Of a stretch of 64,000 nt of DNA, positions 1-64,000 are shown one piece after another. A model generated the notes under the pieces. The model was not told where the DNA came from. It did not search any database and worked only from the letters and a program-made list of their open reading frames with translations. Origin of the DNA: Thermoplasmata archaeon. Its GTDB lineage: Archaea > Thermoplasmatota > Thermoplasmata > Lutacidiplasmatales > UBA184. The stretch is from assembly GCA_022750155.1 (NCBI GenBank), contig JAKIWG010000004.1:20783-84782 (forward strand). The letters are read 5' to 3'. How positions within the stretch are numbered: position 1 is the stretch's first letter; every line of letters begins with the position of its first letter. The position numbers were made by a program, and so were the translations under genes.

Positions 1-371
1 AGACCTGGGTCGTCCTCGGGCGCCCGGACCCCGCGCAGCTCGCCGCCTGGACCGCGGCCAAGGCGAACCCCCTGGAGGACGGCGTGATCGGCGGGGTGAC
101 TGGAGCGTTGCTGGTGATGGCGATCGCGCGCGGACCGCCGGTCGCGTCGATCCTGGTGAGCGCGGAGGCGACCGAGGGGGTACCCGACCACCGGGCCGGA
201 GCCGCGCTGATCGAGACCCTCGACCGCTTCCTCCCGCAGCTGGCGATCGACACGGCGCCGTTGCGGACCCAGGCCGAGCTGATCGAGAAGGCGCTTCGCC
301 AGGCGATCCGCAGCCGCGCGAAGGTGAGCGACGAACCGCGACCGGGGCCCGCGCCGAGTATCTACCAGTAG
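1..371 (+). CDS. PAC2-family proteasome assembly chaperone (PbaA/PbaB-like), C-terminal part; 5' end lies outside the window
   Basis: Frame 3 is open from base 3 to TAG at 369-371. 'GGVTGALLVMAIARGPP..SILVSAEATEG' resembles archaeal PAC2 chaperones. The protein ends in I-Y-Q, a hydrophobic-Tyr-X (HbYX) proteasome-docking tail. Confidence 0.65.
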   Translation, partial: TWVVLGRPDPAQLAAWTAAKANPLEDGVIGGVTGALLVMAIARGPPVASILVSAEATEGVPDHRAGAALIETLDRFLPQLAIDTAPLRTQAELIEKALRQAIRSRAKVSDEPRPGPAPSIYQ

Positions 372-379
372 GTGGGGGC

Positions 380-568
380 TCAGGAGCCGCCGGACGGGGC
401 AGGGCCGAACGTCTCGTTGTAAGTGAGCAGGTACATCCCACCCCCGATCATCACGACGAGCAGGCACAGGATCACGAGGGGGTTGGAGGAGAACTTCGCC
501 ACGTCCACGACGACCAGCGCGAGGGGCGCGGCGATCGTCAGAAGGACCGTGAGCAGACGGCCGTCCAT
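380..568 (-). CDS. 62-aa two-TM membrane miniprotein, last gene of the RHH/FtsZ-like operon
   Basis: ATG start. Two hydrophobic helices (LLTVLLTIAAPLALVVV; LVILCLLVVMIGGGMYLL). Codon third positions are almost all G/C, as in confirmed genes here. It lies 78 bp downstream of the FtsZ-like gene on the same strand. Confidence 0.6.
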   Translation of the reverse strand: MDGRLLTVLLTIAAPLALVVVDVAKFSSNPLVILCLLVVMIGGGMYLLTYNETFGPAPSGGS

Positions 569-646
569 CGAGGCACCGGACTCGCGGTGCCTCTTAACGG
601 TACCCGGAGGCGGCGCGGGCGCTTCGAGGAGAGGCGCCCGTTCGGC

Positions 647-1576
647 CTAGGGAAGGGGCGAGAGCCTCGGCACGCTCTCCACTTCGAACGTCAGCTCCGC
701 GTCGTCGCCGTACCCGAAGAACGCCGGGGCGAACGCCGTGAGGGGCGCGAGGTTGGGGATCGGCCCCGGGACGGTGGGTTCGAGTCGCTCGGGCTCCTGG
801 ACCGGGATCGGCCGCTCGAAGTGGATCGGCGCGAACGTGCCTACGCGGGACCGGCGGGTCGCCTCGAGCGCCGCCTCGGCGGGTACCAGGAACGTATCCT
901 CCACGTGAGAGGCGACCAGGTCCGCCCAGTGTCGGTCGAGCTGGGTGAACGCGAGGGTCGGTTGGCTCCGCGCGACCGCCTGATTGTCCAGGACCTCGAG
1001 CGTCGCGAGTCCCTGGTGCTGCTTGTCGACGAACGCGTCGACGAAGTGCAGGCGAGCGATGGCGCGCTCGGCCATCGCACGGCGCTCGGGCTCACATGCG
1101 AAGGGCTTGATCACGAAGAGCGAGACGACCTCAGAGGACCGCGCCGCCGCCCGCAGGACGACCGGCAACGCGCCCGTGCCCGCTCCGCCCCCCAGGCTGG
1201 CCAGGATCGTGACGAATGGAGCGCCCTCGAACAGGCGGTGCAGCGCCGGTTCCGCGGCCCGTGCGAGGATGCCCCCGACGAGTGCGGAGCCTCCGGTGTC
1301 GCCTTCGACCCCCGTCTCCGGTCCGAGGCACACCTGGCGGTCGAACTCTTCGGCGCCCTGCACGCGGGTGTCGCAGTTGATCGCGACCGTCTCCAGGTAG
1401 CGGGTGTGGCGACGGGCGATACGGGCGCCGATGCGAATGGCTCCGCCGCCGACGCAGACCAGGAGGAATCGAATGTCGTGGCCGAGGGCCAGGTCGTGGG
1501 CGATCGCCCCTCCCGCCTCGTCTACGCTTCCGGTCGCCCGATCGGGAATCCGCTCATCTCTTTCGGCTTCGTGCAT
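647..1576 (-). CDS. Divergent FtsZ/tubulin-superfamily GTPase lacking the canonical C-terminal domain
   Basis: Motifs VCVGGGAIRIGARIA (G-box), AINCDTRV (cf. FtsZ AxNTDxQ), SLGGGAGTGALP (tubulin signature GGGTG[TS]G variant), FVIKPFACEPERR (cf. VTKPFxFEGxxR) and QLDRHWADLV (T7-like). Only about 90 Pro/Glu-rich residues follow the GTPase domain. Confidence 0.8.
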   Translation of the reverse strand: MHEAERDERIPDRATGSVDEAGGAIAHDLALGHDIRFLLVCVGGGAIRIGARIARRHTRYLETVAINCDTRVQGAEEFDRQVCLGPETGVEGDTGGSALVGGILARAAEPALHRLFEGAPFVTILASLGGGAGTGALPVVLRAAARSSEVVSLFVIKPFACEPERRAMAERAIARLHFVDAFVDKQHQGLATLEVLDNQAVARSQPTLAFTQLDRHWADLVASHVEDTFLVPAEAALEATRRSRVGTFAPIHFERPIPVQEPERLEPTVPGPIPNLAPLTAFAPAFFGYGDDAELTFEVESVPRLSPLP

Positions 1577-1620
1577 CGCACCAACCCCCCCTTTTGCCGT
1601 GTCCGACCGAGCTCCCGTGG

Positions 1621-2124
1621 CTATCGGCCGAGGACCCCCTTCTTTGCGAGGTCTTCCCCGCTCCGTCTCAAAGCCCCCAGCTGCACCCGCGTCTCGGCGG
1701 CCTCATGCGCCGCGAGGCGGTGCCGCTCGACGAGCTCGGAGACCTTGAGCTCCAACTCCCCGCGTCGGACGAGATCGGCCAGGACGTCACCGATGTCCCG
1801 ACCGTTGCCGACGAGGGTTCCGTAGGCGCCCAGGGTCTCGACCTCCTCCGCGCGAAGACGGACCGGGACCTCGACGAGGCCCGATGGCGCTTCCTTCGCG
1901 GGAGGGGCGACGGCCGACATGGCCCGCGCTCGGAGGAATTCCCGCAACGCCGCCCGCATCAGCTCCGACCGGCTCCGGAACTCTCCGCTGACGACGAACG
2001 AGTCCAGGAGCTGGAGCTCCTTGCGGGCGCACCGTAGGGCGATGCGCTCTTCCTCCGGTCCGACCGTGGAGCCTGCCGACGATGCAGGTTCCAGTGGGTC
2101 GGTACGCCGGGATTTGTCGAACAC
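1621..2124 (-). CDS. Ribbon-helix-helix (CopG/NikR-type) DNA-binding protein with a C-terminal helical extension
   Basis: 'RIALRCARKELQLLDSFVVSGEFRSRSELMRAALREFL' is a typical RHH beta-alpha-alpha unit. The gene sits directly upstream (44-bp gap) of the FtsZ-like gene on the same strand. Confidence 0.7.
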   Translation of the reverse strand: MFDKSRRTDPLEPASSAGSTVGPEEERIALRCARKELQLLDSFVVSGEFRSRSELMRAALREFLRARAMSAVAPPAKEAPSGLVEVPVRLRAEEVETLGAYGTLVGNGRDIGDVLADLVRRGELELKVSELVERHRLAAHEAAETRVQLGALRRSGEDLAKKGVLGR

Positions 2125-2312
2125 GACTGGGGCGAGCTATGCAAAATTCGTATACTTATACCCATGGCTAGTGCCGTGGGGTGAACGAAAATTCCGTGTC
2201 GTCGAAGCCCCGGTTGACGTGTCGAACAAATCTCACACGGCCCGGTACGGGTGGGGTTCGGATCGAAGCGGCAGTATAACCGCCCGACGGAACGAGGCGA
2301 AATCTTGCATTG

Positions 2313-2326
2313 GCGCACGCGTGCGC
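2313..2326. promoter_or_regulatory. Perfect 14-bp palindrome GCGCACGCGTGCGC in the divergent control region
   Basis: Read directly from the sequence; all 7 pairs are complementary. It lies between the RHH operon (start 2124) and the pilin-like gene (start 2446/2476), in the AT-richest part of this region. Confidence 0.35.
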
Positions 2327-2445
2327 ATTCATACAGTCCACGTCTCCCCCGCCACCCTCTTCCGACCCGGCGGCGCCAACGTTCAAATACGCGGCCCGAG
2401 CATGAATAGTAGTACGCCTGCCGCCGAACGCCGCTCGAGGAGGAA

Positions 2446-4671
2446 TTGACCATTTACGCAACCGCACGACCCCACATGAGCCGCCGCACGTTCCGACCGG
2501 ACCCTCGGCGCCGCAACGGGAGGGCCGTCTCCGACGTCGTCGGAACGATCCTGCTGCTGGCCCTCACGGTCACCCTCTTCGCATCGATTTTCTTCTTCGT
2601 CAATACGTTCCCCCGGCCGCCGCCCCAGCCGGCGAACCAGTTCCAGGCTCAGCTCGTCTACGGCGGGGCCCTCGGACACTCCATCCTCTGGGTCCGTATC
2701 ACCCACCTCGCGGGCCCCACGCTCTCGGGCCACACCGTGCTGATCTATCTCGGCTCGTCCGCCCACCCCACGCGGTTCACCGGGCCCTACGACATCGGCG
2801 CCGGCCTCAACCACTCCTACATCTGGAATCTCGGTCAGACCTGGTCGCTCAACATCACCAACAAGACCCTCGCCGTCCCGGACAACATCACTGTCTCGAT
2901 CGTCACCCCGACGTCGCTGCTGTTCCGGGCGACCCTACCGGGGAACAACCCGAACCTGCCCCCGGAGTTCGCCAACGTCGGAACGATCCCGATCGGCCCT
3001 GGGATCGGGCAGGGGTTCACCGTTTACGCCCAGATCCTCGACAGCAACCTCAACGTCAACTCGGTGTTCATCAACGTTAGCGAGCTACCAGGGCTCTCAG
3101 GAAGCGGCACAGTCCAGATGACCGCCCCGGGGACCAACGGGCTGTGGACCTACGCCGTGGCCAACGGAGCGACGACCAGCGCCGGGACGTTCTACCTCTT
3201 CGTCAATGCGACGGATAGCTCGGGGGCCCCCAACTCCATCGCGATCCCCGTGACGATCGAATCCGGCACGGTCACTCAGGCCAATGTCGCGCTATCGGCC
3301 AACCCGTCGGCCCCGGTGATCAACACGGCGACGAGCCTCTCGGCCTACGTGACGAACCCCGGCAGCAGCGGAGGTGCCGTGACGGCGACGTTCCAGGCCG
3401 CCGGCAAGACCGTAGGCACCGCCTCCGGGAGCCTCGGAGCGGGCGCCAGCGGCTCCTTCACGACCTCCTGGACGCCGGTGAAGCCGGGCACGGTGCTGCT
3501 CTCGGTGGTCGCCAACGTCTCCGGGGGCGGGTCGGTCTCGGGCACGCTCAACCTGACCGTGTGGCCCAAGATCGAGCTCGTGGCGCACAACGTGGTCTCG
3601 GGGAGCCTCGCGAACAACGAAAGCGCCCTCCTGGCCGGCGAGCTGACCGCGGCGGGCGTGCCGTTCACGACCGCCTTCGTGCCGTGCACCAGCGGTCTGC
3701 CGAACAGCGGCGCGACTAACATCGGTTCGTTCAACATCACGATCATCGACTTCGGCAGCGCCTCGAGCGGTAGCTGCACGTCCGCGCCCACCGCCGCCGA
3801 ACAGAACAAGATCACCGCCGCCGCGAGCACCAGCTTCTGGATCGTGGGGGCCACGGCCTTCGCCGCGCTCCCCTGCAACTCCTACCAGTCGGCGTTCTAC
3901 GCGCTGTTCAACATCAAGTTCACCGCGGGCTCCACGTGCATCACCGCCGGGGCGGCGTCCACGGGCGCCTCCTGGACGACCACCGTCGCCTCCGGGTTCC
4001 GCGGCGACGGCGGGGCGAACTGGGCCGGCACCCTCGCGATCAACCAGACCCTCCTGGGGTCGAACTCCTACCGACCGTACAACTACTTCTCCCTCGGCGT
4101 GACCACGGCGAGCTCCTCGTTCCTGAAGACCGCCGGCGGCAAGACGCTCGGGGCGTGGAAGACGAACGGCAACATCCACGACGTGGCGATGGCTACCGAC
4201 CCGGCGCTGCTCGTCGACAACCTCCCCACCGCCCAGGCGTGGGGGGCGGGCGACCCGGGCACGGCGGCGACGTACAACATCATCAACTACATGGCGGGAT
4301 TCGCCAGCTCGACCGCCCCCGGGCGCGCGCTGCTCGACTTTGGGCTCAGCGGGGTGGCCGTCGTGGGGGTCAACCATGCGTCGGCCACGACGTTCTACGT
4401 CTCCGTGCGGTCGAACGGCGCGGTCGGTGGGGTCATCGCGGTCCAGCTCCTCGTGAGCGGCAGTTACGCATACTTTGGCGGGGTCCCCGTCTCCTCGACC
4501 GTGAGCCTCACGGGCGGCGGGACCACCCAGTGGGTGACCCTCGTGTGGCAGGCCCCCGCTGCGGGAACCTACACCTTCTCTCTTCTCCTCGTCCCGCAGA
4601 CGGGGGACCTGTTCAGCCCGAATAACAGCCTTCCGATCCTCGTGACGAACCAGGGGACCGCGGTCGCTTGA
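2446..4671 (+). CDS. Large secreted protein with archaeal class III (type IV pilin-like, DUF1628-type) signal peptide and CARDB-like domains
   Basis: The N-terminus 'RRNGRAVSDVVGTILLLALTVTLFASIFFFV' matches the archaeal pilin/archaellin-type signal. The rest is S/T/G/A-rich with many N-x-S/T sequons and CARDB-like segments (NPGSSGGAVTATFQAAGK...). Alternative ATG at 2476. Confidence 0.8.
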   Translation: MTIYATARPHMSRRTFRPDPRRRNGRAVSDVVGTILLLALTVTLFASIFFFVNTFPRPPPQPANQFQAQLVYGGALGHSILWVRITHLAGPTLSGHTVLIYLGSSAHPTRFTGPYDIGAGLNHSYIWNLGQTWSLNITNKTLAVPDNITVSIVTPTSLLFRATLPGNNPNLPPEFANVGTIPIGPGIGQGFTVYAQILDSNLNVNSVFINVSELPGLSGSGTVQMTAPGTNGLWTYAVANGATTSAGTFYLFVNATDSSGAPNSIAIPVTIESGTVTQANVALSANPSAPVINTATSLSAYVTNPGSSGGAVTATFQAAGKTVGTASGSLGAGASGSFTTSWTPVKPGTVLLSVVANVSGGGSVSGTLNLTVWPKIELVAHNVVSGSLANNESALLAGELTAAGVPFTTAFVPCTSGLPNSGATNIGSFNITIIDFGSASSGSCTSAPTAAEQNKITAAASTSFWIVGATAFAALPCNSYQSAFYALFNIKFTAGSTCITAGAASTGASWTTTVASGFRGDGGANWAGTLAINQTLLGSNSYRPYNYFSLGVTTASSSFLKTAGGKTLGAWKTNGNIHDVAMATDPALLVDNLPTAQAWGAGDPGTAATYNIINYMAGFASSTAPGRALLDFGLSGVAVVGVNHASATTFYVSVRSNGAVGGVIAVQLLVSGSYAYFGGVPVSSTVSLTGGGTTQWVTLVWQAPAAGTYTFSLLLVPQTGDLFSPNNSLPILVTNQGTAVA

Positions 4672-4707
4672 CCCGGCGGAGCGGCGCGCCGGACCGGCTC
4701 CGTCCCC

Positions 4708-5775
4708 CTACGGGAGCGGGGCGGGCGCCGATGGGGCCGTGAGCGATGCCCCGCACTTCCAGCAGGTGGCCTCGTTCGGGTACACCACGGCCTTGCAGTT
4801 GGGGCAGGTCAATTCGGCGGCGCCCCCGGTCGCCGAGGCGCTCCGGGCCGGGGGTGCGCCCGGTCGGGTCGCCGACCCCCCGGGCAGCGGTCCGGGGATG
4901 CTGTCGCGCTCCCGTTGACGGCGCGCCTCCCGGCTCTTGAAGAACGCGTAGACGAGCAGCGCGAAGAAGTAGACCAGCCCGGCGTACCCGAAGAAGGCGA
5001 GGTACACCGCCGGCAGCACGTACTCGTAGGTGCTGAGGAAATTGCCCGTCACCGGACCCTGGACCGCGCCGTAGCCGTTCCCGGGGTCGACGAAGATCCA
5101 CGTCAGGTTCTGGTTGGAAAGGTTACGGACCGCGCCGGCCATCTGCCACCACCAGATGTTGTCGCCCGGAAGCGTGACCGAGAAGCTCACCGAGGACGGC
5201 GTCGGGGTGGCATTTCCGAGCGTGTCGTTCTGCTGGAAGAACGCGTAGCCCGATTGGCAGTTCTGGGACGAATTGGAGGTCGCCCCGGGGCAGGTGCTGA
5301 CCCACAGGGTGACCCACAAGAGCGGCGAGTCGCCCCTGGGGACGTACTGCGGGTACAGCTGGGCCGTGAAGTTGAACCGGCTGCCTGCGGGGGCGTTGAA
5401 CGGGTGGACCACCGCGTTCTGGATGACCGCGCTGCCGTTGCCGTAGGGGAGGAAGGCCGCCGAGCCGACCGCGGGCGACGGTTGGAGCAACGCGCTCGCC
5501 TCCAGGGGGGCGGTCAGGGGGGCCGCGATGAGCAACGCGATCAATCCCGCGAGGGCCAGCTGGCGGGGCCGCTTCCACCCGAGATAGATCGGGACCAGCA
5601 TCCCGAAGACGAGGAAGGTGGGGACCGTGAGGTAGGGGCCGAGGTACAGGAACGCCCCGATCAGGGTGGCCGTCATGAGGCCGATCAGGGCGACTTTACC
5701 GGCGGTGGTCGCCGCGAAAGCCTTAACGCCGCCCCAACTCTGCACGGGCGGGAAGAGGCGAGCGACGCACCCCAT
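4708..5775 (-). CDS. Membrane protein with sequon-rich ectodomain and cytoplasmic C-terminal zinc ribbon
   Basis: An internal ATG of the 536-aa ORF was chosen because the upstream part is antisense to apgM. N-terminal TM helices, a late TM helix (LVYFFALLVYAFF), then TCPNCKAVVYPNEATCWKCG. Alternative start at 5676. Confidence 0.7.
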   Translation of the reverse strand: MGCVARLFPPVQSWGGVKAFAATTAGKVALIGLMTATLIGAFLYLGPYLTVPTFLVFGMLVPIYLGWKRPRQLALAGLIALLIAAPLTAPLEASALLQPSPAVGSAAFLPYGNGSAVIQNAVVHPFNAPAGSRFNFTAQLYPQYVPRGDSPLLWVTLWVSTCPGATSNSSQNCQSGYAFFQQNDTLGNATPTPSSVSFSVTLPGDNIWWWQMAGAVRNLSNQNLTWIFVDPGNGYGAVQGPVTGNFLSTYEYVLPAVYLAFFGYAGLVYFFALLVYAFFKSREARRQRERDSIPGPLPGGSATRPGAPPARSASATGGAAELTCPNCKAVVYPNEATCWKCGASLTAPSAPAPLP

Positions 5776-5782
5776 ATAAGGA

Positions 5783-7111
5783 ATGAGGCAAGATTCGCTC
5801 GCGCCACCGCCGGTGCGCACCGCGTTGGTGATTCTCGACGGGTTGGGCGACCGGCCGCACCCGGATACCGGCGGGGTCTCCCCCGTCGAAGCGGCCCGAA
5901 CCCCGCACCTGGACCAGTTGTGCCGGGACGGCCGGATGGGGGATGTGGTGCTCGTCGGTCCGGGGATCGCTCCCGAGTCGGATGCCGGGGTGCTCGCTCT
6001 GTTGGGATACGACCCCGTCCACGATTCCCCGGGGCGGGGGGTCCTCGAGGCGGTCGGCGTCGGGGTCTCTCTCGAGCCGGGCGACGTCGCCATGCGCCTG
6101 AATTTCGCCACCTCGGACGGCTCCGGGGTGATCCGCGACGCCCGCGTGGGCCGCAACCTGACCACCACGGAGGCCGAGCGGCTGGCCGCCGAGCTCACCG
6201 GCGCCGACCTGCTGAACGACCTCGGCATCCAGGCGGAGGTCCGCGCGACCGTCGGACACCGTGGGGTGCTCTGGCTCCACCCGCGGAGCGGGGGCCGGCT
6301 CTCCCCCGAGGTCACCAACTCCGATCCGTTCTACGAGAAGGTCGGAGGGATGGGCCAGGCTCGCCGACCGATCGACGGCCGCCCGCTCGCCGTCGCCGCG
6401 ACGGACCCGACGCCCGAAGCGAGGCGCACCGCCGGGGCGGTCAATGAGTTCCTCCGACGGAGCGAGGGGGTCCTCGCCGGAAGCAGTGTCAACGCGCGGA
6501 GGGCGGTCTCCGGAAAGCTCCTCGCCAACACGATCCTGCTCCGTAACGCCGGTTCCCTCCCCGACCCCCCGATGCAGCCGTTCGCCGCGCGAACCGGTTT
6601 CGACGGGGCCGCGGTGACCGAGATGCCCGTGGAGCGCGGGATCGCGCGGCTCCTCGGCCTTACTGACCTCTACGTGGGCCCCATGGGCCTAGACCGGGAC
6701 CGGTCGCTCGGCGAGCGGGCGGAGGTCACGCGCAAGGCGCTTTCGGAGCACTCATTCGTGTACGTCCACCTGAAGGGACCCGACGAGCCCGGACACGACG
6801 GTCAGGCGCTCCTGAAGAAGGAGATCATCGAGTCGCTCGACCGCGCGTTCTTCGGCCCGTTCCTGGAAGCGTTGGACTGGTCCACGACCCGACTGATCGT
6901 CACCGCGGACCACGCCACGCCCTGCGTTCTCCGGGGTCACTCCGACGACCCGGTTCCGCTCGTGCTGAGGGGCGCTGGGGTCGCTCCCGACCCCTCCAGC
7001 GGGGCCGCGGCCCCCAAGTTCAGCGAGCGGTCGGCAGGGCTCGGTTCGTTAGGCCACCTCCGCGGCCTCGACGTGCTCGGCCTGCTGGGCTCGCGTGCCC
7101 CTCCCCGATGA
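5783..7111 (+). CDS. apgM: 2,3-bisphosphoglycerate-independent phosphoglycerate mutase, archaeal type
   Basis: Motifs ILDGLGDRP, VHLKGPDEPGHDG and VTADHATPC are typical of archaeal ApgM. Length 442 aa. A possible alternative GTG start is at 5813. Confidence 0.9.
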   Translation: MRQDSLAPPPVRTALVILDGLGDRPHPDTGGVSPVEAARTPHLDQLCRDGRMGDVVLVGPGIAPESDAGVLALLGYDPVHDSPGRGVLEAVGVGVSLEPGDVAMRLNFATSDGSGVIRDARVGRNLTTTEAERLAAELTGADLLNDLGIQAEVRATVGHRGVLWLHPRSGGRLSPEVTNSDPFYEKVGGMGQARRPIDGRPLAVAATDPTPEARRTAGAVNEFLRRSEGVLAGSSVNARRAVSGKLLANTILLRNAGSLPDPPMQPFAARTGFDGAAVTEMPVERGIARLLGLTDLYVGPMGLDRDRSLGERAEVTRKALSEHSFVYVHLKGPDEPGHDGQALLKKEIIESLDRAFFGPFLEALDWSTTRLIVTADHATPCVLRGHSDDPVPLVLRGAGVAPDPSSGAAAPKFSERSAGLGSLGHLRGLDVLGLLGSRAPPR

Positions 7112-8133
7112 AGAGTCCCGCCGTCCGGGTGGGTCCGGCGGACGCGGAAGCGCTGCGGCAGTGGCTCCGCGGCGAGGGGCTGCTCCGCTCGGACCTCCGC
7201 GTAGCCCACCGGGACGGGGACGTCGTGTTTCCCGTGACCGGCGTCCCGCCGCACCTCCCGGCCACCGCCCGCGGGTCCGAGGAGGAGTTCGCCCCGTCCG
7301 CCACCCGAGCGGCGGGCGGCTATCGGGAGCTTGCCGGCCTGCCGGAAGCGGAGGCGGCGCGGCTCCCCCGGGCGTTCGATGTCGTGGGCGACGTCGTCCT
7401 GGTCCGCATCCCCACCGAGCTCGCACCGAGGGCCGAGGCGATCGGGGAGGCGCTGTTGAGGTTCGTCCCCTCGGCACGACTCGTCGCGTGGGATCAGGGG
7501 GTCCACGGGACCGACCGGGTCCGCCGACTGGTTCGGATCGCGGGGGGCGGAGAGTTCCGCACCCGGCACCGCGAGAACGGACTCGAGATCGAAGTGGACC
7601 CATCCCGCGCGTATTTCTCCCCCCGGCTGGCTCGGGAGCACGCCCTCGTGGCCGGGGCGGTGCGCCCCGGCGAGCGGTTCTCCGACCTGTGCTGCGGGGT
7701 CGGCCCGTTCTCGATGCACGTAGCCCGTGACGGCCGGGCCGCCTCGATCGTGGCGGTCGATGGAAACCCGGAGGCCACCTCGCTGCTCGAGCAGAATCTC
7801 CGGAGAATGGGTCTCCGCGATCGGGTCGAAGTGCGGACGTCGCGGCTCGAGGAGTTCCTACCGGGCTCCGGGGTCTCAGACCGAGTCGTACTGAACCTTC
7901 CCCACGAAGGAATTAAGTACATTACCTCGGTGGGCGCGACGGTGGCGCGGGGGGGAACGCTCCACTATTTTGAAGTGACCCGTCGGGCCGAGAGGGATTC
8001 CCGAGGCACGGAGCTGGTCAAGATGCTGGAACCGAACGGGGTCTGGTCAGTGGCGGAGCACCATGTGGTCCACCCGTACGCCCCCGACGCCGACGTCGTC
8101 GCGTGGACCCTGGTGCGGTCCCGCGCGCCCTGA
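7108..8133 (+). CDS. trm5: tRNA (guanine37-N1)-methyltransferase Trm5 / Met-10+-like class I SAM methyltransferase
   Basis: FDVVGDVVLVRIPTEL (Met-10+ domain), the SAM motif DLCCGVGPFS and VLNLPHEG (NLP motif). ATGA overlap with the apgM stop. Confidence 0.8.
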   Translation: MKSPAVRVGPADAEALRQWLRGEGLLRSDLRVAHRDGDVVFPVTGVPPHLPATARGSEEEFAPSATRAAGGYRELAGLPEAEAARLPRAFDVVGDVVLVRIPTELAPRAEAIGEALLRFVPSARLVAWDQGVHGTDRVRRLVRIAGGGEFRTRHRENGLEIEVDPSRAYFSPRLAREHALVAGAVRPGERFSDLCCGVGPFSMHVARDGRAASIVAVDGNPEATSLLEQNLRRMGLRDRVEVRTSRLEEFLPGSGVSDRVVLNLPHEGIKYITSVGATVARGGTLHYFEVTRRAERDSRGTELVKMLEPNGVWSVAEHHVVHPYAPDADVVAWTLVRSRAP

Positions 8134-8147
8134 CGGAGGGCACTGCG

Positions 8148-10517
8148 ATGCCGTTCGTGCTCAACCTGGCCGATGTCTCCGACTCGGACCTGCCCCTGGT
8201 CGGCGGGAAGGCGGGCAAGTTGGGCGAGGTCGTTCGGCAAGGCCTCCCCGTACCGCCCGGGATCGTGATCACGACCGAGACGTACCAGGCGTTCGTCAAC
8301 GCGACCGTACTCCGTGTCGAGATTCCGAACGCCCTCTCCACCCTCGACCTCGAGCGACCGGAGAGCGTCGACGCGGTCGCCCGACGGATCCGCACCGCGT
8401 TCGAGGCCACCGAGTTCCCCCCCGAGATCCGCACCGTACTCGAGGAGGCGATCGAGCAGTACCAGCGGGAGCACGACGTGCGATTCTCCGCGGTGCGGTC
8501 GTCGGCCACCGCCGAGGACCTCGAGGGGGCATCGTTCGCCGGCCTTCAGGAGACCTACCTCAACGTCCGGGGGATCGACCCGATCCTCGCCGCCATTCGC
8601 CGGTGCTGGGGATCGCTGTTCACGGCCCGGGTGCTGGTCTATCGGGCGCGGATGGGGTTCGACCATATCGAGGTCCGCCTCGCCGTGCTCATCCAGAAGA
8701 TGGTCGACTCCGTCGTGAGCGGCATCCTGTTCACCCGCGACCCCAACACGGGAGAGAACCACATGATCATCGAGGCCGGATGGGGCCTCGGGGAAGCGAT
8801 CGTGGGCGGGGAGGTGACCCCCGACCACTACGTGGTCGACGGCGCCACCCAGCGGATCGTGCACAAGCAGATCTCCGAGCAGTCGATGCGGCTCGTGCGC
8901 GTGGAGGAGGGAGGCAACCGGAAGGACACGGTGCCCCTGGCCGACCAGAACCGCCAGAAGCTCCCGGACGAGAAGATCCTCAAGCTCGCATCGCTCGCTC
9001 GGGTGATCGAGTCGCACTACCGGCGGCCGATGGACGTCGAATGGTGCGCAGACGCTAAGTCGCTCTACATCGTCCAAGCGAGGCCGGTGACGACTATCCC
9101 CGCCCCGGGAGCGCCGAACACGCCCTCCCCCGGCGCCCCGGCCCCGGCGCCGACCCCGGCGACGGCGAGGTCGGAGACCGCCGAGGTTCCCATCCTTCGC
9201 GGCATGGGGGCGAGCCCGGGCGTCGTGGGCGGCAAGACCCGGCTCCTGCTGAACGCCGCAGAAATGACGAAACTGAAGACCGGAGAGATCCTCGTCACGA
9301 CCATGACCACGCCGGACATGGTCCCGGCGATGGCCCAGGCGGCCGGGATCATCACGGACGAAGGAGGGATGACCTGCCATGCCGCGATCGTCTCCCGAGA
9401 GCTGGGCGTCCCGTGCATAGTGGGGACGCGCGGGGCGACCAAGACCATCCACGAGGGGGACACGATCACGATGGACGGGAAGACCGGCATGGTCTTCGCC
9501 GGGCTCGGCCATCTGGAGAGGACGAAGGCCGACGCGCCCCCCGCGGTCGCCGGTGGCTCGCCGAACGCCGACGGACACCACGGAGCCCCCGTCACCGCCA
9601 CCAAGATCTACGTGAACGTCGGGGTGCCCGAGAAGGCGGCCGAGTATGCCCGACTGCCGGTGCAGGGCGTCGGCCTATTGCGGATCGAGTTCATCTTCAC
9701 GGCCCACGTCCGCGAGCACCCCATGGCGCTGATCAAGCAGGGGAAGGGCGCCGAGCTCGTCCAGCGGCTGGCCGACGGGGTCGGCAAGGTCTGTCAGGCG
9801 TTCTACCCTCGGCCCGTGATCATCCGCACGAGCGACTTCAAGACCAACGAGTACCGGGGGATGCCGGGGGGCCAGGAGTTCGAGCCGTCGGAGGAGAATC
9901 CGATGATCGGCTGGCGGGGATGCTCTCGCTACATCTCGCCGATGTACAAGCCCGCGTTCCTCTGCGAGCTCGAGGCGATCCAGCGGGTCCGCACCGAACA
10001 GGGCCTGAAGAATGCCATGGTGATGCTCCCCTTCGTCCGCAACACCTGGGAGCTCGAACAGATCACGGAGATGATGCGGGAGAAGGGGTTGCGCCGAACC
10101 CGCGACTTCCAGCTCTACTTGATGGCGGAGGTGCCTTCCACCGTCCTGCTCGCGCGGGAGTTCTCCAAGCTCTGCGACGGCTTCTCGATCGGCTCGAACG
10201 ACCTGACCCAGCTCGTCCTCGGCGCGGACCGCGATTCCGAGACGCTCGGTCGCATGGGGTATTTCGACGAGCGCGACCCCGCCGTGCAGCGTGCCATCGA
10301 GCTCCTCCTCGAGGGCGCCCACGCCGAGGGCCGCACCGTCGGCATCTGCGGCCAGGGCCCCAGCGTCTATCCGGAATTCGCCGAATTCCTGGTGCGGCAC
10401 GGCATCGATTCGATCTCGCTCAACGCCGACACCGTCCTCACCACGATGCGGTCGATCGCCTCCGTCGAGCAGCGCCTGAAGCTCGACGAGGTCCGGCACC
10501 GCCGGTCGGCCGGCTAG
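8148..10517 (+). CDS. ppsA: Phosphoenolpyruvate synthase (pyruvate, water dikinase)
   Basis: N-terminal ATP-grasp region (LVGGKAGKLGE), phosphohistidine swivel motif GGMTCHAAIVSRELGVPC and a C-terminal PEP-utilising TIM barrel (GFSIGSNDLTQL). The ATG at 8148 follows the trm5 stop. Confidence 0.92.
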   Translation: MPFVLNLADVSDSDLPLVGGKAGKLGEVVRQGLPVPPGIVITTETYQAFVNATVLRVEIPNALSTLDLERPESVDAVARRIRTAFEATEFPPEIRTVLEEAIEQYQREHDVRFSAVRSSATAEDLEGASFAGLQETYLNVRGIDPILAAIRRCWGSLFTARVLVYRARMGFDHIEVRLAVLIQKMVDSVVSGILFTRDPNTGENHMIIEAGWGLGEAIVGGEVTPDHYVVDGATQRIVHKQISEQSMRLVRVEEGGNRKDTVPLADQNRQKLPDEKILKLASLARVIESHYRRPMDVEWCADAKSLYIVQARPVTTIPAPGAPNTPSPGAPAPAPTPATARSETAEVPILRGMGASPGVVGGKTRLLLNAAEMTKLKTGEILVTTMTTPDMVPAMAQAAGIITDEGGMTCHAAIVSRELGVPCIVGTRGATKTIHEGDTITMDGKTGMVFAGLGHLERTKADAPPAVAGGSPNADGHHGAPVTATKIYVNVGVPEKAAEYARLPVQGVGLLRIEFIFTAHVREHPMALIKQGKGAELVQRLADGVGKVCQAFYPRPVIIRTSDFKTNEYRGMPGGQEFEPSEENPMIGWRGCSRYISPMYKPAFLCELEAIQRVRTEQGLKNAMVMLPFVRNTWELEQITEMMREKGLRRTRDFQLYLMAEVPSTVLLAREFSKLCDGFSIGSNDLTQLVLGADRDSETLGRMGYFDERDPAVQRAIELLLEGAHAEGRTVGICGQGPSVYPEFAEFLVRHGIDSISLNADTVLTTMRSIASVEQRLKLDEVRHRRSAG

Positions 10518-11353
10518 GCCGAAGGGCGTCGCGGCGGCCGCCACCGGGGCGGTGGCGGGGGTCCCGGGTCCGGCATTTGGAGCGAGGCGCTGGGGGGGAG
10601 TTCGTACACCGCATACCGACGGGCGGCCGCGAATCCGAGGGAGTTCAACCGGCGTTCGGTGCGCTCGTTCTCGGAGGAGATCGTGACCACTTCGGCGGAG
10701 GGGGGGATCTCGGCCGCCAGCGCGTGCGCCACGAGCGCCGTGGCCGCGCCTTGACCGCGGGCACTGGGTTGGGTCGAGACCGCATGCAGCCCCACGGTCC
10801 GTTCGGTCTCGTAGATCAGTGCGGCTGCCACGACGACGCCGTCCCGTTCCGCCAGGAGCGGACGGAGCGATTCGCCAGGGTTGGGGTGCTCCCACGCTAC
10901 CGTGAGCGAGCGCCGGAACTCGTCGCCCTCGGCCTCTCCCGTCCAGAACCGGACCAGGGAGTCGACCTCCTCGGGGCGTGCGCGCCGGATCTCGAACCCG
11001 CCGGGCGCCCGGGGGCCTCCGACCCGGGCGTGCAGCAGGACGGTGTGCGGTTCACCCCGTCGGCGGAAGCCAAACCGGCGTAGTCCGGAATCGAGGTGCG
11101 CCGGCACGGGCTCCCCGATCCGGACGGATGGCCTGAGGGTCCTCTGAAAGTAGTGGTCGAGCGCACGCTCAAAGAACGCCGCCTGGCGACCCGGGCCCAC
11201 CCGGACGTCCTGGACGAAGTTGAACCGCGGGACCGGCACCCGTTCGTGGGTGACGAGCGTCGCCCCGGGGATCTCCAGGGCGAACCCCCCGAGCGTGAGC
11301 ACGAACTCCCGCTCTTCGCGAAGGGCTCTCTCGAGCTGATCGGTGTCCGCCAT
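10514..11353 (-). CDS. GNAT-family N-acetyltransferase
   Basis: Acetyl-CoA motif 'ARGQGAATALVAHAL' in the C-terminal half. Start trimmed to the ATG at 11353 (MADTDQLERALREE...). Its stop overlaps the ppsA stop within CTAG. Confidence 0.7.
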   Translation of the reverse strand: MADTDQLERALREEREFVLTLGGFALEIPGATLVTHERVPVPRFNFVQDVRVGPGRQAAFFERALDHYFQRTLRPSVRIGEPVPAHLDSGLRRFGFRRRGEPHTVLLHARVGGPRAPGGFEIRRARPEEVDSLVRFWTGEAEGDEFRRSLTVAWEHPNPGESLRPLLAERDGVVVAAALIYETERTVGLHAVSTQPSARGQGAATALVAHALAAEIPPSAEVVTISSENERTERRLNSLGFAAARRYAVYELPPSASLQMPDPGPPPPPRWRPPRRPSA

Positions 11354-11520
11354 CGGCCCCCGACGGGAGGGGGAACCTCGGGAGATTAGCGTATCGAGCG
11401 GCCCCCCCACCGTCGGGAATCGACCATCCCGGGCCCCGGGCGGGGAGCCGGCCCTGGGCGCGCCGCCCGCCCGCGAATCATTATGAACGAAGCCCTCCTC
11501 ACGCGGCCTCGCGGGCGCCC

Positions 11521-13452
11521 ATGGGCGCTCGCGCAGTCGTTCGGATGAGCGGACCCAACCTGACCCCTCCGGCCGTCATCGCCGTGCTCGGCGCCGGCAA
11601 CATGGGGAGCGGAATCGCGCAGGCCTGTGCCCAGGCGGGATACACGGTCTGGTTGCGGGACCTCGACGAGCCGATGCTCGCGAGGGGCCGGGGGCTGATC
11701 GAGAAGACGCTCGAGGGGGCGATCCAGCGGAAGAAGATCACCGCTGCCAAGCGGGACGAGCTCCTCGCCCGCGTCCACTACACCACCGAGGTCGCCACGG
11801 CCGTTCGCGAGGCCGAGCTGGTCATCGAGGCGATCTTCGAGGAGGAGTCCAAGAAGCGCGAACTGTTCGCCGAGGTCGCCCGCCACGTCCCCGCCGGTTC
11901 GATCGTCGCCACGAACACCTCCTCCCTCTCGGTCTCGCGCCTCTCGGAGGGGTTTCCGAATCCCGGCCGGTTCGCCGGACTCCACTTCTTCTATCCCGCC
12001 GCGATCAACAAGCTGCTCGAAGTCATCGGCGGGACCCAAACGTCCCCGGAGACTGTCCGGGCCCTCGAGCGGTTCGGCTACCAGCTCCGGAAGACCCCGA
12101 TCGAGGTCCATGACGCCGCCGGGTTCGCGGTCAACCGGTTCTTCGTTCCCTATCTCAATGAGGCGACCCGTCTCGCCGAGGAGCACGTCGCGAGCATGGC
12201 GACGATCGAGGAGGTCGGACGGGAGCTGTTCGGAACCACCCTCGGCCCCTTCGAGCTGATGAACGTCACCGGCGTGACGATCGCCTTCCACTCCGAGACC
12301 TCCCTTTCGAACGCTTTCGGCCGCGCCTACGCGCCGTCGGCCCTCCTGGAGGCCCAGTTCCGTCGGGCGACCCCCTGGCCATGGAAGGAGTCGGCCGTGG
12401 AACCCGACCGAAAGGGGGCCGTTCGCGAGCGCCTCCTCGGGCTCGTGCTCGGGATCGCGACGGAGCTCGTCGAGGAAGGGGTCGCCAGCCCGGAAGCGAC
12501 CGACCGCGGGGCCACCGTCGGATTGAGGTGGAGGAACGGCCCGTTCGCCCTGCTTTCCGCGGTGGGTCTTCCCGAGGGACTTCGGCTGGTGGAGGGCTAC
12601 GCGGCGCGCTGGGGGGATTCGTTCCCCGTCTCCGCCGGCCTCCGGTCGAGGGTCGCACGCGGGGAGACAACCTGGCCGATGCGCTGGGTGCGGGTGGAGC
12701 GCCGAGGCCCCGTCGCGTGGGTCCTCCTCGACCGCCCGGAAGTGCTCAACTCGCTCAACTCCGAGCTTCTCGCCCAACTGGACCGGGCCATTGAGGCGTT
12801 GAACCAGGATCGCGAGGTCCGGGCCGTCGTCCTCGCCGGGTCCTCCCCCGTCTTCGCCGCCGGGGCGGACATTGCGGAGATGGCCCGCAAGAGCGTCGCC
12901 GAGGGCCGCGCCTTCGGCTTTGCGGGACAGGCCGTCTGCAAGCGCATCGAGACCTCCCGGATGCCGGTGATCGCCCTCGTGGAAGGGTACGCGCTCGGGG
13001 GTGGCCTCGAGCTCGCGCTGTCGGCCGACTTCATTCTCGCCGCCGAGGGGGCCCAGCTCGGTCTGCCGGAGACCACGGTGGGGATCCACACCGGATTCGG
13101 CGGTGCGAGCCGACTGACGCGCCTGATCGGTCGCGCCAAGACGAAGATGCTCCTGTTCACCGGCGTTCCCGTTCCTGCCGCCGAGGCGGCTCGGCTCGGG
13201 TTCGTCGTGCGGGTGCTGCCGGCGGCCACCGCGCGGGATGACGCCCAGGCGCTCGCGGAGACGATTGCCTCGCGCGCGCCGCTCGCCGTCTCCTGGGCCA
13301 AAGCGGTCGTAGACCACGGCATGGACAGCCCGCTCGACGCCGCGATGCGGCTCGAGGGGGAATCCGCGGCCCATACCTTCGGCACGGCCGACCGCACGGA
13401 AGGGATGCAGGCGTTCCTGGAACGCCGTCCCCCGAAGTTCCGGGGCGACTGA
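11521..13452 (+). CDS. Bifunctional 3-hydroxyacyl-CoA dehydrogenase (N-terminal) / enoyl-CoA hydratase (C-terminal)
   Basis: Rossmann motif VLGAGNMGSGIAQ plus the HBD core in the N-terminal half. Crotonase fold in the C-terminal half (VVLAGSSPVFAAGADI, GYALGGGLELAL). Alternative ATG at 11545. Confidence 0.88.
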   Translation: MGARAVVRMSGPNLTPPAVIAVLGAGNMGSGIAQACAQAGYTVWLRDLDEPMLARGRGLIEKTLEGAIQRKKITAAKRDELLARVHYTTEVATAVREAELVIEAIFEEESKKRELFAEVARHVPAGSIVATNTSSLSVSRLSEGFPNPGRFAGLHFFYPAAINKLLEVIGGTQTSPETVRALERFGYQLRKTPIEVHDAAGFAVNRFFVPYLNEATRLAEEHVASMATIEEVGRELFGTTLGPFELMNVTGVTIAFHSETSLSNAFGRAYAPSALLEAQFRRATPWPWKESAVEPDRKGAVRERLLGLVLGIATELVEEGVASPEATDRGATVGLRWRNGPFALLSAVGLPEGLRLVEGYAARWGDSFPVSAGLRSRVARGETTWPMRWVRVERRGPVAWVLLDRPEVLNSLNSELLAQLDRAIEALNQDREVRAVVLAGSSPVFAAGADIAEMARKSVAEGRAFGFAGQAVCKRIETSRMPVIALVEGYALGGGLELALSADFILAAEGAQLGLPETTVGIHTGFGGASRLTRLIGRAKTKMLLFTGVPVPAAEAARLGFVVRVLPAATARDDAQALAETIASRAPLAVSWAKAVVDHGMDSPLDAAMRLEGESAAHTFGTADRTEGMQAFLERRPPKFRGD

Positions 13453-13460
13453 ACGGCCGG

Positions 13461-13856
13461 CTAGTGCGAACCGCTCGAGCTCGAGACGAACGTCTCGTAC
13501 TGCGACGCGTCCATCGAGGCGGACGGGTCGAGGGGGTGGGTGAGGGTGATCCGGAAGACCCAGCCCTTTCCGAACGGGTCCTGGTTCATGAGCTCCGGAT
13601 GGGCCTTCAGCTCGGCGTTGGCGGCGGAGATCGTCCCCCCGCCCGGGGCGTAGACGTCGGCGACCGTCTTGACCGACTCGAGCACGAGGACGCTCTCCCC
13701 GCCCGCGACCACCCGGCCGACCTTCGGCAGGTCGACGAAGACGATGTCGGTCAGCTCGGATTGCGCGTGATCGGTGATCCCGATGGTCGCCTCGTTCCCG
13801 TCGACCTTCACCCATTCGTGGCTCTTCGTGTAGCGGCGGTCCGTTGGATTCGTCAT
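13461..13856 (-). CDS. gcvH: Glycine cleavage system H protein (lipoyl carrier)
   Basis: YTKSHEWV, ATIGITDHAQ and the lipoyl-lysine motif LESVKTVADVYAP. 131 aa. The start overlaps the ahcY stop (ATGA at 13853-13856). Confidence 0.9.
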   Translation of the reverse strand: MTNPTDRRYTKSHEWVKVDGNEATIGITDHAQSELTDIVFVDLPKVGRVVAGGESVLVLESVKTVADVYAPGGGTISAANAELKAHPELMNQDPFGKGWVFRITLTHPLDPSASMDASQYETFVSSSSGSH

Positions 13857-15085
13857 GTTCCTGCATCCCAGGTGACGGCGTATTTCTGCTGGGCCACCGT
13901 CGGCACGTCGATCGCCGCGCCCAGCGGCGCAAGGGCGGCCCGGGCGACCGCCTGGTCGAGCTCGGGGGGAACCGGGTAGACCTTCGGGGGGAGTTTCAGC
14001 CCGTGGAGCGCGATGTGCTCGGCGCTCAGCGCCTGGAGCGCGAAGGACAGGTCCATGATCTCGACCGGGTGACCCTGCCCCGCGGCCAGATTGATCAGCC
14101 GCCCCTCCCCCAACAGGTAGGCGCGGCGACCGTCCGCGAACCGGTACTCCTCGACGTGGGGGCGAACCGGACGGTGCTCGATGCACATCCCCTCGAGGTC
14201 GGTCTTCGAGACCTCGATGTCGAAGTGCCCCGCGTTGCAGAGCAGGCACCCGTCCTTCATCACCTTGAAATGCTCGGCGCGGACGATGTCGCGGTTCCCC
14301 GTCACGGTGCAGATGAGGTCGGCCTGGCGTACCGCGTCCAGCATCGGCATCACGCGGAATCCCTCCAGACGGGCCTCGATCGCCCGCACCGGGTCCACCT
14401 CCGTGACGATCACGTCGGCCCCTACCCCCCGGAGCCGGGAGGCGATCCCCTTGCCGGACCAGCCGTATCCCGCCACCACGCAGACCCGGCCGGCGAGGAG
14501 GAGGTTCGTGGCGGTGAAGATCCCATCCAGCACGGACTGGCCGCACCCGTATCGATTGTCGAAGAGGTGCTTCATCTCGGCGTCGTTCACGTCGATCGCC
14601 GGGAACCTCAGGCCGCCGGTCTTCTCGAGCGCCCGTAGCCGCGTGATCCCCGTCGTCGTCTCCTCGGTGGAGCCCCGGATCTTGCCGCGATCCGGCAGCG
14701 CGGTGTGCGCGAGCGCCACGAGGTCGGCCCCGTCATCGACGATGACGTCCGGCTCGGCATCGAGCATCGCGCGGATGCCCGCGTGGAACTCGGCCACGGA
14801 CTCGCCCTTGCGGGCGAACGTGGGGATCCCCTGGGCGATGACTCCCGCGACCGCATCGTCGTCGGTCGACAGAGGGTTGCCCGCCGCCAGGTGGACGTCG
14901 GCCCCCCCGGCCTTCAGCGCGAGGGCCAGCACAGAGGTCTTCGCCTCCACATGGAGCACGAGCGACAGGGTGAGGCCGCGGAACGGCTGCTCGGATTCCA
15001 ACCGCCTTCGGATCCCCTCGAGGACCGGCATATGCGAGCGGGCCCAGGCGATCTTCTGCGTTCCGACGGAGAGGTCTCCGACCAT
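13853..15085 (-). CDS. ahcY: Adenosylhomocysteinase (S-adenosyl-L-homocysteine hydrolase)
   Basis: Motifs DDGADL, TEETTTGI, NDAEMKHLFDNRYGCGQS and the NAD-binding VVAGYGWSGKGIA. 410 aa, the short archaeal form. Confidence 0.93.
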   Translation of the reverse strand: MVGDLSVGTQKIAWARSHMPVLEGIRRRLESEQPFRGLTLSLVLHVEAKTSVLALALKAGGADVHLAAGNPLSTDDDAVAGVIAQGIPTFARKGESVAEFHAGIRAMLDAEPDVIVDDGADLVALAHTALPDRGKIRGSTEETTTGITRLRALEKTGGLRFPAIDVNDAEMKHLFDNRYGCGQSVLDGIFTATNLLLAGRVCVVAGYGWSGKGIASRLRGVGADVIVTEVDPVRAIEARLEGFRVMPMLDAVRQADLICTVTGNRDIVRAEHFKVMKDGCLLCNAGHFDIEVSKTDLEGMCIEHRPVRPHVEEYRFADGRRAYLLGEGRLINLAAGQGHPVEIMDLSFALQALSAEHIALHGLKLPPKVYPVPPELDQAVARAALAPLGAAIDVPTVAQQKYAVTWDAGT

Positions 15086-15113
15086 GTGGCCCGCGGCGCC
15101 ATGAAAGCCGGGG

Positions 15114-15119
15114 TTTATA
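15114..15119 (-). promoter_or_regulatory. TATA box (TATAAA on the minus strand) for ahcY
   Basis: A rare AT hexamer in GC-rich DNA, 29-34 bp upstream of the ahcY ATG (15085). The spacing fits an archaeal leaderless transcript. Confidence 0.5.
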
Positions 15120-15169
15120 CCATTGGCCCGACGCGGGCCCCGAGCCGGCGTAGGGGGAGCGGATCCCGC

Positions 15170-18100
15170 CTACCGGGTGACCGCTCCGCAGAACGGGCAG
15201 ACGAGATAGTCCGGAGGGATCTCCTTCCCGCAGGTCTGGCACGGCTTCATCCCGCCCTCGACGACCATGGGCGCGCCACCGGAGGCCGCAGCGGCGGGGG
15301 CGGTGGAGGGGGTGGTGGCCGCCGGAGGGGCTGAGCTGCGGCCCGTAGCGCGGGACGGTGCGCCGGTTTGAGCGGGAGGAGGGCTTCCCGAAGGGGGAGT
15401 GGGCTTGGCGGGGGGTCTTGTCGAAGCGGCCGCCGGTGCGGCCGTTCCCGAGCTGCCACCGGAGCCTCCGCCGCGCTTGGGCGGCGTGCCTACGGCCGGC
15501 GAGGAACCCTGAGTGTCCGCCTCGGGCTGTGGGGCGGACTCGGAGACGACCGGGGCCCCCATGCCGACGCGCGACCCCGCCGATTGCTGGAGCTTCCACT
15601 GGCTGAAGGAGGTGTAGGAGCCCTGGCGCTTCCACCAGTCCCAGAACGCGCCTTCGGAGTAATTGTCCCCGAGCTCCTTCTTCGATTCCGCCCGGAACCG
15701 CTCGACGAAGTCGGCGTAGCCCTGGCGTTCGGGGTCCTTCGCGCCCTCATCGGGCTTGCCGAGGAGCTGGGCCGCGCACTCCGGACAGACCGTGGAGTTG
15801 GACGGGATGGTGGAGCCGCACCGGCTGCACCGAACGAGGTCGGTCTCGAACTCGGCACCGCACTTGGGGCACTGGGTCGCCGTCTCGGGGATCAGGCTCC
15901 CGCATTCCCCGCACTCGACCAGCTTGCCGCGGGCCTGCCGGGGGATCACGTAGAGGAAGAGGACAGCGAGCACGGCCGCCACCCCGATGGCGATGATGAT
16001 CCAGTAGAGGAGCGGAACCCCGAGGAACTTCTGGTCCAGGAGGCCGGTGGACGGGCTGGAGCTCGTCGACCCCACGGTGAACGCCGCGGGGTAGACCGAA
16101 TAGCCGGTGACTGTGTTGTAGTAGGCCGTGACGTTGATCGAGTAGGTCCCCGAAGGCATCCCGGCGTCGAGCGCGATGAAGCCATTGTACGGCCCGGGCA
16201 CGCTGGTGAACTGACCGATGAGGTAGCTTCGGCCGGACGAGGTGATCGCGCTGACGTTGATGATCGCGAACCCTTTGCCGGAAAACTCGACGGTCCCGTT
16301 CACCGGGATGTCGGTCCCCGATTGGTAGTTGCCGGTCGGCGCCGTGAGCGTCAGATGGACGAGCGACGGCTCGACGGTCACGTTGATGATCGCCTCCGAC
16401 ACGCCGCCGATCGGACCGCCACCGCCGTTCCAGAGGACCTCGAGGACGACCTGCGCCTGCACCGTGCCTCGCTGGCCGACGATCGACTCCGAGACCGTCC
16501 AGGTGAAGTTGACGAATCGCGAGGAGCCCGCGGTGAGGGCGGGGAATGTCTGGTTCGGTGCGACGGGCGATCGCGGGAACTTGGCCCCCACGATGTACGA
16601 GAGGTTCGCATCGTACGACGCGACCGGGCCGGACCCGATGTTCTTGACGACCCCGGAGATTTCGAGCGAGTCGCCGATCCGGACGCTCGCCGGGGCGACC
16701 GGGGCGCCGCCGACCGAGAACGTCAGGGCCCCGAGCGACAGCTCCGGTCGGTATGCCGGGTAGGCCGTGGTCGCCGCCTGGTCGGCGGACGCAGGGGTCA
16801 TCTGGGCGGGGTACGGCGTGGTGGCCGCCGAGATCCACTTGGTGGAGTTGGGTCCGCCACCGGCGAGGGTCACGGCGACGTGATAGCCCCCGAGGAACGT
16901 CCCGTCCGGGAGCGTCGCCTGGGTGAGGACCCCCGAGGCGAGGAGGAGGGAGCCTACGCCCTGAGCGTCGGTGACGCCGTAGGAAGCGAGGTGGCGTGCC
17001 GCGAGCCAGGAGCTCAGATACGCGTTCAGCGACGGGTCGGCGGTCGCGAGGTTGTTGAGCGTGGTGGCCGTGGCGTTGTTCAGCTGGTTGCTGTCGTAGG
17101 AGTAGAAGGCCGCAAGTTGGGCCCCGGCGAGCGCGGACCCGCCCGCACCGGTGACGGGGAAGTCGATCCACCGGTACAGGTAGGCCGTGCTGGTGGGGTC
17201 TGGCAGCACCGCCGAGGCGTTCCAGAACACGCCGACCTTCGGGGTGGTCACCGAGAGGTTGGCGAGGTAGGCGGTGGCGCCGCCGTTGAGGAGGAGCTTC
17301 TGCGAGCCCCAGGCCCACGGGATCGGGATCCCCGAGGAGACGGAGGAGCCGGGCGTCAGGTTCCAGTTGAGGTCGAGCGTCGAGTCGACGGCCGTGATCG
17401 AGCTCCCGGCCCCGGCGACGGTGAGGTTGTAGTCGAGCACGGGAGTGACGAGGATCGAGACGTTGAAGATCGAGATCGCGGCGGAGCCGTTCGTCGCGCT
17501 GATCGTGAGCGAGATCGTCGACGGTCCGCCGAACGCACCGGAGGCGTTGAGGTACCCCGTGATCCCTGCGGCGTTGATGGCGTTGACGGCTCCCTGGGGG
17601 AGGGCGACGACCGCGTAGTTCCTTCCCGTGAAGTCGACCTGACCGAGGGCGTACGTGCCCCCGAAGGTGAGGCTGTTGGCCCCCGTGGTCTTCTGGTCGT
17701 ACGGGGTCGAGTAGCTGAACGCGAGGTCGGCCCCGGCGATCGTCGGGTCCGCGACGGCGCGGGTGAGGTTCTCCGAGTCGGTGGGGGTGGTCCACGTGTT
17801 CCATGTCGAACCGCCGCCAGAGCTGACCGAGTGGGCGCCGTTGCTGTAGACGGGGGCGGCCCCGGGCATCCCCCAACGGGTGGTGTTGTCCCGGAAGTAG
17901 TTCAGGATCGAGGAGGCCCACATCGACAGGTGGGCGCCCCCGGAGACCGTGGTCGCCGGGGCCGAGATACTGTCGTGCAGGAGCGAGAGGTTCTCCGGGG
18001 CGTTGAGGATCGCGAAATTGCGCGTGATATTGCTCGCGTTGAGCAGGAGCGAGGAGCCGGAACCGTAGACGTTGACGTAGCCCGGGAACTGGAAGGAGCT

Positions 18101-18658
18101 GTGCACGAGGGTCGCCGTGCCCGCGCTCGAGACGTTGAAGTTGAGCCTTGGGTACGCGTTCAGGATGCGCGCGTCGGTGGTCACCGTGGAGTTCCAGACG
18201 TCGAGGGTGCCCTTGACGGAGCACCAGTAGAGGTGACCGAGCCGCTGGGCGACCGTCCCCGAGTTGCTGATGAATTGTGAGAAGACGATCGTCTCGTTGC
18301 TGATGACGAGGGTACCGCCCGCGAGGACGGAGATGTTCCCCTGCTCGACGTAGACCGAGGACCCGGCTGTGGTCGGCTTGATGTAAAACGGCGAGTTCGA
18401 GGGGCCGACGATCAGGTCGCCGTGGGTTCCGGCGAGCGGGCCGAAATGGGGGCGGATCGCAGGGGCCGGCGCCGCGTCGGCGTGGACCGATCGGAGGGAA
18501 GCGGAGCTCCCCCGGGGTGACGCAGTGTGGGTGGGGATCGTGAGACTACCGAGGATCAGGAGCCCGACAAGGACCGTCAGAAGGAGTGCCGGAGCGATAC
18601 TCGCCGTCGACCTTTCGGTCCCTCCGACGGCTGGAGGGATGTGGTGAAAATGGTCCAC
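15170..18658 (-). CDS. Giant type I membrane surface protein: signal anchor, beta-helix/CARDB-like sequon-rich ectodomain, TM helix, cytoplasmic tail with three zinc ribbons
   Basis: N-terminal hydrophobic anchor (IAPALLLTVLVGLLILG). About 850 aa of S/T/G/N-rich ectodomain. TM helix LLYWIIIAIGVAAVLAVLFLYVI. Then CGECG..CPKCG, CSRCG..CPECA and a terminal CQTCG..CPFCG separated by a Pro/Ala/Ser-rich linker. Confidence 0.85.
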   Translation of the reverse strand: MDHFHHIPPAVGGTERSTASIAPALLLTVLVGLLILGSLTIPTHTASPRGSSASLRSVHADAAPAPAIRPHFGPLAGTHGDLIVGPSNSPFYIKPTTAGSSVYVEQGNISVLAGGTLVISNETIVFSQFISNSGTVAQRLGHLYWCSVKGTLDVWNSTVTTDARILNAYPRLNFNVSSAGTATLVHSSFQFPGYVNVYGSGSSLLLNASNITRNFAILNAPENLSLLHDSISAPATTVSGGAHLSMWASSILNYFRDNTTRWGMPGAAPVYSNGAHSVSSGGGSTWNTWTTPTDSENLTRAVADPTIAGADLAFSYSTPYDQKTTGANSLTFGGTYALGQVDFTGRNYAVVALPQGAVNAINAAGITGYLNASGAFGGPSTISLTISATNGSAAISIFNVSILVTPVLDYNLTVAGAGSSITAVDSTLDLNWNLTPGSSVSSGIPIPWAWGSQKLLLNGGATAYLANLSVTTPKVGVFWNASAVLPDPTSTAYLYRWIDFPVTGAGGSALAGAQLAAFYSYDSNQLNNATATTLNNLATADPSLNAYLSSWLAARHLASYGVTDAQGVGSLLLASGVLTQATLPDGTFLGGYHVAVTLAGGGPNSTKWISAATTPYPAQMTPASADQAATTAYPAYRPELSLGALTFSVGGAPVAPASVRIGDSLEISGVVKNIGSGPVASYDANLSYIVGAKFPRSPVAPNQTFPALTAGSSRFVNFTWTVSESIVGQRGTVQAQVVLEVLWNGGGGPIGGVSEAIINVTVEPSLVHLTLTAPTGNYQSGTDIPVNGTVEFSGKGFAIINVSAITSSGRSYLIGQFTSVPGPYNGFIALDAGMPSGTYSINVTAYYNTVTGYSVYPAAFTVGSTSSSPSTGLLDQKFLGVPLLYWIIIAIGVAAVLAVLFLYVIPRQARGKLVECGECGSLIPETATQCPKCGAEFETDLVRCSRCGSTIPSNSTVCPECAAQLLGKPDEGAKDPERQGYADFVERFRAESKKELGDNYSEGAFWDWWKRQGSYTSFSQWKLQQSAGSRVGMGAPVVSESAPQPEADTQGSSPAVGTPPKRGGGSGGSSGTAAPAAASTRPPAKPTPPSGSPPPAQTGAPSRATGRSSAPPAATTPSTAPAAAASGGAPMVVEGGMKPCQTCGKEIPPDYLVCPFCGAVTR

Positions 18659-18683
18659 GAACGAATTAAAGGCGGCGTCCCGG

Positions 18684-18691
18684 TATAAAAA
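18684..18691 (-). promoter_or_regulatory. TATA box (TTTTTATA on the minus strand) for the 1162-aa surface protein gene
   Basis: 26-33 bp upstream of the ATG at 18658, in the short gap after the oxidoreductase stop. Confidence 0.5.
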
Positions 18692-18747
18692 TCATCGGGG
18701 CGAGCCGGCGACGCCCGCGCGGTGGGGGGGGGCCGCGACCGGAGGCT

Positions 18748-19785
18748 CTAGACCGTGGTCCGTACCACGACCTTTCCGAACAGGTCCGGCGCCTCCATGC
18801 GGTCGAACGCGGCCTTCGCGTCGGTCCAGTCGAACACCCGATCGACGACCGGTACCAATCGGCGGTCGGCGAGCTCGCGCAGCACGGCATCGAACTCGGC
18901 GGCAGTCGCCATCGTGCTCCCCCGCACCGAGGCCTGTCGCCAGAACAGGGTCCGGAGGTCGAGGTCCACGAGGGGGCCGGCCGTGGCCCCGATGACCACG
19001 ACGCGACCCCCGCGGGCGAGGCTTCGGACCGATCGCGGAACGGTCGGGGCGCCGACCGAGTCGAAGATGAGGTCCACGCCCCGTTTCGCGCTCCACTCCC
19101 AGAGGGCCCGGTCGAGCGGCTTCTCCTCGGTGAGGAGGAGTACGTCCTCGGCCCCGAGCCGCCGGCACCGTTCGAACTTCTCCGGCGAGCGCGTCAGCAC
19201 CACCACACGGGCGCCCGCGTTCTTGGCGATCTGGATCGCCGCCGTGGCGACCCCCCCTCCCCCGCCGATGATCGCGACCGTCTCCCCGGCCCGCACGGCG
19301 CCCACGGTCCGGATCGCCCGCCATGCCGTCTGGAAGACCAGCGGGACCGAGGCCCCCTCCTCGAACGACAGCGCCGGGGGGAGCGGATGGACGTTGCGGC
19401 GGGGGACGACCACATGACCGGTCGCCGTCCCCTGGGTGTGCTCGCCCACGATCCGGTACGCCCGGCACAGGCACTCCTGACCGGCCCGGCACTCCGGGCA
19501 GGTCGCATCCCAGAGCCCTGGATTCAGGAGCACCTTGGACCCCACCGGGAGGCCCGACACTCCCTCCCCCAGCGCGTCGACCACGCCGGCTCCGTCGGAG
19601 CCCAGGACGTGGGGGCGCTCGATCGGAACGCCGGGGATCCCGCTCAGGACGAACCGGTCGTGGCGATTGATGGCGGCGGCGCGGATCGCGATCCGCACCT
19701 CACCAGGCCCGGGCTCCGGGCGCGGAATCTCGACCCAGCCTACGCGGTCCGCTCCGCCGTGCTCTTGGAACCCGAGCCCGATCAT
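18748..19785 (-). CDS. Zinc-type alcohol dehydrogenase / quinone oxidoreductase (MDR superfamily)
   Basis: GEVRIAIRAAAINRHD, GSDGAGVV and the Rossmann segment VAIIGGGGGVATAAIQIAKNAGARVV. Start trimmed to the ATG at 19785, which overlaps the cysS stop (ATGA). Confidence 0.8.
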   Translation of the reverse strand: MIGLGFQEHGGADRVGWVEIPRPEPGPGEVRIAIRAAAINRHDRFVLSGIPGVPIERPHVLGSDGAGVVDALGEGVSGLPVGSKVLLNPGLWDATCPECRAGQECLCRAYRIVGEHTQGTATGHVVVPRRNVHPLPPALSFEEGASVPLVFQTAWRAIRTVGAVRAGETVAIIGGGGGVATAAIQIAKNAGARVVVLTRSPEKFERCRRLGAEDVLLLTEEKPLDRALWEWSAKRGVDLIFDSVGAPTVPRSVRSLARGGRVVVIGATAGPLVDLDLRTLFWRQASVRGSTMATAAEFDAVLRELADRRLVPVVDRVFDWTDAKAAFDRMEAPDLFGKVVVRTTV

Positions 19786-21227
19786 TCCGACGCGCGCCGA
19801 AGTTCCCAATGGGTCGTACCGCCACGGTCCTCCACGTGGATCCCCGCCGCCTTCAGTTCGTCCCGGATCCGGTCGGCCTCGGCAAAGTCGTTCCGCTCCC
19901 GCGCGCGTCGGCGTGCCTCGAGCGCGACGCGGACGGAGGCGGCGAGTTCTTCGGACGGTCCCGCACCGGTGGCGATGAGGGGTAGCCCGAGGACCTGCTC
20001 CGACCACCGGTAGGGCGAGAGGAGGGTCTCCATGGCGGTTCCGCTGAGGGTTTCGAACGGTTGCGGCAGGACCGAGAGGGTTCGGACCCAGCCGAAGAGC
20101 AGGGCGATCGCCTCACGGGTGTTGAAATCGTTCGCCATGACCTCGTCGAGCCGCGAGACGAGGTCGTCGGCCTCCGCGACGGTGCTCTCGGGCAGTTCGG
20201 CCCCCTCGCGGTCGGGACCGTCCCGGGTCAACAGCGCCGTGAGACGTCGATAGGGAGCGGACCAGCGCTCGAATGCCTCGCCCGCCTCCGGGAGGCTCTT
20301 CCCCTCGACGAAGTCGAGGGGGCTCCGGTAGTGGGCATTGAGGTAGAAGAACCGCAGGACCTCGGGTCCCGCCTCGTCGATCGTCGCCGCGAGGCGGACG
20401 ACGTTTCCGAGGGACTTCGACATCTTCTCGCCGCGCAGGTTGAGCATCCCGGCGTGCATCCAGAAGTTCACGAGGGGGGACTCGCCGGTGGCGGCCTCCG
20501 CCTGGGCGATCTCGGCCTCGTGGTGGGGGAACTTGAGGTCGAGCCCCCCCCCGTGGAGGTCGTATCGCGCCCCGAGGAGCCGCACCGTGATCGCGGTGTC
20601 CTCGATGTGCCACCCCGGTCGTCCTGGTCCCCACGGGCTCTCCCACCAGGGCTCGCCGGGCGTCGCGGCCTTCCATAGGACGAAGTCCTCGGGAGCCCGT
20701 TTGCCCGCCTCGGGCGTCACCCGGGTGCCCGGCCGCTGGGCCTCGGTCTTCTGACCGGACAACCGGCCGTAGGCGGGGAACCGGGCCACATCGTAGTACA
20801 CGGATCCGGAGGCGGGGTAGGCGAAGCTCCCCTCGACCAACTTCTGGATCTGGGCGACGATCTCCGGCACGTAGTCGGTGGCGAACGGGTAGTAGTTCAC
20901 CGAGCGGACCCCCAGCCGCTCCATGGAGCCGGTCCACGCGGCGAAATGACGTTCCGCGAGGAGCAACGGGTCGGTCCCTTCGGCGCCCCCCCGCTGGATC
21001 AACCGGTCGTCGAGGTTCGTGACGTTCTGCACGTAGAAGACCCGGTAGCCCCAGCGCCGCAGGGCGCGGGCGACGACGTCGAAGGTGACGAACGTCCTTC
21101 CGTGCCCGATGTGCGCCTCGTCGTAAGGGGTCAACCCGCAGACGAACAGCCCGACCTTCGGAGGCGTGATCGGAACGAACAGCCGGCTCTCCCTGCTGAG
21201 GGTGTCGTAGATCTGGATCCGGCGCAC
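19782..21227 (-). CDS. cysS: Cysteine--tRNA ligase
   Basis: Class I signatures HIGHGRT and KMSKS. Length 481 aa. Confidence 0.93.
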   Translation of the reverse strand: MRRIQIYDTLSRESRLFVPITPPKVGLFVCGLTPYDEAHIGHGRTFVTFDVVARALRRWGYRVFYVQNVTNLDDRLIQRGGAEGTDPLLLAERHFAAWTGSMERLGVRSVNYYPFATDYVPEIVAQIQKLVEGSFAYPASGSVYYDVARFPAYGRLSGQKTEAQRPGTRVTPEAGKRAPEDFVLWKAATPGEPWWESPWGPGRPGWHIEDTAITVRLLGARYDLHGGGLDLKFPHHEAEIAQAEAATGESPLVNFWMHAGMLNLRGEKMSKSLGNVVRLAATIDEAGPEVLRFFYLNAHYRSPLDFVEGKSLPEAGEAFERWSAPYRRLTALLTRDGPDREGAELPESTVAEADDLVSRLDEVMANDFNTREAIALLFGWVRTLSVLPQPFETLSGTAMETLLSPYRWSEQVLGLPLIATGAGPSEELAASVRVALEARRRARERNDFAEADRIRDELKAAGIHVEDRGGTTHWELRRASE

Positions 21228-21231
21228 CCGT

Positions 21232-22377
21232 TCAGACCCCCTTGAGCGCCGAGCGGACCGCGTCGGCCAGGTCGGCCGGGTCCTCGATCCCGCACGAGAA
21301 CCTCAGCAGTCCGTCGGTGACCCCTCCCGCCTCGCGCTGCGCCTTCGGCACGCTCGCATGGGTCATCGTCGCGGGGTGATCGATCAGCGACTCGACGCCC
21401 CCGAGACTCTCGGCGAGGGTGAATATCTCGAGGGCCTTGAGGAACCTGCGTGCGGCCGGAAGACCTCCGGTCAGCTCCGCGCTCAGCATTCCCCCGAATC
21501 CCTCCATCTGGCGGCGGGCGAGGGCGTGCTGGGGATGCCGGACGAGCCCCGGGTAATGGACGGCGGAGACCTTCGGACTCTTCTCGAGGACCTCGGCGAC
21601 GGCGCGGGCCCCCTCCCCGTGGGCCCGCATTCGGACCCCGAGCGTGTGGATCCCCCGGAGGACCAGGAACACGTCGAACGGGCTCGGGACCGCCCCGACC
21701 GCGTTCTGGAGCCAACGCATGCGTTCGCCGAGCTCGGGCGCCTTTACCACGAGGGCCCCTCCAATGATGTCGGAGTGTCCGCCCAGGTACTTGGTCGACG
21801 AGTGGAGGACGATGTCCGCGCCGAGCTCGAGCGGGCGCTGGAGCGCGGGCGACGCGAACGTGTTGTCGACGGCCACCAGGGCCCCGCTGCGATGAGCCCG
21901 CATCGAAAGGTCGGCGATGTCGGCGAGCCGCATCAACGGGTTCGTCGGGGTTTCGAAGTAGACCAATGCCGCAGGTCCTTTGGCGAGCTCGGCCTCCAGG
22001 TTCGCACCGCGCGCCAGGTCCACGTAGTCCACGACGATGCCGAACTGGCGGCGGTGGTGCTCGAACAGCCGCCAGGTGCCTCCGTAGAGGTCGTTCCCCG
22101 CGACGATCCGGCTGCCCGAAGGGAACTGTTCCAACAGCGTCGTCAGGGCGCCCAGCCCCGAGGAGAACGCGAGGCCCACGGCCCCCGACTCCAGGGCGGC
22201 GAGCGCGTTCTCCAGCACGGTGCGCGTGGGGTTCGCCGAGCGGCCGTAGACGTACCCCTTGTGCTTGTTCGGGGCCGACTGGGCGAACGTGCTCGACAGG
22301 TAGATCGGCGGATTCACGGCCCCCGTGAGGGGGTCGGGTGGCTGCGCGGCGTGGATCAGCTTGGTGTCAAACCGCAT
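21232..22377 (-). CDS. PLP-dependent trans-sulfuration enzyme (cystathionine gamma-lyase/gamma-synthase family)
   Basis: The N-terminus 'TKLIHAAQPPDPLTGAVNPPIYLSSTF' and the PLP-lysine region 'HSSTKYLGGHSD' are typical of the Cys/Met metabolism PLP family. Confidence 0.88.
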   Translation of the reverse strand: MRFDTKLIHAAQPPDPLTGAVNPPIYLSSTFAQSAPNKHKGYVYGRSANPTRTVLENALAALESGAVGLAFSSGLGALTTLLEQFPSGSRIVAGNDLYGGTWRLFEHHRRQFGIVVDYVDLARGANLEAELAKGPAALVYFETPTNPLMRLADIADLSMRAHRSGALVAVDNTFASPALQRPLELGADIVLHSSTKYLGGHSDIIGGALVVKAPELGERMRWLQNAVGAVPSPFDVFLVLRGIHTLGVRMRAHGEGARAVAEVLEKSPKVSAVHYPGLVRHPQHALARRQMEGFGGMLSAELTGGLPAARRFLKALEIFTLAESLGGVESLIDHPATMTHASVPKAQREAGGVTDGLLRFSCGIEDPADLADAVRSALKGV

Positions 22378-23767
22378 GATGCTCCCCCCGGACCGATAGG
22401 TAGGACAAGAGGTCGTGACGGGTGAGCAGGCCGACGGCGAGACCGGACGCGCCGTCGCGCACCAGGAGGGCTCGCTCTTCCTTCAGCCGGCGGAGCACCT
22501 CCGCGACCGGGGTGTCCATCGCCACTTCGGGGAACGGGGGTCCGAGGACCGAGCTCACCGTACGCTCCAACACGTTCTGGTCCCCGATCGTCGCCCGCAG
22601 GATCTCCTCCTCCTGGATGCTTCCGACGTTCTGACGGCCGGCGAGCACGGGCATCTGGGAGATCCCGTGGCGACGCAGCGTCGAGAGCGCGTCCCGGATG
22701 ACGGTCGTCGGGTCGGCGCTCACAAGCGCGGGAACCGACTCCTTCGCCCCCACAAGGTCCCCGGCGGTGGAACCCGCATCGAGGAACCCCTTCTCGCGCA
22801 TCCACTCGTCCGAGTAGAACTTCGAGATGTACCGGTCCCCGGAGTCGGGAAGCACGATCACGACCGTCGACCCCTCGGGCACGGGACGGCGTGCGAGCCA
22901 TTTGAGCGCCCCGGCGACCGCGGACCCGGAGGAGCCCCCCACGAACAGTCCCTCCTCCCGCGCCAGCCGTCGCGCCATGAGGAACGACTCCTGGTCCTCG
23001 ACCTCCACGAACTCGTCCAGGAACTGGAACTGCACGGTCTTCGGCACCATGTCCTCCCCGATCCCCTCCACCTGGTACGGAACCGCCCGGATGAGCTCCT
23101 TGGTCCGGAAGAAGTGGCCGAGGACGCTTCCTTTCGGGTCCACGGCGACGACCCGGACGCTCGGGTGGTGCTCCTTCAGGTATCGACCGATCCCGCTGAT
23201 CGTCCCCCCGGTCCCGATCGTCGCGACGACCGCCGAGAGCCCCTCCCCCGCATCGCGCACGATCTCCGGGGCGGTCGTCCGGTAGTGCGCCCCCGGGTTC
23301 TCCGCGTTCTCGTACTGGTTCGGATAGTAGGAGTTCGGGATCTCCTGGGCGAGCCGTCGGGCGACCGAGTAGTGGCTCATGGGGTGGTCCGGCGGCACTC
23401 CGCTCGGGGTGATCACGACGCGAGCCCCGTACGCTCGAAGCAGCCGGATCTTCTCCGCGCTCATCTTTTCCGGGAGGACGAAGACGCAGTGGTACCCGCG
23501 CACCGCCGCCACCAGTGCGAGTCCGACCCCCGTGTTGCCGCTCGTCGCTTCGATGATCGTCCCTCCCGGTTTGAGGAGCCCACGCGACTCCGCCTCCGCG
23601 ACCATGGCCGGACCGATCCGGTCCTTGACCGACCCGCCGGGATTGAGGAACTCCAGCTTGACGAGCAGCCGATAGGGAAGGCCCCGGCCGATCCGATGCA
23701 GGGGGATCAGGGGAGTCTCCCCGACGAGGTCCAAGATCGTCTGCGGAGGCTGGCGTTCGCCGCCCAT
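22367..23767 (-). CDS. Cystathionine beta-synthase-like enzyme (CysK-type PLP domain plus tandem CBS domains)
   Basis: LDLVGETPLIPL..LNPGGSVKDR (PLP lysine), SGNTGVGLA, then a C-terminal CBS pair (..HGISQMPVL..). Start set at ATG 23767 (the ORF extends to 24214). 11-bp overlap with the downstream gene. Confidence 0.85.
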   Translation of the reverse strand: MGGERQPPQTILDLVGETPLIPLHRIGRGLPYRLLVKLEFLNPGGSVKDRIGPAMVAEAESRGLLKPGGTIIEATSGNTGVGLALVAAVRGYHCVFVLPEKMSAEKIRLLRAYGARVVITPSGVPPDHPMSHYSVARRLAQEIPNSYYPNQYENAENPGAHYRTTAPEIVRDAGEGLSAVVATIGTGGTISGIGRYLKEHHPSVRVVAVDPKGSVLGHFFRTKELIRAVPYQVEGIGEDMVPKTVQFQFLDEFVEVEDQESFLMARRLAREEGLFVGGSSGSAVAGALKWLARRPVPEGSTVVIVLPDSGDRYISKFYSDEWMREKGFLDAGSTAGDLVGAKESVPALVSADPTTVIRDALSTLRRHGISQMPVLAGRQNVGSIQEEEILRATIGDQNVLERTVSSVLGPPFPEVAMDTPVAEVLRRLKEERALLVRDGASGLAVGLLTRHDLLSYLSVRGEHHAV

Positions 23768-23790
23768 CGCCCGGAGGATTCCGGGAGGTC

Positions 23791-23798
23791 CATAAACA
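23791..23798 (-). promoter_or_regulatory. TATA-like box (TGTTTATG on the minus strand) for the CBS operon
   Basis: 24-31 bp upstream of ATG 23767. This supports that start over the upstream in-frame ATGs. Confidence 0.4.
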
Positions 23799-24088
23799 CT
23801 TGGGGAGCCCAGGCCGGAGGCCGTACCGATACCCACCGGTTCGTACGCCCCCCCCATAAGAGCGAGGATTCCTCGATCCTTCGTGGTACCGCGCATAGGG
23901 GGCAGCCGGCGGATTTCCCCTCCGGTCCGGGCCCCCGCTTCGAACCCCGGCCACGCGGGGTTGTGTGCCGCGGTGGGCCGGAGGAGCCTCCGAACGGGTC
24001 CGCCCCCGCGACCGACCCCGGGCTCCCTCCGTACGCGACGACTTTGGCAATTCGGACGACGGCACACCCCAAGGGCCGCAGGAGCCCG

Positions 24089-25036
24089 GTGAGCGTGGTG
24101 ATCCCCACGCTCAACGGTGCCCTCGCGCCCTACGTCCTCCTCGCCGCGATCATGGTCGGCGCGAACCTGTACCTGCTTACCCGGACTTTCCCACGGCAAG
24201 GAGGCACCCCGCACTTCGGCACGATCGTCCTGGTCGTCGGGATCCTGCTGATGACCGCCGTGCTTTGGCTCGCCCTGATCGACGCGGTCCTCGATCCGGG
24301 GGACTCGTCCACGGTCGCGGTGTTCGTCGCGGGCAACAGCATGATGGGAGTCTTCGGGGCGTGGATGATCGCCGTCTTCTATCGGGCCGAAGAGAAACGG
24401 CTCCCCCCGAGCGGCTGGCAGTGGCCCACGACCTTCGCCCTGCTCGTCGTCGGGTCCGAGCTCCTCATGGGGATCGCCTACGTGCTTGCGCTGGGTGGTG
24501 CCTCCCAGTACGTCGCCGGGGGGGAGGCTGGATTCGTCTCTCTCCTCCGCGATTCCGTCGGATCCGTATGGTTCGCCTTCGCCATGCTCGCAAACATGCT
24601 CCTGCTGATTACCTGGCTACCGTTCCCCCGCGTCGAGCGGGTGGCCCTCGGCGGCCTGGCCGCTTCCACTGGCTTGGCGCCCTGGATCATCGCCGGATCC
24701 CCGGCGGCCGTGGCCGCGATGGGGGCGATCATGGGGGGAGTGCTCGGCGTCGGCATCTTCCTGATCGTGAGGTCGACGTCGACGACCGTTCGATCGGTCG
24801 AGACGCTGGAGGGGGTGGCCGCGGGATTCGCGTTGATGATGGGAACCGGACTCGCCGGGCTGGCGATCCCCGGACTCCTCGGGGGCACGTTCCTGTTCGC
24901 CCTCGGCACCCTGGTCGTGATGGGGGGCGAACTCGTCTACATCGGCCGCTGGGCACTCGCGCGGCCCGTCGCGGCCCCGACCCCTGCCGACCCGACCGCG
25001 TCCGACCGCACTCCCACGGCGGTGGTGGGGTCGTGA
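24089..25036 (+). CDS. Polytopic membrane protein (about 8 TM helices), first gene of the BlaI/BlaR1-like operon
   Basis: A GTG start at 24089 preserves the first TM helix (ALAPYVLLAAIMVGANLYLL) and is preceded by AGGAG at 24080-24084. The upstream 558 aa of the 873-aa ORF are antisense to CBS. Confidence 0.7.
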   Translation: MSVVIPTLNGALAPYVLLAAIMVGANLYLLTRTFPRQGGTPHFGTIVLVVGILLMTAVLWLALIDAVLDPGDSSTVAVFVAGNSMMGVFGAWMIAVFYRAEEKRLPPSGWQWPTTFALLVVGSELLMGIAYVLALGGASQYVAGGEAGFVSLLRDSVGSVWFAFAMLANMLLLITWLPFPRVERVALGGLAASTGLAPWIIAGSPAAVAAMGAIMGGVLGVGIFLIVRSTSTTVRSVETLEGVAAGFALMMGTGLAGLAIPGLLGGTFLFALGTLVVMGGELVYIGRWALARPVAAPTPADPTASDRTPTAVVGS

Positions 25037-25482
25037 ACGGGAGCCGCTCGGGGCCGCGGCACGGAGCGTCCGCCGCCACGGTTAAGACCCAAACGGCCCC
25101 TGCGGTTCCTCCCCCAGAGGTTGGTTTGATCGGATCGCTTGAGGCCGATGTCCTCTCATCGCTGCGGCTCCTCAAGGAGGCGCCCGCGCGCGACGTTCGC
25201 TCGGCGCTCCGCGAGCGGGGCGTCCAGGTCGCCTACACGACCGTGGCCACGATCCTCGGCCGCCTCTGGGCGAAAGGACTCGTCCGGCGACGCCGCGAGA
25301 CATGCCGAGGGGGAGAGCGATACGTCTACCGACCCGTCAACTTCGAGCGGAAGTACCTCCGGGGCGTCCTCCAGGGGGTCGTTTCGCTCTTCGGACCGTC
25401 GGGCGTGGTCCATCTGAGCGAGGAGCTCTCCAAGCTCGACCCCGCGCAGGAACGAGAGCTCCGCCGCCGCCTCGGCCTGTAG
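25033..25482 (+). CDS. BlaI/MecI/CopY-family winged-helix transcriptional repressor
   Basis: 'LEADVLSSLRLLKEAPARDVRSALRERGVQVAYTTVATILGRLWAKGLVRRR..YVYRP' matches the penicillinase-repressor fold pattern. A GTGA overlap with the upstream gene suggests a start at 25033. Alternative TTG at 25126. Confidence 0.7.
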   Translation: MNGSRSGPRHGASAATVKTQTAPAVPPPEVGLIGSLEADVLSSLRLLKEAPARDVRSALRERGVQVAYTTVATILGRLWAKGLVRRRRETCRGGERYVYRPVNFERKYLRGVLQGVVSLFGPSGVVHLSEELSKLDPAQERELRRRLGL

Positions 25483-25501
25483 CGCCGGGAGGGGTGGATC
25501 G

Positions 25502-26401
25502 GTGTTCCCCCCGGTCGTCGTCTTGCTGTACGCTCCGGTCGTGGTCTGGGTCGCGACGGGCCTCGGACTGCTGCTCTCGTTCCGACGCTCCGCCCCGCCG
25601 GTGGTCCTCCGGCTCGCGGCGGCGTTCATGGCCCTGTGGGCGCTCCTGGCCACCACCACCCTCGTTTGGGTACTGGACAACGGGGGCTGGGCCGCGATCG
25701 TCGAGCTCGTGCGATCCCCGCTGCTGCTGTTCAGTCCCCGATACTCGGCGGCATGGCTACTCGGCGCGGTCGGCGCCGTGCTCGTCTTCGGCGTCGCGTT
25801 CGTCGTGAACCAGCTCGTGGGCCGAGGATTCCTGCGCCTCCTACGCACTTCGACCGTCCCGTGGCCGGTGGGCCTCTCGAGGCCGTCGGTCCGGACGAGC
25901 CTGCTGTCGTTCCGCTCCGAACGGGCGGAGGCCTTCTCCTTCACCCTCCTCGAACTGGGCCGCGGGGGTCCGGCCCGATGGCACCGCCACGAGGTGATCC
26001 TCCTCTCGCGCGCGCTCTGGTCCCGGCTGGAGCCGGACGAGCGAGAGGCTGTCGTCGCCCACGAACTCGGCCACCTTAGGGGGCTCGACGGGCGCTACCT
26101 GACCTTCCTCCGCACGCTCTCGCGGATGATGCGCTGGGACCCGTTGCTCGCGTACCTTACGGCGCGGCTGACCTCGCGCGAGGAGTACCGGGCCGATTAC
26201 GAAGCGGCGATGATGACCCGGCGGCCGTTGTCCCTGGCCCGGGCCCTGTACAAGGTCTGTACCCCCTCCGGTCCTCCGTCTACGACGCATGCCGCCTTCC
26301 TCGGCGGCGGGGGTTCGCGCGGGCGCCGGGAAGCGATGGAACGGATCCGCCGCCTGGTCGCGCTCTCCGAGTCCTCCGAGTTCGGAGGGTCGGTTGAGTA
26401 G
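25502..26401 (+). CDS. BlaR1-like membrane metalloprotease (M48/M56 family, HExxH)
   Basis: N-terminal TM helices, then 'EREAVVAHELGHLRGLDGRY' (HExxH zinc motif). GTG start preceded by GGGAGGGG. Confidence 0.75.
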   Translation: MFPPVVVLLYAPVVVWVATGLGLLLSFRRSAPPVVLRLAAAFMALWALLATTTLVWVLDNGGWAAIVELVRSPLLLFSPRYSAAWLLGAVGAVLVFGVAFVVNQLVGRGFLRLLRTSTVPWPVGLSRPSVRTSLLSFRSERAEAFSFTLLELGRGGPARWHRHEVILLSRALWSRLEPDEREAVVAHELGHLRGLDGRYLTFLRTLSRMMRWDPLLAYLTARLTSREEYRADYEAAMMTRRPLSLARALYKVCTPSGPPSTTHAAFLGGGGSRGRREAMERIRRLVALSESSEFGGSVE

Positions 26402-27197
26402 CCGACGACGTCGGCTGGCAATCGTCCTCGTGCTGACCGCTTTGGTGATAAGCGCCCCCGGAGCGGGGCCCGGGGTCGGGGTGGCGACCGGCTCGGCTCC
26501 CGCGCTGCCGGTGGGAGTGGGGAATCATTTCATCGAGCAGCTCGAAGCCCCCGTCCTCGCCTCGGGGGGGTCGGGGTCCATCACGTTCGTCTTTGCGGAC
26601 CCGATGAAGATCACCCTCGGCGATTCCGTGGTGACCCTGTCGGTGTACGACTTCAACGCGTACCCCGGGAACGCCACCCAGGGAGTGCCTGGGCAGGGAG
26701 GGGTCCAGCTACTGAACGGTTCCGGGGATTGGGGGCCGTCCGCCACGGTGCCCATCCACGGGCCGATCCCGCCGAACGGCACCCAGTCGATCTCCATCGA
26801 GGTGCAGGCGCCGGGGAACTCACCCGCGGGGACGTTCGGGATCCGGGTCCAGGCCCAGGTGGTGGCGAACGGAACCGTCTACCTGCTGCAATCCCGAGGA
26901 TACTTCTCCGCCTCGGTCTGGGCGAGCGCCACCACGGGCCCGAACGGGAGCTCGACGCTCAACCTGACCCGCCTCGGGGTCTCCGGGGTCCTCCCCGAGA
27001 CCGCCGTCCTGGTCGAACCCGCGTCGATCGCGCTGCCGCTCTACGGCATCCTGGGGGCGTCGGTGGCCCTCGCCGCGGTCGGAGCCTACTTCGTCTGGCG
27101 ACGGGGACCGGGGTCGAGCTCCGCGAGCCGGGGCGGCCCGGGAGCGAGCAATGCGGAGAGGGCTTTGGGAAAAAGGCGCACGAGGGAGGGGGATTGA
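26394..27197 (+). CDS. Secreted, C-terminally TM-anchored sequon-rich protein
   Basis: A TTG start at 26394 (GGAGGG 4 nt upstream; overlaps the protease stop) gives a signal peptide (RRRRLAIVLVLTALVISAP). C-terminal TM helix LPLYGILGASVALAAVGAYFVW. Several N-x-S/T sites. Confidence 0.6.
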   Translation: MSSRRRRLAIVLVLTALVISAPGAGPGVGVATGSAPALPVGVGNHFIEQLEAPVLASGGSGSITFVFADPMKITLGDSVVTLSVYDFNAYPGNATQGVPGQGGVQLLNGSGDWGPSATVPIHGPIPPNGTQSISIEVQAPGNSPAGTFGIRVQAQVVANGTVYLLQSRGYFSASVWASATTGPNGSSTLNLTRLGVSGVLPETAVLVEPASIALPLYGILGASVALAAVGAYFVWRRGPGSSSASRGGPGASNAERALGKRRTREGD

Positions 27198-28339
27198 CGG
27201 AGCAGGTCCCGGGCCACGTGGGTGGGGAAGTCGATGTCCCCGAAGGCAACGATCGACGCCTTCATCTCGCTGCCCTGCAGCGCCTCGATGATCCGCTCCA
27301 GGTCGGCGTCGCTGAGCCGCACGAACAGCTTCCGTAGATAGAGCGCCTTGGCGATCTCCTCCCCGAGCTCGGCGCGCCAGGCGGTCTCGTACTCCGAGAG
27401 CGAACCGGCCGAACCGTCCCGGGGGTCGAGCGATCGGTGGGCGACCTCGGCGGCGATCTGCGCGCACCGCATTCCCATGAAGATCCCGCCCCCCGAGAGG
27501 GGCTTGACCTGGGCCGCCGCGTCCCCCACCAGCAACACTCCGGGCCCCTGGGTGCGGGGGACCGTTCCGATCGGGACCCCCGAGACGACGTAGTTCACCG
27601 GCGAGCGGAACGGGGCGCCGAATCGCTTCTCCAGGTGCCGGAGGAGTCGGTCGAAGTAGGTTCGTGCGCTGACCTCGCCCGCCCGCACCGCCACCCCGAC
27701 CCGTGCCCCTCCGTGCCCGTCCGGGATCCACCAACCGAACAGGCCCGGAGAGAGTTCGTTCCCCAGGTAGACTTCGACCTGATCCGGATCTCCCGGGGAG
27801 TCGCCGAACTCGGCCTCGAACGCCGGAAGTATCTCCACCGGACGGCGGAGCCGGAACGCCCGAGCGACCGCGCTCGCCACCCCGTCGGTCCCGATCACCA
27901 GCTTAGCGAAGACCTCCTCCTCCTTCCCGTCGAGCCCGACCAGGCGGACGATGGAGGCCGAGCCGGTTCCGGCTCCGACGCGGCGGTCGAACTTGACCCC
28001 CGTCTCGAACCGCGCTCCGGCTCTCGCGGCCCGGTCGGCGAGGTAGATATCGAGGCCCGCGCGGTCGATGACGAACGCGCGGGGCTCGGCGGCCTTGAAC
28101 GATACCGACCGTAACGACGGGGCGAAGACGGTCGCGCCGTGCACCGGTCCCCGGACCATGACCGAGCTCCCGGCGAGGTCGAGGACGCGCTGGGAGACGA
28201 GGCCGGCGCACTGGACCGGATAGCCGACATTGGGGTGCTCCTCGATCACGAGCACGTCGTGGCCGGATCTCGAAAGCTCGTAGGCGACGGTCGATCCCGC
28301 GGGTCCCGCCCCCACGATGAGGACTTCGACCTCCCGCAC
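27086..28339 (-). CDS. Geranylgeranyl reductase family flavoprotein (digeranylgeranylglycerophospholipid reductase-like)
   Basis: FAD motifs VLIVGAGPAGSTVA..VLVIEE and GDAAAQVKPLSGGGI. 417 aa. Confidence 0.88.
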   Translation of the reverse strand: MREVEVLIVGAGPAGSTVAYELSRSGHDVLVIEEHPNVGYPVQCAGLVSQRVLDLAGSSVMVRGPVHGATVFAPSLRSVSFKAAEPRAFVIDRAGLDIYLADRAARAGARFETGVKFDRRVGAGTGSASIVRLVGLDGKEEEVFAKLVIGTDGVASAVARAFRLRRPVEILPAFEAEFGDSPGDPDQVEVYLGNELSPGLFGWWIPDGHGGARVGVAVRAGEVSARTYFDRLLRHLEKRFGAPFRSPVNYVVSGVPIGTVPRTQGPGVLLVGDAAAQVKPLSGGGIFMGMRCAQIAAEVAHRSLDPRDGSAGSLSEYETAWRAELGEEIAKALYLRKLFVRLSDADLERIIEALQGSEMKASIVAFGDIDFPTHVARDLLRQSPSLVRLFPKALSALLAPGPPRLAELDPGPRRQTK

Positions 28340-28412
28340 GGGCGGACGAGTGGGGGGCCGCTCTTAACCCCGGGGGAGGGACGCGAGGCCCGGAGCCTCC
28401 TCGGGTGGGTGG

Positions 28413-29321
28413 TCACGCCGACCCGTGGGTGGCCGAGGGCGATGGATGGACGTCTCCCCGCCCTCGCTGCAGGAACCGACCGTACGCGGCCTGCGCCACC
28501 CGCACCCCGACGTAGAGGAAGAAGGAGCTGCTCACGATGAAGAAGCTCGGCGGGTACGGTAGGTCGCCTTCAAAGAACGCCACGAACAATCCCAGCCAGA
28601 CCGAAAACACCGCGACGAGCACGGCGACCACGATGGCCCCGAACGGACTTTTGGTCAGTCGGACGGCGATTCCGGCGGGAGTCACCATCAGGGCGAAGAT
28701 CAGGAGCACTCCGATGACCTGGACGGCGATGGAGATCGCCACCGCGAGCAGGAGCATGAACAGGAGGCCCAGGCCTGCCATCGGGAGCCCCTTCGCCTCG
28801 GCCACATCTTCGTCGAGCGAGGCAAAGAGCAGCCGGCGGTAGACCACCAGAACGATGGCGATGACCACGACGCTGGCTTCCAGGGTTAGGACCACCGCCG
28901 CGTTGCTGATCCCCTCGATCTCCCCGAACAGGATCCCGTAGGCCTCCGTCGCGAATCCCTTGTAGAGGCTGAGGAACAGCAGCCCCAACCCGAGCATGAA
29001 CGCCAGGACGGTACCGATCTCGATATCGCGCGTCGCCGCGCGCCGGCCGAGCAGCGCCATGCCGGTGGCCCCCGACATCGTGAACGCGAGCAGCCCGATG
29101 ACCGGGTTCAGGCCGAGGAACACCGCGCCGGCCGCACCGGAGAACCCCACATGGCCGAGGGCGTGGGTGGCGAACGCCGAGCGCCTCAGCACCACGAAGT
29201 AGCCGATGATCCCTGCGACGATCGCGATCACCGTGCCCGCTTCGAAGGCATTGCGCATGAACTCGAACTGCCACATCACCCGGAAATCGGTGACCAGGTT
29301 CCAGTCGAATCGGTAGCTCAT
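28413..29321 (-). CDS. Metal (Zn/Mn-type) ABC transporter permease
   Basis: Polytopic, ZnuB/TroC-like (FMRNAFEAGTVIAIVAGIIGYFVVLRR, HALGHVGFSGAAGAV). The start at ATG 29321 overlaps the ATPase stop (ATGA). Confidence 0.85.
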   Translation of the reverse strand: MSYRFDWNLVTDFRVMWQFEFMRNAFEAGTVIAIVAGIIGYFVVLRRSAFATHALGHVGFSGAAGAVFLGLNPVIGLLAFTMSGATGMALLGRRAATRDIEIGTVLAFMLGLGLLFLSLYKGFATEAYGILFGEIEGISNAAVVLTLEASVVVIAIVLVVYRRLLFASLDEDVAEAKGLPMAGLGLLFMLLLAVAISIAVQVIGVLLIFALMVTPAGIAVRLTKSPFGAIVVAVLVAVFSVWLGLFVAFFEGDLPYPPSFFIVSSSFFLYVGVRVAQAAYGRFLQRGRGDVHPSPSATHGSA

Positions 29322-30163
29322 CCGTGCTCGCCTCCGCCGCTCTCTTCTCCCCCGACAATGACGAGGTTGTTGCGGGAGTCGCGGAGCACTTCGACGGGGA
29401 CCCCGTACAGGGCCGAAAGGGTCTCCGAGGTCAGTACCGTGTCCGGCGAACCGGTCGCCATTCGGCCGTTGGCGATGTAGATCACCTTGTCGAGGCACTG
29501 GATGAGCGGGTTGATGTCATGGGCCACGAGGAGCGTGGTCACGTTGCGGGACCGCACCAGGCGGGACACCAGAGCGACCAGGTCCCGGCTGCGTCGGAGG
29601 TCGAGATTGGAGAGCGGCTCGTCCAGGAGGAGCATCTCCGGGTGCCCGATCATCGCCTCGGCGAGGAATATTCGTTGGAGTTCGCCGCCGGAAAGCGTCC
29701 CGACGCACGCATGGGCGAGATCGGTGGCCCCCACCGATTCGAGGGCGGCTGCCGCGGCCTCGTGCTCGGCGCGGCGGGCGAGTCCCGGTCCCCAGCGCGT
29801 CCCGCTCACCCCGAGCCGCACGAAACTCTCGCAGTCGATGTGGGTGTCGATGTCGATGGAGTGGCGCTGCGGCACGTACCCGATGAGCGGATTTCCGCGG
29901 CGTGGGGAACGGCCGAGGACGGACAGGGTGCCGCGCAGGGGTCGCTGGAGTCCGAGCATCATCCGGAACAGCGTCGTCTTTCCGGCTCCGTTCGGGCCGA
30001 TGACCGCCACGAACTCGCCGCGCCGGACCTCGAAGCTCGCATCGCTCCAGATGACGCGGTCCCGGTATCCGACCTCCAGGTGATCGGCGCGGATCACCGA
30101 CGGTTCGTCGGACGGCTCTGGCCCGATCGGGACCACCGGCTCGACGTACGGTCGGGCGCTCAC
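29318..30163 (-). CDS. Metal ABC transporter ATP-binding protein
   Basis: Walker A GPNGAGKTT, signature LSGGELQR and Walker B LLLDEP. Confidence 0.9.
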   Translation of the reverse strand: MSARPYVEPVVPIGPEPSDEPSVIRADHLEVGYRDRVIWSDASFEVRRGEFVAVIGPNGAGKTTLFRMMLGLQRPLRGTLSVLGRSPRRGNPLIGYVPQRHSIDIDTHIDCESFVRLGVSGTRWGPGLARRAEHEAAAAALESVGATDLAHACVGTLSGGELQRIFLAEAMIGHPEMLLLDEPLSNLDLRRSRDLVALVSRLVRSRNVTTLLVAHDINPLIQCLDKVIYIANGRMATGSPDTVLTSETLSALYGVPVEVLRDSRNNLVIVGGEESGGGEHG

Positions 30164-30170
30164 GGTTCCC

Positions 30171-31265
30171 TCAATGCCCCAGCTGGTACGCGTTCAGGGC
30201 GTTGTACAGCCCGAGGTATTCGGCGTACATCCACGTCTGGAACGTGACCCCGGGCGGCTGGATCGTCTCGGTGACGGCCACGACGGTCACGTTGTGCGAC
30301 GCCGCGATCGACTTCAGGGTCTCCGTGATCGGCGTCACGGTCTGGGCGTTGTAGACCATCACCCGGACCTTCCCGCTCTCGAGTTGGCACTGGAACGCCA
30401 CCACGGACTGGGCGGGTGGGTCATTGCCCTCCGCGACCGCCTGCATGAACTCCGGGGGAGAAACGAGGTTGAGCCCCGTGAAGTTCGCCAGGTAGACGAA
30501 GATGTCCTCGGTCGCCGCGACCACCGTGCCGGCAAAATGCTGACGAATGCTGGTCGCTTCTCCGTACAGCGTGGCGAGGGAACTGTTGAGCGAGGCATAC
30601 TGCGACTGGAAGTACGGGGTCTCCCCCGGAGCGATCTGGACGAGGTCGGAGTACATCGCCGAGACGGTCCGATTGACGTACGCGGGGTTGTACCACATGT
30701 GAGGATTATCCGAAACGATGCCACCCCCGACGACGACCCCGTTGAGGTCGCCTACGTTCAGCACGACCTGGCCGGCGTGGTGGCTTGCGCTCAGAAGGGT
30801 GAGGGCCCAGTCGTCGTAGCCGACTCCGTTGACGATCACGAGCTGGGCGTTCGAGACCGCGATGGCGTCGGACGTGTTCGCCTCATACTCATGGGGGTCG
30901 GCGTTGGGGTCGGAGACGATGCTAAGGACCGAGGTCTGATTCCCCCCGAGCTGAGCGACGAGGCTGCCCCAGAAGTTCTCGGCGGCCACGACCTGGATCA
31001 CGGAGGAGGTGGAGGGTTTCGGATGCGTCCCTTCCCCGCTGGAAAACGGGCGGGCCGAGAGCGAAACGTTGCCGGTCATTCCCCGGCTTTGGCCGATCGT
31101 CGCCCACCTCGGCCCGTGAACGGCCGATGTGGCGCTAGCAGGGGGCGAGGGGACCCCGACGCACGGGTCGCTGGGAGCGTGGCTGACGAATGCCGCGTAG
31201 CCGACGGCCCCGACGACGACGGTGAGTATTGCCGCCACCGCGGGGATCTTCCATGATCGTTGCAT
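30171..31265 (-). CDS. Metal ABC transporter substrate-binding protein (ZnuA/TroA cluster 9)
   Basis: N-terminal anchor (IPAVAAILTVVVGAVGY). Metal-site motifs DPHEYE and NPHMWYNP. Confidence 0.85.
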   Translation of the reverse strand: MQRSWKIPAVAAILTVVVGAVGYAAFVSHAPSDPCVGVPSPPASATSAVHGPRWATIGQSRGMTGNVSLSARPFSSGEGTHPKPSTSSVIQVVAAENFWGSLVAQLGGNQTSVLSIVSDPNADPHEYEANTSDAIAVSNAQLVIVNGVGYDDWALTLLSASHHAGQVVLNVGDLNGVVVGGGIVSDNPHMWYNPAYVNRTVSAMYSDLVQIAPGETPYFQSQYASLNSSLATLYGEATSIRQHFAGTVVAATEDIFVYLANFTGLNLVSPPEFMQAVAEGNDPPAQSVVAFQCQLESGKVRVMVYNAQTVTPITETLKSIAASHNVTVVAVTETIQPPGVTFQTWMYAEYLGLYNALNAYQLGH

Positions 31266-31266
31266 C

Positions 31267-31737
31267 TCAGGTACGACTCCCTGCCCGCGGAACCACCGGC
31301 TCGGGTCGTGCGGGCTGGCCCGACGAGTGGCATGGCGCGATCGGTTCGCCGTGGGGACATTCGGTCGGGTGCTTCTGGACCCGGCAAACCTCCTCGACCG
31401 TCCGGTGGGAGATCGCCAGGTCGATCTCGCGCGCGGCCGCGCAGGTCTGCGCGGGTGCGAGGCCCAGGCTACCGAATAGAGTCTCGGCGACGCGATGATG
31501 GCGTTGGTACTCCCGCAGGGCCGAGCGACCGCGCTCCGTCAACCGGCTCTTTCCCCGGTGGCGGGAGACCAGGCCGAGGTGTTCGAGGGGAGTCACGTGC
31601 CCGAGCGCCGACGGCGGGCTCTGCCTGAGCGAGGCAGCGATCATCTTGAGGGCGACCCCACCTTCCGCCGTCTCCCTCGCTCCGATGACCTGGAGCGCCT
31701 CGACCTGTCGGCGAGTGAGCTTCTGGAGCGTCTCCAC
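31267..31737 (-). CDS. DtxR/MntR-family metal-dependent transcriptional regulator
   Basis: N-terminal wHTH (LTRRQVEALQVIG..), a dimerisation/metal domain and a terminal 'ECPHGEPI' motif. First gene of the ABC importer operon. Confidence 0.8.
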   Translation of the reverse strand: METLQKLTRRQVEALQVIGARETAEGGVALKMIAASLRQSPPSALGHVTPLEHLGLVSRHRGKSRLTERGRSALREYQRHHRVAETLFGSLGLAPAQTCAAAREIDLAISHRTVEEVCRVQKHPTECPHGEPIAPCHSSGQPARPEPVVPRAGSRT

Positions 31738-31757
31738 GCTCGAGAGAGCCCCCTGAA

Positions 31758-31797
31758 AGATATAAAGCAGTCCCTAATTATTAGCTAGGCATTATTA
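31758..31797 (-). promoter_or_regulatory. Promoter/operator island: TATA box (CTTTATATCTT on the minus strand) plus two ATTATTA repeats
   Basis: The TATA sits 21-30 bp upstream of ATG 31737. ATTATTA occurs at 31777-31783 and 31791-31797 (14-bp period), around a GCTAG core. This is the most AT-rich patch in the neighbourhood. Confidence 0.45.
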
Positions 31798-31865
31798 ATC
31801 GGGTCCGATCGGTCGATCGCGTCCCACGGGTCCAACGGGGATCTGCGGGCGTCCGGACGGGGCTC

Positions 31866-32852
31866 TTACGACCGGCGCCACGGCGTCTCGACCAGGTCTG
31901 TTCGCTGTCGGGGCAGGACGGAGGAGGCTTCCACCGAAGAAGATCGGCCCGATCGTAATGCGAGCATTCCGGTCCAGGCGATCATCGCCCCGTTGTCCAC
32001 GCAGAGCGCGCGGGGCGGGGCAAACGACTGTCCTCCCCGGCTCTCCACCATGGAGCGTACCATCGAGCGGAGCCGTTCGTTGCATGCGACACCCCCTCCG
32101 AGCACCACCGCCTCCGCCTTCCGGTGGGCGAGCGCCCGCTCGGTGATCTCGGTGAGCATGCTGTAGGCGGTCGCTTCGACCGAGTAGGCGAGGTCCTCCA
32201 GGTTCGCCCCCTTCGCCCGAAGGGCGAGCGCGGCCGTTAGCATTCCGGAGAAGGCGACGTCCATTCCGTGGACCGTGTAGGGGAGGGGTAGCAGCTCCGT
32301 CCCCTTGTTCGCGGCGGCCTCGATCGCGGGACCCCCGGGAAACGTCCCCCCCAGGGCGATCCACAGCTTGTCGAGGAAATTCCCGATGCCTACATCGAGC
32401 GTCTCGCCGAGGACCCGGTACCGTCCGGACGCGTAGGCGATGACCTGCGTGTTCCCCCCGCTCGCGTAGAGCAGCATCGGGTCATCGAACCCGCTGAGGA
32501 CCCGGGCGATCTCCACGTGGGCCACGCAATGGTTCACCGGCACGAGCGGTCGGTCCCATAGGAGAGAGAGGGTGCGGGCCACGGTGGCACCGGCCCGGAG
32601 GCACGGCCCGAGCCCCGGCCCCTGGGCGAATGCGACCCCCTCGAGCTCGGAGGGTCGGACGTGCGCCTGCTCGAGGGCCTGCTCGACCAGGCCGGGGAGG
32701 ACCTCCACGTGGTGGTTGGCCGCCTCTCGCGGATGGATCCCTCCCGACGGAGGGCGATACATGTCCGAGGCGATCGAGAGCACCTTCGCCCCTTCGGAGA
32801 CGATCCCGACCGAGGCGGTGTGGGCGGTCGACTCGACCCCGAGCACAACCAT
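31866..32852 (-). CDS. kae1: tRNA N6-adenosine threonylcarbamoyltransferase Kae1 (KEOPS catalytic subunit), not fused to Bud32
   Basis: 'VLGVESTAHTASVGIV', 'HHVE' and 'LYASGGNTQV' are ASKHA/Kae1 hallmarks. 328 aa. Confidence 0.9.
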   Translation of the reverse strand: MVVLGVESTAHTASVGIVSEGAKVLSIASDMYRPPSGGIHPREAANHHVEVLPGLVEQALEQAHVRPSELEGVAFAQGPGLGPCLRAGATVARTLSLLWDRPLVPVNHCVAHVEIARVLSGFDDPMLLYASGGNTQVIAYASGRYRVLGETLDVGIGNFLDKLWIALGGTFPGGPAIEAAANKGTELLPLPYTVHGMDVAFSGMLTAALALRAKGANLEDLAYSVEATAYSMLTEITERALAHRKAEAVVLGGGVACNERLRSMVRSMVESRGGQSFAPPRALCVDNGAMIAWTGMLALRSGRSSSVEASSVLPRQRTDLVETPWRRS

Positions 32853-32911
32853 GGTCGTGGACGAATCGGCCGGAGTTAAAAGGGCGGCCGCCGAGACGGG
32901 GGCGGGGCCGA

Positions 32912-33139
32912 CTACTCGTCGGAGCTCTCGAGCCGGAAGAAGATCCGCTTGCCGTGGAGGGCGGCCTGGATCCGGTCGGCGAACTCGAGCGACTCCCTGA
33001 CCGAGGCGGCCCGACCCCAGTCGTACACGAAGTCGTACCCGTTCCCCTCCGGAGCGAACCCCAGGTCCTCGACGACCGAGGCGACGTCGGAGTAGGTCGC
33101 CCCTTCGCTATCGAGCTGCAACAGCAGGAAGGTCCGCAT
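32912..33139 (-). CDS. 75-aa acidic hypothetical protein between tgtA and kae1
   Basis: ATG start and high GC3. Alternating beta/alpha-like pattern (MRTFLLLQLDSEG..SDVASVVEDLGF..RIFFRLES). No family recognised. Confidence 0.55.
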   Translation of the reverse strand: MRTFLLLQLDSEGATYSDVASVVEDLGFAPEGNGYDFVYDWGRAASVRESLEFADRIQAALHGKRIFFRLESSDE

Positions 33140-33205
33140 GGGTCCGCCTCCGGCCGAGCGGCCGGCTCATGGAACCGGACCGGTTCCCTCGGCTTAAAGC
33201 CCGCG

Positions 33206-35176
33206 TTAGGGGGAGAAGGTGGGAGGCTCGGGGAGCTCTTCCGGATCCTCGGGCTCCGTTCCGTGCGCGCGAGCGTGCGCCGTCACTCGTACGGCGACGC
33301 CCCGTGTGATGCGACCCATTTCGTACGGGGCGAGGACCAGCCGTCCAACTGCAAGGAGGCGATCGTCCGGGTCGACGACGAACGCGCTCGAGCCGGGCAC
33401 GAGGGCCGAATCGCCCCCGCGCACGAATCGGGAGAACAGGCTCTTCCCGGCGGCGACGAACGGTGCGGCGTCCGGGTCGACGATGATCCGGGAGGCGGGG
33501 AAGGGGAGGAGCGGGTGGAGCTTCAGCGCCCCGAACCACGTCGGGCGTGGGACGCCGTCGTTGCCGTAGATGAAGGCCTTGGATCCGTCCCAGGAGATGG
33601 ACCGGAGCCTTCCCGAGCGGGCGGAGCGCTCCGCGGTCAGCGGGGCGCCGACGAACGCGGCAACCGACTCCGGGCCGTACCTCCACTCCATCGAGGACAT
33701 CACCTGCCGCTGGGTCCAGGGGTCGCCCCAATCGACCCCCTCCTCCACGTCGAGCCCGGTCAGGTCGAGCGAGTCCCCCGGGGGGAATGCGTTCTTCCGG
33801 GCCGATGGGCCGTCGTCGAACTCGTCGAGCCCCACATAGCAACCCACCGGATACAGTTCGGTGAGCTCGAGCGGCACGGGGCCGAGCGCGGTGAAGCATT
33901 CCCACCGGATCGGCTCACCCGCCCGCGTCCGGGTCGGAGTCCTCCGAAGGGTCGACGGGATCAGCGGGACCCAGGGATGTGGGCGGAACTCCCCCTTCCC
34001 GGAGCGCCACGAACGGAGTCGAGCCAGGAACCGGATGACCGAGGGTCGGAGGCCGCTCGTCGAACCGACCACCCGGAATGAGGTGCGGCTCTCCGGTTCG
34101 GCCGGGAGGAAGACTCGCGTCCCGCGGACCGCGGCGCGCAACCCCGCCTGCAGGGCCGGGTGGTTGCCCGCGCGGCGCTCCACCAGTTCCCAGAGGGCGC
34201 CGTCCCGGATCGCCTGGCGGACGACGGAAATCTCTTGGGCGCACATCAAGAGATTGTGCTCGGAGAGCCGGCGCTCGCGCTCCTCGGCCGGCAATCCGGC
34301 CAGTTTGGTGAGGGGGGTCTCCTCGCACAGGAAGCACCGGCAGGTCGCCTCGCGGATCCTTTCCAACGGCACGGTTCCCTCCGGGAAGAGCAGGCTCCCC
34401 CGTCGGGCGAACTTCAGATACGAGGAGGAATCGAACAGGTCGACCCCGAACAGGGCAGCGAAGGCGAAACTCGCCGGGTGTCCGGTGCCGAACAGGTGGA
34501 CCACCTTTTCCGGCGCGAGCGCCGGCCTTGCGGCAAGCAGGACCCTCGCCAGGTCCGGGAAACGGTACTGTTCGAGCAGGGGAACGACCCCGCCGACGGC
34601 CAGGATGTCTCCCGTGGTTGACGCCTCGAGGGCGGACTGGAAGCGGAGTTCCGGGAACAGGCCGCCCTGCACGGGCACCGCGAGGAGCCCCGTCCGGTCC
34701 AGACGGGCTTGCTTCGCGCGCACGGTCGTCAATTCTACGCCGGCGCGGGCCTCGGCCTCGGTGGCGGTCGGCTCGACAAAGATGTCGAGGACGGTGGCGA
34801 TGTCCGAACCGATCCGGCCCTGGAACGCCAGGATCCGATCCGGCTCGACCTCCACATGCCCGTAGGCGTGCTGCTGGAAGGCGCCGGAGTCGGTCATCAC
34901 CGGGCCGTCGAACTGGAGGAGCCCGTGGATCCCCTTTTCCTCGGCGATCTCTTTGAGCGGGGGCGTTCGCCACGTGATGTAGGCCGAGGTGATGACGGCC
35001 CCCAAGCCGAACCGACGTCGAAGCTCCGTCGGGGCCACCGGTTGTCGGGTGGGGTCGGGGTGGATCACCGGCAATAGGGCGGGGGTCTCGATGGCTCCAT
35101 GGGGCGTCTCCAGCCGGCCAATCCGCGCGAGCCCGTCCCGCTCGCGGAGCTCGAACCCGCCCATGGGAGGCGCCAC
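33206..35176 (-). CDS. tgtA: Archaeosine tRNA-guanine transglycosylase (tRNA-guanine15 transglycosylase) with C-terminal PUA domain
   Basis: TGT core (MTDSGAFQ; zinc site CRCFLCEE). An archaeal-specific C-terminal extension ends in a PUA-like segment. 656 aa. Confidence 0.9.
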   Translation of the reverse strand: MAPPMGGFELRERDGLARIGRLETPHGAIETPALLPVIHPDPTRQPVAPTELRRRFGLGAVITSAYITWRTPPLKEIAEEKGIHGLLQFDGPVMTDSGAFQQHAYGHVEVEPDRILAFQGRIGSDIATVLDIFVEPTATEAEARAGVELTTVRAKQARLDRTGLLAVPVQGGLFPELRFQSALEASTTGDILAVGGVVPLLEQYRFPDLARVLLAARPALAPEKVVHLFGTGHPASFAFAALFGVDLFDSSSYLKFARRGSLLFPEGTVPLERIREATCRCFLCEETPLTKLAGLPAEERERRLSEHNLLMCAQEISVVRQAIRDGALWELVERRAGNHPALQAGLRAAVRGTRVFLPAEPESRTSFRVVGSTSGLRPSVIRFLARLRSWRSGKGEFRPHPWVPLIPSTLRRTPTRTRAGEPIRWECFTALGPVPLELTELYPVGCYVGLDEFDDGPSARKNAFPPGDSLDLTGLDVEEGVDWGDPWTQRQVMSSMEWRYGPESVAAFVGAPLTAERSARSGRLRSISWDGSKAFIYGNDGVPRPTWFGALKLHPLLPFPASRIIVDPDAAPFVAAGKSLFSRFVRGGDSALVPGSSAFVVDPDDRLLAVGRLVLAPYEMGRITRGVAVRVTAHARAHGTEPEDPEELPEPPTFSP

Positions 35177-35188
35177 CCGTCCCCGAGA

Positions 35189-35902
35189 TTAACGTTCGCG
35201 GCCGCCGGAACGGCCCCCGTACCCTTCCCGGATCGTGCGAAGGAGCCCGACCATCATGGTCGGGCTCAGCCGGCCCGTGTTCGTGTTCTGAGGGCTCGGG
35301 TGGTAGGAGCCGTAGACCAGGGGGAGGCCGGGGCCGAGGACGGCGCATGCCCCATGGCCGAACGGGATCGTCGGCCGAGGGACCCCGTGGCAACGGGACG
35401 CCGCCTCCAAGGTGGCCCCCCAGGCGAAGCCCCCGAGGGCCAGATAGGCGCGTGTCTCGGTGAGAGCCTGGAATTCCCGGACGAGGAAAGGGAGGCAGTT
35501 CTGGAGCTCGCCGGGCTTCGGTTGGTTGTCGGGGGGGACGCATCGCACGGCTGCGGTCAGGAAGAGGTCGGTGTAGCGAAGGCCGTCCGCCCTTTTCGTC
35601 GAGGTCGGCTGATTGGCGAAACCCACGTCGAAGAACGCCCGGACGAGGAACGCGGCGGAGCGGTCCCCCGTGAACACGCGGCCCGTGCGGTTCGACCCGT
35701 GGGCGGCCGGCGCGAGGCCCACCACGACGAGCCGGGCCTGGGGATCTCCGAACCCCGGGACCGGTCGGCCCCAGTAGGTTTCATCCCGGAACTCCCTCTT
35801 GCGTTCCCGGGCCACCCGTTCGCGAAAGTCGACCAGGCGGGGGCACCGACGGCACCCGACCACCTCGTCGCGGAGTACGGCCAACGGCTCGGGAGGGGAC
35901 AT
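35189..35902 (-). CDS. Uracil-DNA glycosylase, Fe-S type (family 4/5; motif resembles family 5 UDGb)
   Basis: N-terminal CRRCPRL cysteines. Motif 'GLAPAAHGSNRTGRVFTGD' (GLAPA rather than the family-4 GEAPG). C-terminal HPSPQN. Confidence 0.8.
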   Translation of the reverse strand: MSPPEPLAVLRDEVVGCRRCPRLVDFRERVARERKREFRDETYWGRPVPGFGDPQARLVVVGLAPAAHGSNRTGRVFTGDRSAAFLVRAFFDVGFANQPTSTKRADGLRYTDLFLTAAVRCVPPDNQPKPGELQNCLPFLVREFQALTETRAYLALGGFAWGATLEAASRCHGVPRPTIPFGHGACAVLGPGLPLVYGSYHPSPQNTNTGRLSPTMMVGLLRTIREGYGGRSGGRER

Positions 35903-35953
35903 CCGGGGAGCGGACCCGCTCTAGAGCCCTTAACGAGCCGCCTGTCGGGGCGG

Positions 35954-36322
35954 TCAGCCCGGGGCACACCAGATCGATTGGACGCGGTCGAACACTTCGG
36001 GATGATTCGGGGTGGGGCGAACCCCCGCGCGGTACAGCAACCCGAGGACCCGCGCGGCTTGGCGAGGTGCAGAGCGCCCGTCGATCTCCACCGACACGGC
36101 GGCCGAAGCTCCTGCGGCGACGGCCTCGCGGAGGTCCGGCCCGTCGAGCACGAGGTGGAACGTATCCCCCTCGCGCCGTATCTCGGTTCGCAGCTCCCAA
36201 CCGACCGCCGCGATGCGACGGGCCACCTCGGCCCGTACCTCGAGGGCGAGCCCGTCGAGGTCGGTGGGGGTGATCGAACCCTCGCCCACCGCCTGGACTG
36301 CGATGGCCGGCTCGTCGCTCAT
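35954..36322 (-). CDS. 122-aa hypothetical protein, divergent from the bactofilin-like gene
   Basis: ATG start with a strong TATA island 21-33 bp upstream. Composition is protein-like (unlike the overlapping shadow ORFs). No family recognised. Confidence 0.5.
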   Translation of the reverse strand: MSDEPAIAVQAVGEGSITPTDLDGLALEVRAEVARRIAAVGWELRTEIRREGDTFHLVLDGPDLREAVAAGASAAVSVEIDGRSAPRQAARVLGLLYRAGVRPTPNHPEVFDRVQSIWCAPG

Positions 36323-36342
36323 CGGGCTACCTCAATCGCGCG

Positions 36343-36355
36343 ATATATAAATAAA
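36343..36355 (-). promoter_or_regulatory. Strong TATA island (TTTATTTATATAT on the minus strand)
   Basis: The longest pure A/T run I saw in the window (13 nt), 21-33 bp upstream of ATG 36322. Confidence 0.55.
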
Positions 36356-36497
36356 CCCTAATCGATGCATACTGGGGTCTCATACACGCAATTACTGCAG
36401 ATACTCGCCGCGGGACCCGCGGGGCGGAAACGCCGGGCCGCCCGTGACCTCCGCCCGCCCGGGAGTACTCCCGGACCTCACCACCGGTGACCTACCG

Positions 36498-36503
36498 TAT
36501 TTA
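36498..36503 (+). promoter_or_regulatory. TATA-like box TATTTA for the bactofilin-like gene
   Basis: 24-29 bp upstream of ATG 36527. Confidence 0.45.
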
Positions 36504-36526
36504 GAGAGAGGGACCCTCGACTCGTC

Positions 36527-37750
36527 ATGCCCGACCTTCATGTGGCCCGCGGAACCCGCGCGGTCGTGGACCGGGTCGAAGGCGACCTCATCGGAGAGCG
36601 GAACATCACCCTCTCCGCCGGGACCACGGGAATGATCGTGGTGACCGGCGCCGTCCGGTTGGAAGGCGATGCCCGAATCCAGTCCCCCCTCGAATGCAGG
36701 GCGCTCGACTGCGACGGCGGGACCGTTCGATTCGACGCGACCCTGACCGCCTCCGAGGAGGTCCGAGCCGAGGACACCCGCCTTGAGGTGGGTGGGAGGT
36801 TCGTCTCCCGACGGGTGGACGTCGGTCGCTCCCTGCTGCTCGAAGGGGAGGCCATCGCGGAAAGGATCGAGGTCGGCGGGACGCTCGACGCCCGTCAAGG
36901 CGTTCAGTCGGACTCCGTCCAGGTCGGCGGAACCCTCCAGGTGCGGGGCCTTCTCAAGGGCCGCGAGTTGAGCGTCGGGGGCTCGGCCCAGCTCGCGACG
37001 GTGGACCTCGAGGAACTGGAGGTGGGCGGTGCGGTGGAGCTCGTGAGCGGGGCCGTCCGCCGGAAGATCCGGGTGGGAGGGGTGTTCGCCAGCCAAGGGT
37101 CCCTGGTCTACGGCTCCATCGAAGTGGGCGGGGTGGCCCGCCTTGGGGGGTCGAGCCGCGGCGAATCGATCGAGGTGGGCGGAAAGTTCTCCTGCGCGGG
37201 CGAGCTCGTGTTCACGCGTCTCGAGGTGGGCGGCGTGGCCGACCTGGGTGCGGGCGCCACCGGCGCCGATGTCGAGGTCGGGGGTCGGATCGAGGTGGCG
37301 GGAGGACTGACCTTGACCGCCAACCTCGAGGTCGGCGGGAACGCCCGATTCGCGGGCGATGTGCGCGGGGCCAACCTGGAGGTAGGCGGCGCCTTCGAGA
37401 GCCGAACGGCGATTCTCTCCGGGCGAGCCGAGGTGGGGGGGTCGATTCGTACCACGGGAGGCGTCAAGGCGCACCGACTCGAACTCGGCCGGAAGGCCGA
37501 AGCCCGGGGCCCGCTCGTTGGAGACGAGGTGGTGCTCGGGAGAGGAGCTCGCGCGGGGGAGGTGTTCGGCCGCCACGTGGAAGTCGGCGACAGTGCGACC
37601 GCGGAGCACGTCGTCGGCGAGTCGGTGGAGCTCGGGGACCACGCGAGCGTCGCGCGGGTCGAGTACACCCAGGAGCTGAAGGTCGGGCGGAAGGCGGAGG
37701 TGGGCAGTCCGCCGACCCGATTGGCCGAACTCCCCGCTTTTCCCCTCTGA
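36527..37750 (+). CDS. Extended bactofilin-like (polymer-forming cytoskeletal, DUF583-type) beta-helix protein
   Basis: 13 regular 'x-E-V-G-G' turns at residues 88-303, with a 17-residue period from the second turn onward, flanked by degenerate turns (VDVGR, LELGR, VEVGD, VELGD, LKVGR). Bactofilin beta-helix windings are about 17-18 aa. Confidence 0.8.
   Translation: MPDLHVARGTRAVVDRVEGDLIGERNITLSAGTTGMIVVTGAVRLEGDARIQSPLECRALDCDGGTVRFDATLTASEEVRAEDTRLEVGGRFVSRRVDVGRSLLLEGEAIAERIEVGGTLDARQGVQSDSVQVGGTLQVRGLLKGRELSVGGSAQLATVDLEELEVGGAVELVSGAVRRKIRVGGVFASQGSLVYGSIEVGGVARLGGSSRGESIEVGGKFSCAGELVFTRLEVGGVADLGAGATGADVEVGGRIEVAGGLTLTANLEVGGNARFAGDVRGANLEVGGAFESRTAILSGRAEVGGSIRTTGGVKAHRLELGRKAEARGPLVGDEVVLGRGARAGEVFGRHVEVGDSATAEHVVGESVELGDHASVARVEYTQELKVGRKAEVGSPPTRLAELPAFPL
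36788..37441 (+). repeat. 51-nt periodic coding repeat (13 x 17-aa EVGG turns) inside the bactofilin-like gene
   Basis: V of each VGG falls at residues 88,116,133,150,166,183,200,217,234,251,269,286,303. The DNA shows recurring tcgaGGTgGGcGG-like units. Confidence 0.8.
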
Positions 37751-37763
37751 TTCTCGGAGAGCC

Positions 37764-38087
37764 GTGGGCGCTCCGTCGGATACGGCGAGCGCTTCGGGCG
37801 CCCGACGCCGGGAGCAGACCGACCTCTACGCGACGATCCTGGAGGTCGTCAAGCGTCACCGGGGGCAGGCCCGCATCACCCGAATCTCCTACGGGGCGGG
37901 AATGCCGGTGGATCGATTGCGCGTCTCGATCGACCGGTTGGCGGCGCTCGGGCTCCTGAGGTCACGAACCGACGAGGGTCGCACCGTGTACGACGTGACA
38001 CCGAGGGGTCAGGAGTTCCTGACCCTCTATTGGCGGATGCGGGCGTACACCGAGATGCTCGACCCAGCTCCGGTCGTGCTCCGGTAG
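37764..38087 (+). CDS. Small winged-helix DNA-binding protein (COG3432-like archaeal regulator)
   Basis: 'LYATILEVVKRHRGQARITRISYGAGMPVDRLRVSIDRLAALGLLRS..GRTVYDVTPRGQEFL' is a wHTH pattern. GTG start 13 bp after the bactofilin-like stop. Confidence 0.65.
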   Translation: MGAPSDTASASGARRREQTDLYATILEVVKRHRGQARITRISYGAGMPVDRLRVSIDRLAALGLLRSRTDEGRTVYDVTPRGQEFLTLYWRMRAYTEMLDPAPVVLR

Positions 38088-38111
38088 GCCCCGACGTGCG
38101 CGGAATCCCTC

Positions 38112-38435
38112 TCAGTAACGGGCGACTCGGTCGTCGACGGTCCTCGACCACGCGTCGATGCCGCCGGTAAGGTTCGTGAGGCGTTCAAAGCCCTCGCTCT
38201 CGAGGTAGGAAACGACGGCGATCGAACGGGACCCATGGTGGCAGTACACGACGACGTCCCGGTCACGGGGAATCTCGCCGAGACGGTCGGCGATCTCGGC
38301 CATCGGGATGTGGAGGGAAGGTTCGATGTAGGCGAGCTCCCGCTCTTCGGGCTCCCGCACATCGAGGAGGAGGTATCGTCCGGCGTTCTCGCCGAGTTCG
38401 GTGGCGATCTGCTTCGCGGACTTGGAGGCTACCAT
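38112..38435 (-). CDS. Single-domain rhodanese (sulfurtransferase)
   Basis: 'LLLDVREPEERE..GHIPGSLHIP'-like pattern and the active-site loop VVVYCHHGSRS. Start trimmed to ATG 38435; the ORF continues to 38681 with low-complexity sequence. Confidence 0.75.
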   Translation of the reverse strand: MVASKSAKQIATELGENAGRYLLLDVREPEERELAYIEPSLHIPMAEIADRLGEIPRDRDVVVYCHHGSRSIAVVSYLESEGFERLTNLTGGIDAWSRTVDDRVARY

Positions 38436-38719
38436 AGGGGCGACGGTTTGGCCGGAAGCCGGAGGCGCCAAAGCCGTTTCGGCCGATCCCACTTCCGACG
38501 CGAGCCCGACGGGGAATCCGTTCCCCCCCGAGCCCGTGGGACCTCCCTCGAGGAAACACCGCCGCGGATCGCACGAGATGAGCGGGGCGTGAGATGGACG
38601 GAGGGGTGCCCCCCGTCGCACCGCATCGCTCCTTGGCCCAACAGTGGAGCCGAGGACGCGATCGCACGACGCGAAGCTCATGAGCTCCGACGAAGTTCCA
38701 AGCCCCGGAAGGCCGGTCG

Positions 38720-38860
38720 ATGCAGGTGAAGGATCCGATCTGCGGGATGGTCATCGAGTCGGAGAAAGCGGCTGCCCACGGCACGTACGACGGGCAAGAG
38801 GTCTACTTCTGTGCCCTGAGCTGCCAGAAGACGTTCGAAGCCCGTCGAGCGAAGCGCTGA
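38720..38860 (+). CDS. 46-aa YHS/TRASH-type metal-binding miniprotein (absent from the supplied ORF track)
   Basis: My translation: MQVKDPICGMVIESEKAAAHGTYDGQEVYFCALSCQKTFEARRAKR*. The DPxCGM...YxFC..C..F pattern is the YHS domain. High GC3. It lies directly upstream of copA. Confidence 0.75.
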   Translation: MQVKDPICGMVIESEKAAAHGTYDGQEVYFCALSCQKTFEARRAKR

Positions 38861-38930
38861 GCGAGCCGCGGGAGCGGGTCGAACTACTGCCACTCTCGGG
38901 ATCGGAATCGGCGACCGACGGAGGGCGAAC

Positions 38931-41033
38931 GTGGCGACGGACCCGATCTGCGGGATGTACGTCGACGAGGTCGGTGCCTCTCTCAAGCTGACCCGTGGGA
39001 CCCGGACCTACTACTTCTGCGCGAGCAGTTGTCTCGAACAGTTCGCCGCGCCTGGCCTCCATCAGAGCCGGCTGCGGCGTGAGCTCCTCGTCGCGTGGCC
39101 CCTGGCGGCGACCATCGCTCTGCTCACGTACCTCGAGTTCCCGTTCTCCGGCTCGACATTGATCGCCGCCGGGCTCGCGAGCATCGTCCAGTTCTACCCC
39201 GGGCTGGCGTTCTACCGGGGGACCCTCGACGCATTGCGGGCTCGGATGGGCAACATGGACGTCCTCATTGCGGTCGGCACCTCGGCCGCGTACCTCTACA
39301 GCGTAGCGGTGGTCCTCGAACCCGGCCGCCTACCCCCGGCATTGTACTTCGACGCCTCCTCCCTGATCATCGCGTTGATCCTCACCGGCAACTACCTGGA
39401 GCAGCGCACTCGGGACCGCGCCGGTGCGACCCTCCGGCGTCTCGGGGAGCTCCTCCCGCGCATCGCCCATCGGTGGGACGGCCGGACCGAGTCCGAGGTT
39501 CCCGTCGATGCGCTCCGCGCCGGCGATATCATCCGGGTGCGCGCGGGCGAACGATTCCCTGCCGACGGGGCGATCCACAGCGGGCACAGCAGCTCGAACG
39601 AATCGTTGCTCACGGGCGAGCCGCTTCCGGTGCAGAAAGGACCGGCCGACCGGGTGCTCGCCGGGTCCCTCAACGGAGACGGGTTGCTCGAGGTGGAGGT
39701 TACACAGGTCGGACCCGACACGTTGGTCGCCCAGGTCGGGCAGCTCGTCGCCGAGGCCGAGACCAGCCGCGTCCCGTTGCAGCGCCTCGCCGACCGGATC
39801 GCCGCCGCGTTCGTGCCGGCCGTGCTCCTCCTGTCGGTGATCGCGGCCTCCCTGTGGGCGGTGTTCGGCCGTGCCACGCCCACCGAGGCCCTCCTGATCT
39901 TCGTCACCGTGGTCATCATTGCATGCCCGTGCGCCTTCGGGATCGCGACTCCGGCGGCGGTCGTCGTCGGCACGGGCCGGGCCGCCGACGCAGGGATCCT
40001 GTACAAGGGCCACGACGCGATCGAGCGCGCAGCGCGGATCGACCTCGTCCTCACCGACAAGACCGGAACTCTGACCCGTGGCCGGCCGACGCTCGTCCGG
40101 ACGGTGACCGGAACCGAGTTGACCGAAGCGACCGCCCTTGCGTGGGCCGCGGGCCTCGAAGCCGGGTCCACGCATCCGTTCGCGGAGGCCGTGCGGGGGG
40201 AGGCGGCGGGCCGGGGGATCGCGCCGGTGCGGGTCACCGGCGCCACGAACGAGCCGGGACGAGGGGTCAGCGGCACGATCGACGGGCAGACTACCAGCCT
40301 GTGGGGGTTGGACGCGGCGCTGGCCGCCCACGTCTCCCTCGACCGCTGGAGCGATCGTTGGGCAACTCCGCAGGATGCGTCGGTCAGCTGGTCGGTCCTG
40401 GTCCGGGAGGGAAACGCGCTCGGCCTGCTCGGTTTCGCCGACGAGGTGGCCCCGGCGGCGGCCGCGGCGGTCGCGGCGCTCCGCGAGGACGGAATCGAAG
40501 TCGAGATGGTCACCGGGGACCGGGAGAGCACCGCCCGCGCTGTGGCGAGCTCGGTGGGCATCCGCATCATTCACGCGCGGGCATCCCCCGCCGAGAAGCT
40601 CCGTATTCTTCGGATGCGCCAGGGCGAGGGCCATCGCGTGGCGTTCGTGGGCGACGGGATCAACGACGCGGCGGCGCTCACCGCCGCCGATGTGGGGATC
40701 GCGATCGGTGCGGGCGCCGAGGTGGCCAAGGAGGCGGGTCAGATCCTCCTGCTGCGTACCGAGTTCGAGGGGGTCCCGCTGGCCCTCCGGGTCGCGCGAG
40801 GGACGGTGGGCAAGGTGCGCCAGAACCTCCGGTGGGCGATCGGGTACAACGCGTTTCTCCTCCCCGTAGCGGCCGGAGTGCTCGTGCCCTTCCTCGGGTT
40901 CGGCGTCTATGCCGAGCTCCCGATCCTGGGTGCGGTCGCGATGGCGCTCTCCTCCACGACCGTCGTCCTCAACTCCCTCTCGCTTCGGTGGATCTCCCTT
41001 CCCGGTGGACGGCGCGCGACCCCTTCGGGATGA
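38931..41033 (+). CDS. copA: Copper-translocating P1B-type ATPase with an N-terminal YHS domain instead of an HMA domain
   Basis: N-terminal DPICGMYVDE..YYFCASSCLEQF. TM CPC motif (IIACPCAFGIATP). DKTGTLT phosphorylation site and GDGINDA hinge. GTG start. Confidence 0.92.
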   Translation: MATDPICGMYVDEVGASLKLTRGTRTYYFCASSCLEQFAAPGLHQSRLRRELLVAWPLAATIALLTYLEFPFSGSTLIAAGLASIVQFYPGLAFYRGTLDALRARMGNMDVLIAVGTSAAYLYSVAVVLEPGRLPPALYFDASSLIIALILTGNYLEQRTRDRAGATLRRLGELLPRIAHRWDGRTESEVPVDALRAGDIIRVRAGERFPADGAIHSGHSSSNESLLTGEPLPVQKGPADRVLAGSLNGDGLLEVEVTQVGPDTLVAQVGQLVAEAETSRVPLQRLADRIAAAFVPAVLLLSVIAASLWAVFGRATPTEALLIFVTVVIIACPCAFGIATPAAVVVGTGRAADAGILYKGHDAIERAARIDLVLTDKTGTLTRGRPTLVRTVTGTELTEATALAWAAGLEAGSTHPFAEAVRGEAAGRGIAPVRVTGATNEPGRGVSGTIDGQTTSLWGLDAALAAHVSLDRWSDRWATPQDASVSWSVLVREGNALGLLGFADEVAPAAAAAVAALREDGIEVEMVTGDRESTARAVASSVGIRIIHARASPAEKLRILRMRQGEGHRVAFVGDGINDAAALTAADVGIAIGAGAEVAKEAGQILLLRTEFEGVPLALRVARGTVGKVRQNLRWAIGYNAFLLPVAAGVLVPFLGFGVYAELPILGAVAMALSSTTVVLNSLSLRWISLPGGRRATPSG

Positions 41034-41150
41034 TCAGTTACCTGGAACACGGGTCTCCGCCCACGGGAGAGTTACGTAGCACTCCCGGAAACGGGCCCTC
41101 GCCGCGTCGCGAAAGTCTTTTGGGAGGGAGCCTGGTCCAACTTCCGTTCG

Positions 41151-42116
41151 ATGGGCGACCAGGACCTCTCTTCCGAGCTCGCCGGGCAGGGGTACCAGCT
41201 GACGGGCCGCCATAGCGCGGTGAAGCTCTGCTACTGGACCCGCCAGTCGCTGGTCCACGGCCGGGACTGCTACAAGGGACGGTTCTACGGGATCGAGAGC
41301 CACCGATGCCTGCAGATGTCGCCGGCGATCGATTCCTGCAATCTCCACTGCCGCTTTTGCTGGCGGAACCAGGGGTGGGAGAACGACGCGATGATGACCG
41401 AGTACGACGACCCGGAGGCGCTCCTCGACCGGTCGATCGAGGCCCAGCGCCGGATCCTTTCCGGGTTCAAGGGCGAGGCGACGGTCTCCATCCAGCGTTG
41501 GGAGGAGTCGCAGGCCCCGCGCCATATCGCCATCTCGCTGACGGGCGAGCCCACGCTCTATCCGAAGATGAACCGGTTCCTGGAACTCTGCCACGAGCGG
41601 AACATTACGACCTTCCTCGTGACGAACGGGACGAATCCCGATGGGCTTCGGGCGATGAACCCGCTCCCGACGCAGCTCTACGTCTCGGTCACGGCGCCCA
41701 ATCCGGAGATCTTCCGTAGGCTCACGCTTCCGGCGCACGAGGATGCGTGGGAGCGACTCCAGGAATCGCTGTCGATCATCCGGGGACTGAAGACGCGTCG
41801 GGTCGTCCGCCATACGCTCGTCCGAGGCTGGAACCTGGGGTGGGTCGACCAGTACGCCGAGATGGACCTGCTCGCCCGACCGGATTACATCGAGCCCAAG
41901 GGCTACGTCTACATGGGCCGGTCCCGCCAGCGCCTCGGCCGCGACCACGTCCCGAGCCACTCGCAGATCGACGAGTTCGCCCGCACCCTCGCGCGAAGGA
42001 CCGGTTACTCCGTGCTCGACGAGTCCCCCGAGTCGAAGGTGTTCCTGCTGGGGACCTCGAACGAGGGGCGGTATCTGCCCGGACTCGCCCCCGAGGCGGC
42101 CAGCGCCGTCGGCTAG
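41151..42116 (+). CDS. taw1: tRNA 4-demethylwyosine synthase (radical SAM, Taw1/TYW1)
   Basis: Radical-SAM cluster CNLHCRFCWR, upstream Cys residues for the second cluster, and 'SLTGEPTLYP'. 321 aa. Confidence 0.88.
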   Translation: MGDQDLSSELAGQGYQLTGRHSAVKLCYWTRQSLVHGRDCYKGRFYGIESHRCLQMSPAIDSCNLHCRFCWRNQGWENDAMMTEYDDPEALLDRSIEAQRRILSGFKGEATVSIQRWEESQAPRHIAISLTGEPTLYPKMNRFLELCHERNITTFLVTNGTNPDGLRAMNPLPTQLYVSVTAPNPEIFRRLTLPAHEDAWERLQESLSIIRGLKTRRVVRHTLVRGWNLGWVDQYAEMDLLARPDYIEPKGYVYMGRSRQRLGRDHVPSHSQIDEFARTLARRTGYSVLDESPESKVFLLGTSNEGRYLPGLAPEAASAVG

Positions 42117-42125
42117 GGCCGGTCC

Positions 42126-42227
42126 CTATACGAACTTCCAGTTGAGGACTTCGACGAGGATCGCTGCGCTGATCCCGAGGATCAGGACGATCACCGGGTC
42201 GATCTTGAGCGACCGGGTCTCCTCCAT
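42126..42227 (-). CDS. Possible 33-aa single-TM miniprotein (not in the ORF track)
   Basis: My translation: MEETRSLKIDPVIVLILGISAAILVEVLNWKFV*. Mostly G/C third positions. No homology claim. Confidence 0.35.
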   Translation of the reverse strand: MEETRSLKIDPVIVLILGISAAILVEVLNWKFV

Positions 42228-42356
42228 GTCGTAGTATTGGATGAGACCAGCTGCGGAGTGGAACCCACTCTTCTTGCTGTCGGCGGGCATGTCCGAACGA
42301 CCATCGCGGGACTATTTATGGCTGGTGCGGCGGGAGGGGGTCCGCCTCGGCGCAGA

Positions 42357-43148
42357 TCACCGGGTGCGACCGAGCCACGACTCCAGCAGAAGGTCCTCGA
42401 CCGCGTCGCGCACGCCCATCCCGACCCCGGCGGTCAGGACCGAGCTCCCGCGCCCCATCATCCGTTCCAGGAACGCCCTAGGGGGCGAGACCAGAACGGT
42501 CTTCTCCGGACGGACCGAGGCGATCCTCGCAAGGTCGAGGAGCGCTTCCTCGCGGTCGCCGAGCGCGTCGACGAGCCCGAGCTTGAGGGCCGTCTTCCCG
42601 CTCCAGAACTCCCCGGTGGCCAAGGTCCGGATCTGTTCTACCGGTTGGTGGCGCTCCCGGGCGACGAGCTCGACGAACGAAGAGTAGCTATCGTCCGCGA
42701 CGGCCAACAGCTTGCCCCGCTCCTCTTCGGTCAGCGGACGAAGGCCCTGGTAGGCGTCCTTGTGGCGACCGACGTGGAGGAGCTCGACCTTGACCCCGAT
42801 CTTGGCGAGCAGCTCCTCCACCGCCAGGTGGGGGAAGATGACACCGATCGAGCCGACCTCGGAGTCCGGGTAGGCGTAGATCTTGCGCGCGCCGAGGGCG
42901 GCCATGTACGCCCCGGAGGCACCGATCGACCCGATCGAGGCGACCACGGGCTTGACCTCGTTGAGACGCTTGACGGCCCAGTACAGGTCGGTGGATGGGA
43001 TGGCGCCTCCGCCGCCGCTCGAGATGTCCAGGAGGACGCCCCGAACGCGACGCTTCGAGCGCAGCGCCTTCAACAGTCGCAGGTACGGCTCGACGGAACG
43101 ATCGCGGATGGTCCCGCGGAACTGCACATGGGCCAGGAGCTCGCGCAC
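42357..43148 (-). CDS. sppA: Signal peptide peptidase SppA (S49 family, 36K type)
   Basis: 'GVLLDISSGGG', 'IGASGAYMAAL' and the Ser nucleophile context 'SEVGSIGV'. GTG start. Confidence 0.85.
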   Translation of the reverse strand: MRELLAHVQFRGTIRDRSVEPYLRLLKALRSKRRVRGVLLDISSGGGGAIPSTDLYWAVKRLNEVKPVVASIGSIGASGAYMAALGARKIYAYPDSEVGSIGVIFPHLAVEELLAKIGVKVELLHVGRHKDAYQGLRPLTEEERGKLLAVADDSYSSFVELVARERHQPVEQIRTLATGEFWSGKTALKLGLVDALGDREEALLDLARIASVRPEKTVLVSPPRAFLERMMGRGSSVLTAGVGMGVRDAVEDLLLESWLGRTR

Positions 43149-43175
43149 GGTGAGGATCTCTGCACCTCCCCCGCC

Positions 43176-43183
43176 GTTAAAGC
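43176..43183 (-). promoter_or_regulatory. TATA-like box (GCTTTAAC on the minus strand) for sppA
   Basis: 28-35 bp upstream of the GTG at 43148. Confidence 0.4.
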
Positions 43184-43534
43184 GTCATGCTGGCCCCCCT
43201 ACCACCACGTGCCTCGAGCCCGTCTCGACCCCCCCTGGCGGGCAGACCGGGGGCTCGGGAGACGCCTCGACCAACCGGTGGGGGAACGGAGTGGGCCGAC
43301 CTCGGTGCGCCAGAGAATCCCCTGCCGGCCCGAGACCCGAACCTCGCTCCCCGTGGCCGCCGTCCCGAGTGGGGAGCCGCGCTCGGACCTGGGGTCTCCA
43401 CGCACTCGGGGGGGTCGAACAGGGCTTCCGTCGTCCCCCGTCCGCCTGCGGGCTTCGGGGACCGCCCCCATGAACCACGGTTGTCCAGCCGCCCGGCAGG
43501 CTACAAGTAGGTTGGTCGGGTCAGACCCGGAGTC

Positions 43535-44626
43535 ATGCCGGAACCCACCTCGAAGCTGCAGCGAGATGCGGCTCGCAACATCGTGACCAAGTACCTCAAG
43601 GTCCGTGCAGGGGAGAACGCGATCATCGAGTCATGGAGCCACACCATACCGATGGCCTCGGCACTGGTCGATGAGGTTCGACGAGTGGGGGGCAGAGCCC
43701 TACTCGTCCACGAGGACGAGAACGCGTGGTGGCGCGCGATCGACCGGCGGCAGAGCAAGCTCCTCGGCGCCTCGAATGCTCCGGAGTGGGCCGCGATGAA
43801 GGCCGCGGACGTCTACGTGATGTTCTGGGGTCCGGGCGATACCGACCGCATCGAGCAGCTTGCGGAGAAGACCTTCGACGAGGCGCTCGCCTGGAACTGG
43901 CCCTGGTATGCGGCCGCCCGGAGGGCGGGACTCCGCGGTGGGCGGATGACCGCGGGGTTCGTGACCGAAGGCCGCGCCCGAAAGTGGGGCGTGGACCGAG
44001 CGCAGTGGGAGGAGCGCATGCTGAAGGCATGTCTCGTCGACCCGGAGGAGATCGCCAAGACCGGGGCTCGGCTCCTCAAGTCCCTCGCGGGAGGAAAGAA
44101 GGTCCGGATCACCCACTCCAACGGAACCGACCTGGAGCTCGCTCTCTCCGGGGTCGCTCCGAGGGTTCACGACGGGAGACCCCACGCCAACGACAAGCGA
44201 TACGGCCCCTATCGCATGATGGCGACCTTCCCCGAGGGCCGCGCCGAGGTGGGCCTCGAAGCAACGGTCGCGGAGGGGACGTTCCGGGCCAACCGTCGGA
44301 CCAATATCTGGTGGTACACCCACTCCGGGGGAACGCTCGAATTCGCCGGCGGCAAGCTGACCGCCTTTTCGTTCGAGGATGGCGAGGAAGAGTTCGTCCG
44401 TCAGTACCATCACGGGAAGGCGGGCAAGGACCGTCCCAGCCAGCTCAAGCTCGGGCTGAACCCGGCCGTCACGGACGTGCCGAATCTGGAAAACATCGAA
44501 CGCGGCTGCGTGTCCTTGGTTCTCGGAGGCAACGAAAAGGCGAACTTCATGAGTTGGTTTACGCTCGCCGGCTCGGAGATCGAGGTCGACGGTACCCCGG
44601 TCATCCGCGCCGGAAAGATCCTCTGA
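43535..44626 (+). CDS. M29-family aminopeptidase (AmpS/aminopeptidase T-like)
   Basis: Length (363 aa) and the N-terminal pattern 'AARNIVTKYLKVRAGENAIIESW..ALVDEVRRVGG' resemble COG2309 aminopeptidases. Assigned by eye only. Confidence 0.6.
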   Translation: MPEPTSKLQRDAARNIVTKYLKVRAGENAIIESWSHTIPMASALVDEVRRVGGRALLVHEDENAWWRAIDRRQSKLLGASNAPEWAAMKAADVYVMFWGPGDTDRIEQLAEKTFDEALAWNWPWYAAARRAGLRGGRMTAGFVTEGRARKWGVDRAQWEERMLKACLVDPEEIAKTGARLLKSLAGGKKVRITHSNGTDLELALSGVAPRVHDGRPHANDKRYGPYRMMATFPEGRAEVGLEATVAEGTFRANRRTNIWWYTHSGGTLEFAGGKLTAFSFEDGEEEFVRQYHHGKAGKDRPSQLKLGLNPAVTDVPNLENIERGCVSLVLGGNEKANFMSWFTLAGSEIEVDGTPVIRAGKIL

Positions 44627-44854
44627 GCTTGAATCGACCACGCAGTGCGAGGCGGTCGAACCGGGCATTCGCTCGATCCGATCCCACGGCCGGATAGCGG
44701 GGCAGTGGGCCTCAGCCCCCTCTTCTCGCTCTGGGTGGCCCGATGCGCTGCAACCCCCCGACCGCCCGCACCCGGCATGGTGCCGGGGGTCGGTCCGACG
44801 GCTTCTTCAGGGGACCCGGAACGGAGCGTGACCGTCCGATCCCTCCTGCCCGCC

Positions 44855-45424
44855 TCAGGGGCTTCCCAAACCCTTGGGCATCCGCTCCCCCGCCCGCACG
44901 GGCGCGGTGAGCCAGTTCTCCGGCGGAGGAAACGGGCAGGAGTACGAATCGCTGTAGGCGCAGTAGGGATTGTAGGCCTCGTTGAAGTCGAGGTCGTACT
45001 CCCCGCTTTCGCGGGCGACTACGTCGAGGTACCGACCCGCCCCGTAGCTCTCCTTCCCGCTCGTCGCGTCCCGGAACGGGACGAAGAGTTGGTCCTCCTC
45101 GGGGGCGGGGACCGACCGGTACGCCCAGAGCCGCACCGTCGTCCCGGCGAGGAGGATCTCGAAGTATCCGACACGTCGGAAGCGCCTCGGCGTTCCCCGG
45201 GATACCTCCATCTGGATCGTCGTCTCGGAGGGAGAAGGCTGGAGCGCCAACCGGTAGCGCATCCCGGCATCGGGGGGAAAGAACTCCAACCCCCGAAACC
45301 GGGGACGGTCGGCGGCCGAGACCGGCGAGTCCGGACTCTGGCGGAACGCGGCGTCCTTCGCGGCCCGGCCCACCTCGAGGGAGCGTGCCCACTGCGCGAT
45401 CTCCGACTCCCCCTCGGCTGACAT
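44855..45424 (-). CDS. DUF1684 domain protein
   Basis: The characteristic C-terminal motif 'DFNEAYNPYCAYSDSYSCPFPPPENWL..VRAGE'. Start trimmed to ATG 45424. Confidence 0.75.
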   Translation of the reverse strand: MSAEGESEIAQWARSLEVGRAAKDAAFRQSPDSPVSAADRPRFRGLEFFPPDAGMRYRLALQPSPSETTIQMEVSRGTPRRFRRVGYFEILLAGTTVRLWAYRSVPAPEEDQLFVPFRDATSGKESYGAGRYLDVVARESGEYDLDFNEAYNPYCAYSDSYSCPFPPPENWLTAPVRAGERMPKGLGSP

Positions 45425-45749
45425 GCCGCGGATGGTAATGCGGCCGAGGATAAGCCGTCCGCGTTGGCATCCAAACGAGGGCTCGCTCTGCCTACCCGGT
45501 CCATCGGACGGTTCACCTGCCCAGGTCCGTGGGTGGCGATCTCCCCCGCCTCGCCCCATCAACCCCTGGACGAAGGGAGGAGACCCCCCCGCGGGTTCTG
45601 CGGTGGATTCCGAGCCGACGCTAGCGATAACAGGGGGCGCCCCCTGGGGTTCCTTCGTGTCTGGAAAGGATTCCGACTCCCGAGACACCTCCCCGCTCGA
45701 CCCCGAGTGCGCATGTTTCCGACGACTTCTTCCTCGCCTCATCCCCGAG

Positions 45750-45932
45750 ATGACCGGGCGTTTCGTGCTCGTGCATGAGGACGAGCTCGTGGGCGTGTTC
45801 GCGACGGAGCACGAGGCCGTGCGAAGGGGGTTCGACCTGTTGGGCGCCGTTCCGTTCCTCGTGAGGGAGGTGCCGGCCGCCCCTCCGGGGGGCCGTCCCG
45901 CCCGGACCGGGACGCGAGAGGCCCCTCCATGA
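45750..45932 (+). CDS. 60-aa miniprotein translationally coupled to the aspartic protease gene
   Basis: ATG at 45750; ATGA overlap with the next gene. 'RFVLVHEDELVGVFATEHEAVRRGFDLLGAVPFLVREV' is a compact beta-alpha-beta-like unit. High GC3. Confidence 0.55.
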   Translation: MTGRFVLVHEDELVGVFATEHEAVRRGFDLLGAVPFLVREVPAAPPGGRPARTGTREAPP

Positions 45933-46360
45933 TCACCATCGAGAACCCGCAGCTGCGCGAAACCGGCCCGATCCTCCCGATCCGCGTGGGGGTTTCAGAG
46001 GCCGAGGAGCTGGCCCTTCGAAGGGTCGGCAACCTCGTTCCCGAGTCGATCCCGGCCAACGCCCTCATCGACACCGGATCCGGCCGGAGCATCATCCAGC
46101 ACCAACTCGCGCAGACGCTCCACCTGACCCCGGTGGGGGTCGTGGAGTTCGATACCCCCGCCTCCGTCGACGTATCGGCGGTCGAGTATTACGCCCGATT
46201 CTGGCTCGCGGGAGGCGTGAGCTTCGAGTCGAAGGTGATGGAGGCCCCCCTGCCGGTTCCGAAGGTGCGGGCGCTGATTGGCCGCGACATCCTCGCGCTC
46301 GGGATCCTCACCTATGACGGGAAGGGTCGCAGGTTCTCCTTCGATTTCGGGACTCGTTGA
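45929..46360 (+). CDS. Retropepsin-like clan AA aspartic protease
   Basis: Catalytic 'ALIDTGSGRSII' (D-T/S-G) and the flap/dimer motif 'LIGRDILALG'. 143 aa, typical of prokaryotic single-lobe retropepsin-like proteases. Confidence 0.8.
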   Translation: MITIENPQLRETGPILPIRVGVSEAEELALRRVGNLVPESIPANALIDTGSGRSIIQHQLAQTLHLTPVGVVEFDTPASVDVSAVEYYARFWLAGGVSFESKVMEAPLPVPKVRALIGRDILALGILTYDGKGRRFSFDFGTR

Positions 46361-46469
46361 GCGTCCGGCCGAGGCCGAGCGTCGTCATGGGTTCGAGACA
46401 AGCGATTAGAACCCCCAGCCCCTAACCCAGTTGCCCCTCCCGCGCAGGGAGGTCAAGGACGGTCCGAGG

Positions 46470-46658
46470 ATGCCTATTCCCGAGGAGTTTGTCAAGAAAC
46501 GGACCGAGGTCACCATCAGCAAGGCATCCCTCCGTGAGCTCAGCTGCCGCGGATGCGGGGCGCGGATGGACGCGAAGAACATCAGCGGCGGGTACGCCAA
46601 GTGCGACTATTGCGGCCATATCTTTTCCCTGGAGGTAGAGGGCGGCTCCGCCCTCTAG
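46470..46658 (+). CDS. 62-aa zinc-ribbon protein, first gene of the AIM24 cluster
   Basis: CRGCGARM...CDYCGHIF (CxxC-17-CxxC). The ATG at 46470 is directly preceded by GAGG. Confidence 0.65.
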   Translation: MPIPEEFVKKRTEVTISKASLRELSCRGCGARMDAKNISGGYAKCDYCGHIFSLEVEGGSAL

Positions 46659-46720
46659 GTCACCCCCGGTGCGCGCTACGTCGTGCCGGCCGGATTTCTC
46701 TTCGAGAGGGGGGGCATAGG

Positions 46721-47341
46721 ATGGAGCTCGAGGTCGTGCCCGGTGTGGTCCCCTCCGTCCTCGCGACACTCGTGGGAGGCGAATCGATCTACTCCGAGCA
46801 CGGGATCGTGTTGTACAAGGAGGACTCGGTCAAGGTCGAGCGCAAGACCATTCACAGCGGCGGGCTCATGTCCACCCTCAAGCGGACCTCCGTCGGCGGC
46901 CTGCCGTTCTTCCTCGCAGCGTTCAACGGCCCAGGTCAGGTGGCGTTCTCCCGCGATGGGGTCGGGGAGGTCCGGGTCATGGAACTTGCCCAGGGTCAGG
47001 TCCTGGACGTGGCGGAGGGTTCTCTCGTCTGCGCCGACAATCGGATCGCGTATGAGACGATCTACGTCAAGGGTGCCAGCGGCTGGATGGGGATGTGGAT
47101 GGACCAGCTCACCGGTCCGGGCAAGTTCGCGCTTCATGCCTACGGCAATTTCGTCACGCTCACCCTGCGACCGGGTGAATCGGTCGTGGCCGAGCGCCGT
47201 GCCATCCTCCACAAGACCCCGACGATGCACCTGACCCCAATGGTGCAGAAGCTCGGGGGAGGGCTGCTGGGTCGCATGCTGGCCCAGGAGATGTACGTGG
47301 TCGAGGGCCCCGGCACCGTCGCATTGCAGACCGGGCGGTGA
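46721..47341 (+). CDS. AIM24/TIGR00266 (DUF124) family protein, paralog 1
   Basis: Family pattern: 'GESIYSEHGIVLYKEDSV', 'GPGQVAFSRDGVGEVRVMELAQGQVLDVAEGSLVCAD', 'LTGPGKFALHAYGNFVTLTLRPGESVVAERRAIL' and 'GPGTVALQT'. Confidence 0.85.
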   Translation: MELEVVPGVVPSVLATLVGGESIYSEHGIVLYKEDSVKVERKTIHSGGLMSTLKRTSVGGLPFFLAAFNGPGQVAFSRDGVGEVRVMELAQGQVLDVAEGSLVCADNRIAYETIYVKGASGWMGMWMDQLTGPGKFALHAYGNFVTLTLRPGESVVAERRAILHKTPTMHLTPMVQKLGGGLLGRMLAQEMYVVEGPGTVALQTGR

Positions 47342-47345
47342 TCCG

Positions 47346-47993
47346 ATGTCGAAGATGGACCACATCGGCGACGTGGCCCCCGCGCTATTGCTCCAGCTCG
47401 CGGCCGGGGAGAAGTCGCTCGTGCTCCTCGATTCCGTCAAGTACCGCGACCCGACGGTGAAGGTCGACCGGATCCGGCGGACCTTCCCCAACCCGACCGG
47501 CCAGTGGCCCACGCAGCTCGGGAGGTACTTCGAGACCCTCGAGGGGCCCGGCAGCGCCACGATCTCCACCGGTACGGTGGGCGAGGTGCGGCCCCAGTCG
47601 CTCGGAGCGGGGGAGTCGATCTTTCTGCACCACGCCTCCCTGCTCGCCCACGACGCCCAAATGGGGTTCGGCCTCGTCGTGCTGGCCGTCTATCAAGTCC
47701 CCGGGATGCAGCAGCCGTCATACCTGGAGGCGGTCCAGCTCACCGGCCCGGGCAACTACGCGTTCCAGACGCTCGGCAACGCCCTTACCTTCCAACTCAA
47801 GCCCGGGGAGACGATCCGCACCGTGCCCCATGCGCTCCTCGGTCTTTCCCCCGGGGTCGGGGTCCGGGTGAACATCTTCGGGGGCGCGCCGAACTTCCCG
47901 ACGAACCACTATTTCCCGCTGCTGGACGTCGTCGGGCCGGGTACGGTCATGGTCCACAGCGGCGAGTTCTTCATGGAGGGACCGAGGGAATGA
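47346..47993 (+). CDS. Divergent AIM24-like protein, paralog 2
   Basis: Same three-part pattern (GPGSATISTGTVGEV..GESIFLHHASLLAHD; LTGPGNYAFQTLGNALTFQLKPGETIRTVPHALL; GPGTVMVHSG) but much more diverged. It starts 4 bp after paralog 1. Confidence 0.75.
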   Translation: MSKMDHIGDVAPALLLQLAAGEKSLVLLDSVKYRDPTVKVDRIRRTFPNPTGQWPTQLGRYFETLEGPGSATISTGTVGEVRPQSLGAGESIFLHHASLLAHDAQMGFGLVVLAVYQVPGMQQPSYLEAVQLTGPGNYAFQTLGNALTFQLKPGETIRTVPHALLGLSPGVGVRVNIFGGAPNFPTNHYFPLLDVVGPGTVMVHSGEFFMEGPRE

Positions 47994-48637
47994 AGTTCAC
48001 CGTCCAGGGGGGCTACATCCCCAACGCGCTCACCGAGCTGGGACCCGACGAGCAGGTCTACTGCGAGGCGGGGGTGATGGTCTACTGCGACCCGACGATC
48101 CGGTTCCACCAGCGGGCGATGATCCAGGGCGGGATCGGTCGTTCGCTCAAGCGGAGCCTCATCGGGGGAGTGCCGTTCTACATGCATACGTACCTCGGAC
48201 CGGGATACGCGGCGTTCAGCCGCTCGGAACCCGGCGAGGTCCGGGTCATCGAGCTCGCGGCCGGCCAGATCCTCGACGTCGCCGAGCATTCCCTCCTGCT
48301 CGCCTCCTCCACGATCCAGTACGACACGGTCTACGTCAAGGGAACGGGCCGCATCGGCCGGATGATCGGGTTCTGGATGGACCGCCTCGCCGGCCCCGGC
48401 ACGGTCGCCGTCCACGGGCACGGCAACATCCTGAGCTTCAACCTGCCGGCCGGCGAGGTGTTCGACGTCGACCACGGGGCCGTCCTGATGAAGGACGATT
48501 CCGTCACGATGCAGGCGTTCAACCAATCGCTCGGCGGCGGGCTGATGGGTTCCGCGATGAGCTACGAAGCGATGCGGATCTCCGGACCCGGGCACCTGTG
48601 GTTGCAGACCCTCGACCCGTCGCTCCCCCGGCGCTAG
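47990..48637 (+). CDS. AIM24/TIGR00266 family protein, paralog 3
   Basis: 'EQVYCEAGVMVYCDPTI', 'GPGYAAFSRSEPGEVRVIELAAGQILDVAEHSLL', 'LAGPGTVAVHGHGNILSFNLPAGEVFDVDHGAVL' and 'GPGHLWLQT'. ATGA overlap with paralog 2. Confidence 0.85.
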   Translation: MKFTVQGGYIPNALTELGPDEQVYCEAGVMVYCDPTIRFHQRAMIQGGIGRSLKRSLIGGVPFYMHTYLGPGYAAFSRSEPGEVRVIELAAGQILDVAEHSLLLASSTIQYDTVYVKGTGRIGRMIGFWMDRLAGPGTVAVHGHGNILSFNLPAGEVFDVDHGAVLMKDDSVTMQAFNQSLGGGLMGSAMSYEAMRISGPGHLWLQTLDPSLPRR

Positions 48638-48668
48638 CCGCATGAGGTGTCGCGCCGGCGGGTGCCGA

Positions 48669-49541
48669 TCAGTCCTCGGTGATGCGCTTGTGCTTGATGA
48701 AGTCGCCGCGACGTAGCTCGGTGACGGCCTCCATCAGCTCTTCCTGGGTGTTCATGACGATGGGACCGTACCACGCGACCGGTTCGTGGAGCGGGCGGCC
48801 GGTCACGAACAGGAACCGCATCCCTTGGCCGCCCGCGTGGATGTCCACGGCGTCCCCGGCCCCGAAGACCCCCACGTGATTCGGGCCCATCGGTCGGGGC
48901 TGCGTCGGGTCGAGGCGTCCGTCCCCCTCGATGACGAACCCGAACGCCGTGTGCCCCTTCGGCGTCGGTTGGCGGAACGCCCCGTTCGGAGGGAGCGTGA
49001 CGTCCAGGTACGTGGGGTCGACGGGAATCCCCTCCACAGGACCGCGGACCCCGTCCAGGGTTCCCGCGACGACCTTCACTTTCGCCCCGTCGGGCCGGAC
49101 CACGATGGGGAACTCCTTTTCGACGAGCCCCCGGTACTCCGGTTCGGACATCTTCATCGATTTCGGGAGGTTGACCCAGAGCTGGAAACCGTCCATCGTC
49201 CCCTCGATCCGCTTGGGCATCTCCTGGTGGAGCAGCCCGCTCCCGGCACTCATCCACTGCACGTCACCGGAACCGATGACACCGGAGTTGCCGAGGGTGT
49301 CGCCGTGCTCCACCTTGCCGTTCAACATGTACGTGACGGTCTCGATCCCCCGGTGGGGGTGCCAAGGGAAGCCGGCCTCATAGTCGAGCGGATTCGACGA
49401 CCCGAAATGATCCAGCAGGAGGAACGGATCGAGCATCGGAACCTGTCCATGCCCGAAGAGCCGCTTCAGCCGGACCCCGGCCCCCTCCACGGTATCCACC
49501 GGTGGGAGGATCTGCTCCACCCGCCTCACTTCTTCGTCCAC
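48669..49541 (-). CDS. Pirin-family bicupin protein
   Basis: 'GFPWHPHRGIETVTYML' metal-binding cupin motif. 290 aa. Confidence 0.88.
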   Translation of the reverse strand: MDEEVRRVEQILPPVDTVEGAGVRLKRLFGHGQVPMLDPFLLLDHFGSSNPLDYEAGFPWHPHRGIETVTYMLNGKVEHGDTLGNSGVIGSGDVQWMSAGSGLLHQEMPKRIEGTMDGFQLWVNLPKSMKMSEPEYRGLVEKEFPIVVRPDGAKVKVVAGTLDGVRGPVEGIPVDPTYLDVTLPPNGAFRQPTPKGHTAFGFVIEGDGRLDPTQPRPMGPNHVGVFGAGDAVDIHAGGQGMRFLFVTGRPLHEPVAWYGPIVMNTQEELMEAVTELRRGDFIKHKRITED

Positions 49542-49673
49542 GGTTGGTCCCCTGTTGGACGAGGCCGGCGGATTGGATAAGAGGCGCGTTACGCGGGGGT
49601 AACGCGGTCACCCCGGCCGAGACCGGGGCCCGCCCGAGGCTCGACTCGAACCGCTCAGCCCGCGGGGCTCCGG

Positions 49674-52600
49674 TCACGCCGGGGGGTCTCGGGGGCGCCT
49701 CCGGGGCCAGATCGTACGCACGGCGGCACCGATCAGAGCCCCCAGCACCCCAGTGGCGGCGATCGCGACCCACCCCGCGCCTCCCAGGTCGGACCCCCCT
49801 GTGATCGGGGCCGCCCCGGCCGAGGGCAGGACCTCCAACGAGGCGCTGCCGTTCACGACCTCCCCCGAGGCGTCCGTCACGCGCACCCCCACGGAATACT
49901 CCCCGGTCCGCGACGGAGTGCAGGTCAACGCCGGTGCGTTCGCACTCGCGCACCCGGGGGGCAGGCCGGAATAGTTGAATCGGAACGGTCCCACGCCCCC
50001 GCTCCAGTTGGCGACCAGCACGGTCGTACCACCTAGTTGGAGGGGGCTCGGGTCGACCCAGAACGAGGCCAGCACGAGCGGAGCCGCCACGCCGACCGCC
50101 CCCACCACGAGCTGGCAGCGGGCGCGAGCGGAGTCACCTCCGGAATCGGAGACGGTGAGCCAGACGGAGAACGTCCCGACCTCGCCCGGGGTGCACGGCA
50201 GGACCGAAGTGTTCAGGGACCCGCATCCGCTCGGCAATCCCGAATACCCGTACGCGAGCGGCCCCGCTCCCCCCGTCGCGTTCACGAGGAACGCCGTGGA
50301 CTCCCCCGGGTACACGGGGTCGGGCTGAGGCACGAATCCGCGGATGACCAGGCCGCCACCGCCCGTCACTGGATAGACCATGAGTCCGGTCGCCAGCGTG
50401 GTGGATTCTCCGAGCGCGTCCGTGACCGTCAACTGGATCGAGTACGTCCCCGCGGCCCCGGGGACGCACGCCAACTGGCTCTGATCGGCAGTTCCGCAGG
50501 GCGTCGGCAAGCCCGTATAGGTGTACGAGAGCGCCCCGTGGCCGCCCGTGGCCACGGCGGTGATACTGGTCGAAGTCCCCAGGGTCACCGCCGGCGGCGT
50601 CACCGAAAAGGTCGTGACCTGGGGCCGACCCACCGCGCCGGCCGAGGTGACGACCAGGGAGAGTACGGCCACCGTCACCACGGCGTCGGCGTCGGTCACG
50701 GTCGTGTTGACCGCAAAGATCCCCAAAGCGAGTGGGGTGCACGGAAGCCGGGCGGCGTCCTGGGACGCGCACCCCGCGGGCAGGCCAGCATACGCGTACG
50801 AGTAGGGCGATACCCCCCCCGTCACGACGCTTTGCAGAACGGTCTGGTTCCCGAGGACGAGCCGTGAGGGGGTCGCATTGAACGACACCAAAGATGGCCC
50901 CGGCACGACCCGGAGCGGGAGGATGGCCCCCGACGAGTTTCCGGCCGAGTCCGTGACGTTGAGGGCGATCGTGAAGTTCCCCGTGACGGCGGGCTTGCAC
51001 CGGAGGCTCGCCGAATCGGCCGTGGGACACCCCGCGGGGAGCCCCGCATATTGGTAGGATAGCGGCAGGTGGGAGTCGGTGACGTTCGCCACGATCGTAG
51101 TGAGGGTGCCGACGTCGAGAGTGGAAGGGGAGGCGGTGAACGAGCGGACGGACGGCTGCGACGCGGGTGCTCGGGTCCAGGTCCATTCGTCGCTGCACAC
51201 GTACTTCAGACATCCCGGGCCGTAGAGGCCCGGAACTCCTGACCCCTCGGAGTTGGTACCGCCCAGGAGCACTCCGCCGGTCAAGGAGGGGTCGTAGGTG
51301 AACACCGCCCCGCTGCGATTCGGGGGGGCGACCGGGGGGAACCCCTCGAGCCAACTCCCGTTCTGGAACGCCCATGTGTCGCCTAGCCAGGTCAAGGCGC
51401 CGGCCCCGCTTCCCCCGAACATCACGACGAGGCCGTCGTGGGGATCCCCCATCATCGCGCCCCCGGTACGGGAAGGAGGCGCGGTCCCGGCGCGAGCCGT
51501 GAGATTCGTCCACGTTCCCCCGGCGAAACCCCAGGTCTGGCTGGTGCTCGTGGACCAAGAGTACCCCGGAACGGTCGCCTGGAACGTGCCGAAAAGGAGT
51601 ACGTATCCGTCCGCGGAGTCGTAGGCTAACGGATTCGTCGAGCTGGCAGGAGGAGCCAGCGCGGAGCTGGCGGTCACATTCGACCAGGTGCCCGCGCGGA
51701 AGGTCCAAGTGTCGCGGTACCCGTTGGCGAACGGAGTCCCGCGCAGACTATCACCGCCGAACAACAGGGCGAAGCCGTCGCCTTCGTCATAGACCAGCCC
51801 CTGGCCGGATCGGGGGGACGGGGCGACGTTCGTCGAAAGCTGGGTCCAAGCTCCGGACTTGAACTCCCAAGAGTCGTTGAGCGCGCCAGACGCCCCTCCG
51901 CCTCCGAAGAGCAGGACGTACCCGTCCGTCGCATCGTAAACCATGCCCGCGCGGTCGCGCGGCGTCGGGAACGTCGTCGGTTGGAGGAGGGTCCATCGGC
52001 CCCCGGCGAACGTCCAGGAATCGTTCAGCAGTCTCGGGGAGCAGGAACCCACCGAGGAGGGGCACGTCACTCCGCCGAAGAGCAATACATAGCCGTCGGT
52101 CGGGTCGTAGGTCATCGACGCGTCCAGGCGGGGGGACGGCTCGGGCCGGGTGAGATTCGTCCAGATACTGGAGTGGAGGCTCCACGTGTCGCTGAGGTCC
52201 GTGAAACCGGCTCCCCCGAACATCAGAAGATAGCCGTCGACCGCGTCGTACGCGGTCGCGGCGTCCAGTCGCTGGCGTGGCCCGGTGGAAAAACTCACCG
52301 GCGACCAGTTTCCTCCCTGGAAGGCCCAGGTGATCTCCGTTTGGCTCGAGTAACTCGACCAGTTGTACGCGTTCGTGTAGATCACCGCCCGGTCCGAGGC
52401 GTCGTAGGTGAAGGCGTCGGGCTGCGGAACCGGAGGGCTCTGCGAGGGGTGGAGCTTCGTCCAAACTCCGGCCGTGTACCTCCAGGTGTCGTTGAGGGGA
52501 GCGTAGACATTGTTGCTCGAGCCGCCGAACAGTACCACGTATCCGTCGATCGCGTCATAGGCGAACCCCGCGTCCGCGCGTGCGCTCGGTGGGTGCGAGG

Positions 52601-53543
52601 GGAAAACCTCCACCCACTGGCCCGCGGAGAACTCCCAGGTGTCGTTACAGAGCCCGCCGTTGGGGCAGGAGCTGTTGCGGCCCCCGAACAACAGCAGGTA
52701 GCCGTCGCCGGAGTCATTGGTCATGCTCGCGCCGTATCGCTCCGATGGGGACGCGGTCGGGTAGAGCTCCGTCCAACTGCCGCCCCGGAAGGTCCAAGTC
52801 TGCCCCGCCGAGGCGCACGCGCCGGCGCCATAGGGGCTGTTCCCCGAGGCGAGATAGACCACATACCCGTCGGCGTCGTCGTAGGACAGGCTGGAACCCG
52901 GACAGTTTTCCGGAGAGGGGGCCGTGTATAGGGGGGACCAGTTCCCGGATCGGTAGATCCACGTGTCGTTGCCCGATGGCGCCCCATACGCGCCGGCCGG
53001 GGACCCCAGCAGCAGTACGTAGCCGTCGAACGCGTCGTACGTGAGCTCGAAATCGTAGGCGGATTGAGGAGGGGGGGTTCCTCCGGCCTGACGCCAACTC
53101 GAGGGATTCGCAGCCAGTGCGGCGCGGGAGGCGAGCAACCGTTCGGTCCGACATGCTCCCCCTCCGACCGCCCCATCTCCGTGACAGATCCCTCCCGGGT
53201 GGGCGCCCGAAGGGGCGGCATGATCGAGCGATCGCTGCGCTTCTCGAAGGAGCTCGGACCCGGCCGAGTGGCCCGCGAGCCGGAGGGGTGAGAGAGCGTT
53301 CGGGCCGGCCGTGCCCGCAGTCGCTGCCGTGAGGGAGGCGGCGCTCCCGGAGATGTCCCCCGGGAGGACCAGCAGGGCGACGATCATGGCCGACCCGACG
53401 AACGCGAGGCAACCGGGTCGACCGGTGAGTGACCGGCGTACGGATCGGCGGAGGGCCAACACGACCCGGAGTGCGCGTAGCCCCTTATGCGGCGCTCGCG
53501 TCAAAATGCCGCGAATATTCCGTCGGCACGCTCCGGCGGGCAC
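49674..53543 (-). CDS. Giant surface protein: about 12 Kelch-type blades (two propellers), five Ig-like 'GLPxGC' repeats and a C-terminal TM anchor
   Basis: Recurrent 'DGYVLLFGG...W' blades. Five copies of 'Y.Y.GLP.GC....L.C.P...G.F.V...VTD..G' (putative-Ig/He_PIG-like). Terminal TM helix (WVAIAATGVLGALIGAAV). The ORF maximum starts at GTG 53543. A start near 53462 (GTG TTG) would give a cleaner RR-type signal peptide. Confidence 0.8.
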   Translation of the reverse strand: MPAGACRRNIRGILTRAPHKGLRALRVVLALRRSVRRSLTGRPGCLAFVGSAMIVALLVLPGDISGSAASLTAATAGTAGPNALSPLRLAGHSAGSELLREAQRSLDHAAPSGAHPGGICHGDGAVGGGACRTERLLASRAALAANPSSWRQAGGTPPPQSAYDFELTYDAFDGYVLLLGSPAGAYGAPSGNDTWIYRSGNWSPLYTAPSPENCPGSSLSYDDADGYVVYLASGNSPYGAGACASAGQTWTFRGGSWTELYPTASPSERYGASMTNDSGDGYLLLFGGRNSSCPNGGLCNDTWEFSAGQWVEVFPSHPPSARADAGFAYDAIDGYVVLFGGSSNNVYAPLNDTWRYTAGVWTKLHPSQSPPVPQPDAFTYDASDRAVIYTNAYNWSSYSSQTEITWAFQGGNWSPVSFSTGPRQRLDAATAYDAVDGYLLMFGGAGFTDLSDTWSLHSSIWTNLTRPEPSPRLDASMTYDPTDGYVLLFGGVTCPSSVGSCSPRLLNDSWTFAGGRWTLLQPTTFPTPRDRAGMVYDATDGYVLLFGGGGASGALNDSWEFKSGAWTQLSTNVAPSPRSGQGLVYDEGDGFALLFGGDSLRGTPFANGYRDTWTFRAGTWSNVTASSALAPPASSTNPLAYDSADGYVLLFGTFQATVPGYSWSTSTSQTWGFAGGTWTNLTARAGTAPPSRTGGAMMGDPHDGLVVMFGGSGAGALTWLGDTWAFQNGSWLEGFPPVAPPNRSGAVFTYDPSLTGGVLLGGTNSEGSGVPGLYGPGCLKYVCSDEWTWTRAPASQPSVRSFTASPSTLDVGTLTTIVANVTDSHLPLSYQYAGLPAGCPTADSASLRCKPAVTGNFTIALNVTDSAGNSSGAILPLRVVPGPSLVSFNATPSRLVLGNQTVLQSVVTGGVSPYSYAYAGLPAGCASQDAARLPCTPLALGIFAVNTTVTDADAVVTVAVLSLVVTSAGAVGRPQVTTFSVTPPAVTLGTSTSITAVATGGHGALSYTYTGLPTPCGTADQSQLACVPGAAGTYSIQLTVTDALGESTTLATGLMVYPVTGGGGLVIRGFVPQPDPVYPGESTAFLVNATGGAGPLAYGYSGLPSGCGSLNTSVLPCTPGEVGTFSVWLTVSDSGGDSARARCQLVVGAVGVAAPLVLASFWVDPSPLQLGGTTVLVANWSGGVGPFRFNYSGLPPGCASANAPALTCTPSRTGEYSVGVRVTDASGEVVNGSASLEVLPSAGAAPITGGSDLGGAGWVAIAATGVLGALIGAAVRTIWPRRRPRDPPA

Positions 53544-53573
53544 GCGGGGCGGCCGCCCATCGACGCCGCGTCT

Positions 53574-54200
53574 TCAGATCGCGGCGCCGCAACTCGAACA
53601 TTTCGTCACGGTGGGGGGATTGAGCGTTCCACAGTACCGACACCGGAGCATCACGGCCGGGGCGCCCCCCCCGCCCCCCCCCGCACGGCCCGGGCCGCCT
53701 CCAGCTCCGGCCGGCGGGGGCGGAGCGGCGGCCCGCGCTTGGGTGATCACTCCAAGCCAAACCTCGGCTTCCGGCGTCTCGAACAGGGCCCGTTGTTGAG
53801 GGAGCTCGAGCTCCAGGCGGGCGCGACCGAGCGTGGGCTTGATCGTCAGGGCGTTCTTCAGGCGATGGAGCGGGGCGTCGATCGTCGTCCGAACGATCGG
53901 TTGCCCCTGGGGGCCCTCCGGGACGCGAGCCTCGAACACCACCCGTTGGTTTGTCACGGTCAGGACGCCGTCTCGGTTCCCCTGGGGATTGACGCGTGTC
54001 ACCGGCCCGGTCTTGAGCACCGCCTCGCCCCCGTTGAGCAACATCTCGACCCGATGCCCTCCACCTCGGATCGGTGGGGGCGATGCGGTGTTCACCGAGC
54101 TCTCCTGTATGAAGGTGTCGAGGGGGGAACGAGGATCGGAGTCTCGGCTCACGACGGCCCATGGGGACGGAGCCCTGTCGACAGTTTCGGACGGGTTCAA
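53574..54200 (-). CDS. GRAM/PH-like domain protein with Gly-rich linker and C-terminal zinc ribbon
   Basis: 'GVLTVTNQRVVFE' GRAM/bacterial-PH-like core, a poly-Gly/Pro/Ala linker, then CRYCG...CSSCG. The TTG at 54200 is the ORF maximum. ATG 54044 is a plausible true start. Confidence 0.6.
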   Translation of the reverse strand: MNPSETVDRAPSPWAVVSRDSDPRSPLDTFIQESSVNTASPPPIRGGGHRVEMLLNGGEAVLKTGPVTRVNPQGNRDGVLTVTNQRVVFEARVPEGPQGQPIVRTTIDAPLHRLKNALTIKPTLGRARLELELPQQRALFETPEAEVWLGVITQARAAAPPPPAGAGGGPGRAGGGGGGAPAVMLRCRYCGTLNPPTVTKCSSCGAAI

Positions 54201-54228
54201 GTAGGGCTTCCGGGGCTTTCTCGGCAGG

Positions 54229-55335
54229 GTGGGGTACGTGGAAGGCTCCCTGGCTCCCCCGGGCGCCCTCGGTCAGAGCCCTCACACCCGTTCGGAGGAG
54301 CCGGAGAAGCGGGGTCCACTCCGTCGGTTCACGTCGTATCTCGCCGCCCACCCGATCCTCGCCCTCCTGCTCCTGTCGCCCGGTATCCCCGAATACCTCT
54401 CCTCCTCGAGTTCCGTCACCGCCCTATTGACCGCGCCCCCCGTGTTCCTCCTCTTCCTGGCCTTCAATCTCGGGATGTACGGGCCGGGAGTACTTCTGAT
54501 CCGGGAGGCAAAGATCCGTTGGGGCAAGGGTTGGGCCACGGTGATCCTTCTGGGGGCGGCGTATGCGATACTAGAGGAGGGGATCGCCCTCAGCACGTTC
54601 TTCAATTCCCACGCGAGCGTGGTAGGGGCGCTCGGATCCTACGGACACTTCGCCGGAGTGAGCTGGGTGTGGGTCGCGGGCCTTCTGATGGTCCACATCG
54701 TCTTCAGCATCTCCCTGCCGATCCTTCTCCTTGACCTGGCGCTCCCGAAGACCCGGGGCCGCCCCCTCCTGACGGCGCGGGGGATCCGGTACGTGGTCGG
54801 GATCCTCGCGATCGACATTTTGCTGCTCTTCCTCCTCGTCCTGAAGGGGGAGGGCTTCTGGATGGGGTGGCCCGTGCTGACGGGCAGTCTGCTCGCCATC
54901 GCCGCGCTCGTGCTCGCCGCCCGCATCGCGCCGCCGTCACTTCTCCTCCCGTCGCGGGGCCCGCCTACGGCCCGGCCCTGGGTGTTTGCCCTGCTCGGCC
55001 TCGGCCTGTTCCCGGGGACCCTCGTCATCGAAGGAGTCGGGGGCGCTCGGGGCGCCGCCCCCGTCACCGTCATCGCCGCGCTCGGGCTGTTCTACGCCTT
55101 CCTGTTCTGGATCGCGGCCCGCTGGCTCGGCGATCGGGGGCATGAAGCCCAACTGGTCGCCTTTGCCGCGGGGGTGGTCGGGTTCATCGCATTCTTCGGT
55201 TTCCTTGCGTCGCTTCCCGTTCCGCTGGTCACGGTCGTCGACGCCGCGTTCGGATACCTATTCCTCCAGCTCTGGCGCAGGTACGCGGTCCCGACAGGGC
55301 CTCCGGTGCCTCGCCAGGCAGCGGCGAGCGGCTGA
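54229..55335 (+). CDS. Polytopic membrane protein (about 9 TM helices), unknown family
   Basis: Hydrophobic throughout (ILALLLLSPGIPEYL.., VILLGAAYAILEEGIAL.., LLMVHIVFSISLPILLL..). GTG start. Confidence 0.65.
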   Translation: MGYVEGSLAPPGALGQSPHTRSEEPEKRGPLRRFTSYLAAHPILALLLLSPGIPEYLSSSSSVTALLTAPPVFLLFLAFNLGMYGPGVLLIREAKIRWGKGWATVILLGAAYAILEEGIALSTFFNSHASVVGALGSYGHFAGVSWVWVAGLLMVHIVFSISLPILLLDLALPKTRGRPLLTARGIRYVVGILAIDILLLFLLVLKGEGFWMGWPVLTGSLLAIAALVLAARIAPPSLLLPSRGPPTARPWVFALLGLGLFPGTLVIEGVGGARGAAPVTVIAALGLFYAFLFWIAARWLGDRGHEAQLVAFAAGVVGFIAFFGFLASLPVPLVTVVDAAFGYLFLQLWRRYAVPTGPPVPRQAAASG

Positions 55336-55455
55336 TCCAATCGTTCGGGGCGCCCCAGACGGGGGAAGGAAGGGGTTCGACGGCCCTCTCGGACGGTCGG
55401 GCGTCTTCGGTCGCGGGGCACGCCCGACCCGGCAGGGGGGGCGCGCCGGTCCTAC

Positions 55456-57561
55456 CTACTTGAACGTCGCAGTGACGTTCCCGGTTCCTCCGATGGCCAC
55501 GGTGGTCGTCGCCCAGGTCGGTTGACCGATGGTGAACGGACCTCCCGTCGACCCCCAGGTCTTGAAGTGGACGCTGGTGCTGTTGTACGCTTCGATCGCG
55601 AGCAGCGTGCCCGTGTTGTAGTACGCCGCGCTCGAAGGCGCTACGCTTCCGCCCGTAACTCCGCCGGCCACGAACGTCACCAGGAACTGCTCGACGAAGT
55701 AGAGCTGGACCACCGGTACGTACGTGGGGGTGATGCTTCCCGAGGTAAACCACGCGGCATATTGGGTCCCGTAGCTCGATGCGGCCAGGGGCCCCGCGAT
55801 GCTCCAGTAGCTGTACTGGACGGCGGGAACCGAGACGTTGAGGTCCCAGCCGGAGCTGTAGTACGTGGCCGAATTGAAGACCAGCGACCAGGTCGTTCCC
55901 GCAGGAAGCCCGGCCTGGACGAACTCGACCGTCTTCGTCGGAGACACGAACGTGGCGGTGATGGAGCCCCAGCTTCCTACCGTGACGTAGGTGTCGGCCG
56001 CACTCTTCGACGCGATCGACAGGGTCTTGGAACTCGAGCTCCAGGACTTGAAGTTCCACGCGTCGTTCCCCCAGGCGGTGAGGGCGAACATCGACCCCGC
56101 CGGATACCAGCCACCGTAGTACGGGCTCGTCGAGGCCACCGAGTACGGGGACTGCGGGAAGGAGATCAGGTAGTACGTCTGGAACTGGAGCACTACCGCG
56201 TTCTGGTACGGGACGTTGAAGTACGACGACACGGGGTCGGGCTGGTACGAGGTCCCGGTCGGACCGACGAGGTAGCTCGGGACCGAGAAGGAGAACGCGG
56301 CGGTCACTCCGGTGAACACCATCGTCGTCGTTTTCGAGTAGTACTGAACCCCGCCGATAGTTACGGACCAGGTCGTTCCTGCTGGCAGGCCGAGCGCGTA
56401 GAACATCGACGCGGAATACAGATCGACATTGGCGTAGAACGTCGCCGTGCACTTGGTGCAGGTCGTCCCCGTCGCGAAGTGCGCGGTGATCGTCGCGGGG
56501 CCGGTCGCCGTGACCGTGGTGGCACCGTGCGTCGTGTTCTGGAACGTCACCGAGCTCGACGCGCTGCTCCAACTGGTGAACTTGTAGCCGGAGCTGGCGG
56601 TCGCGGTGACGGGGAGGGCGACGCCGTCCGGATAGTAGGCAGTGGTCGGGGCCGTCGACCCGCCGCCCGTCGGAGTGACGGCGAACGTGAGCTGGTCCTC
56701 CTTGGTGAACACGATCGTCTGCGCCCCGAGGTACGGCATGCTCATGGAGCCGCTCGAAGGCGAGGCGACGTATTCCACCCCGGTCGACCCGGAGACCGCC
56801 GCGATCGACCATCCTTGGCCCCCGACGGAGTGCGACCCGACGGCGACGGTGGACGTCGAGGAGGAGTACGACGCGCCGGAGAAGAACACCGACCAGGTCG
56901 TCCCCGACGGGAGTCCGATCTCATTGAACGACGCGGAGGTCGAGAGCGACTTCATCGTCACCGCGATCGACCCGGTCCCGTTGACGGTCAACAGGGTCGC
57001 TGCGGAGTGGGTGTTGGTGACGAATCCCACCGAATGGGGGACCCTCCAGGAAACAAACGTGTAGCCCGTGTAGTGGCTCGCGGTGATCGGGACCTTGGAC
57101 CCGGCGTTCATCCAGCTGGTGTAACCGGGGTTGGTGAACCCCGAGCCGGGCGGGGTCACGACGAACCCGACCGAGAACTGCTTCTGGTAGACTACTGTCT
57201 GGGTCAGCTGGGTGGGCACGGTCATGTAGGCGGCCGTGAGGCCCGTGGTGGCATAGTTGACCCCGGTCGTACCGGAGACGGCGGAGAAATACCAATAGTA
57301 GGAACCGCTCGAAACTCCCGTGATCGTGAGCGTCGGGGTCGTCGGGGTGTAGGTGACCCCGTTGAAGTAGACGCTCCACGAGGTCCCCGAGGGAACCCCG
57401 ATCTCGGTGAACGTCACAGAGTAGGTCGTGGCCGCGGAAACGAGCCCCGTCGAGAGGGAGCCCATCACCATCAATCCGGCAAACAGTAGCCCGAGTGCGA
57501 GGCCGATCCTGGTAGCGCGTGTCATTTTTTCCTTAGTCTCCTTGGGTGTTGAATGTGCCAT
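55456..57561 (-). CDS. Secreted repeat protein with InlB-B-type repeats and 'GLPSGTxWSV' beta-sandwich modules
   Basis: Signal anchor (RIGLALGLLFAGLMVMG). Four or more modules 'F.E.GLP.GT.WSV.F.G..Y' alternate with 'GY.F.SW' repeats (GYTFVSW, GYKFTSW, WNFKSW, VHFKTW). ATG 57525 (AAGGAGACTAAGGAAAAA upstream) is a likely alternative start. Confidence 0.8.
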   Translation of the reverse strand: MAHSTPKETKEKMTRATRIGLALGLLFAGLMVMGSLSTGLVSAATTYSVTFTEIGVPSGTSWSVYFNGVTYTPTTPTLTITGVSSGSYYWYFSAVSGTTGVNYATTGLTAAYMTVPTQLTQTVVYQKQFSVGFVVTPPGSGFTNPGYTSWMNAGSKVPITASHYTGYTFVSWRVPHSVGFVTNTHSAATLLTVNGTGSIAVTMKSLSTSASFNEIGLPSGTTWSVFFSGASYSSSTSTVAVGSHSVGGQGWSIAAVSGSTGVEYVASPSSGSMSMPYLGAQTIVFTKEDQLTFAVTPTGGGSTAPTTAYYPDGVALPVTATASSGYKFTSWSSASSSVTFQNTTHGATTVTATGPATITAHFATGTTCTKCTATFYANVDLYSASMFYALGLPAGTTWSVTIGGVQYYSKTTTMVFTGVTAAFSFSVPSYLVGPTGTSYQPDPVSSYFNVPYQNAVVLQFQTYYLISFPQSPYSVASTSPYYGGWYPAGSMFALTAWGNDAWNFKSWSSSSKTLSIASKSAADTYVTVGSWGSITATFVSPTKTVEFVQAGLPAGTTWSLVFNSATYYSSGWDLNVSVPAVQYSYWSIAGPLAASSYGTQYAAWFTSGSITPTYVPVVQLYFVEQFLVTFVAGGVTGGSVAPSSAAYYNTGTLLAIEAYNSTSVHFKTWGSTGGPFTIGQPTWATTTVAIGGTGNVTATFK

Positions 57562-57668
57562 CGGCCCCCCGGGACGAGCCCGAGGCTCGCCGAAAGCGGC
57601 CCACCATGAAATCGCAATTATATGACGACTGTGACTCCGACCGACGAAGATTAACCCAAACGGGCTGG

Positions 57669-57690
57669 ATTCGTCGCGCCCGCGACGAAT
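57669..57690. promoter_or_regulatory. Perfect 10-bp inverted repeat ATTCGTCGCG-cc-CGCGACGAAT upstream of the TrmB-like gene
   Basis: Read directly from the sequence. It ends 27 bp upstream of ATG 57717, inside the divergent region shared with the repeat-protein gene. Confidence 0.45.
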
Positions 57691-57716
57691 GGTCGCCGGG
57701 TCGCACGGAACGCTCG

Positions 57717-58622
57717 ATGAATCCTCCCACCTCGACCGGGATCGTCCGGTCGCTTCACGAGCTGCTCGAACTCGACCCCTCCCTGTCCTCCACCGATGCC
57801 AAGGTGCTCGAGGTCCTCATGCTCGAGCCGCGCCCATTCTCGGCGCGCGAGATCAGCCGCTCGACCCGGACCAATCTGCAGGGGCTGTACAGTTCCCTCG
57901 AACGGCTCGTCGCCCGGGGGCTGGTCGCCCGGGCCGACGGGAGCCCGGCGATGACCTTCCTCGCGGCCAATCCGAAAGTGGTGCTCCACGAGCTGCTCGG
58001 TCCGTTCCGCCGTGCCCGGGAGCTGGTCGAGGAGCTGGAGGGCCCCCTGAGGATCCTCTATGGGTCCCCGGGGAGGTCCGCCCGACCCCACGTATCGTCG
58101 GGACCCACGAGCACTGGGTCGAGCGCGGCGGCCACCAGCTGGCTCCTGGACCGGCTGGCGATCGGCCGACAGGAGGTCTGGTTCCTCGGGAGCGAGACCC
58201 CGTGGTTCGGCCCGTCGCTCGCGGTGGAGTCGGAGCTCGCCATCGACCCCCCCGACGGTCGGCGTGGGGCGGTCCGACTGCTGGTCCGATCTCCCCCGAA
58301 GGACGACCCCCGGCGGCTCCAGCACGGTCGATTGAGGCGCGAGGGGGTGGAGGTCCGATATTCCCCGCGATTCTCGACGCCCGCGGTCATCATCGACCGC
58401 GCATGGATGCTGATGCGTTCGGGAGCGATATCTGCGGGCGCAGGCGGGAACGGAGCCTACGTGAGGCTGGAGACCCCGGAGCTCTGCGCGGACCTGGCCG
58501 ACGCGGCCGAACAGGAATGGCAGAGATCCCCCGATCCTACGGGCCGCGAAGAGGTCCGGCGGAGACCCACTCCCGATCGCCCGTCGGAGGGCAGCCCGCG
58601 GCGGGGACCGGACCCCCGGTGA
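57717..58622 (+). CDS. TrmB-family transcriptional regulator (wHTH plus C-terminal effector-like domain)
   Basis: 'DAKVLEVLMLEPRPFSAREISRSTRTNLQGLYSSLERLVARGLVARADGSPAMTFLA' is a TrmB-type wHTH. Start trimmed to ATG 57717. Confidence 0.7.
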   Translation: MNPPTSTGIVRSLHELLELDPSLSSTDAKVLEVLMLEPRPFSAREISRSTRTNLQGLYSSLERLVARGLVARADGSPAMTFLAANPKVVLHELLGPFRRARELVEELEGPLRILYGSPGRSARPHVSSGPTSTGSSAAATSWLLDRLAIGRQEVWFLGSETPWFGPSLAVESELAIDPPDGRRGAVRLLVRSPPKDDPRRLQHGRLRREGVEVRYSPRFSTPAVIIDRAWMLMRSGAISAGAGGNGAYVRLETPELCADLADAAEQEWQRSPDPTGREEVRRRPTPDRPSEGSPRRGPDPR

Positions 58623-58667
58623 ACCGCGACCCGCCGACAGGGAGGGGCGGTTCCGCCGTTCCGCGGA

Positions 58668-58675
58668 GATAAGTA
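58668..58675 (+). promoter_or_regulatory. TATA-like box GATAAGTA for the PNGase-A-like surface protein gene
   Basis: 24-31 bp upstream of ATG 58699. Confidence 0.4.
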
Positions 58676-58698
58676 GACCCTCGCCTGTCGAGCGGAGA

Positions 58699-61497
58699 AT
58701 GCGACCGGGGGTCGTCGCCTCGGTTCTCGTCGTTGCCCTACTGTGCTGGGTTCCCATCCACCGGTCCGAGACCCCCCTCTCGCCGACCCCCCCATCCGTC
58801 CCCGCGGGGCCACCGGTGTCGCCGCCCGTCCTTCGCTCGGCCCCCGCGGGTCCGCCGCCTCCCTCGGCGACGGTGCTCCGCGACAGTCTCCTCCAGAATT
58901 TCTCCGGCCCTCGTTCCGACGCGGGGCCTCGTCCCCATTCCGGAGCGGTACCGAACTCCGCCCGTATCGAGACCCCGCCGCCGCCCACGCCGAACACCGT
59001 CCCCACGGTCCAGACGTTTCTCAGTTACTCGCTCGGATGCTGCGTTCAGGAGAATTTCACCGTACCCACCGGAACATGGGAGACGGTCGTCCTCAACTAC
59101 ACCGGGCTCGCCGTGGGCGGCGTCTACGACACCTCGTACAGGGCCTACTTGGACGGGACCCTCGTGCTCTATGGGACGACCCCCGAGTACGGGACCTGGA
59201 CGGTACTCCAGAACCTGTCGGAATACTCCCGGCTCCTCCACGGCGTGGCCAACCTCACGTTCCTGTTGGGGGGTACCACGATCGGCGCGTTCCGGACCAA
59301 CCTCACCCTCTCGTACTATCCGGTGCCGACGGGAGCCTCGCCACCCCCCGCCCCGGACGAGATCATCCCGCTCTGGCTGTTCGAGTCGGTCACTTCCTCC
59401 GGCCAGATGATCTATGCCAACGCGACGGTGCCCTCGAACGTCAGCTCTGCAGTCCTCCAACTCTATGCGTTTCCCTATCAGAGCGACGAGTTCTTCTGGG
59501 ACGGCTCTTCCGGCCCCAACCCCACCGGATTGCGCATCGTGGAGTTCGGCCTGAACTCGACTCCCCTCGGGTCGATCATCCCGTTCCCGTTCATCCAGAC
59601 GGGTAGTGTGGACTTCTATCTCTGGCGTCCGATCTCCGGAGCGTTCACGCTCAACATGCCGGCCTACCAGCTCAACCTGACCGGGGCGCTCGGGGACATC
59701 GAAGGGAACCACCGATTCTGGGCCGACCTCCAGGGCGTCGGGGTCGGCGCGAAGTGGGAGGTCGAGGCCTCCCTTCTCCTCTGGACGAACGCCTCGATCG
59801 TGTCGGCGAGACCTCTCTCCCACAGTTTTACCGGCCCCTCCACGACGACCTCCGGCGGGGTCCAGCGGGCGCAGCTCACGTTCGAGTCGACCAGCGAGAT
59901 CGTCGGTCAGACCCGCTCGTGGAACGCGAGCTCGGCGACCACGATCACCTTCTCCGATGCCCTCGCCCCGGTCGGGTCCGGCAACTGGCAGAACGTCACC
60001 GAGTCGACTGTGTTCTCTGAGACCACGTCCATCGAGACCCCCAAGGGCAACGCGAGCGAAGTGCGGACCTACGGCTTCCCGCTCTCCGTCGACCTCGGGG
60101 CCAAGTTCGTCGAGACCTCCTCGACCGGCGGGGGCTACCCGATCCTCGGGAACTTCACGACGTACATGCTCAACACCCACCAGCAATGGGACGCCTCGGT
60201 CACCTCCTTCGGTCCCTCGCCGGTCGGGCCGGTGATCACCGACCAGCGGCTCACCGACGACCAGCTCGCCGACGCGAGCGGGTACTTTGGAGGGGAGGAG
60301 CAGTTCGCCACCCCGACGAGCAATCCCACCATCCTCGCCTACAACTCCTCCGGCTCCTCCACCACCAAGGAGTACACGGAGACGACCGGGCCCCCGACCG
60401 ATGCCCGGATCTATTCCCACCTGCTCGCGGGCTCGACGCTTCAGCCCGCGCCGCCGTACTTCGCCGAAACGGTCACCGCGGACGTCACCCAGTCGACCCC
60501 GTTCCCATTGCAGGGCACGGTCATCGCCACCCCCTCAGCGATGGATCTCGGGGCCGGGACGGTCCTCAGCGCGACCGCCACCGGCGGGATCGCGCCGTAC
60601 CGGTACTTATGGTCCGGCCTCCCGCCCGGGTGTCTCGGGGCGGGCAACTCCAGCTCGGTCCACTGCACACCCACCACCGCGGGCTCGTTCCAGGTCGTTC
60701 TGCGGGTCCGTGACAGCTCCGGCGCCCTCGGCCCGGACTCCGCCGTCGTGCTGCTGGTGGCCGAACCCCTCTCCGCGCGGTTGATCAGCCCGACGGGGGT
60801 GATCGACCAAGGCGGGAATGCGACGATGTACCCCCTCGTCACGGGCGGGGTGCCTCCATTGGCCTGCCAGTGGGCCGTGAACCGGGTTCAGAGCGCAGGA
60901 AACTGCTCGACCCCGTTCGTCGCATCGGGTCCCGTGGTCGGCACCCTCCTGGTGCAGCTCACGGTCGCCGACGCGACCGGGGCCACGGCGACCTCGCGCC
61001 CGGCGAACATCACCGTCGCTCCGGGCCTGACCGTCGCCGTGTTCCTCACGGCGGCCGGCGTCAGCGTCCATGCCGGCACCCCGGTGAGCGTCTCCGCCGT
61101 CACGACGGGGGGCGCCGGCGCGGTATCGTTCAATTGGACGCTCAACGGGACGTTGCTCAATGGGGCGGGTGGCTCGAACCTGACGTTCGTCCCCGCCGGG
61201 GCGGGAACCTACCAGTTCGCCGTGCTCGCGACGGATGCCTCGGGGAACCAAGTCCTCAGCAACGCGGTCGACCTCAACGTGACTTCGCCCGCTTCCCCCC
61301 GGATCGGGCCCGCGGTCTCCTCGACCTCGGGGTTTCCGGAGTGGGCCGGGTACGCCGCGATTGCCGCCGCGTTGGCTGAACTCGCCGTGCTGGCGTGGGT
61401 GATCGTTCGTCGCCCCCCGCGGCAACCGGCTCCCCGTCCCACGCCGCCGGTCCCGCGCGGGCCGCCACCGGCCGGCCCGCCCCGCGGAGCGAGATAG
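58699..61497 (+). CDS. Surface glycoprotein with N-terminal PNGase-A-like domain, Ig/PKD-like repeats, TM anchor and Pro-rich tail
   Basis: 'WETVVLNYTGLAVGGVYDTSYRAYLDGTLVLYGTTPEYGTWTVLQNLSEYSRLL' follows the pattern of peptide-N4-(N-acetyl-beta-glucosaminyl)asparagine amidase A. Later 'YRYLWSGLPPGC..VHCTP..GSFQVVLRVRDSSG'-type repeats. C-terminal TM helix (YAAIAAALAELAVLAWVIV). Confidence 0.75.
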   Translation: MRPGVVASVLVVALLCWVPIHRSETPLSPTPPSVPAGPPVSPPVLRSAPAGPPPPSATVLRDSLLQNFSGPRSDAGPRPHSGAVPNSARIETPPPPTPNTVPTVQTFLSYSLGCCVQENFTVPTGTWETVVLNYTGLAVGGVYDTSYRAYLDGTLVLYGTTPEYGTWTVLQNLSEYSRLLHGVANLTFLLGGTTIGAFRTNLTLSYYPVPTGASPPPAPDEIIPLWLFESVTSSGQMIYANATVPSNVSSAVLQLYAFPYQSDEFFWDGSSGPNPTGLRIVEFGLNSTPLGSIIPFPFIQTGSVDFYLWRPISGAFTLNMPAYQLNLTGALGDIEGNHRFWADLQGVGVGAKWEVEASLLLWTNASIVSARPLSHSFTGPSTTTSGGVQRAQLTFESTSEIVGQTRSWNASSATTITFSDALAPVGSGNWQNVTESTVFSETTSIETPKGNASEVRTYGFPLSVDLGAKFVETSSTGGGYPILGNFTTYMLNTHQQWDASVTSFGPSPVGPVITDQRLTDDQLADASGYFGGEEQFATPTSNPTILAYNSSGSSTTKEYTETTGPPTDARIYSHLLAGSTLQPAPPYFAETVTADVTQSTPFPLQGTVIATPSAMDLGAGTVLSATATGGIAPYRYLWSGLPPGCLGAGNSSSVHCTPTTAGSFQVVLRVRDSSGALGPDSAVVLLVAEPLSARLISPTGVIDQGGNATMYPLVTGGVPPLACQWAVNRVQSAGNCSTPFVASGPVVGTLLVQLTVADATGATATSRPANITVAPGLTVAVFLTAAGVSVHAGTPVSVSAVTTGGAGAVSFNWTLNGTLLNGAGGSNLTFVPAGAGTYQFAVLATDASGNQVLSNAVDLNVTSPASPRIGPAVSSTSGFPEWAGYAAIAAALAELAVLAWVIVRRPPRQPAPRPTPPVPRGPPPAGPPRGAR

Positions 61498-61504
61498 TTC
61501 TGCA

Positions 61505-61984
61505 TTGACCGAGCTCCGGCGGGCGGGACGAAGGGCGACCAAGGGTGGGATGGGCCCCCGTTCGCGGAGTACCGGCGTGCGCCGGCTGGCCGCCCGAGCG
61601 GTTCGAATTCCCAGAGAAGGGACCGCGCGGGGGAAGGGTTCGCCGAACTCCGGGCCCACCGACTCGATCCCGGCGGTCCTCGAGGCGGTGGGAGCCGCCG
61701 TGGACCGGAACTGTCCGCAGCTTCACCTGAAGGAGAGTTGGGGACAGCCCTGGAGGGCGGGCACGGATCTCGTCGTCTGCTTCGCGGCGTTCACCCATCA
61801 CGTCGGGGTCGAGTTCTGGCGCGGCTCCACCGTGCCGGATCCGGACGGCCTGCTCGAGGGAACGGGCAAGAACCTGCGGCACGTGAAGGTCCGCTCGGTG
61901 GCGGAGGCGCGAACGAACGAGTTCGCCGCACTCCTGCGGGCTGCCGTCCTCCTCGACGAACGAGAGCCGAAGCGCACCCGGTAG
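61505..61984 (+). CDS. DUF1801 (YdhG-like) domain protein
   Basis: 'LKESWGQPWRAG..CFAAFTHHVGVEFWRGSTVPDPDGLLEGTGKNLRHVKVRS' matches the DUF1801 pattern. The start is uncertain (61505, 61550 or an internal GTG). Confidence 0.6.
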   Translation: MTELRRAGRRATKGGMGPRSRSTGVRRLAARAVRIPREGTARGKGSPNSGPTDSIPAVLEAVGAAVDRNCPQLHLKESWGQPWRAGTDLVVCFAAFTHHVGVEFWRGSTVPDPDGLLEGTGKNLRHVKVRSVAEARTNEFAALLRAAVLLDEREPKRTR

Positions 61985-62138
61985 GCCTGACGGGACGAAC
62001 CCCCGGAGACGAAGGACGGATCGCCGCCGGGGTCGGGCGACCCCCGACGAGGCCATCCCTGCCTCGGCCTCGGTGAGCGTCGGGGGCGCAGAACGGATCG
62101 AGAGCGCGCTACCCGCTCCCCCCCCGCGGAATCGGTCG

Positions 62139-63014
62139 CTACTGGACCGTGACCCCCGTAAGCTTGGCACCGCCCCCGAGGTGAGCGAAGTTCAGTCCGA
62201 CACTTCCGCTCGCGCCGCTCAGGGTGGCTGCATAGCAGCTGACGGTCGCCTGAGTTCCACCGGAGAAGCTGGTCACCAGCAGGTAGTGGTGGCCCTTCTG
62301 CAGGGAGACGCTGAACGTCCACGTGAACTTGCTGCTCACCGCGAACGGTCCGGGGGAGCCGACGGTGGCGGAGCTCGTGCACGAGCCGTACGTGCAGTAG
62401 TAGTCCACCGAGCTTGCCTGAGTGACGCCCGCCCAGACGTTGGTGGAGAAGTAGTACTGACCGGTCGACGTGTCGACGAGCGATGCGTACCCCGTGATCA
62501 TCGCAGAAACCGAGCGAGCGCAGTCCCCATAGTACGAGGTGGACGGCACGGAGCACGTCCCGGGAGTAAGGCTGGTGAATCCGTTCGCCGTGAAGGTCCA
62601 CGAGGCATTGACCCAATGCAGGCCGCTGCTCGGGACTCCGACCTTGACCGCCACGTCCATCCCGCCCCCCGCCATCCCGGAGCTGCTCGCACCGGAGGTG
62701 TGGAATCCGGATCCGCACGATCGGGCGGAGGAGGCCGCGGAGAATCCGCCGCTGCCCTTCTGCAGGTCGAACTGGGGTGGGGCGATCTGCTTCGCGTGCC
62801 CCCCACAGCCGCTGGAACTGAAGTAGCTCGACAGCGAGACCGATCCCGAGTAGGGGGCCTTGAACCCGATCGAGGTACCGGACCCGAGGGCCGAGGGAAT
62901 CAAGACCATGAGCAGCGTCAAGACCGAGAGAGTTCCCACCCACGCCCCTGTCCGCAATCCGCCACGCTCTCCCCGCGTCCCGCCGGTCGTACTCGCTGAT
63001 CGAATTCGTCCCAT
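62139..63014 (-). CDS. Secreted Ser/Gly/Thr-rich, Cys-containing protein, unknown family
   Basis: Start trimmed to ATG 63014 (GGGGGAG upstream). Signal peptide (GAWVGTLSVLTLLMVLIPSALG). The mature part has at least 8 Cys and a beta-rich composition. Confidence 0.6.
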   Translation of the reverse strand: MGRIRSASTTGGTRGERGGLRTGAWVGTLSVLTLLMVLIPSALGSGTSIGFKAPYSGSVSLSSYFSSSGCGGHAKQIAPPQFDLQKGSGGFSAASSARSCGSGFHTSGASSSGMAGGGMDVAVKVGVPSSGLHWVNASWTFTANGFTSLTPGTCSVPSTSYYGDCARSVSAMITGYASLVDTSTGQYYFSTNVWAGVTQASSVDYYCTYGSCTSSATVGSPGPFAVSSKFTWTFSVSLQKGHHYLLVTSFSGGTQATVSCYAATLSGASGSVGLNFAHLGGGAKLTGVTVQ

Positions 63015-63514
63015 GCTAGCTCCCCCTGTGGATCCCCCCTCCGGGCGACCCACGGTCGGCGGGGTCGGGAACGGAATCGCAGTACATAGACCTCGGCGAA
63101 GCCGCGACAGGTCCGTCCGCTCCACATAGACCGCGGAGGCTAGCTCGGCCGTGGGGGCAGGGCGCTCGGTGGAGCGGCTCGGCGCCCCCCCCGCGCACAG
63201 TCCCATCGACCCGAACCCGGAGCGCGGGCCATCGAATCCGGGGGACCTCGATCCGGGGTGTGCGAAAGGACTCAGGGCATGCCCGCGCGGCGGACGGGGG
63301 CATCCAAGGGAGGGTGGCCGACTTTCGTTCGGCCGGCGCCGCGGGGCCGCGACTTATGATTCCTCCTCGTGCGGGAACCATGACTCGGGTTGCGCCTCTC
63401 GGTTCCTTTGACCGGCGGGGTCCGAAGCCCGGAGTTCGAGCGTGGGGAAGTTATGAGACGGAATCTCCGGTCCATTTGTAGTCGGAGCCGGTTCGCTGCG
63501 CTGTAAAGGGTCCG

Positions 63515-63763
63515 ATGCGTCCGAATTACCGGTTCGTGCGCATCGTGGCGACTCGCTGGTTGGCCGTCGAGCTCGCGGCCGGGCTCCTGTGCCTGTGCAT
63601 CACGATCGTGGGGGTGAGCGCGATCATCTCGCTGCTCCTTACCCGAAACCTGGCGACGCTCCTCCCGGTGACCCTCGGCTTCGGCTCGACCTCGGCGTGG
63701 CTCGCCAGCCAATCCTGGCCGATCGTGCACGACGCGTGGCACGGGTTCGCCCCCGGTCGTTGA
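63515..63763 (+). CDS. 82-aa two-TM membrane miniprotein
   Basis: ATG start. Helices LAVELAAGLLCLCITIVGVSAIISLLL and LATLLPVTLGFGSTSAWLA. Confidence 0.5.
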   Translation: MRPNYRFVRIVATRWLAVELAAGLLCLCITIVGVSAIISLLLTRNLATLLPVTLGFGSTSAWLASQSWPIVHDAWHGFAPGR

Positions 63764-63851
63764 CCTCCGGCGTGGCCCATGGGCCGCCTACCGACGGACC
63801 GCCTCCACTCCGGGACCACACTTAACTACGGGTCCAGAGGAGGATTCCGCG

Positions 63852-64000
63852 ATGTACGCGCCCCGATTCGCGGTCGCCGCCGTCGTGTTGCTGATGTGCC
63901 TGAGCGGAGGAGCGCTGGCCGGGTCACCCGTTGCGCCGTACGGCGGAATGACTGGGCTTCACGCGGCCGCAGGGGCTCACGGCTTGGCCACTCCGTCCTC
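63852..64000 (+). CDS. Secreted protein, N-terminal fragment (continues beyond the window)
   Basis: The ATG at 63852 is preceded by GAGGAGGA. 'MYAPRFAVAAVVLLMCLSGGALAG' is a signal peptide. The frame stays open to the window end. Confidence 0.55.
   Translation, partial: MYAPRFAVAAVVLLMCLSGGALAGSPVAPYGGMTGLHAAAGAHGLATPS

Follow-up and report, generated by a model that had tools for sequence, protein, structure and literature searches.

The window analysed here, a stretch of 64,000 nucleotides from a MAG of an uncultured soil archaeon of the Lutacidiplasmatales (Thermoplasmata), contains three minus-strand open reading frames at 1621-2124 (167 aa), 647-1576 (309 aa) and 380-568 (62 aa). They encode an RHH regulator, a short protein related to FtsZ2 and a miniprotein with two hydrophobic segments. 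A sequence-only reading of this DNA had described three genes on one strand separated by 44 and 78 nt, which the coordinates match exactly, and each string that it quoted (GGGAIRIG, GGGAGTG, KPFACEPERR, LDRHWADL and FFGYGDDAELTFEVES) is found in the sequence. The features of the locus are listed below with the evidence that defines them.

380 to 568, minus strand: miniprotein of 62 aa whose two hydrophobic segments are arranged as MDGR - TM1 - FSSNP - TM2 - YNETF; co-occurrence
592 to 597, minus strand: TATA-like TTAAGA, -29 to -24 from the miniprotein ATG; 41 loci
616 to 640, minus strand: GC-rich hairpin CGGGCGC-N11-GCGCCCG (inverted repeat I5) just 3' of the ftsZ-like stop codon; read from the sequence
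647 to 1576, minus strand: short, probably FtsZ2-derived protein of 309 aa; domain, alignment, AlphaFold, Foldseek and profile evidence
677 to 703, minus strand: conserved C-terminal peptide DAELTFEVE, residues 292-300; alignment
704 to 835, minus strand: variable linker, rich in Pro and disordered, residues 248-291; most pLDDT values under 60, low column conservation
836 to 949, minus strand: long helix equivalent to H7, residues 210-247; AlphaFold model, alignment with FtsZ1/FtsZ2
965 to 1468, minus strand: FtsZ/tubulin GTPase domain, residues 37-204; AlphaFold pLDDT, 38-sequence alignment
1579 to 1590, minus strand: purine-rich Shine-Dalgarno-like GGGGGGTTGGTG in the 44-nt spacer between the RHH and ftsZ-like genes; about 50 loci
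1621 to 2124, minus strand: CdrS-like RHH regulator of 167 aa; Pfam, NCBIfam, alignment with other Thermoplasmata RHH proteins
2115 to 2123, minus strand: second copy of TGTTCGACA, overlapping the RHH start codon (GTG TTC GAC AA); window count
2137 to 2149, minus strand: conserved block GAATTTTGCATAG between TATA box and start codon; 46 loci
2153 to 2160, minus strand: TATA box TATAAGTA (family consensus GTTTAAGTA) of the RHH-ftsZ-like operon, -36 to -29 from the GTG; 46 loci
2215 to 2229, minus strand: upstream copy of TTGTTCGACACGTCA, ~104 nt ahead of the GTG of the RHH gene and a candidate operator; 46 related loci

The GTPase domain of the 309-aa protein retains the T1 (GGGA), NCD, T4 (GGGAGTG), KPFACE and LDN motifs, which are invariant in an alignment of 38 sequences; the glycine positions of the GGGAGTG signature are likewise invariant across the family. 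Pfam identifies the domain as PF00091 (Tubulin) over residues 40-176, with 42.2 bits against a gathering cut-off of 33, and the score against the NCBIfam ftsZ model TIGR00065 (61.2 bits) lies below the curated cut-off of 295.2. FtsZ chains in the PDB cover residues 39-183 only (best E 2e-11), and Foldseek aligns only about 200 columns with FtsZ structures. In the AlphaFold model (pLDDT 79), the GTPase domain is followed by one long helix and then by disorder; pLDDT reaches at least 90 over most of the domain and dips to 69-86 at residues ~61-100. Relative to canonical FtsZ, the T1 motif lacks its usual Asn, H7 has diverged and 13 residues are inserted after H5.

The H7-equivalent helix holds both LDRHWADL and an invariant P232-x-E234, and neither a T7 loop nor H8 is recognisable. 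LDRHWADL had been taken for a T7-like element; it aligns instead with the start of canonical FtsZ helix H7, and the SLIN-xDFAD segment with the T7 synergy loop (NxDxxD) is missing, being either deleted or impossible to align with FtsZ1 and FtsZ2. The C-terminal subdomain (PF12327, strands S7-S10) has no Pfam match, and the model is disordered beyond residue 247. Pfam, AlphaFold and Foldseek agree on this absence, which the earlier reading had noticed and which is a trait of the family. In the peptide at the end of the linker, E294 and E298 are invariant among the 38 aligned sequences, and conservation reaches at least 90% at L295, T296 and F297. The family consensus is [DE][AV]ELTFE[VI], and deep relatives end in VELLFEAE, VEILLEVA or VECVIEAV. 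The canonical tail motif of archaeal FtsZ, the SepF-binding 'GID' (PMC8178401), is absent from the C-terminus of the window protein.

The same architecture occurs in at least 120 protein clusters of ~300-310 aa (213 matches in all) and is carried by 52 species-level genomes; a truncated FtsZ2 relative is apparently common to the whole order Lutacidiplasmatales. Because all ~300-aa relatives lack the C-terminal subdomain, together with the T7 loop, the short length is not a frameshift. A frameshifted C-terminal domain would also lack room, because the next gene lies only 78 nt past the stop codon, and tblastn with E. coli FtsZ gave no C-terminal match near the locus. On these grounds, a frameshifted or lost C-terminal domain was rejected. 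The broader reading, in which the gene is an ftsZ2 pseudogene in decay or a frameshift artefact of mis-assembly, can appeal to two long-read MAG loci (L053, L054) in which the gene is split over two frames. Against it stand hundreds of intact ~300-aa open reading frames from at least 52 species and many metagenomes, whose GTP motifs are invariant and whose tail is conserved, and a locus with neither space nor sequence for the missing domain. Such decay has next to no probability and has already been refuted by the conservation.

Every family member scores highest with the profile of Thermoplasmatota RHH-linked FtsZ2, by a margin of ~10-30 bits. Scores with this profile are 63-108 bits (~94-108 without the two most divergent members), compared with 51-85 bits for other FtsZ2, 44-77 for FtsZ1 and 52-95 for bacterial FtsZ. 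Outside the family, the best full-length matches of the family profile are Thermoplasmatota FtsZs (Natronoplasma, Thermoplasmata, Poseidoniia). The RHH-linked FtsZs are of a 'DNN' type that scores 248 bits against M. jannaschii FtsZ1, versus 344 bits for the 'EN' type, and these scores identify them as FtsZ2. Loci of DPANN and Hydrothermarchaeota (L056-L083) are unusable as context-labelled FtsZ2 anchors, because the RHH profile found no RHH neighbour there. Short FtsZs abound also in Methanomassiliicoccales, and the short forms are placed beside the full-length RHH-linked FtsZ2 of other Thermoplasmatota. A neighbour-joining tree unites all short forms in 66% of bootstraps, nested among Thermoplasmatota full-length FtsZ, although it is a crude tree with unsupported deep nodes and long branches, in which the grouping of the short forms could be an artefact of long-branch attraction. 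The window protein is probably a derived branch of Thermoplasmatota FtsZ2, and its family appears to be the most diverged member of a wider short-FtsZ group.

This placement bears on two suggestions of the sequence-only reading. A family outside FtsZ and CetZ, comparable to FtsZL1 and FtsZL2, finds no support in the profiles and the tree, and the window family has neither the domains nor the gene contexts of those two. Membership of FtsZL1, FtsZL2, CetZ or TubZ was ruled out by domain, PDB, PHROG and family-feature comparisons. As to structure, the proposed distinctness from the canonical division FtsZ stands; as to ancestry, it probably fails. The literature searched yielded no account of a short or C-terminal-domain-less archaeal FtsZ.

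The regulator has one RHH towards its N-terminus (~residues 24-68), an RHH-like module after it (~84-125) and a helix at the C-terminal end. Its assignment to the RHH fold is weak but consistent: the Pfam RHH_1 score is 20.4 against a cut-off of 20.5 (E 5e-4), and the best NCBIfam match is CdrS (NF058555), with 26.5 bits against a cut-off of 100. A comparison of module 1 with module 2 by hhalign (probability 79%, E 1.6e-5) suggests that the protein is apparently a tandem RHH; a single-sequence AF2 model of it is uninformative, at pLDDT 55. An RHH gene encoding 104-167 aa lies directly upstream of short FtsZ at L084, L091, L093, L095 and L097, and of full-length FtsZ at L087, L090 and L094. Eight RHH proteins from loci of both kinds across Thermoplasmata can be aligned over their full length; the proteins at L095 and L097 are recognised by the family RHH profile, and the one at L094 by Pfam RHH_1 only. 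A link between ftsZ2 and an RHH/ParD-like gene is already present in the literature (PMC7439475, PMC9871819, PMC8178401). The homology of the RHH proteins at short and full-length loci argues that the locus is a derived cdrS-ftsZ2 operon, and the RHH-FtsZ pairing of the earlier reading is in this sense real and homologous to cdrS-ftsZ2.

The promoter of this operon is conserved in 46 loci whose DNA is 65-70% GC. Seven of the eight positions from -36 to -29 are 89-100% A/T, the exception being a conserved G at -31; given this distance from the GTG, the mRNA should be leaderless or near-leaderless. The block between TATA box and start codon has the consensus G.A.TTT.CAT at -25 to -14, and GAATTTTGCATAG could be a proximal promoter element or an additional regulator site. 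A palindromic operator in the same interval is not convincing, as dyad symmetry there does not clearly exceed chance: arms of at least 5 nt occur in 8 of 44 loci, compared with 3 on average and at most 7 in shuffled sequences. Farther upstream, GTTCGAC occurs at -104 (+/-1) in 43 of the 46 related loci, mostly inside a conserved TTGTTCGACACGTCAG block, and about half of the loci have an additional GTTCGAC 21 nt beyond it. The upstream 15-mer is found once in the 64-kb window. The 9-mer TGTTCGACA occurs twice, both times at the RHH promoter (expected 0.27; 3 of 100 shuffles reach two). At the start codon, GTGTTCGACA is identical in ~43 of the 46 loci, and the encoded MFD is conserved whereas the following ~20 residues are not. 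Related GTnGGACA or TATGACA repeats are present at RHH promoters of other orders. The locus-specific repeat of TGTTCGACA is a candidate operator, which lends plausibility to the autoregulation proposed earlier.

Spacers between the RHH and ftsZ genes, compared at ~50 loci, are mostly 29-45 nt long, and most end in a G-rich stretch of GGGGG(T)G type before the start codon. Because the spacer of the window has a Shine-Dalgarno-like site but no TATA box, the RHH and ftsZ-like genes are co-transcribed. The miniprotein gene departs from the single three-gene operon of the earlier reading. Its A/T-rich box is 63-95% A/T at -31 to -26, against a background of ~25%, at the same offset in 41 loci; with its own conserved TATA box, the gene is therefore a separate transcription unit, whose promoter would give a leaderless mRNA.

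The miniprotein family has no match in Pfam, NCBIfam, PADLOC or PHROG. The gene lies downstream of the ftsZ-like gene at nearly all of 52 genome loci where the contig allows, and a search that began from the miniprotein found an ftsZ-like gene beside it on 25 of 25 metagenome contigs. Both neighbours of the ftsZ-like gene are conserved in relatives, as the earlier reading had supposed, and the miniprotein is kept even in deep relatives with different flanking genes. It is absent from the short-FtsZ loci of the Methanomassiliicoccales type. Only ~4-6 residues are exposed at each of its cytoplasmic ends, leaving little docking surface.

FtsZ polymerisation requires both halves of the protein, as the adjoining subunit supplies the T7 loop and C-terminal subdomain that complete the GTP pocket. 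The bottom interface of FtsZ consists of T7 and the C-terminal subdomain, and FtsZ mutants defective in the bottom face act as cappers. Because such mutants cap filaments through an intact top face, the window protein may be a GTP-binding, non-self-polymerising division factor that docks on, caps or tethers canonical FtsZ filaments, a proposal to which we assign roughly an even chance. In this mechanism, the CdrS-like, apparently tandem-RHH regulator would be transcribed from its strong TATA promoter and would probably bind the repeated TGTTCGACA motifs around it, and the FtsZ2-derived gene on the same transcript would be translated via the Shine-Dalgarno site. The probable FtsZ2 descendant has retained the nucleotide-binding top face (GTPase domain and H7) and lost the bottom protofilament face with the T7 loop and the entire C-terminal subdomain, and the flexible linker and end peptide stay. 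The protein would bind GTP but build or extend no canonical protofilament alone. As an accessory division subunit, it would dock its top face on the exposed bottom end of canonical FtsZ filaments, capping them or tuning their dynamics, and/or connect filament ends with a membrane adaptor by way of the tail peptide. For this role, the always-adjacent, separately transcribed miniprotein would be the prime candidate, with SepF as the alternative.

The partners that this mechanism calls for lie elsewhere, if present: the 64-kb window contains no canonical FtsZ1 or SepF, and the Lutacidiplasmatales paper and its supplements make no mention of FtsZ. Genomes of Methanomassiliicoccaceae encode 3-6 FtsZ-family proteins plus SepF (Supplementary Data 1 of PMC8178401); their order is a sister order rich in short FtsZs. 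A partner filament may not always exist, because some Methanomassiliicoccales (Methanomethylophilaceae) are tabulated without any FtsZ or SepF (Supplementary Data 1 of PMC8178401). The missing T1 Asn and the divergence of H7 also count against the proposal, as do the short cytoplasmic ends of the miniprotein and its absence from loci of the Methanomassiliicoccales type.

The model of the sequence-only reading was that the protein forms its own membrane-tethered assembly, anchored by the miniprotein via the ELTFEV tail. In this form, a non-canonical polymer using an extended H7 or a new longitudinal interface would act in FtsZ-independent remodelling or cell shape. The miniprotein and the ELTFEV-type tail co-occur strictly, only in the window family and also where the genomic context differs; a new interface could form at the invariant P232-x-E234 of the 38-residue helix; and the tail is unlike the 'GID' motif of the SepF type. 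The separate transcription and minimal cytoplasmic exposure of the miniprotein count against such an assembly, as do an ancestry and a regulator that belong to the division gene ftsZ2, the existence of Methanomassiliicoccales short FtsZs with neither miniprotein nor tail motif, and the lack of a predicted polymer interface. We consider it unlikely. The invariant GTP pocket and the lost polymerisation surfaces would also suit a non-cytoskeletal switch or decoy, a monomer or dimer that never enters a filament and instead titrates a partner of FtsZ such as SepF or senses GTP for division timing. A disordered linker ending in a short conserved peptide is typical of partner-binding tails. Competition for SepF is not obvious, given a tail unlike that of canonical archaeal FtsZ, and no result obtained here tells a switch or decoy apart from capping; its probability seems low.

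RHH proteins are common centromere-binding proteins, and TubZ binds its adaptor via a C-terminal tail. The locus could on this logic be a TubZ/TubR-like DNA-segregation cassette of a mobile element, with the RHH protein as centromere-binding adaptor and the GTPase as motor, and the repeated motifs upstream of the RHH gene and a weak PHROG match to PhuZ (E 2.5e-4) fit this picture. Yet the locus is chromosomal and single-copy, in housekeeping synteny conserved across an order, and has no iteron or tandem arrays. Matches to PhuZ in the PDB have E values of 0.3-0.4, with no TubZ chain among the matches, against 2e-11 for FtsZ, and the RHH protein is homologous to those of full-length FtsZ2 loci. 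PADLOC and PHROG searches revealed neither phage nor defence genes among the neighbours. The segregation cassette is largely refuted and highly improbable. A toxin-antitoxin or defence cassette was also considered and rejected, as the PADLOC search gave no match.

A conserved and regulated half-FtsZ2 challenges the assumption that every archaeal 'FtsZ2' forms filaments, and surveys of FtsZ1/FtsZ2 presence and absence in Thermoplasmatota may hide functional change. The window protein provides a natural experiment on what an FtsZ with a top face alone can do, whether capping, tethering or signalling, and it comes with two concrete candidate partners, the miniprotein and an RHH regulator with a candidate operator. 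Experiments are feasible because cultured Methanomassiliicoccus species apparently carry a milder short form. A wider and rather doubtful proposition is that one branch of the Thermoplasmata (Lutacidiplasmatales, Methanomassiliicoccales and relatives) turned FtsZ2 into a nucleotide-face-only 'half-FtsZ', which in Lutacidiplasmatales would be a filament-end cap or tether, or a new polymer, coupled through ELTFEV to a dedicated 2-TM miniprotein. If true, this would be a previously unrecognised way to control or replace Z-ring constriction in mostly wall-less archaea.

Among known systems, canonical FtsZ (TIGR00065; PDB 1W58, 1FSZ, 6Y1V) shares the GTPase fold and the motifs GGG, NxD, GGGxGxG and PFxxE with the window protein, and differs in having FtsZ_C and the NxDxxD T7 loop and in lacking the 13-residue insertion after H5. 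The capping proposal takes its logic from engineered bottom-face (capper) point mutants of full-length bacterial FtsZ, which Redick et al. 2005 and Du et al. 2018 are said to have studied in vitro and in vivo. The mutants combine an intact GTP-binding top face with a defective bottom face; in the window family, as known here from sequence and model, the whole bottom half is missing.

The cdrS-ftsZ2 operon of Halobacteria (Halobacterium salinarum, Haloferax volcanii) similarly has a co-transcribed small RHH regulator directly upstream of a gene of the FtsZ2 lineage, and the pairing is conserved across Euryarchaeota (PMC7439475, PMC9871819). In contrast to CdrS, with ~60 aa and one RHH module, the window regulator has 167 aa and apparently two; the window protein, unlike haloarchaeal FtsZ2, has neither T7 nor the C-terminal subdomain, its tail motif differs, and in the window family a 2-TM miniprotein gene always follows. 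Methanomassiliicoccales and other Thermoplasmata have short FtsZs (e.g., P0160, 273 aa) for which no published description was found. These proteins also have an upstream RHH gene and PF00091 as their sole domain, end soon after H7 in a low-complexity tail and fall in the same neighbour-joining group. However, they are far nearer canonical FtsZ (229 bits to TIGR00065) and keep an ExDVKEM remnant of T7/H8, with no ELTFEV tail and no miniprotein neighbour.

FtsZL1 and FtsZL2 are likewise divergent GTPase domains of the FtsZ superfamily without a recognisable FtsZ C-terminal domain. By description, FtsZL1 combines Tubulin_2 (PF13809) with a coiled coil and an alpha-helical C-terminal domain in vWA/kinase/GTPase operons (Makarova and Koonin 2010, PMC2875224), whereas the window protein matches PF00091 only and neighbours RHH and miniprotein genes. 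FtsZL2 is described as proteobacterial, with an alpha/beta C-terminal region of ~300 aa, T7 present and no gene association (PMC2875224); the window family is archaeal, with a ~60-aa disordered tail, no T7 and conserved neighbours. Naturally shortened FtsZ homologues are also found in Hyphomicrobiales, where truncated paralogues (Agrobacterium FtsZ1/FtsZ3) have long been kept and are proposed to tune division by co-assembly (bioRxiv 10.1101/2025.09.29.679267). In most bacterial FtsZ duplicates, the whole globular core with its two subdomains is intact, and what is lost is the linker with the C-terminal peptide (bioRxiv 10.1101/2025.09.29.679267). The truncation in the window family is the opposite one, dropping the C-terminal globular subdomain and keeping the linker and peptide.

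The three genes lie on the minus strand of the window:

1621-2124, minus strand: RHH gene, 167 aa, 44 nt before the ftsZ-like gene
647-1576, minus strand: ftsZ-like gene, 309 aa, 78 nt before the miniprotein gene
380-568, minus strand: miniprotein gene, 62 aa

The motifs quoted in the sequence-only reading, which proposed an autoregulated, membrane-tethered tubulin-superfamily module, are all present in the window's ORFs. The 309-aa protein matches the Pfam Tubulin/FtsZ GTPase model (42.2 bits, cut-off 33, residues 40-176) and scores 61 bits against the NCBIfam ftsZ equivalog, far under its 295-bit cut-off. FtsZ chains in the PDB match it at residues 39-183 only (E about 2e-11). The 167-aa protein has a borderline Pfam RHH_1 match, and among NCBIfam models haloarchaeal CdrS fits it best (26.5 bits, cut-off 100). 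The 62-aa protein has no family match in four libraries.

The short length of the ftsZ-like protein is a real, family-wide trait. A protein search returned 213 matches; among the 120 matches listed, length ranges from 274 to 324 aa, nearly all being about 300-310 aa, and PF00091 is the sole domain. An identical protein occurs in a 'Thermoplasmata archaeon' MAG (locus tag L3K19_02205). Invariant in a 38-sequence alignment are GGG (T1), NxD, GGGxGxG (T4), PFxxE..RR, LDN and P232-x-E234, followed by a variable Pro-rich linker and a conserved end peptide, [DE][AV]ELTFE[VI]. The AlphaFold model built on this alignment (pLDDT 79, pTM 0.71) comprises a GTPase domain (37-204), a single long helix (210-247) and disorder beyond; Foldseek matches it to FtsZ structures at E 2e-11, with only about 200 columns aligned. 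Aligned with FtsZ1 and FtsZ2, the protein lacks the SLIN-xDFAD T7 segment and all downstream parts, bearing out the earlier statement that there is no C-terminal subdomain. The label 'T7-like' for LDRHWADL is wrong, because this motif aligns with the start of H7 and the T7 segment itself is missing.

MAFFT places the tail peptide DAELTFEV (677-703, minus strand) under strand S9 of the canonical C-terminal subdomain (DANIIFGA, NATIIWGA). This placement could reflect a strand relic or a chance match, with D, A and F alone shared. A frameshifted C-terminal remainder of the ftsZ-like gene was ruled out, as none exists near the locus. The gene is broken across two reading frames in two long-read MAGs (L053, 4905-5954; L054, 4905-5838), probably because of homopolymer errors in sequencing and not through decay. 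The miniprotein of L053 is 4 kb away from its ftsZ-like gene.

The carriers of this family are the order Lutacidiplasmatales, whose genomes measure about 2.1 Mb, with a GC content of about 69% (PMC9287336). A scan with one genome per species recovered 52 loci, nearly all labelled 'Thermoplasmata archaeon' and two just 'bacterium', with Candidatus Lutacidiplasma silvani and UBA184 included. In an exhaustive profile search of 1.8 billion representatives, just 21 proteins reach E < 1e-30 before a steep fall. Past it lie canonical FtsZs, the best full-length matches being from Thermoplasmatota (Natronoplasma, Thermoplasmata, Poseidoniia), and short FtsZs of 266-303 aa. One short FtsZ from Methanomassiliicoccales, P0160, has relatives in > 120 clusters, whose members are 257-310 aa long (mostly 260-273) and carry PF00091 as sole domain; some lie on contigs up to 2.45 Mb. 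Since P0160 still scores 229 bits with the ftsZ model and retains ExDVKEM, a remnant of T7/H8, the window's family is the most diverged end of a wider short-FtsZ class. In Methanomassiliicoccales (locus L084; proteins P0160, P0285-P0403), short FtsZs without FtsZ_C and with an RHH gene upstream are widespread, mostly under the NCBI label 'hypothetical protein'; a literature search found no paper describing this form.

Profile comparisons point to an FtsZ2 ancestry. RHH-linked 'DNN-type' archaeal FtsZs score 248 bits against M. jannaschii 'FtsZ homolog 1', versus 344 bits for 'EN-type' FtsZs, and the 'DNN-type' proteins are FtsZ2. The top profile for family members is that of Thermoplasmatota RHH-linked full-length FtsZ, at 63-108 bits (about 94-108 bits for all save the two most divergent); the FtsZ1, other FtsZ2 and bacterial FtsZ profiles give each of them a lower score (44-95 bits). 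In a neighbor-joining tree (201 columns, 200 bootstraps), 100% of replicates recover the window's family as monophyletic and 66% unite all short forms, which nest among Thermoplasmatota full-length FtsZ; the deep nodes of the tree are unsupported and its branches are long. Membership in FtsZL1 or FtsZL2, the predicted families that the sequence-only reading had brought up, is rejected. Unlike the window's family, FtsZL1 combines Tubulin_2, a coiled coil and vWA operons, and FtsZL2 is proteobacterial with a C-terminal region of about 300 aa.

The window locus is probably a cdrS-ftsZ2 derivative. Every FtsZ gene examined has a 104-167-aa gene directly upstream, in short-FtsZ loci (L084, L091, L093, L095, L097) as in full-length ones (PF00091 + PF12327; L087, L090, L094), and the flanking genes vary among them. 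Eight upstream proteins align end to end, each comprising an RHH and a second beta-alpha-alpha module joined by a Pro-containing linker; the L095 and L097 proteins match the family RHH profile, and the one from L094 has a Pfam RHH_1 match alone. Because hhalign pairs the first module of the RHH protein with the second in register (probability 79%, E 1.6e-5), the window's protein is suggested to be a tandem RHH; the quality of a single-sequence AF2 model did not suffice to confirm this. An RHH or 'ParD' gene beside ftsZ2, and CdrS as the regulator of ftsZ2, have already been reported (PMC7439475, PMC8406309, PMC9871819, PMC8178401). In L087, a hot-spring Thermoplasmata MAG locus, a 282-aa protein without a Pfam family (5077-5925, plus strand) is encoded 26 nt after the full-length RHH-linked FtsZ2 and may be a lineage-specific FtsZ2 partner.

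Promoter-like elements argue for two transcription units. GTTTAAGTA lies at -37..-29 before the RHH GTG start (46 loci), where seven of the eight positions of -36..-29 are 89-100% A/T, a conserved G at -31 being the exception; the placement of this box implies a leaderless or near-leaderless RHH mRNA. The RHH-to-ftsZ-like spacer is mostly 29-45 nt, holds no A/T box and in most loci ends in a G-rich SD-like stretch, so these two genes make up a single operon. The miniprotein gene is preceded by an A/T-rich box of its own, (C/G)TTAAGAG or TTTATGAG, located about -31..-24 from the ATG in 41 loci. This box speaks against the single three-gene operon envisaged earlier, and the miniprotein gene is a separate, leaderless transcription unit. 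In 35 of 41 loci measured, 23-115 nt separate the ftsZ-like and miniprotein genes; in the other six, the gap is 259-4023 nt. In the window, two GC-rich hairpins lie in the 78 nt that part the ftsZ-like stop codon from the miniprotein ATG:

616-640, minus strand: hairpin 1, CGGGCGC-N11-GCGCCCG
572-595, minus strand: hairpin 2, GAGGCACCG-N6-CGGTGCCTC, ending 1 nt short of the miniprotein ATG

The RHH protein may bind a candidate operator, namely TTGTTCGACACGTCA and a copy at its own start codon. In 43 of 46 loci, GTTCGAC is found at -104 (+/-1) relative to the RHH start, in most of them inside a conserved TTGTTCGACACGTCAG block, and about half of the loci carry a second GTTCGAC exactly 21 nt farther upstream. 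The third motif copy is the RHH start-codon region, GTGTTCGACAA, whose encoded MFD is conserved and followed by about 20 variable residues. In the window, TGTTCGACA occurs only at the upstream site and the RHH start codon (chance expectation 0.27), and the 15-mer of the upstream copy is unique. RHH promoters in other orders bear related repeats, including GTCGGACA/TGTCCGAC, GTAGGACA and TATGACA five or six times. No iteron arrays occur at the locus.

Miniprotein homologues share the layout MDGR - TM1 - FSSNP - TM2 - YxE, with cytoplasmic ends of only about 4-6 residues each. Where the contig extends far enough, nearly all of the 52 genome loci have such a homologue 3' of the ftsZ-like gene, and a metagenome search from the miniprotein side found the ftsZ-like gene directly upstream in 25/25 contigs with enough upstream DNA. 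Deep-branching relatives, with 60-63% GC, other flanks (NDK-Sua5-M24) and the tails VELLFEAE or VECVIEAV, retain the whole RHH/FtsZ-like/miniprotein triad, and the Methanomassiliicoccales-type and full-length FtsZ loci compared lack the miniprotein. Therefore, the miniprotein co-occurs specifically with the ELTFEV-type tail. This co-occurrence is consistent with the earlier proposal of a miniprotein anchor and a docking tail, short of proof.

The 64-kb window holds no second FtsZ, and its remaining genes are housekeeping. Other features of the window include:

2446-4671, plus strand: 741-aa protein with an archaeal type IV pilin N-terminus and a CARDB domain, divergent from the RHH operon
4708-5780, minus strand, within an over-long ORF (4708-6318): multi-pass membrane protein with a terminal cytoplasmic CPNC...CWKC zinc ribbon, no Pfam family
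15170-18658, minus strand: 1162-aa protein with several zinc-ribbon/double-zinc-ribbon domains near the C-terminus, no other Pfam domain
28413-31737, minus strand: ZnuA/ABC ATPase/ABC-3 permease metal-uptake operon with a DtxR-type (Fe_dep_repr_C) regulator gene, ordinary housekeeping

In L001, the same flank carries Pilin_N genes; the deep relatives L095 and L097 have none. The 536-aa ORF (4708-6318) overlaps a phosphoglycerate-mutase gene (5783-7111, plus strand), and the membrane protein probably spans about 355 aa in reality, the length seen in L002. Double zinc ribbons (DZR) are also present in CdrL, and the haloarchaeal FtsZ1 anchor CdpC contains zinc fingers.

In FtsZ, each subunit's GTP-binding top face needs the T7 loop and C-terminal subdomain of the following subunit to be complete. 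Because the ftsZ-like protein keeps the top face and lacks T7 and the C-terminal subdomain, capping or tethering is the most economical reading. The protein would bind GTP and be unable to lengthen a canonical protofilament; it could dock at the bottom end of a canonical FtsZ filament to cap, tune or tether it, and the tail peptide may recruit a partner, either the miniprotein or SepF. In the sister order rich in short FtsZs, Methanomassiliicoccaceae have 3-6 FtsZ-family proteins plus SepF per genome (PMC8178401 Supplementary Data 1). Among Methanomethylophilaceae, Candidatus Methanomethylophilus alvus and one MAG are listed without FtsZ, SepF, FtsA or ESCRT-III, short FtsZ possibly being uncounted (PMC8178401 Supplementary Data 1).

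The identity of the ftsZ-like protein is well supported, and its function is testable. The RHH-ftsZ2 link was already known; the literature searched yielded no description of archaeal FtsZ2 descendants without the C-terminal subdomain. Most known truncated bacterial FtsZ paralogues retain the entire globular core and have shed linker and tail, the opposite of the window's protein.

Follow-up and report, generated by a model that had tools for sequence, protein, structure and literature searches.

Three ancient AIM24 paralogues and a small Zn-ribbon protein encoded together in uncultured Thermoplasmata: a candidate hetero-oligomeric complex

Do three AIM24 genes lying side by side behind a small Zn-ribbon gene encode the subunits of one complex, or proteins that act separately and merely share a promoter? 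The question is raised by positions 46470-48637 of a 64,000-nucleotide stretch of DNA from a Thermoplasmata archaeon (the window). The first, sequence-only reading of this locus had stated that AIM24 has no known function in prokaryotes, which agrees with the literature: no physiological role has been established for any AIM24 protein of bacteria, and in archaea the family figures among the widely conserved ones that are still uncharacterised (PMC6677890, PMC6393860). The reading that we favour, tentatively and at somewhat less than even chances, is that the four genes are a complete operon, transcribed from a promoter of their own, and would encode a non-enzymatic hetero-oligomeric AIM24 complex with a Zn-ribbon accessory subunit.

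Gene organisation and the upstream boundary

The ORF listing and the sequence reproduce exactly the arrangement described before, four genes on the + strand separated successively by gaps of 62 bp and 4 bp and by an ATGA overlap. The first gene (46470..46658, +; ATG at 46470, stop at 46658) encodes a Zn-ribbon protein of 62 aa with the cysteine pairs C26xxC29...C45xxC48. It is followed by the AIM24 paralogues A1 (46721..47341, +, 206 aa), A2 (47346..47993, +, 215 aa) and A3 (47990..48637, +, 215 aa), the last of which overlaps the A2 stop codon through ATGA. The start codons are backed by homologues, since the Zn-ribbon homologues all open with MP[IV]PEEF and the A1 homologues with MELE[VI]VPG. 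Purifying selection acts on each of the four genes, the dN/dS values against the closest relative ranging from 0.05 to 0.14 (Zn-ribbon 0.05, A1 0.08, A2 0.14, A3 0.06).

A promoter-like box of the BRE/TATA type, AAGCGATTAGAACC, is located at 46400..46413 (+), which places it 57-70 nt before the ATG of the Zn-ribbon gene. In an alignment of the upstream regions of nine type-I loci, a common AAGCTCTTAGAACC-like box recurs with the same spacing, and in the loci without a Zn-ribbon gene TATAAG or TTAATAT boxes stand about as far in front of A1. We infer a promoter role for the 46400..46413 box, which probably marks the start of a four-gene transcription unit. A scan of the locus for bacterial sigma-70 promoters and terminators was uninformative, the host being an archaeon.

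A larger, six-gene module had been considered conceivable. It would include a miniprotein gene and a retropepsin-like aspartic-protease gene (45929-46360, +), which overlap each other by ATGA and lie on the same strand 109 bp upstream. The protease gene has a DTGS motif and scores 22.1 bits with Asp_protease_2 (cut-off 24.3) and 17.2 bits with RVP (cut-off 20.7); the closest relative, locus L007, also has a protease upstream. Outside L007 (recovered again as L026), however, the protease was present in 0 of approximately 35 related loci, no conservation of the miniprotein was seen even in L007, and other triplet loci have unrelated genes upstream. Moreover, the promoter-like box conserved among the type-I loci falls within the 109-bp gap. 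Because the miniprotein and the protease are not co-conserved with the triplet and the box lies in between, the module consists of four genes and not of six, and we give the larger unit next to no credence. The match of the upstream protease in PADLOC was at chance level (E = 0.016).

The neighbours of the module in the window encode DUF1684, pirin and Kelch/PKD proteins, and those at other loci include RNA polymerase subunits, PurS/PurL and a MIP channel. The flanks thus vary and look like ordinary chromosome; no plasmid signal was found at the module.

Family, fold and age of the three paralogues

The sequence-only reading had assigned the three proteins to AIM24/TIGR00266 and proposed an HMM search. 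All three (3/3) matched PF01987 above the gathering threshold of 25.7 bits and over nearly the full 205-position model (A1 104.1, A2 38.9 and A3 121.5 bits). The TIGR00266 label had to be dropped: against a cut-off of 96.6, A1 scored 33.9 bits and A3 42.7 bits, and A2 gave no match. This NCBIfam hypothetical equivalog is thus a distant homologue, which A1 and A3 match partially and to which none of the three belongs.

The view that paralogues 1 and 3 are alike and paralogue 2 is diverged was borne out by pairwise identities of 41% for A1 and A3 and of 27-28% for A2 with either of them. The tripartite GPG pattern noted earlier corresponds to a real three-fold repeat, visible as offset BLAST self-alignments and as three six-strand units in the AlphaFold2 model of A2 (pLDDT 89.7). 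The test of the three-repeat fold is based on this model and on the match of the A3 sequence to PDB 1yox (E = 3e-11). Foldseek with the A2 model returned only 1yox and 1pg6, with E = 2e-9 to 8e-8 and TM of approximately 0.7, so that A2, as modelled, is an AIM24 fold. In the alignment, A1 and A3 keep the family-canonical Gly-rich loops and A2 has all three replaced. The columns invariant across the family are restricted to G, P, L and a single E, and no catalytic signature was found among them. Each AIM24 repeat resembles the beta-sandwich of TRAP, the trp RNA-binding attenuation protein (PMC6677890), and the A2 model contains three such units. TRAP itself binds tryptophan and RNA as a ring of 11-12 subunits with one unit each, whereas AIM24 carries three units per chain; TRAP was not among the Foldseek matches to the A2 model.

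The search for homologues yielded 28 clusters for A2 and 102 orthologue clusters for A3 at identities of at least 55%. A1 orthologues (51-92% identity) hold the first AIM24 position at all loci. A weak A2-like tblastn match at 782-1051 of the window was discarded as a chance match in a spurious frame. Across approximately 35 independent Thermoplasmata loci, A1, A2 and A3 form three clean orthologue clades in the tree, A3 being the most conserved paralogue and the A2 clade having the longest branches. The order of the triplet is unchanged at every locus with enough sequence, and neighbouring AIM24 genes are everywhere separated by -4 to +10 nt. Since the three position-wise clades span both operon types, the duplications predate the diversification of the host clade and all three copies have been retained. 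The paralogues are therefore old and not recent lineage-specific duplicates, and together with the Zn-ribbon gene they recur as a conserved cluster. Recurrence across archaea and bacteria, which the sequence-only reading had suggested surveying, was not observed, every locus belonging to metagenome-assembled genomes of a single Thermoplasmata clade, which represent uncultured, high-GC organisms of soil, peat and acid-sulfate soil.

The conservation of the triplet bears on the possibility that A1, A2 and A3 are sub-functionalised tandem paralogues acting separately, as monomers or homo-oligomers each with its own partner or ligand, and adjacent only through the common promoter. AIM24 proteins are overwhelmingly single-domain (more than 93% have the AIM24 domain only) and, where solved or modelled, have been described as monomers made of three repeats (PMC6677890), the replacement of all three canonical loops in A2 is consistent with a different specificity, and a solo A3-like gene is present at locus L043. 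Elsewhere, most AIM24 genes are single-copy: tblastn on plasmids, a biased sample that contains no chromosomes, gave 23 records, 21 of them with a single copy, AIM24 on bacterial and haloarchaeal plasmids is nearly always single, and the five loci inspected are single genes. Tandem triplets as a general prokaryotic feature were rejected on these grounds. The description as monomers, the single-copy genes and the solo gene at L043 also speak against a hetero-oligomer. Separate action is, however, at odds with the strictly fixed gene order and the tight spacing at every locus, and no triplet that had lost a member was found across the deep divergence of the clade. Stoichiometric subunits show such a pattern more typically than independent paralogues do, and we regard separate action as unlikely.

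Another interpretation is that of an anti-virus defence or conflict system, composed for example of a sensor and an effector. Multi-gene modules of unknown function often turn out to be defence systems, and PMC5822837, citing Anantharaman et al. 2012, places bacterial AIM24 genes in some ter clusters (tellurite, phage and colicin resistance). According to the same paper, an AIM24/TIGR00266 gene there lies within a multi-gene, stress-related cluster with tandem paralogues. In contrast, no TerD, TerB, TerC or TelA was found near any archaeal locus examined, and no Ter, defence or mobile genes recurred in the flanks. A1, A2 and A3 had no match in PADLOC-DB v2 and the Zn-ribbon protein only a chance-level one (E = 0.038, Cas12f model); no relatives were found in phage records or IMG/VR. 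The orthologue trees of the three paralogues are congruent, which suggests vertical inheritance, and the selection is strongly purifying instead of diversifying. The defence interpretation was rejected as very improbable.

A narrow family of Zn-ribbon proteins linked to the triplet

The Zn-ribbon protein consists of a nearly invariant N-terminal peptide, MPIPEEFVKKRTEVTISKASL, followed by a CxxC...CxxC ribbon. Its homologues fall into 55 clusters of 58-93% identity, and the exhaustive search of 1.84 billion representatives gave only three full-length ones; it is a narrow, clade-specific family. The alignment contains 22 invariant columns, and both CxxC knuckles are invariant. Over 29 loci the first 21 residues are almost invariant in the protein while their codons vary, which makes the peptide outside the ribbon the most constrained part of the molecule. 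In the deepest comparisons the Zn-ribbon protein is more conserved than the AIM24 paralogues, with identities of 63-75%, whereas A1 and A3 reach 51-63% and A2 33-37%. The AlphaFold2 monomer, a model of low confidence (pLDDT 67), has a folded ribbon at residues 24-55 and an unstructured N-terminus. No Pfam or NCBIfam family was matched above its cut-off, the best scores being 17 bits and 16.5 bits, respectively, and the scores for Zn_ribbon_3/4/5/8, Elf1, HypA, L37ae and RpoP were far below the cut-offs.

The expected co-conservation of the Zn-ribbon gene with the triplet was observed, as every homologue with enough flanking sequence lies in or adjoins an AIM24 triplet, either upstream of it, as here, or between A1 and A2. 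Nevertheless, five triplet loci, from metagenome-assembled genomes such as JAKIVT01, JAKIVS01, JAKIWS01 and GCA_027382155.1, have no Zn-ribbon gene within 4.6-8 kb, hence the Zn-ribbon protein is not strictly obligatory beside the triplet. These loci keep almost all AIM24 columns that are conserved where the Zn-ribbon gene is present, which argues against the Zn-ribbon protein as a subunit and means that it is either dispensable there or encoded elsewhere. The columns were also compared for changes marking the loss of the Zn-ribbon gene, in order to find its binding partner, and with only 1-3 conservative changes per paralogue no signal emerged. Among the longer proteins that the Zn-ribbon profile picked up in the exhaustive search, ten were scanned for fusion to AIM24, and none (0/10) was a fusion; all were generic ribbons.

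Some of these observations would fit a Zn-ribbon protein that is no structural subunit but a small nucleic-acid binder or regulator, which either controls the AIM24 operon or connects it with transcription or translation. Its weak, sub-threshold similarity extends to L37ae, RpoP, Elf1 and TFIIB-type ribbons, in agreement with the JGI labels on some homologues; its gene varies in position within the operon, and the AIM24 genes are unchanged at the five loci without it. On the other hand, no family threshold is reached, the strongest constraint falls on the N-terminal peptide and not on the ribbon, and the protein is near neutral (pI 7.7). Its gene was never found away from AIM24 genes, and in type-II operons it is spaced only -4 to +17 nt from A2. 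We therefore consider a regulatory role fairly improbable.

The candidate complex and its relation to known AIM24 proteins

The preferred hetero-oligomeric reading can be put as follows. The four-gene operon would have been inherited vertically in one Thermoplasmata clade, and the tight or overlapping AIM24 genes would yield roughly equal amounts of three all-beta proteins, each predicted to have three TRAP-like beta-sandwich repeats, which would join in a hetero-oligomeric complex. The fixed order, the tight spacing and the retention of all three paralogues point to such co-assembly. A1 and A3, with their canonical Gly-rich loops, would be complemented by A2 as a diverged, specialised subunit, and the Zn-ribbon protein would serve as a small accessory subunit or adaptor. 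Its N-terminal peptide, predicted to be disordered alone, probably folds onto a partner, most plausibly an AIM24 subunit, and may thus act as a docking element. The stronger version, close to the obligate hetero-oligomer proposed from the sequence, is an obligate four-subunit machine in which an A1·A2·A3 heterotrimer or a higher-order assembly carries the Zn-ribbon protein docked via the invariant peptide; we consider it rather doubtful.

The complex would be non-enzymatic and serve other assemblies, probably membrane-proximal ones, as a scaffold or stabiliser. This function is suggested by analogy with distant homologues, the AIM24 proteins of eukaryotes, and the analogy extends to every one that has been characterised. 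PMC3975624, PMC6677890 and PMC13075794 present these proteins as partners or stabilisers of complexes associated with membranes, without enzymatic activity of their own: yeast Aim24 (MICOS), Arabidopsis PAWH1/PAWH2 (the Hrd1 ERAD complex), and Neurospora EOP-1 and Podospora IDC4 in SO / MAK-1 cell-fusion signalling. The paralogue pair PAWH1/2 and the self-interaction of EOP-1 are documented there as well. The eukaryotic proteins, for which no partner of the Zn-ribbon type has been described, differ from the archaeal ones in having extra disordered or transmembrane extensions and partners that are absent in archaea, whereas A1-A3 are bare AIM24 domains.

The closest comparison is with the single-copy prokaryotic AIM24/DUF124 proteins (1YOX PA3696, 1PG6 SpyM3_0169 and arCOG01907, e.g., TK0182), which share the family and the three-repeat beta-sandwich fold with A1-A3 and are likewise single-domain proteins of approximately 205-215 aa with no transmembrane segments. 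In contrast to them, the locus described here combines three anciently diverged paralogues in a fixed order in one operon with a dedicated Zn-ribbon gene, and A2 is without the three Gly-rich loops of the family.

If the obligate version is correct, the operon would provide the first AIM24 complex to be defined in a prokaryote, and the ancestral activity of this pan-domain family, e.g., the stabilisation of membrane-proximal assemblies, would become apparent from the partners of the complex. Within the single uncultured clade to which the module is confined, the retention of all three paralogues beside a dedicated mini-protein of extreme conservation constitutes a natural interaction map. The operon points to the proteins that should be co-expressed and to a peptide of 21 residues as the target for mutation, and offers a biochemical entry point to AIM24. 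The Zn-ribbon protein, absent from Pfam and NCBIfam, represents a new small-protein family and illustrates that a very small zinc-finger protein of archaea can have a clear partner in the genome. A small CxxC-type ribbon, unrelated in sequence and without the MPIPEEFVKKRTEVTIS peptide, was also observed joined to AIM24 in a single polypeptide, WP_341472007.1 of Candidatus Chlorohelix allophototropha, encoded by a single-copy gene on a bacterial plasmid.

The AIM24 triplet and its relatives

Four genes on the + strand of the window, in which the G+C content is about 69%, encode a 62-aa Zn-ribbon protein (46470–46658) and three AIM24 paralogues, A1 (46721–47341, 206 aa), A2 (47346–47993, 215 aa) and A3 (47990–48637, 215 aa). 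The ORFs and the sequence confirmed the tight arrangement proposed in the sequence-only reading, with gaps of 62 bp (Zn-ribbon/A1) and 4 bp (A1/A2) and an ATGA overlap between A2 and A3. The start codons were fixed by the homologues, and dN/dS against the closest relative (L007) was 0.05–0.14 for all four genes.

All three paralogues passed the Pfam cut-off of 25.7 bits for PF01987 (AIM24), with scores of 104 for A1, 38.9 for A2 and 121.5 for A3. None of them reached the TIGR00266 cut-off of 96.6 bits, hence the TIGR00266 label initially given to them was wrong and the PF01987 membership holds instead. As first noticed, A1 and A3 are alike (41% identity) and A2 is diverged (27–28% identity to either). 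The tripartite GPG pattern proved to be a true internal triplication: BLAST gave register-shifted self-alignments, and the AlphaFold2 model of A2 (pLDDT 89.7) consisted of three six-strand units. Three TRAP-like beta-sandwich repeats have been described for the AIM24 fold (PMC6677890). In the PDB the A2 model matched only 1YOX and 1PG6, both structural-genomics proteins of unknown function, and its sole viral structural match in BFVD was the AIM24-domain protein A0A076FMM9 of the Aureococcus anophagefferens virus. The latter is a giant virus infecting a eukaryotic alga.

Sequence searches with A2, Zn-ribbon and A3 as queries, look-ups of the encoding contigs and scans of the GTDB genomes and JGI metagenomes yielded about 35 non-redundant loci, across which the triplet and the Zn-ribbon gene were seen as a recurring cluster. 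The loci were confined to MAGs labelled Thermoplasmata, "Methanobacteriota" or "Euryarchaeota" and to metagenomes, of soil and peat where the source was evident. The order AIM24–AIM24–AIM24 was constant in the tblastn map wherever the contig was long enough, and the spacing between the AIM24 genes was −4 to +10 nt at every locus. In the neighbour-joining tree of 82 AIM24 sequences three clean clades corresponded to gene positions 1, 2 and 3, each with both major operon types. Hence the paralogues arose before this Thermoplasmata clade diversified, and it has retained all three, which refutes recent lineage-specific duplication.

When A1, A2, A3, the type-II orthologues (A1–Zn–A2–A3) and bacterial or haloarchaeal AIM24 proteins were aligned, only G, P, L and one E were invariant family-wide, a structural rather than a catalytic pattern as judged from the alignment. 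A1 and A3 keep three Gly-rich loops (GGLMSTLKRTSVGG, GASGWMGMW and LGGGLLG), a related form of which occurs in most bacterial AIM24 proteins. A2 has Pro-rich segments in place of all three and a 4–5-residue insertion in its middle repeat; if the Gly-rich loops together make up a shared functional face, A2 would be devoid of it. Position 2 also evolves fastest, with 44 columns at least 90% conserved versus 73 in A1 and 84 in A3. The replaced loops would suit one main rival to a joint complex, namely that the paralogues are sub-functionalised and act independently; the fixed order, tight spacing and common retention would suit co-assembly. A solo A3-type gene, 57% identical to A3 of the window, lies near a contig end in L043 (5001–5660), and A1, A2 and the Zn gene were not found beside it. 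A divergently oriented beta-helix gene is located upstream of this solo gene.

The Zn-ribbon partner

The 62-aa protein had no above-threshold Pfam or NCBIfam family. A word-based search gave 55 clusters of homologues of 58–93% identity. The exhaustive HMMER search, run against 1.84 billion representative proteins, returned only three full-length representatives and one fragment; its other hits covered the generic ribbon part alone, and the AIM24 domain was absent from the ten of them that were scanned. The co-localisation was exclusive: wherever the flanking sequence was long enough, the Zn-ribbon gene adjoined AIM24 genes. Three arrangements were distinguished: type I, Zn–A1–A2–A3 (about 11 loci besides the window); type II (about 17 loci), with −4 to +17 nt between the Zn gene and A2; and type III, A1–A2–A3 with no Zn gene within 4.6–8 kb (5 loci). 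In type III nearly all conserved columns of the AIM24 genes are intact, and a TATA-like box lies immediately 5′ of A1. Since these loci do not form one clean clade in the trees, the adjacent Zn gene must have been lost or moved more than once.

Residues 1–21 (MPIPEEFVKKRTEVTIS[RK]ASL) were invariant or nearly so among 29 loci. Beneath them 2–7 different codons were used per residue, except for K9 with one codon, so the constraint acts on the protein. In the AlphaFold2 monomer residues 24–55, the ribbon, were folded and the N-terminus was unstructured, the expected behaviour of a peptide that takes up its fold on a partner. The other main rival makes the Zn-ribbon protein regulatory, not structural; type III triplets conserved without an adjacent Zn gene may be read that way, and the fixed N-terminal peptide may be read as a docking element.

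Limits and surroundings of the module

Alignment of nine type-I regions upstream of the Zn gene revealed a common AAGCTCTTAGAACC-like box 57–70 nt before the start codon (46400–46413 in the window), which looks like an archaeal BRE/TATA promoter. In these high-GC archaea such TATA-like boxes (AAGCTCTTAGAACC, CTATAAGC and TTAATATC variants) were located 57–75 nt 5′ of the first operon gene, upstream of the Zn gene in the window and loci L007–L015 and upstream of A1 in L004, L013, L016 and L017. The distance implies 5′ leaders of about 30–40 nt, with G-rich ribosome-binding sites.

The sequence-only reading had also considered a six-gene module including a same-strand miniprotein ORF (60 aa, 45750–45932) and the retropepsin-like (aspartic-protease-like) gene overlapping it by ATGA (45929–46360, 143 aa, DTGS motif; 22.1 bits for Asp_protease_2, just under the cut-off of 24.3). 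Outside the window the protease-like gene was found only in L007 (71% identical), and the miniprotein was not conserved even there. As the promoter-like box sits just upstream of the Zn gene, past the protease, the unit comprises four genes and the six-gene extent is unlikely. The stand-alone archaeal retropepsin-like protease may deserve a look of its own.

The flanking genes varied. Those in the window encode DUF1684 and pirin proteins and a Kelch/PKD surface protein; at other loci they encode RNA polymerase subunits, PurS/PurL, DinB, a MIP channel or transposases. The flanks of the loci looked up contained no recurring partner gene and no defence-island or mobile-element signature, PADLOC gave no significant match, and no relatives were found in phage records and IMG/VR. 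A defence system, conceivable for an uncharacterised multi-gene module, is therefore unlikely. The predicted surface protein (49674–53543, − strand, 1289 aa) combines a Kelch beta-propeller and PKD-like repeats with a C-terminal hydrophobic anchor. A similar giant protein in L044 and PKD-repeat proteins in L001 also lie near the AIM24 operon, probably just being common in this lineage. The 363-aa ORF upstream of the region (43535–44626, + strand) had no Pfam match at E ≤ 1e-5.

A putative AIM24 complex

Trimmed of its six-gene extent and TIGR00266 label, the core idea of a four-gene AIM24 operon with a Zn-ribbon gene stands. The operon is clade-restricted and belongs to a known, uncharacterised family; its mini zinc-ribbon partner is novel. 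Of the readings considered, a non-enzymatic, hetero-oligomeric AIM24 complex with a small Zn-ribbon accessory subunit is the best supported. Three co-translated, anciently specialised AIM24 subunits would build the complex, and the accessory subunit would dock via the invariant peptide at its N-terminus. Such a complex would have a cellular role, in housekeeping or under stress; by analogy with eukaryotes, it may act as a scaffold for membrane-proximal assemblies. Eukaryotic AIM24 members act as non-enzymatic partners of membrane-associated complexes. These are MICOS (PMC3975624), Hrd1 ERAD (PMC6677890) and, for EOP-1, which interacts with itself, the SO/MAK-1 fusion machinery (PMC13075794).

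A physiological role is known for none of the bacterial AIM24 proteins (PMC6677890), and the archaeal arCOG01907 is among the widely conserved uncharacterised families (PMC6393860). The operon offers a concrete, testable way into AIM24 biology; the host organisms are uncultured. The ter clusters of some bacteria contain an AIM24/TIGR00266 gene (PMC5822837). In contrast to the triplet, bacterial and haloarchaeal AIM24 genes on plasmids are almost always single. One of them, in Candidatus Chlorohelix allophototropha (WP_341472007.1; plasmid locus L023, 3755–4630), carries its own N-terminal CxxC...CxC zinc-ribbon, unrelated to the 62-aa protein of Thermoplasmata and fused via a low-complexity linker to the AIM24 domain, which gives an independent, weak hint at a joint role of ribbons and AIM24 domains.
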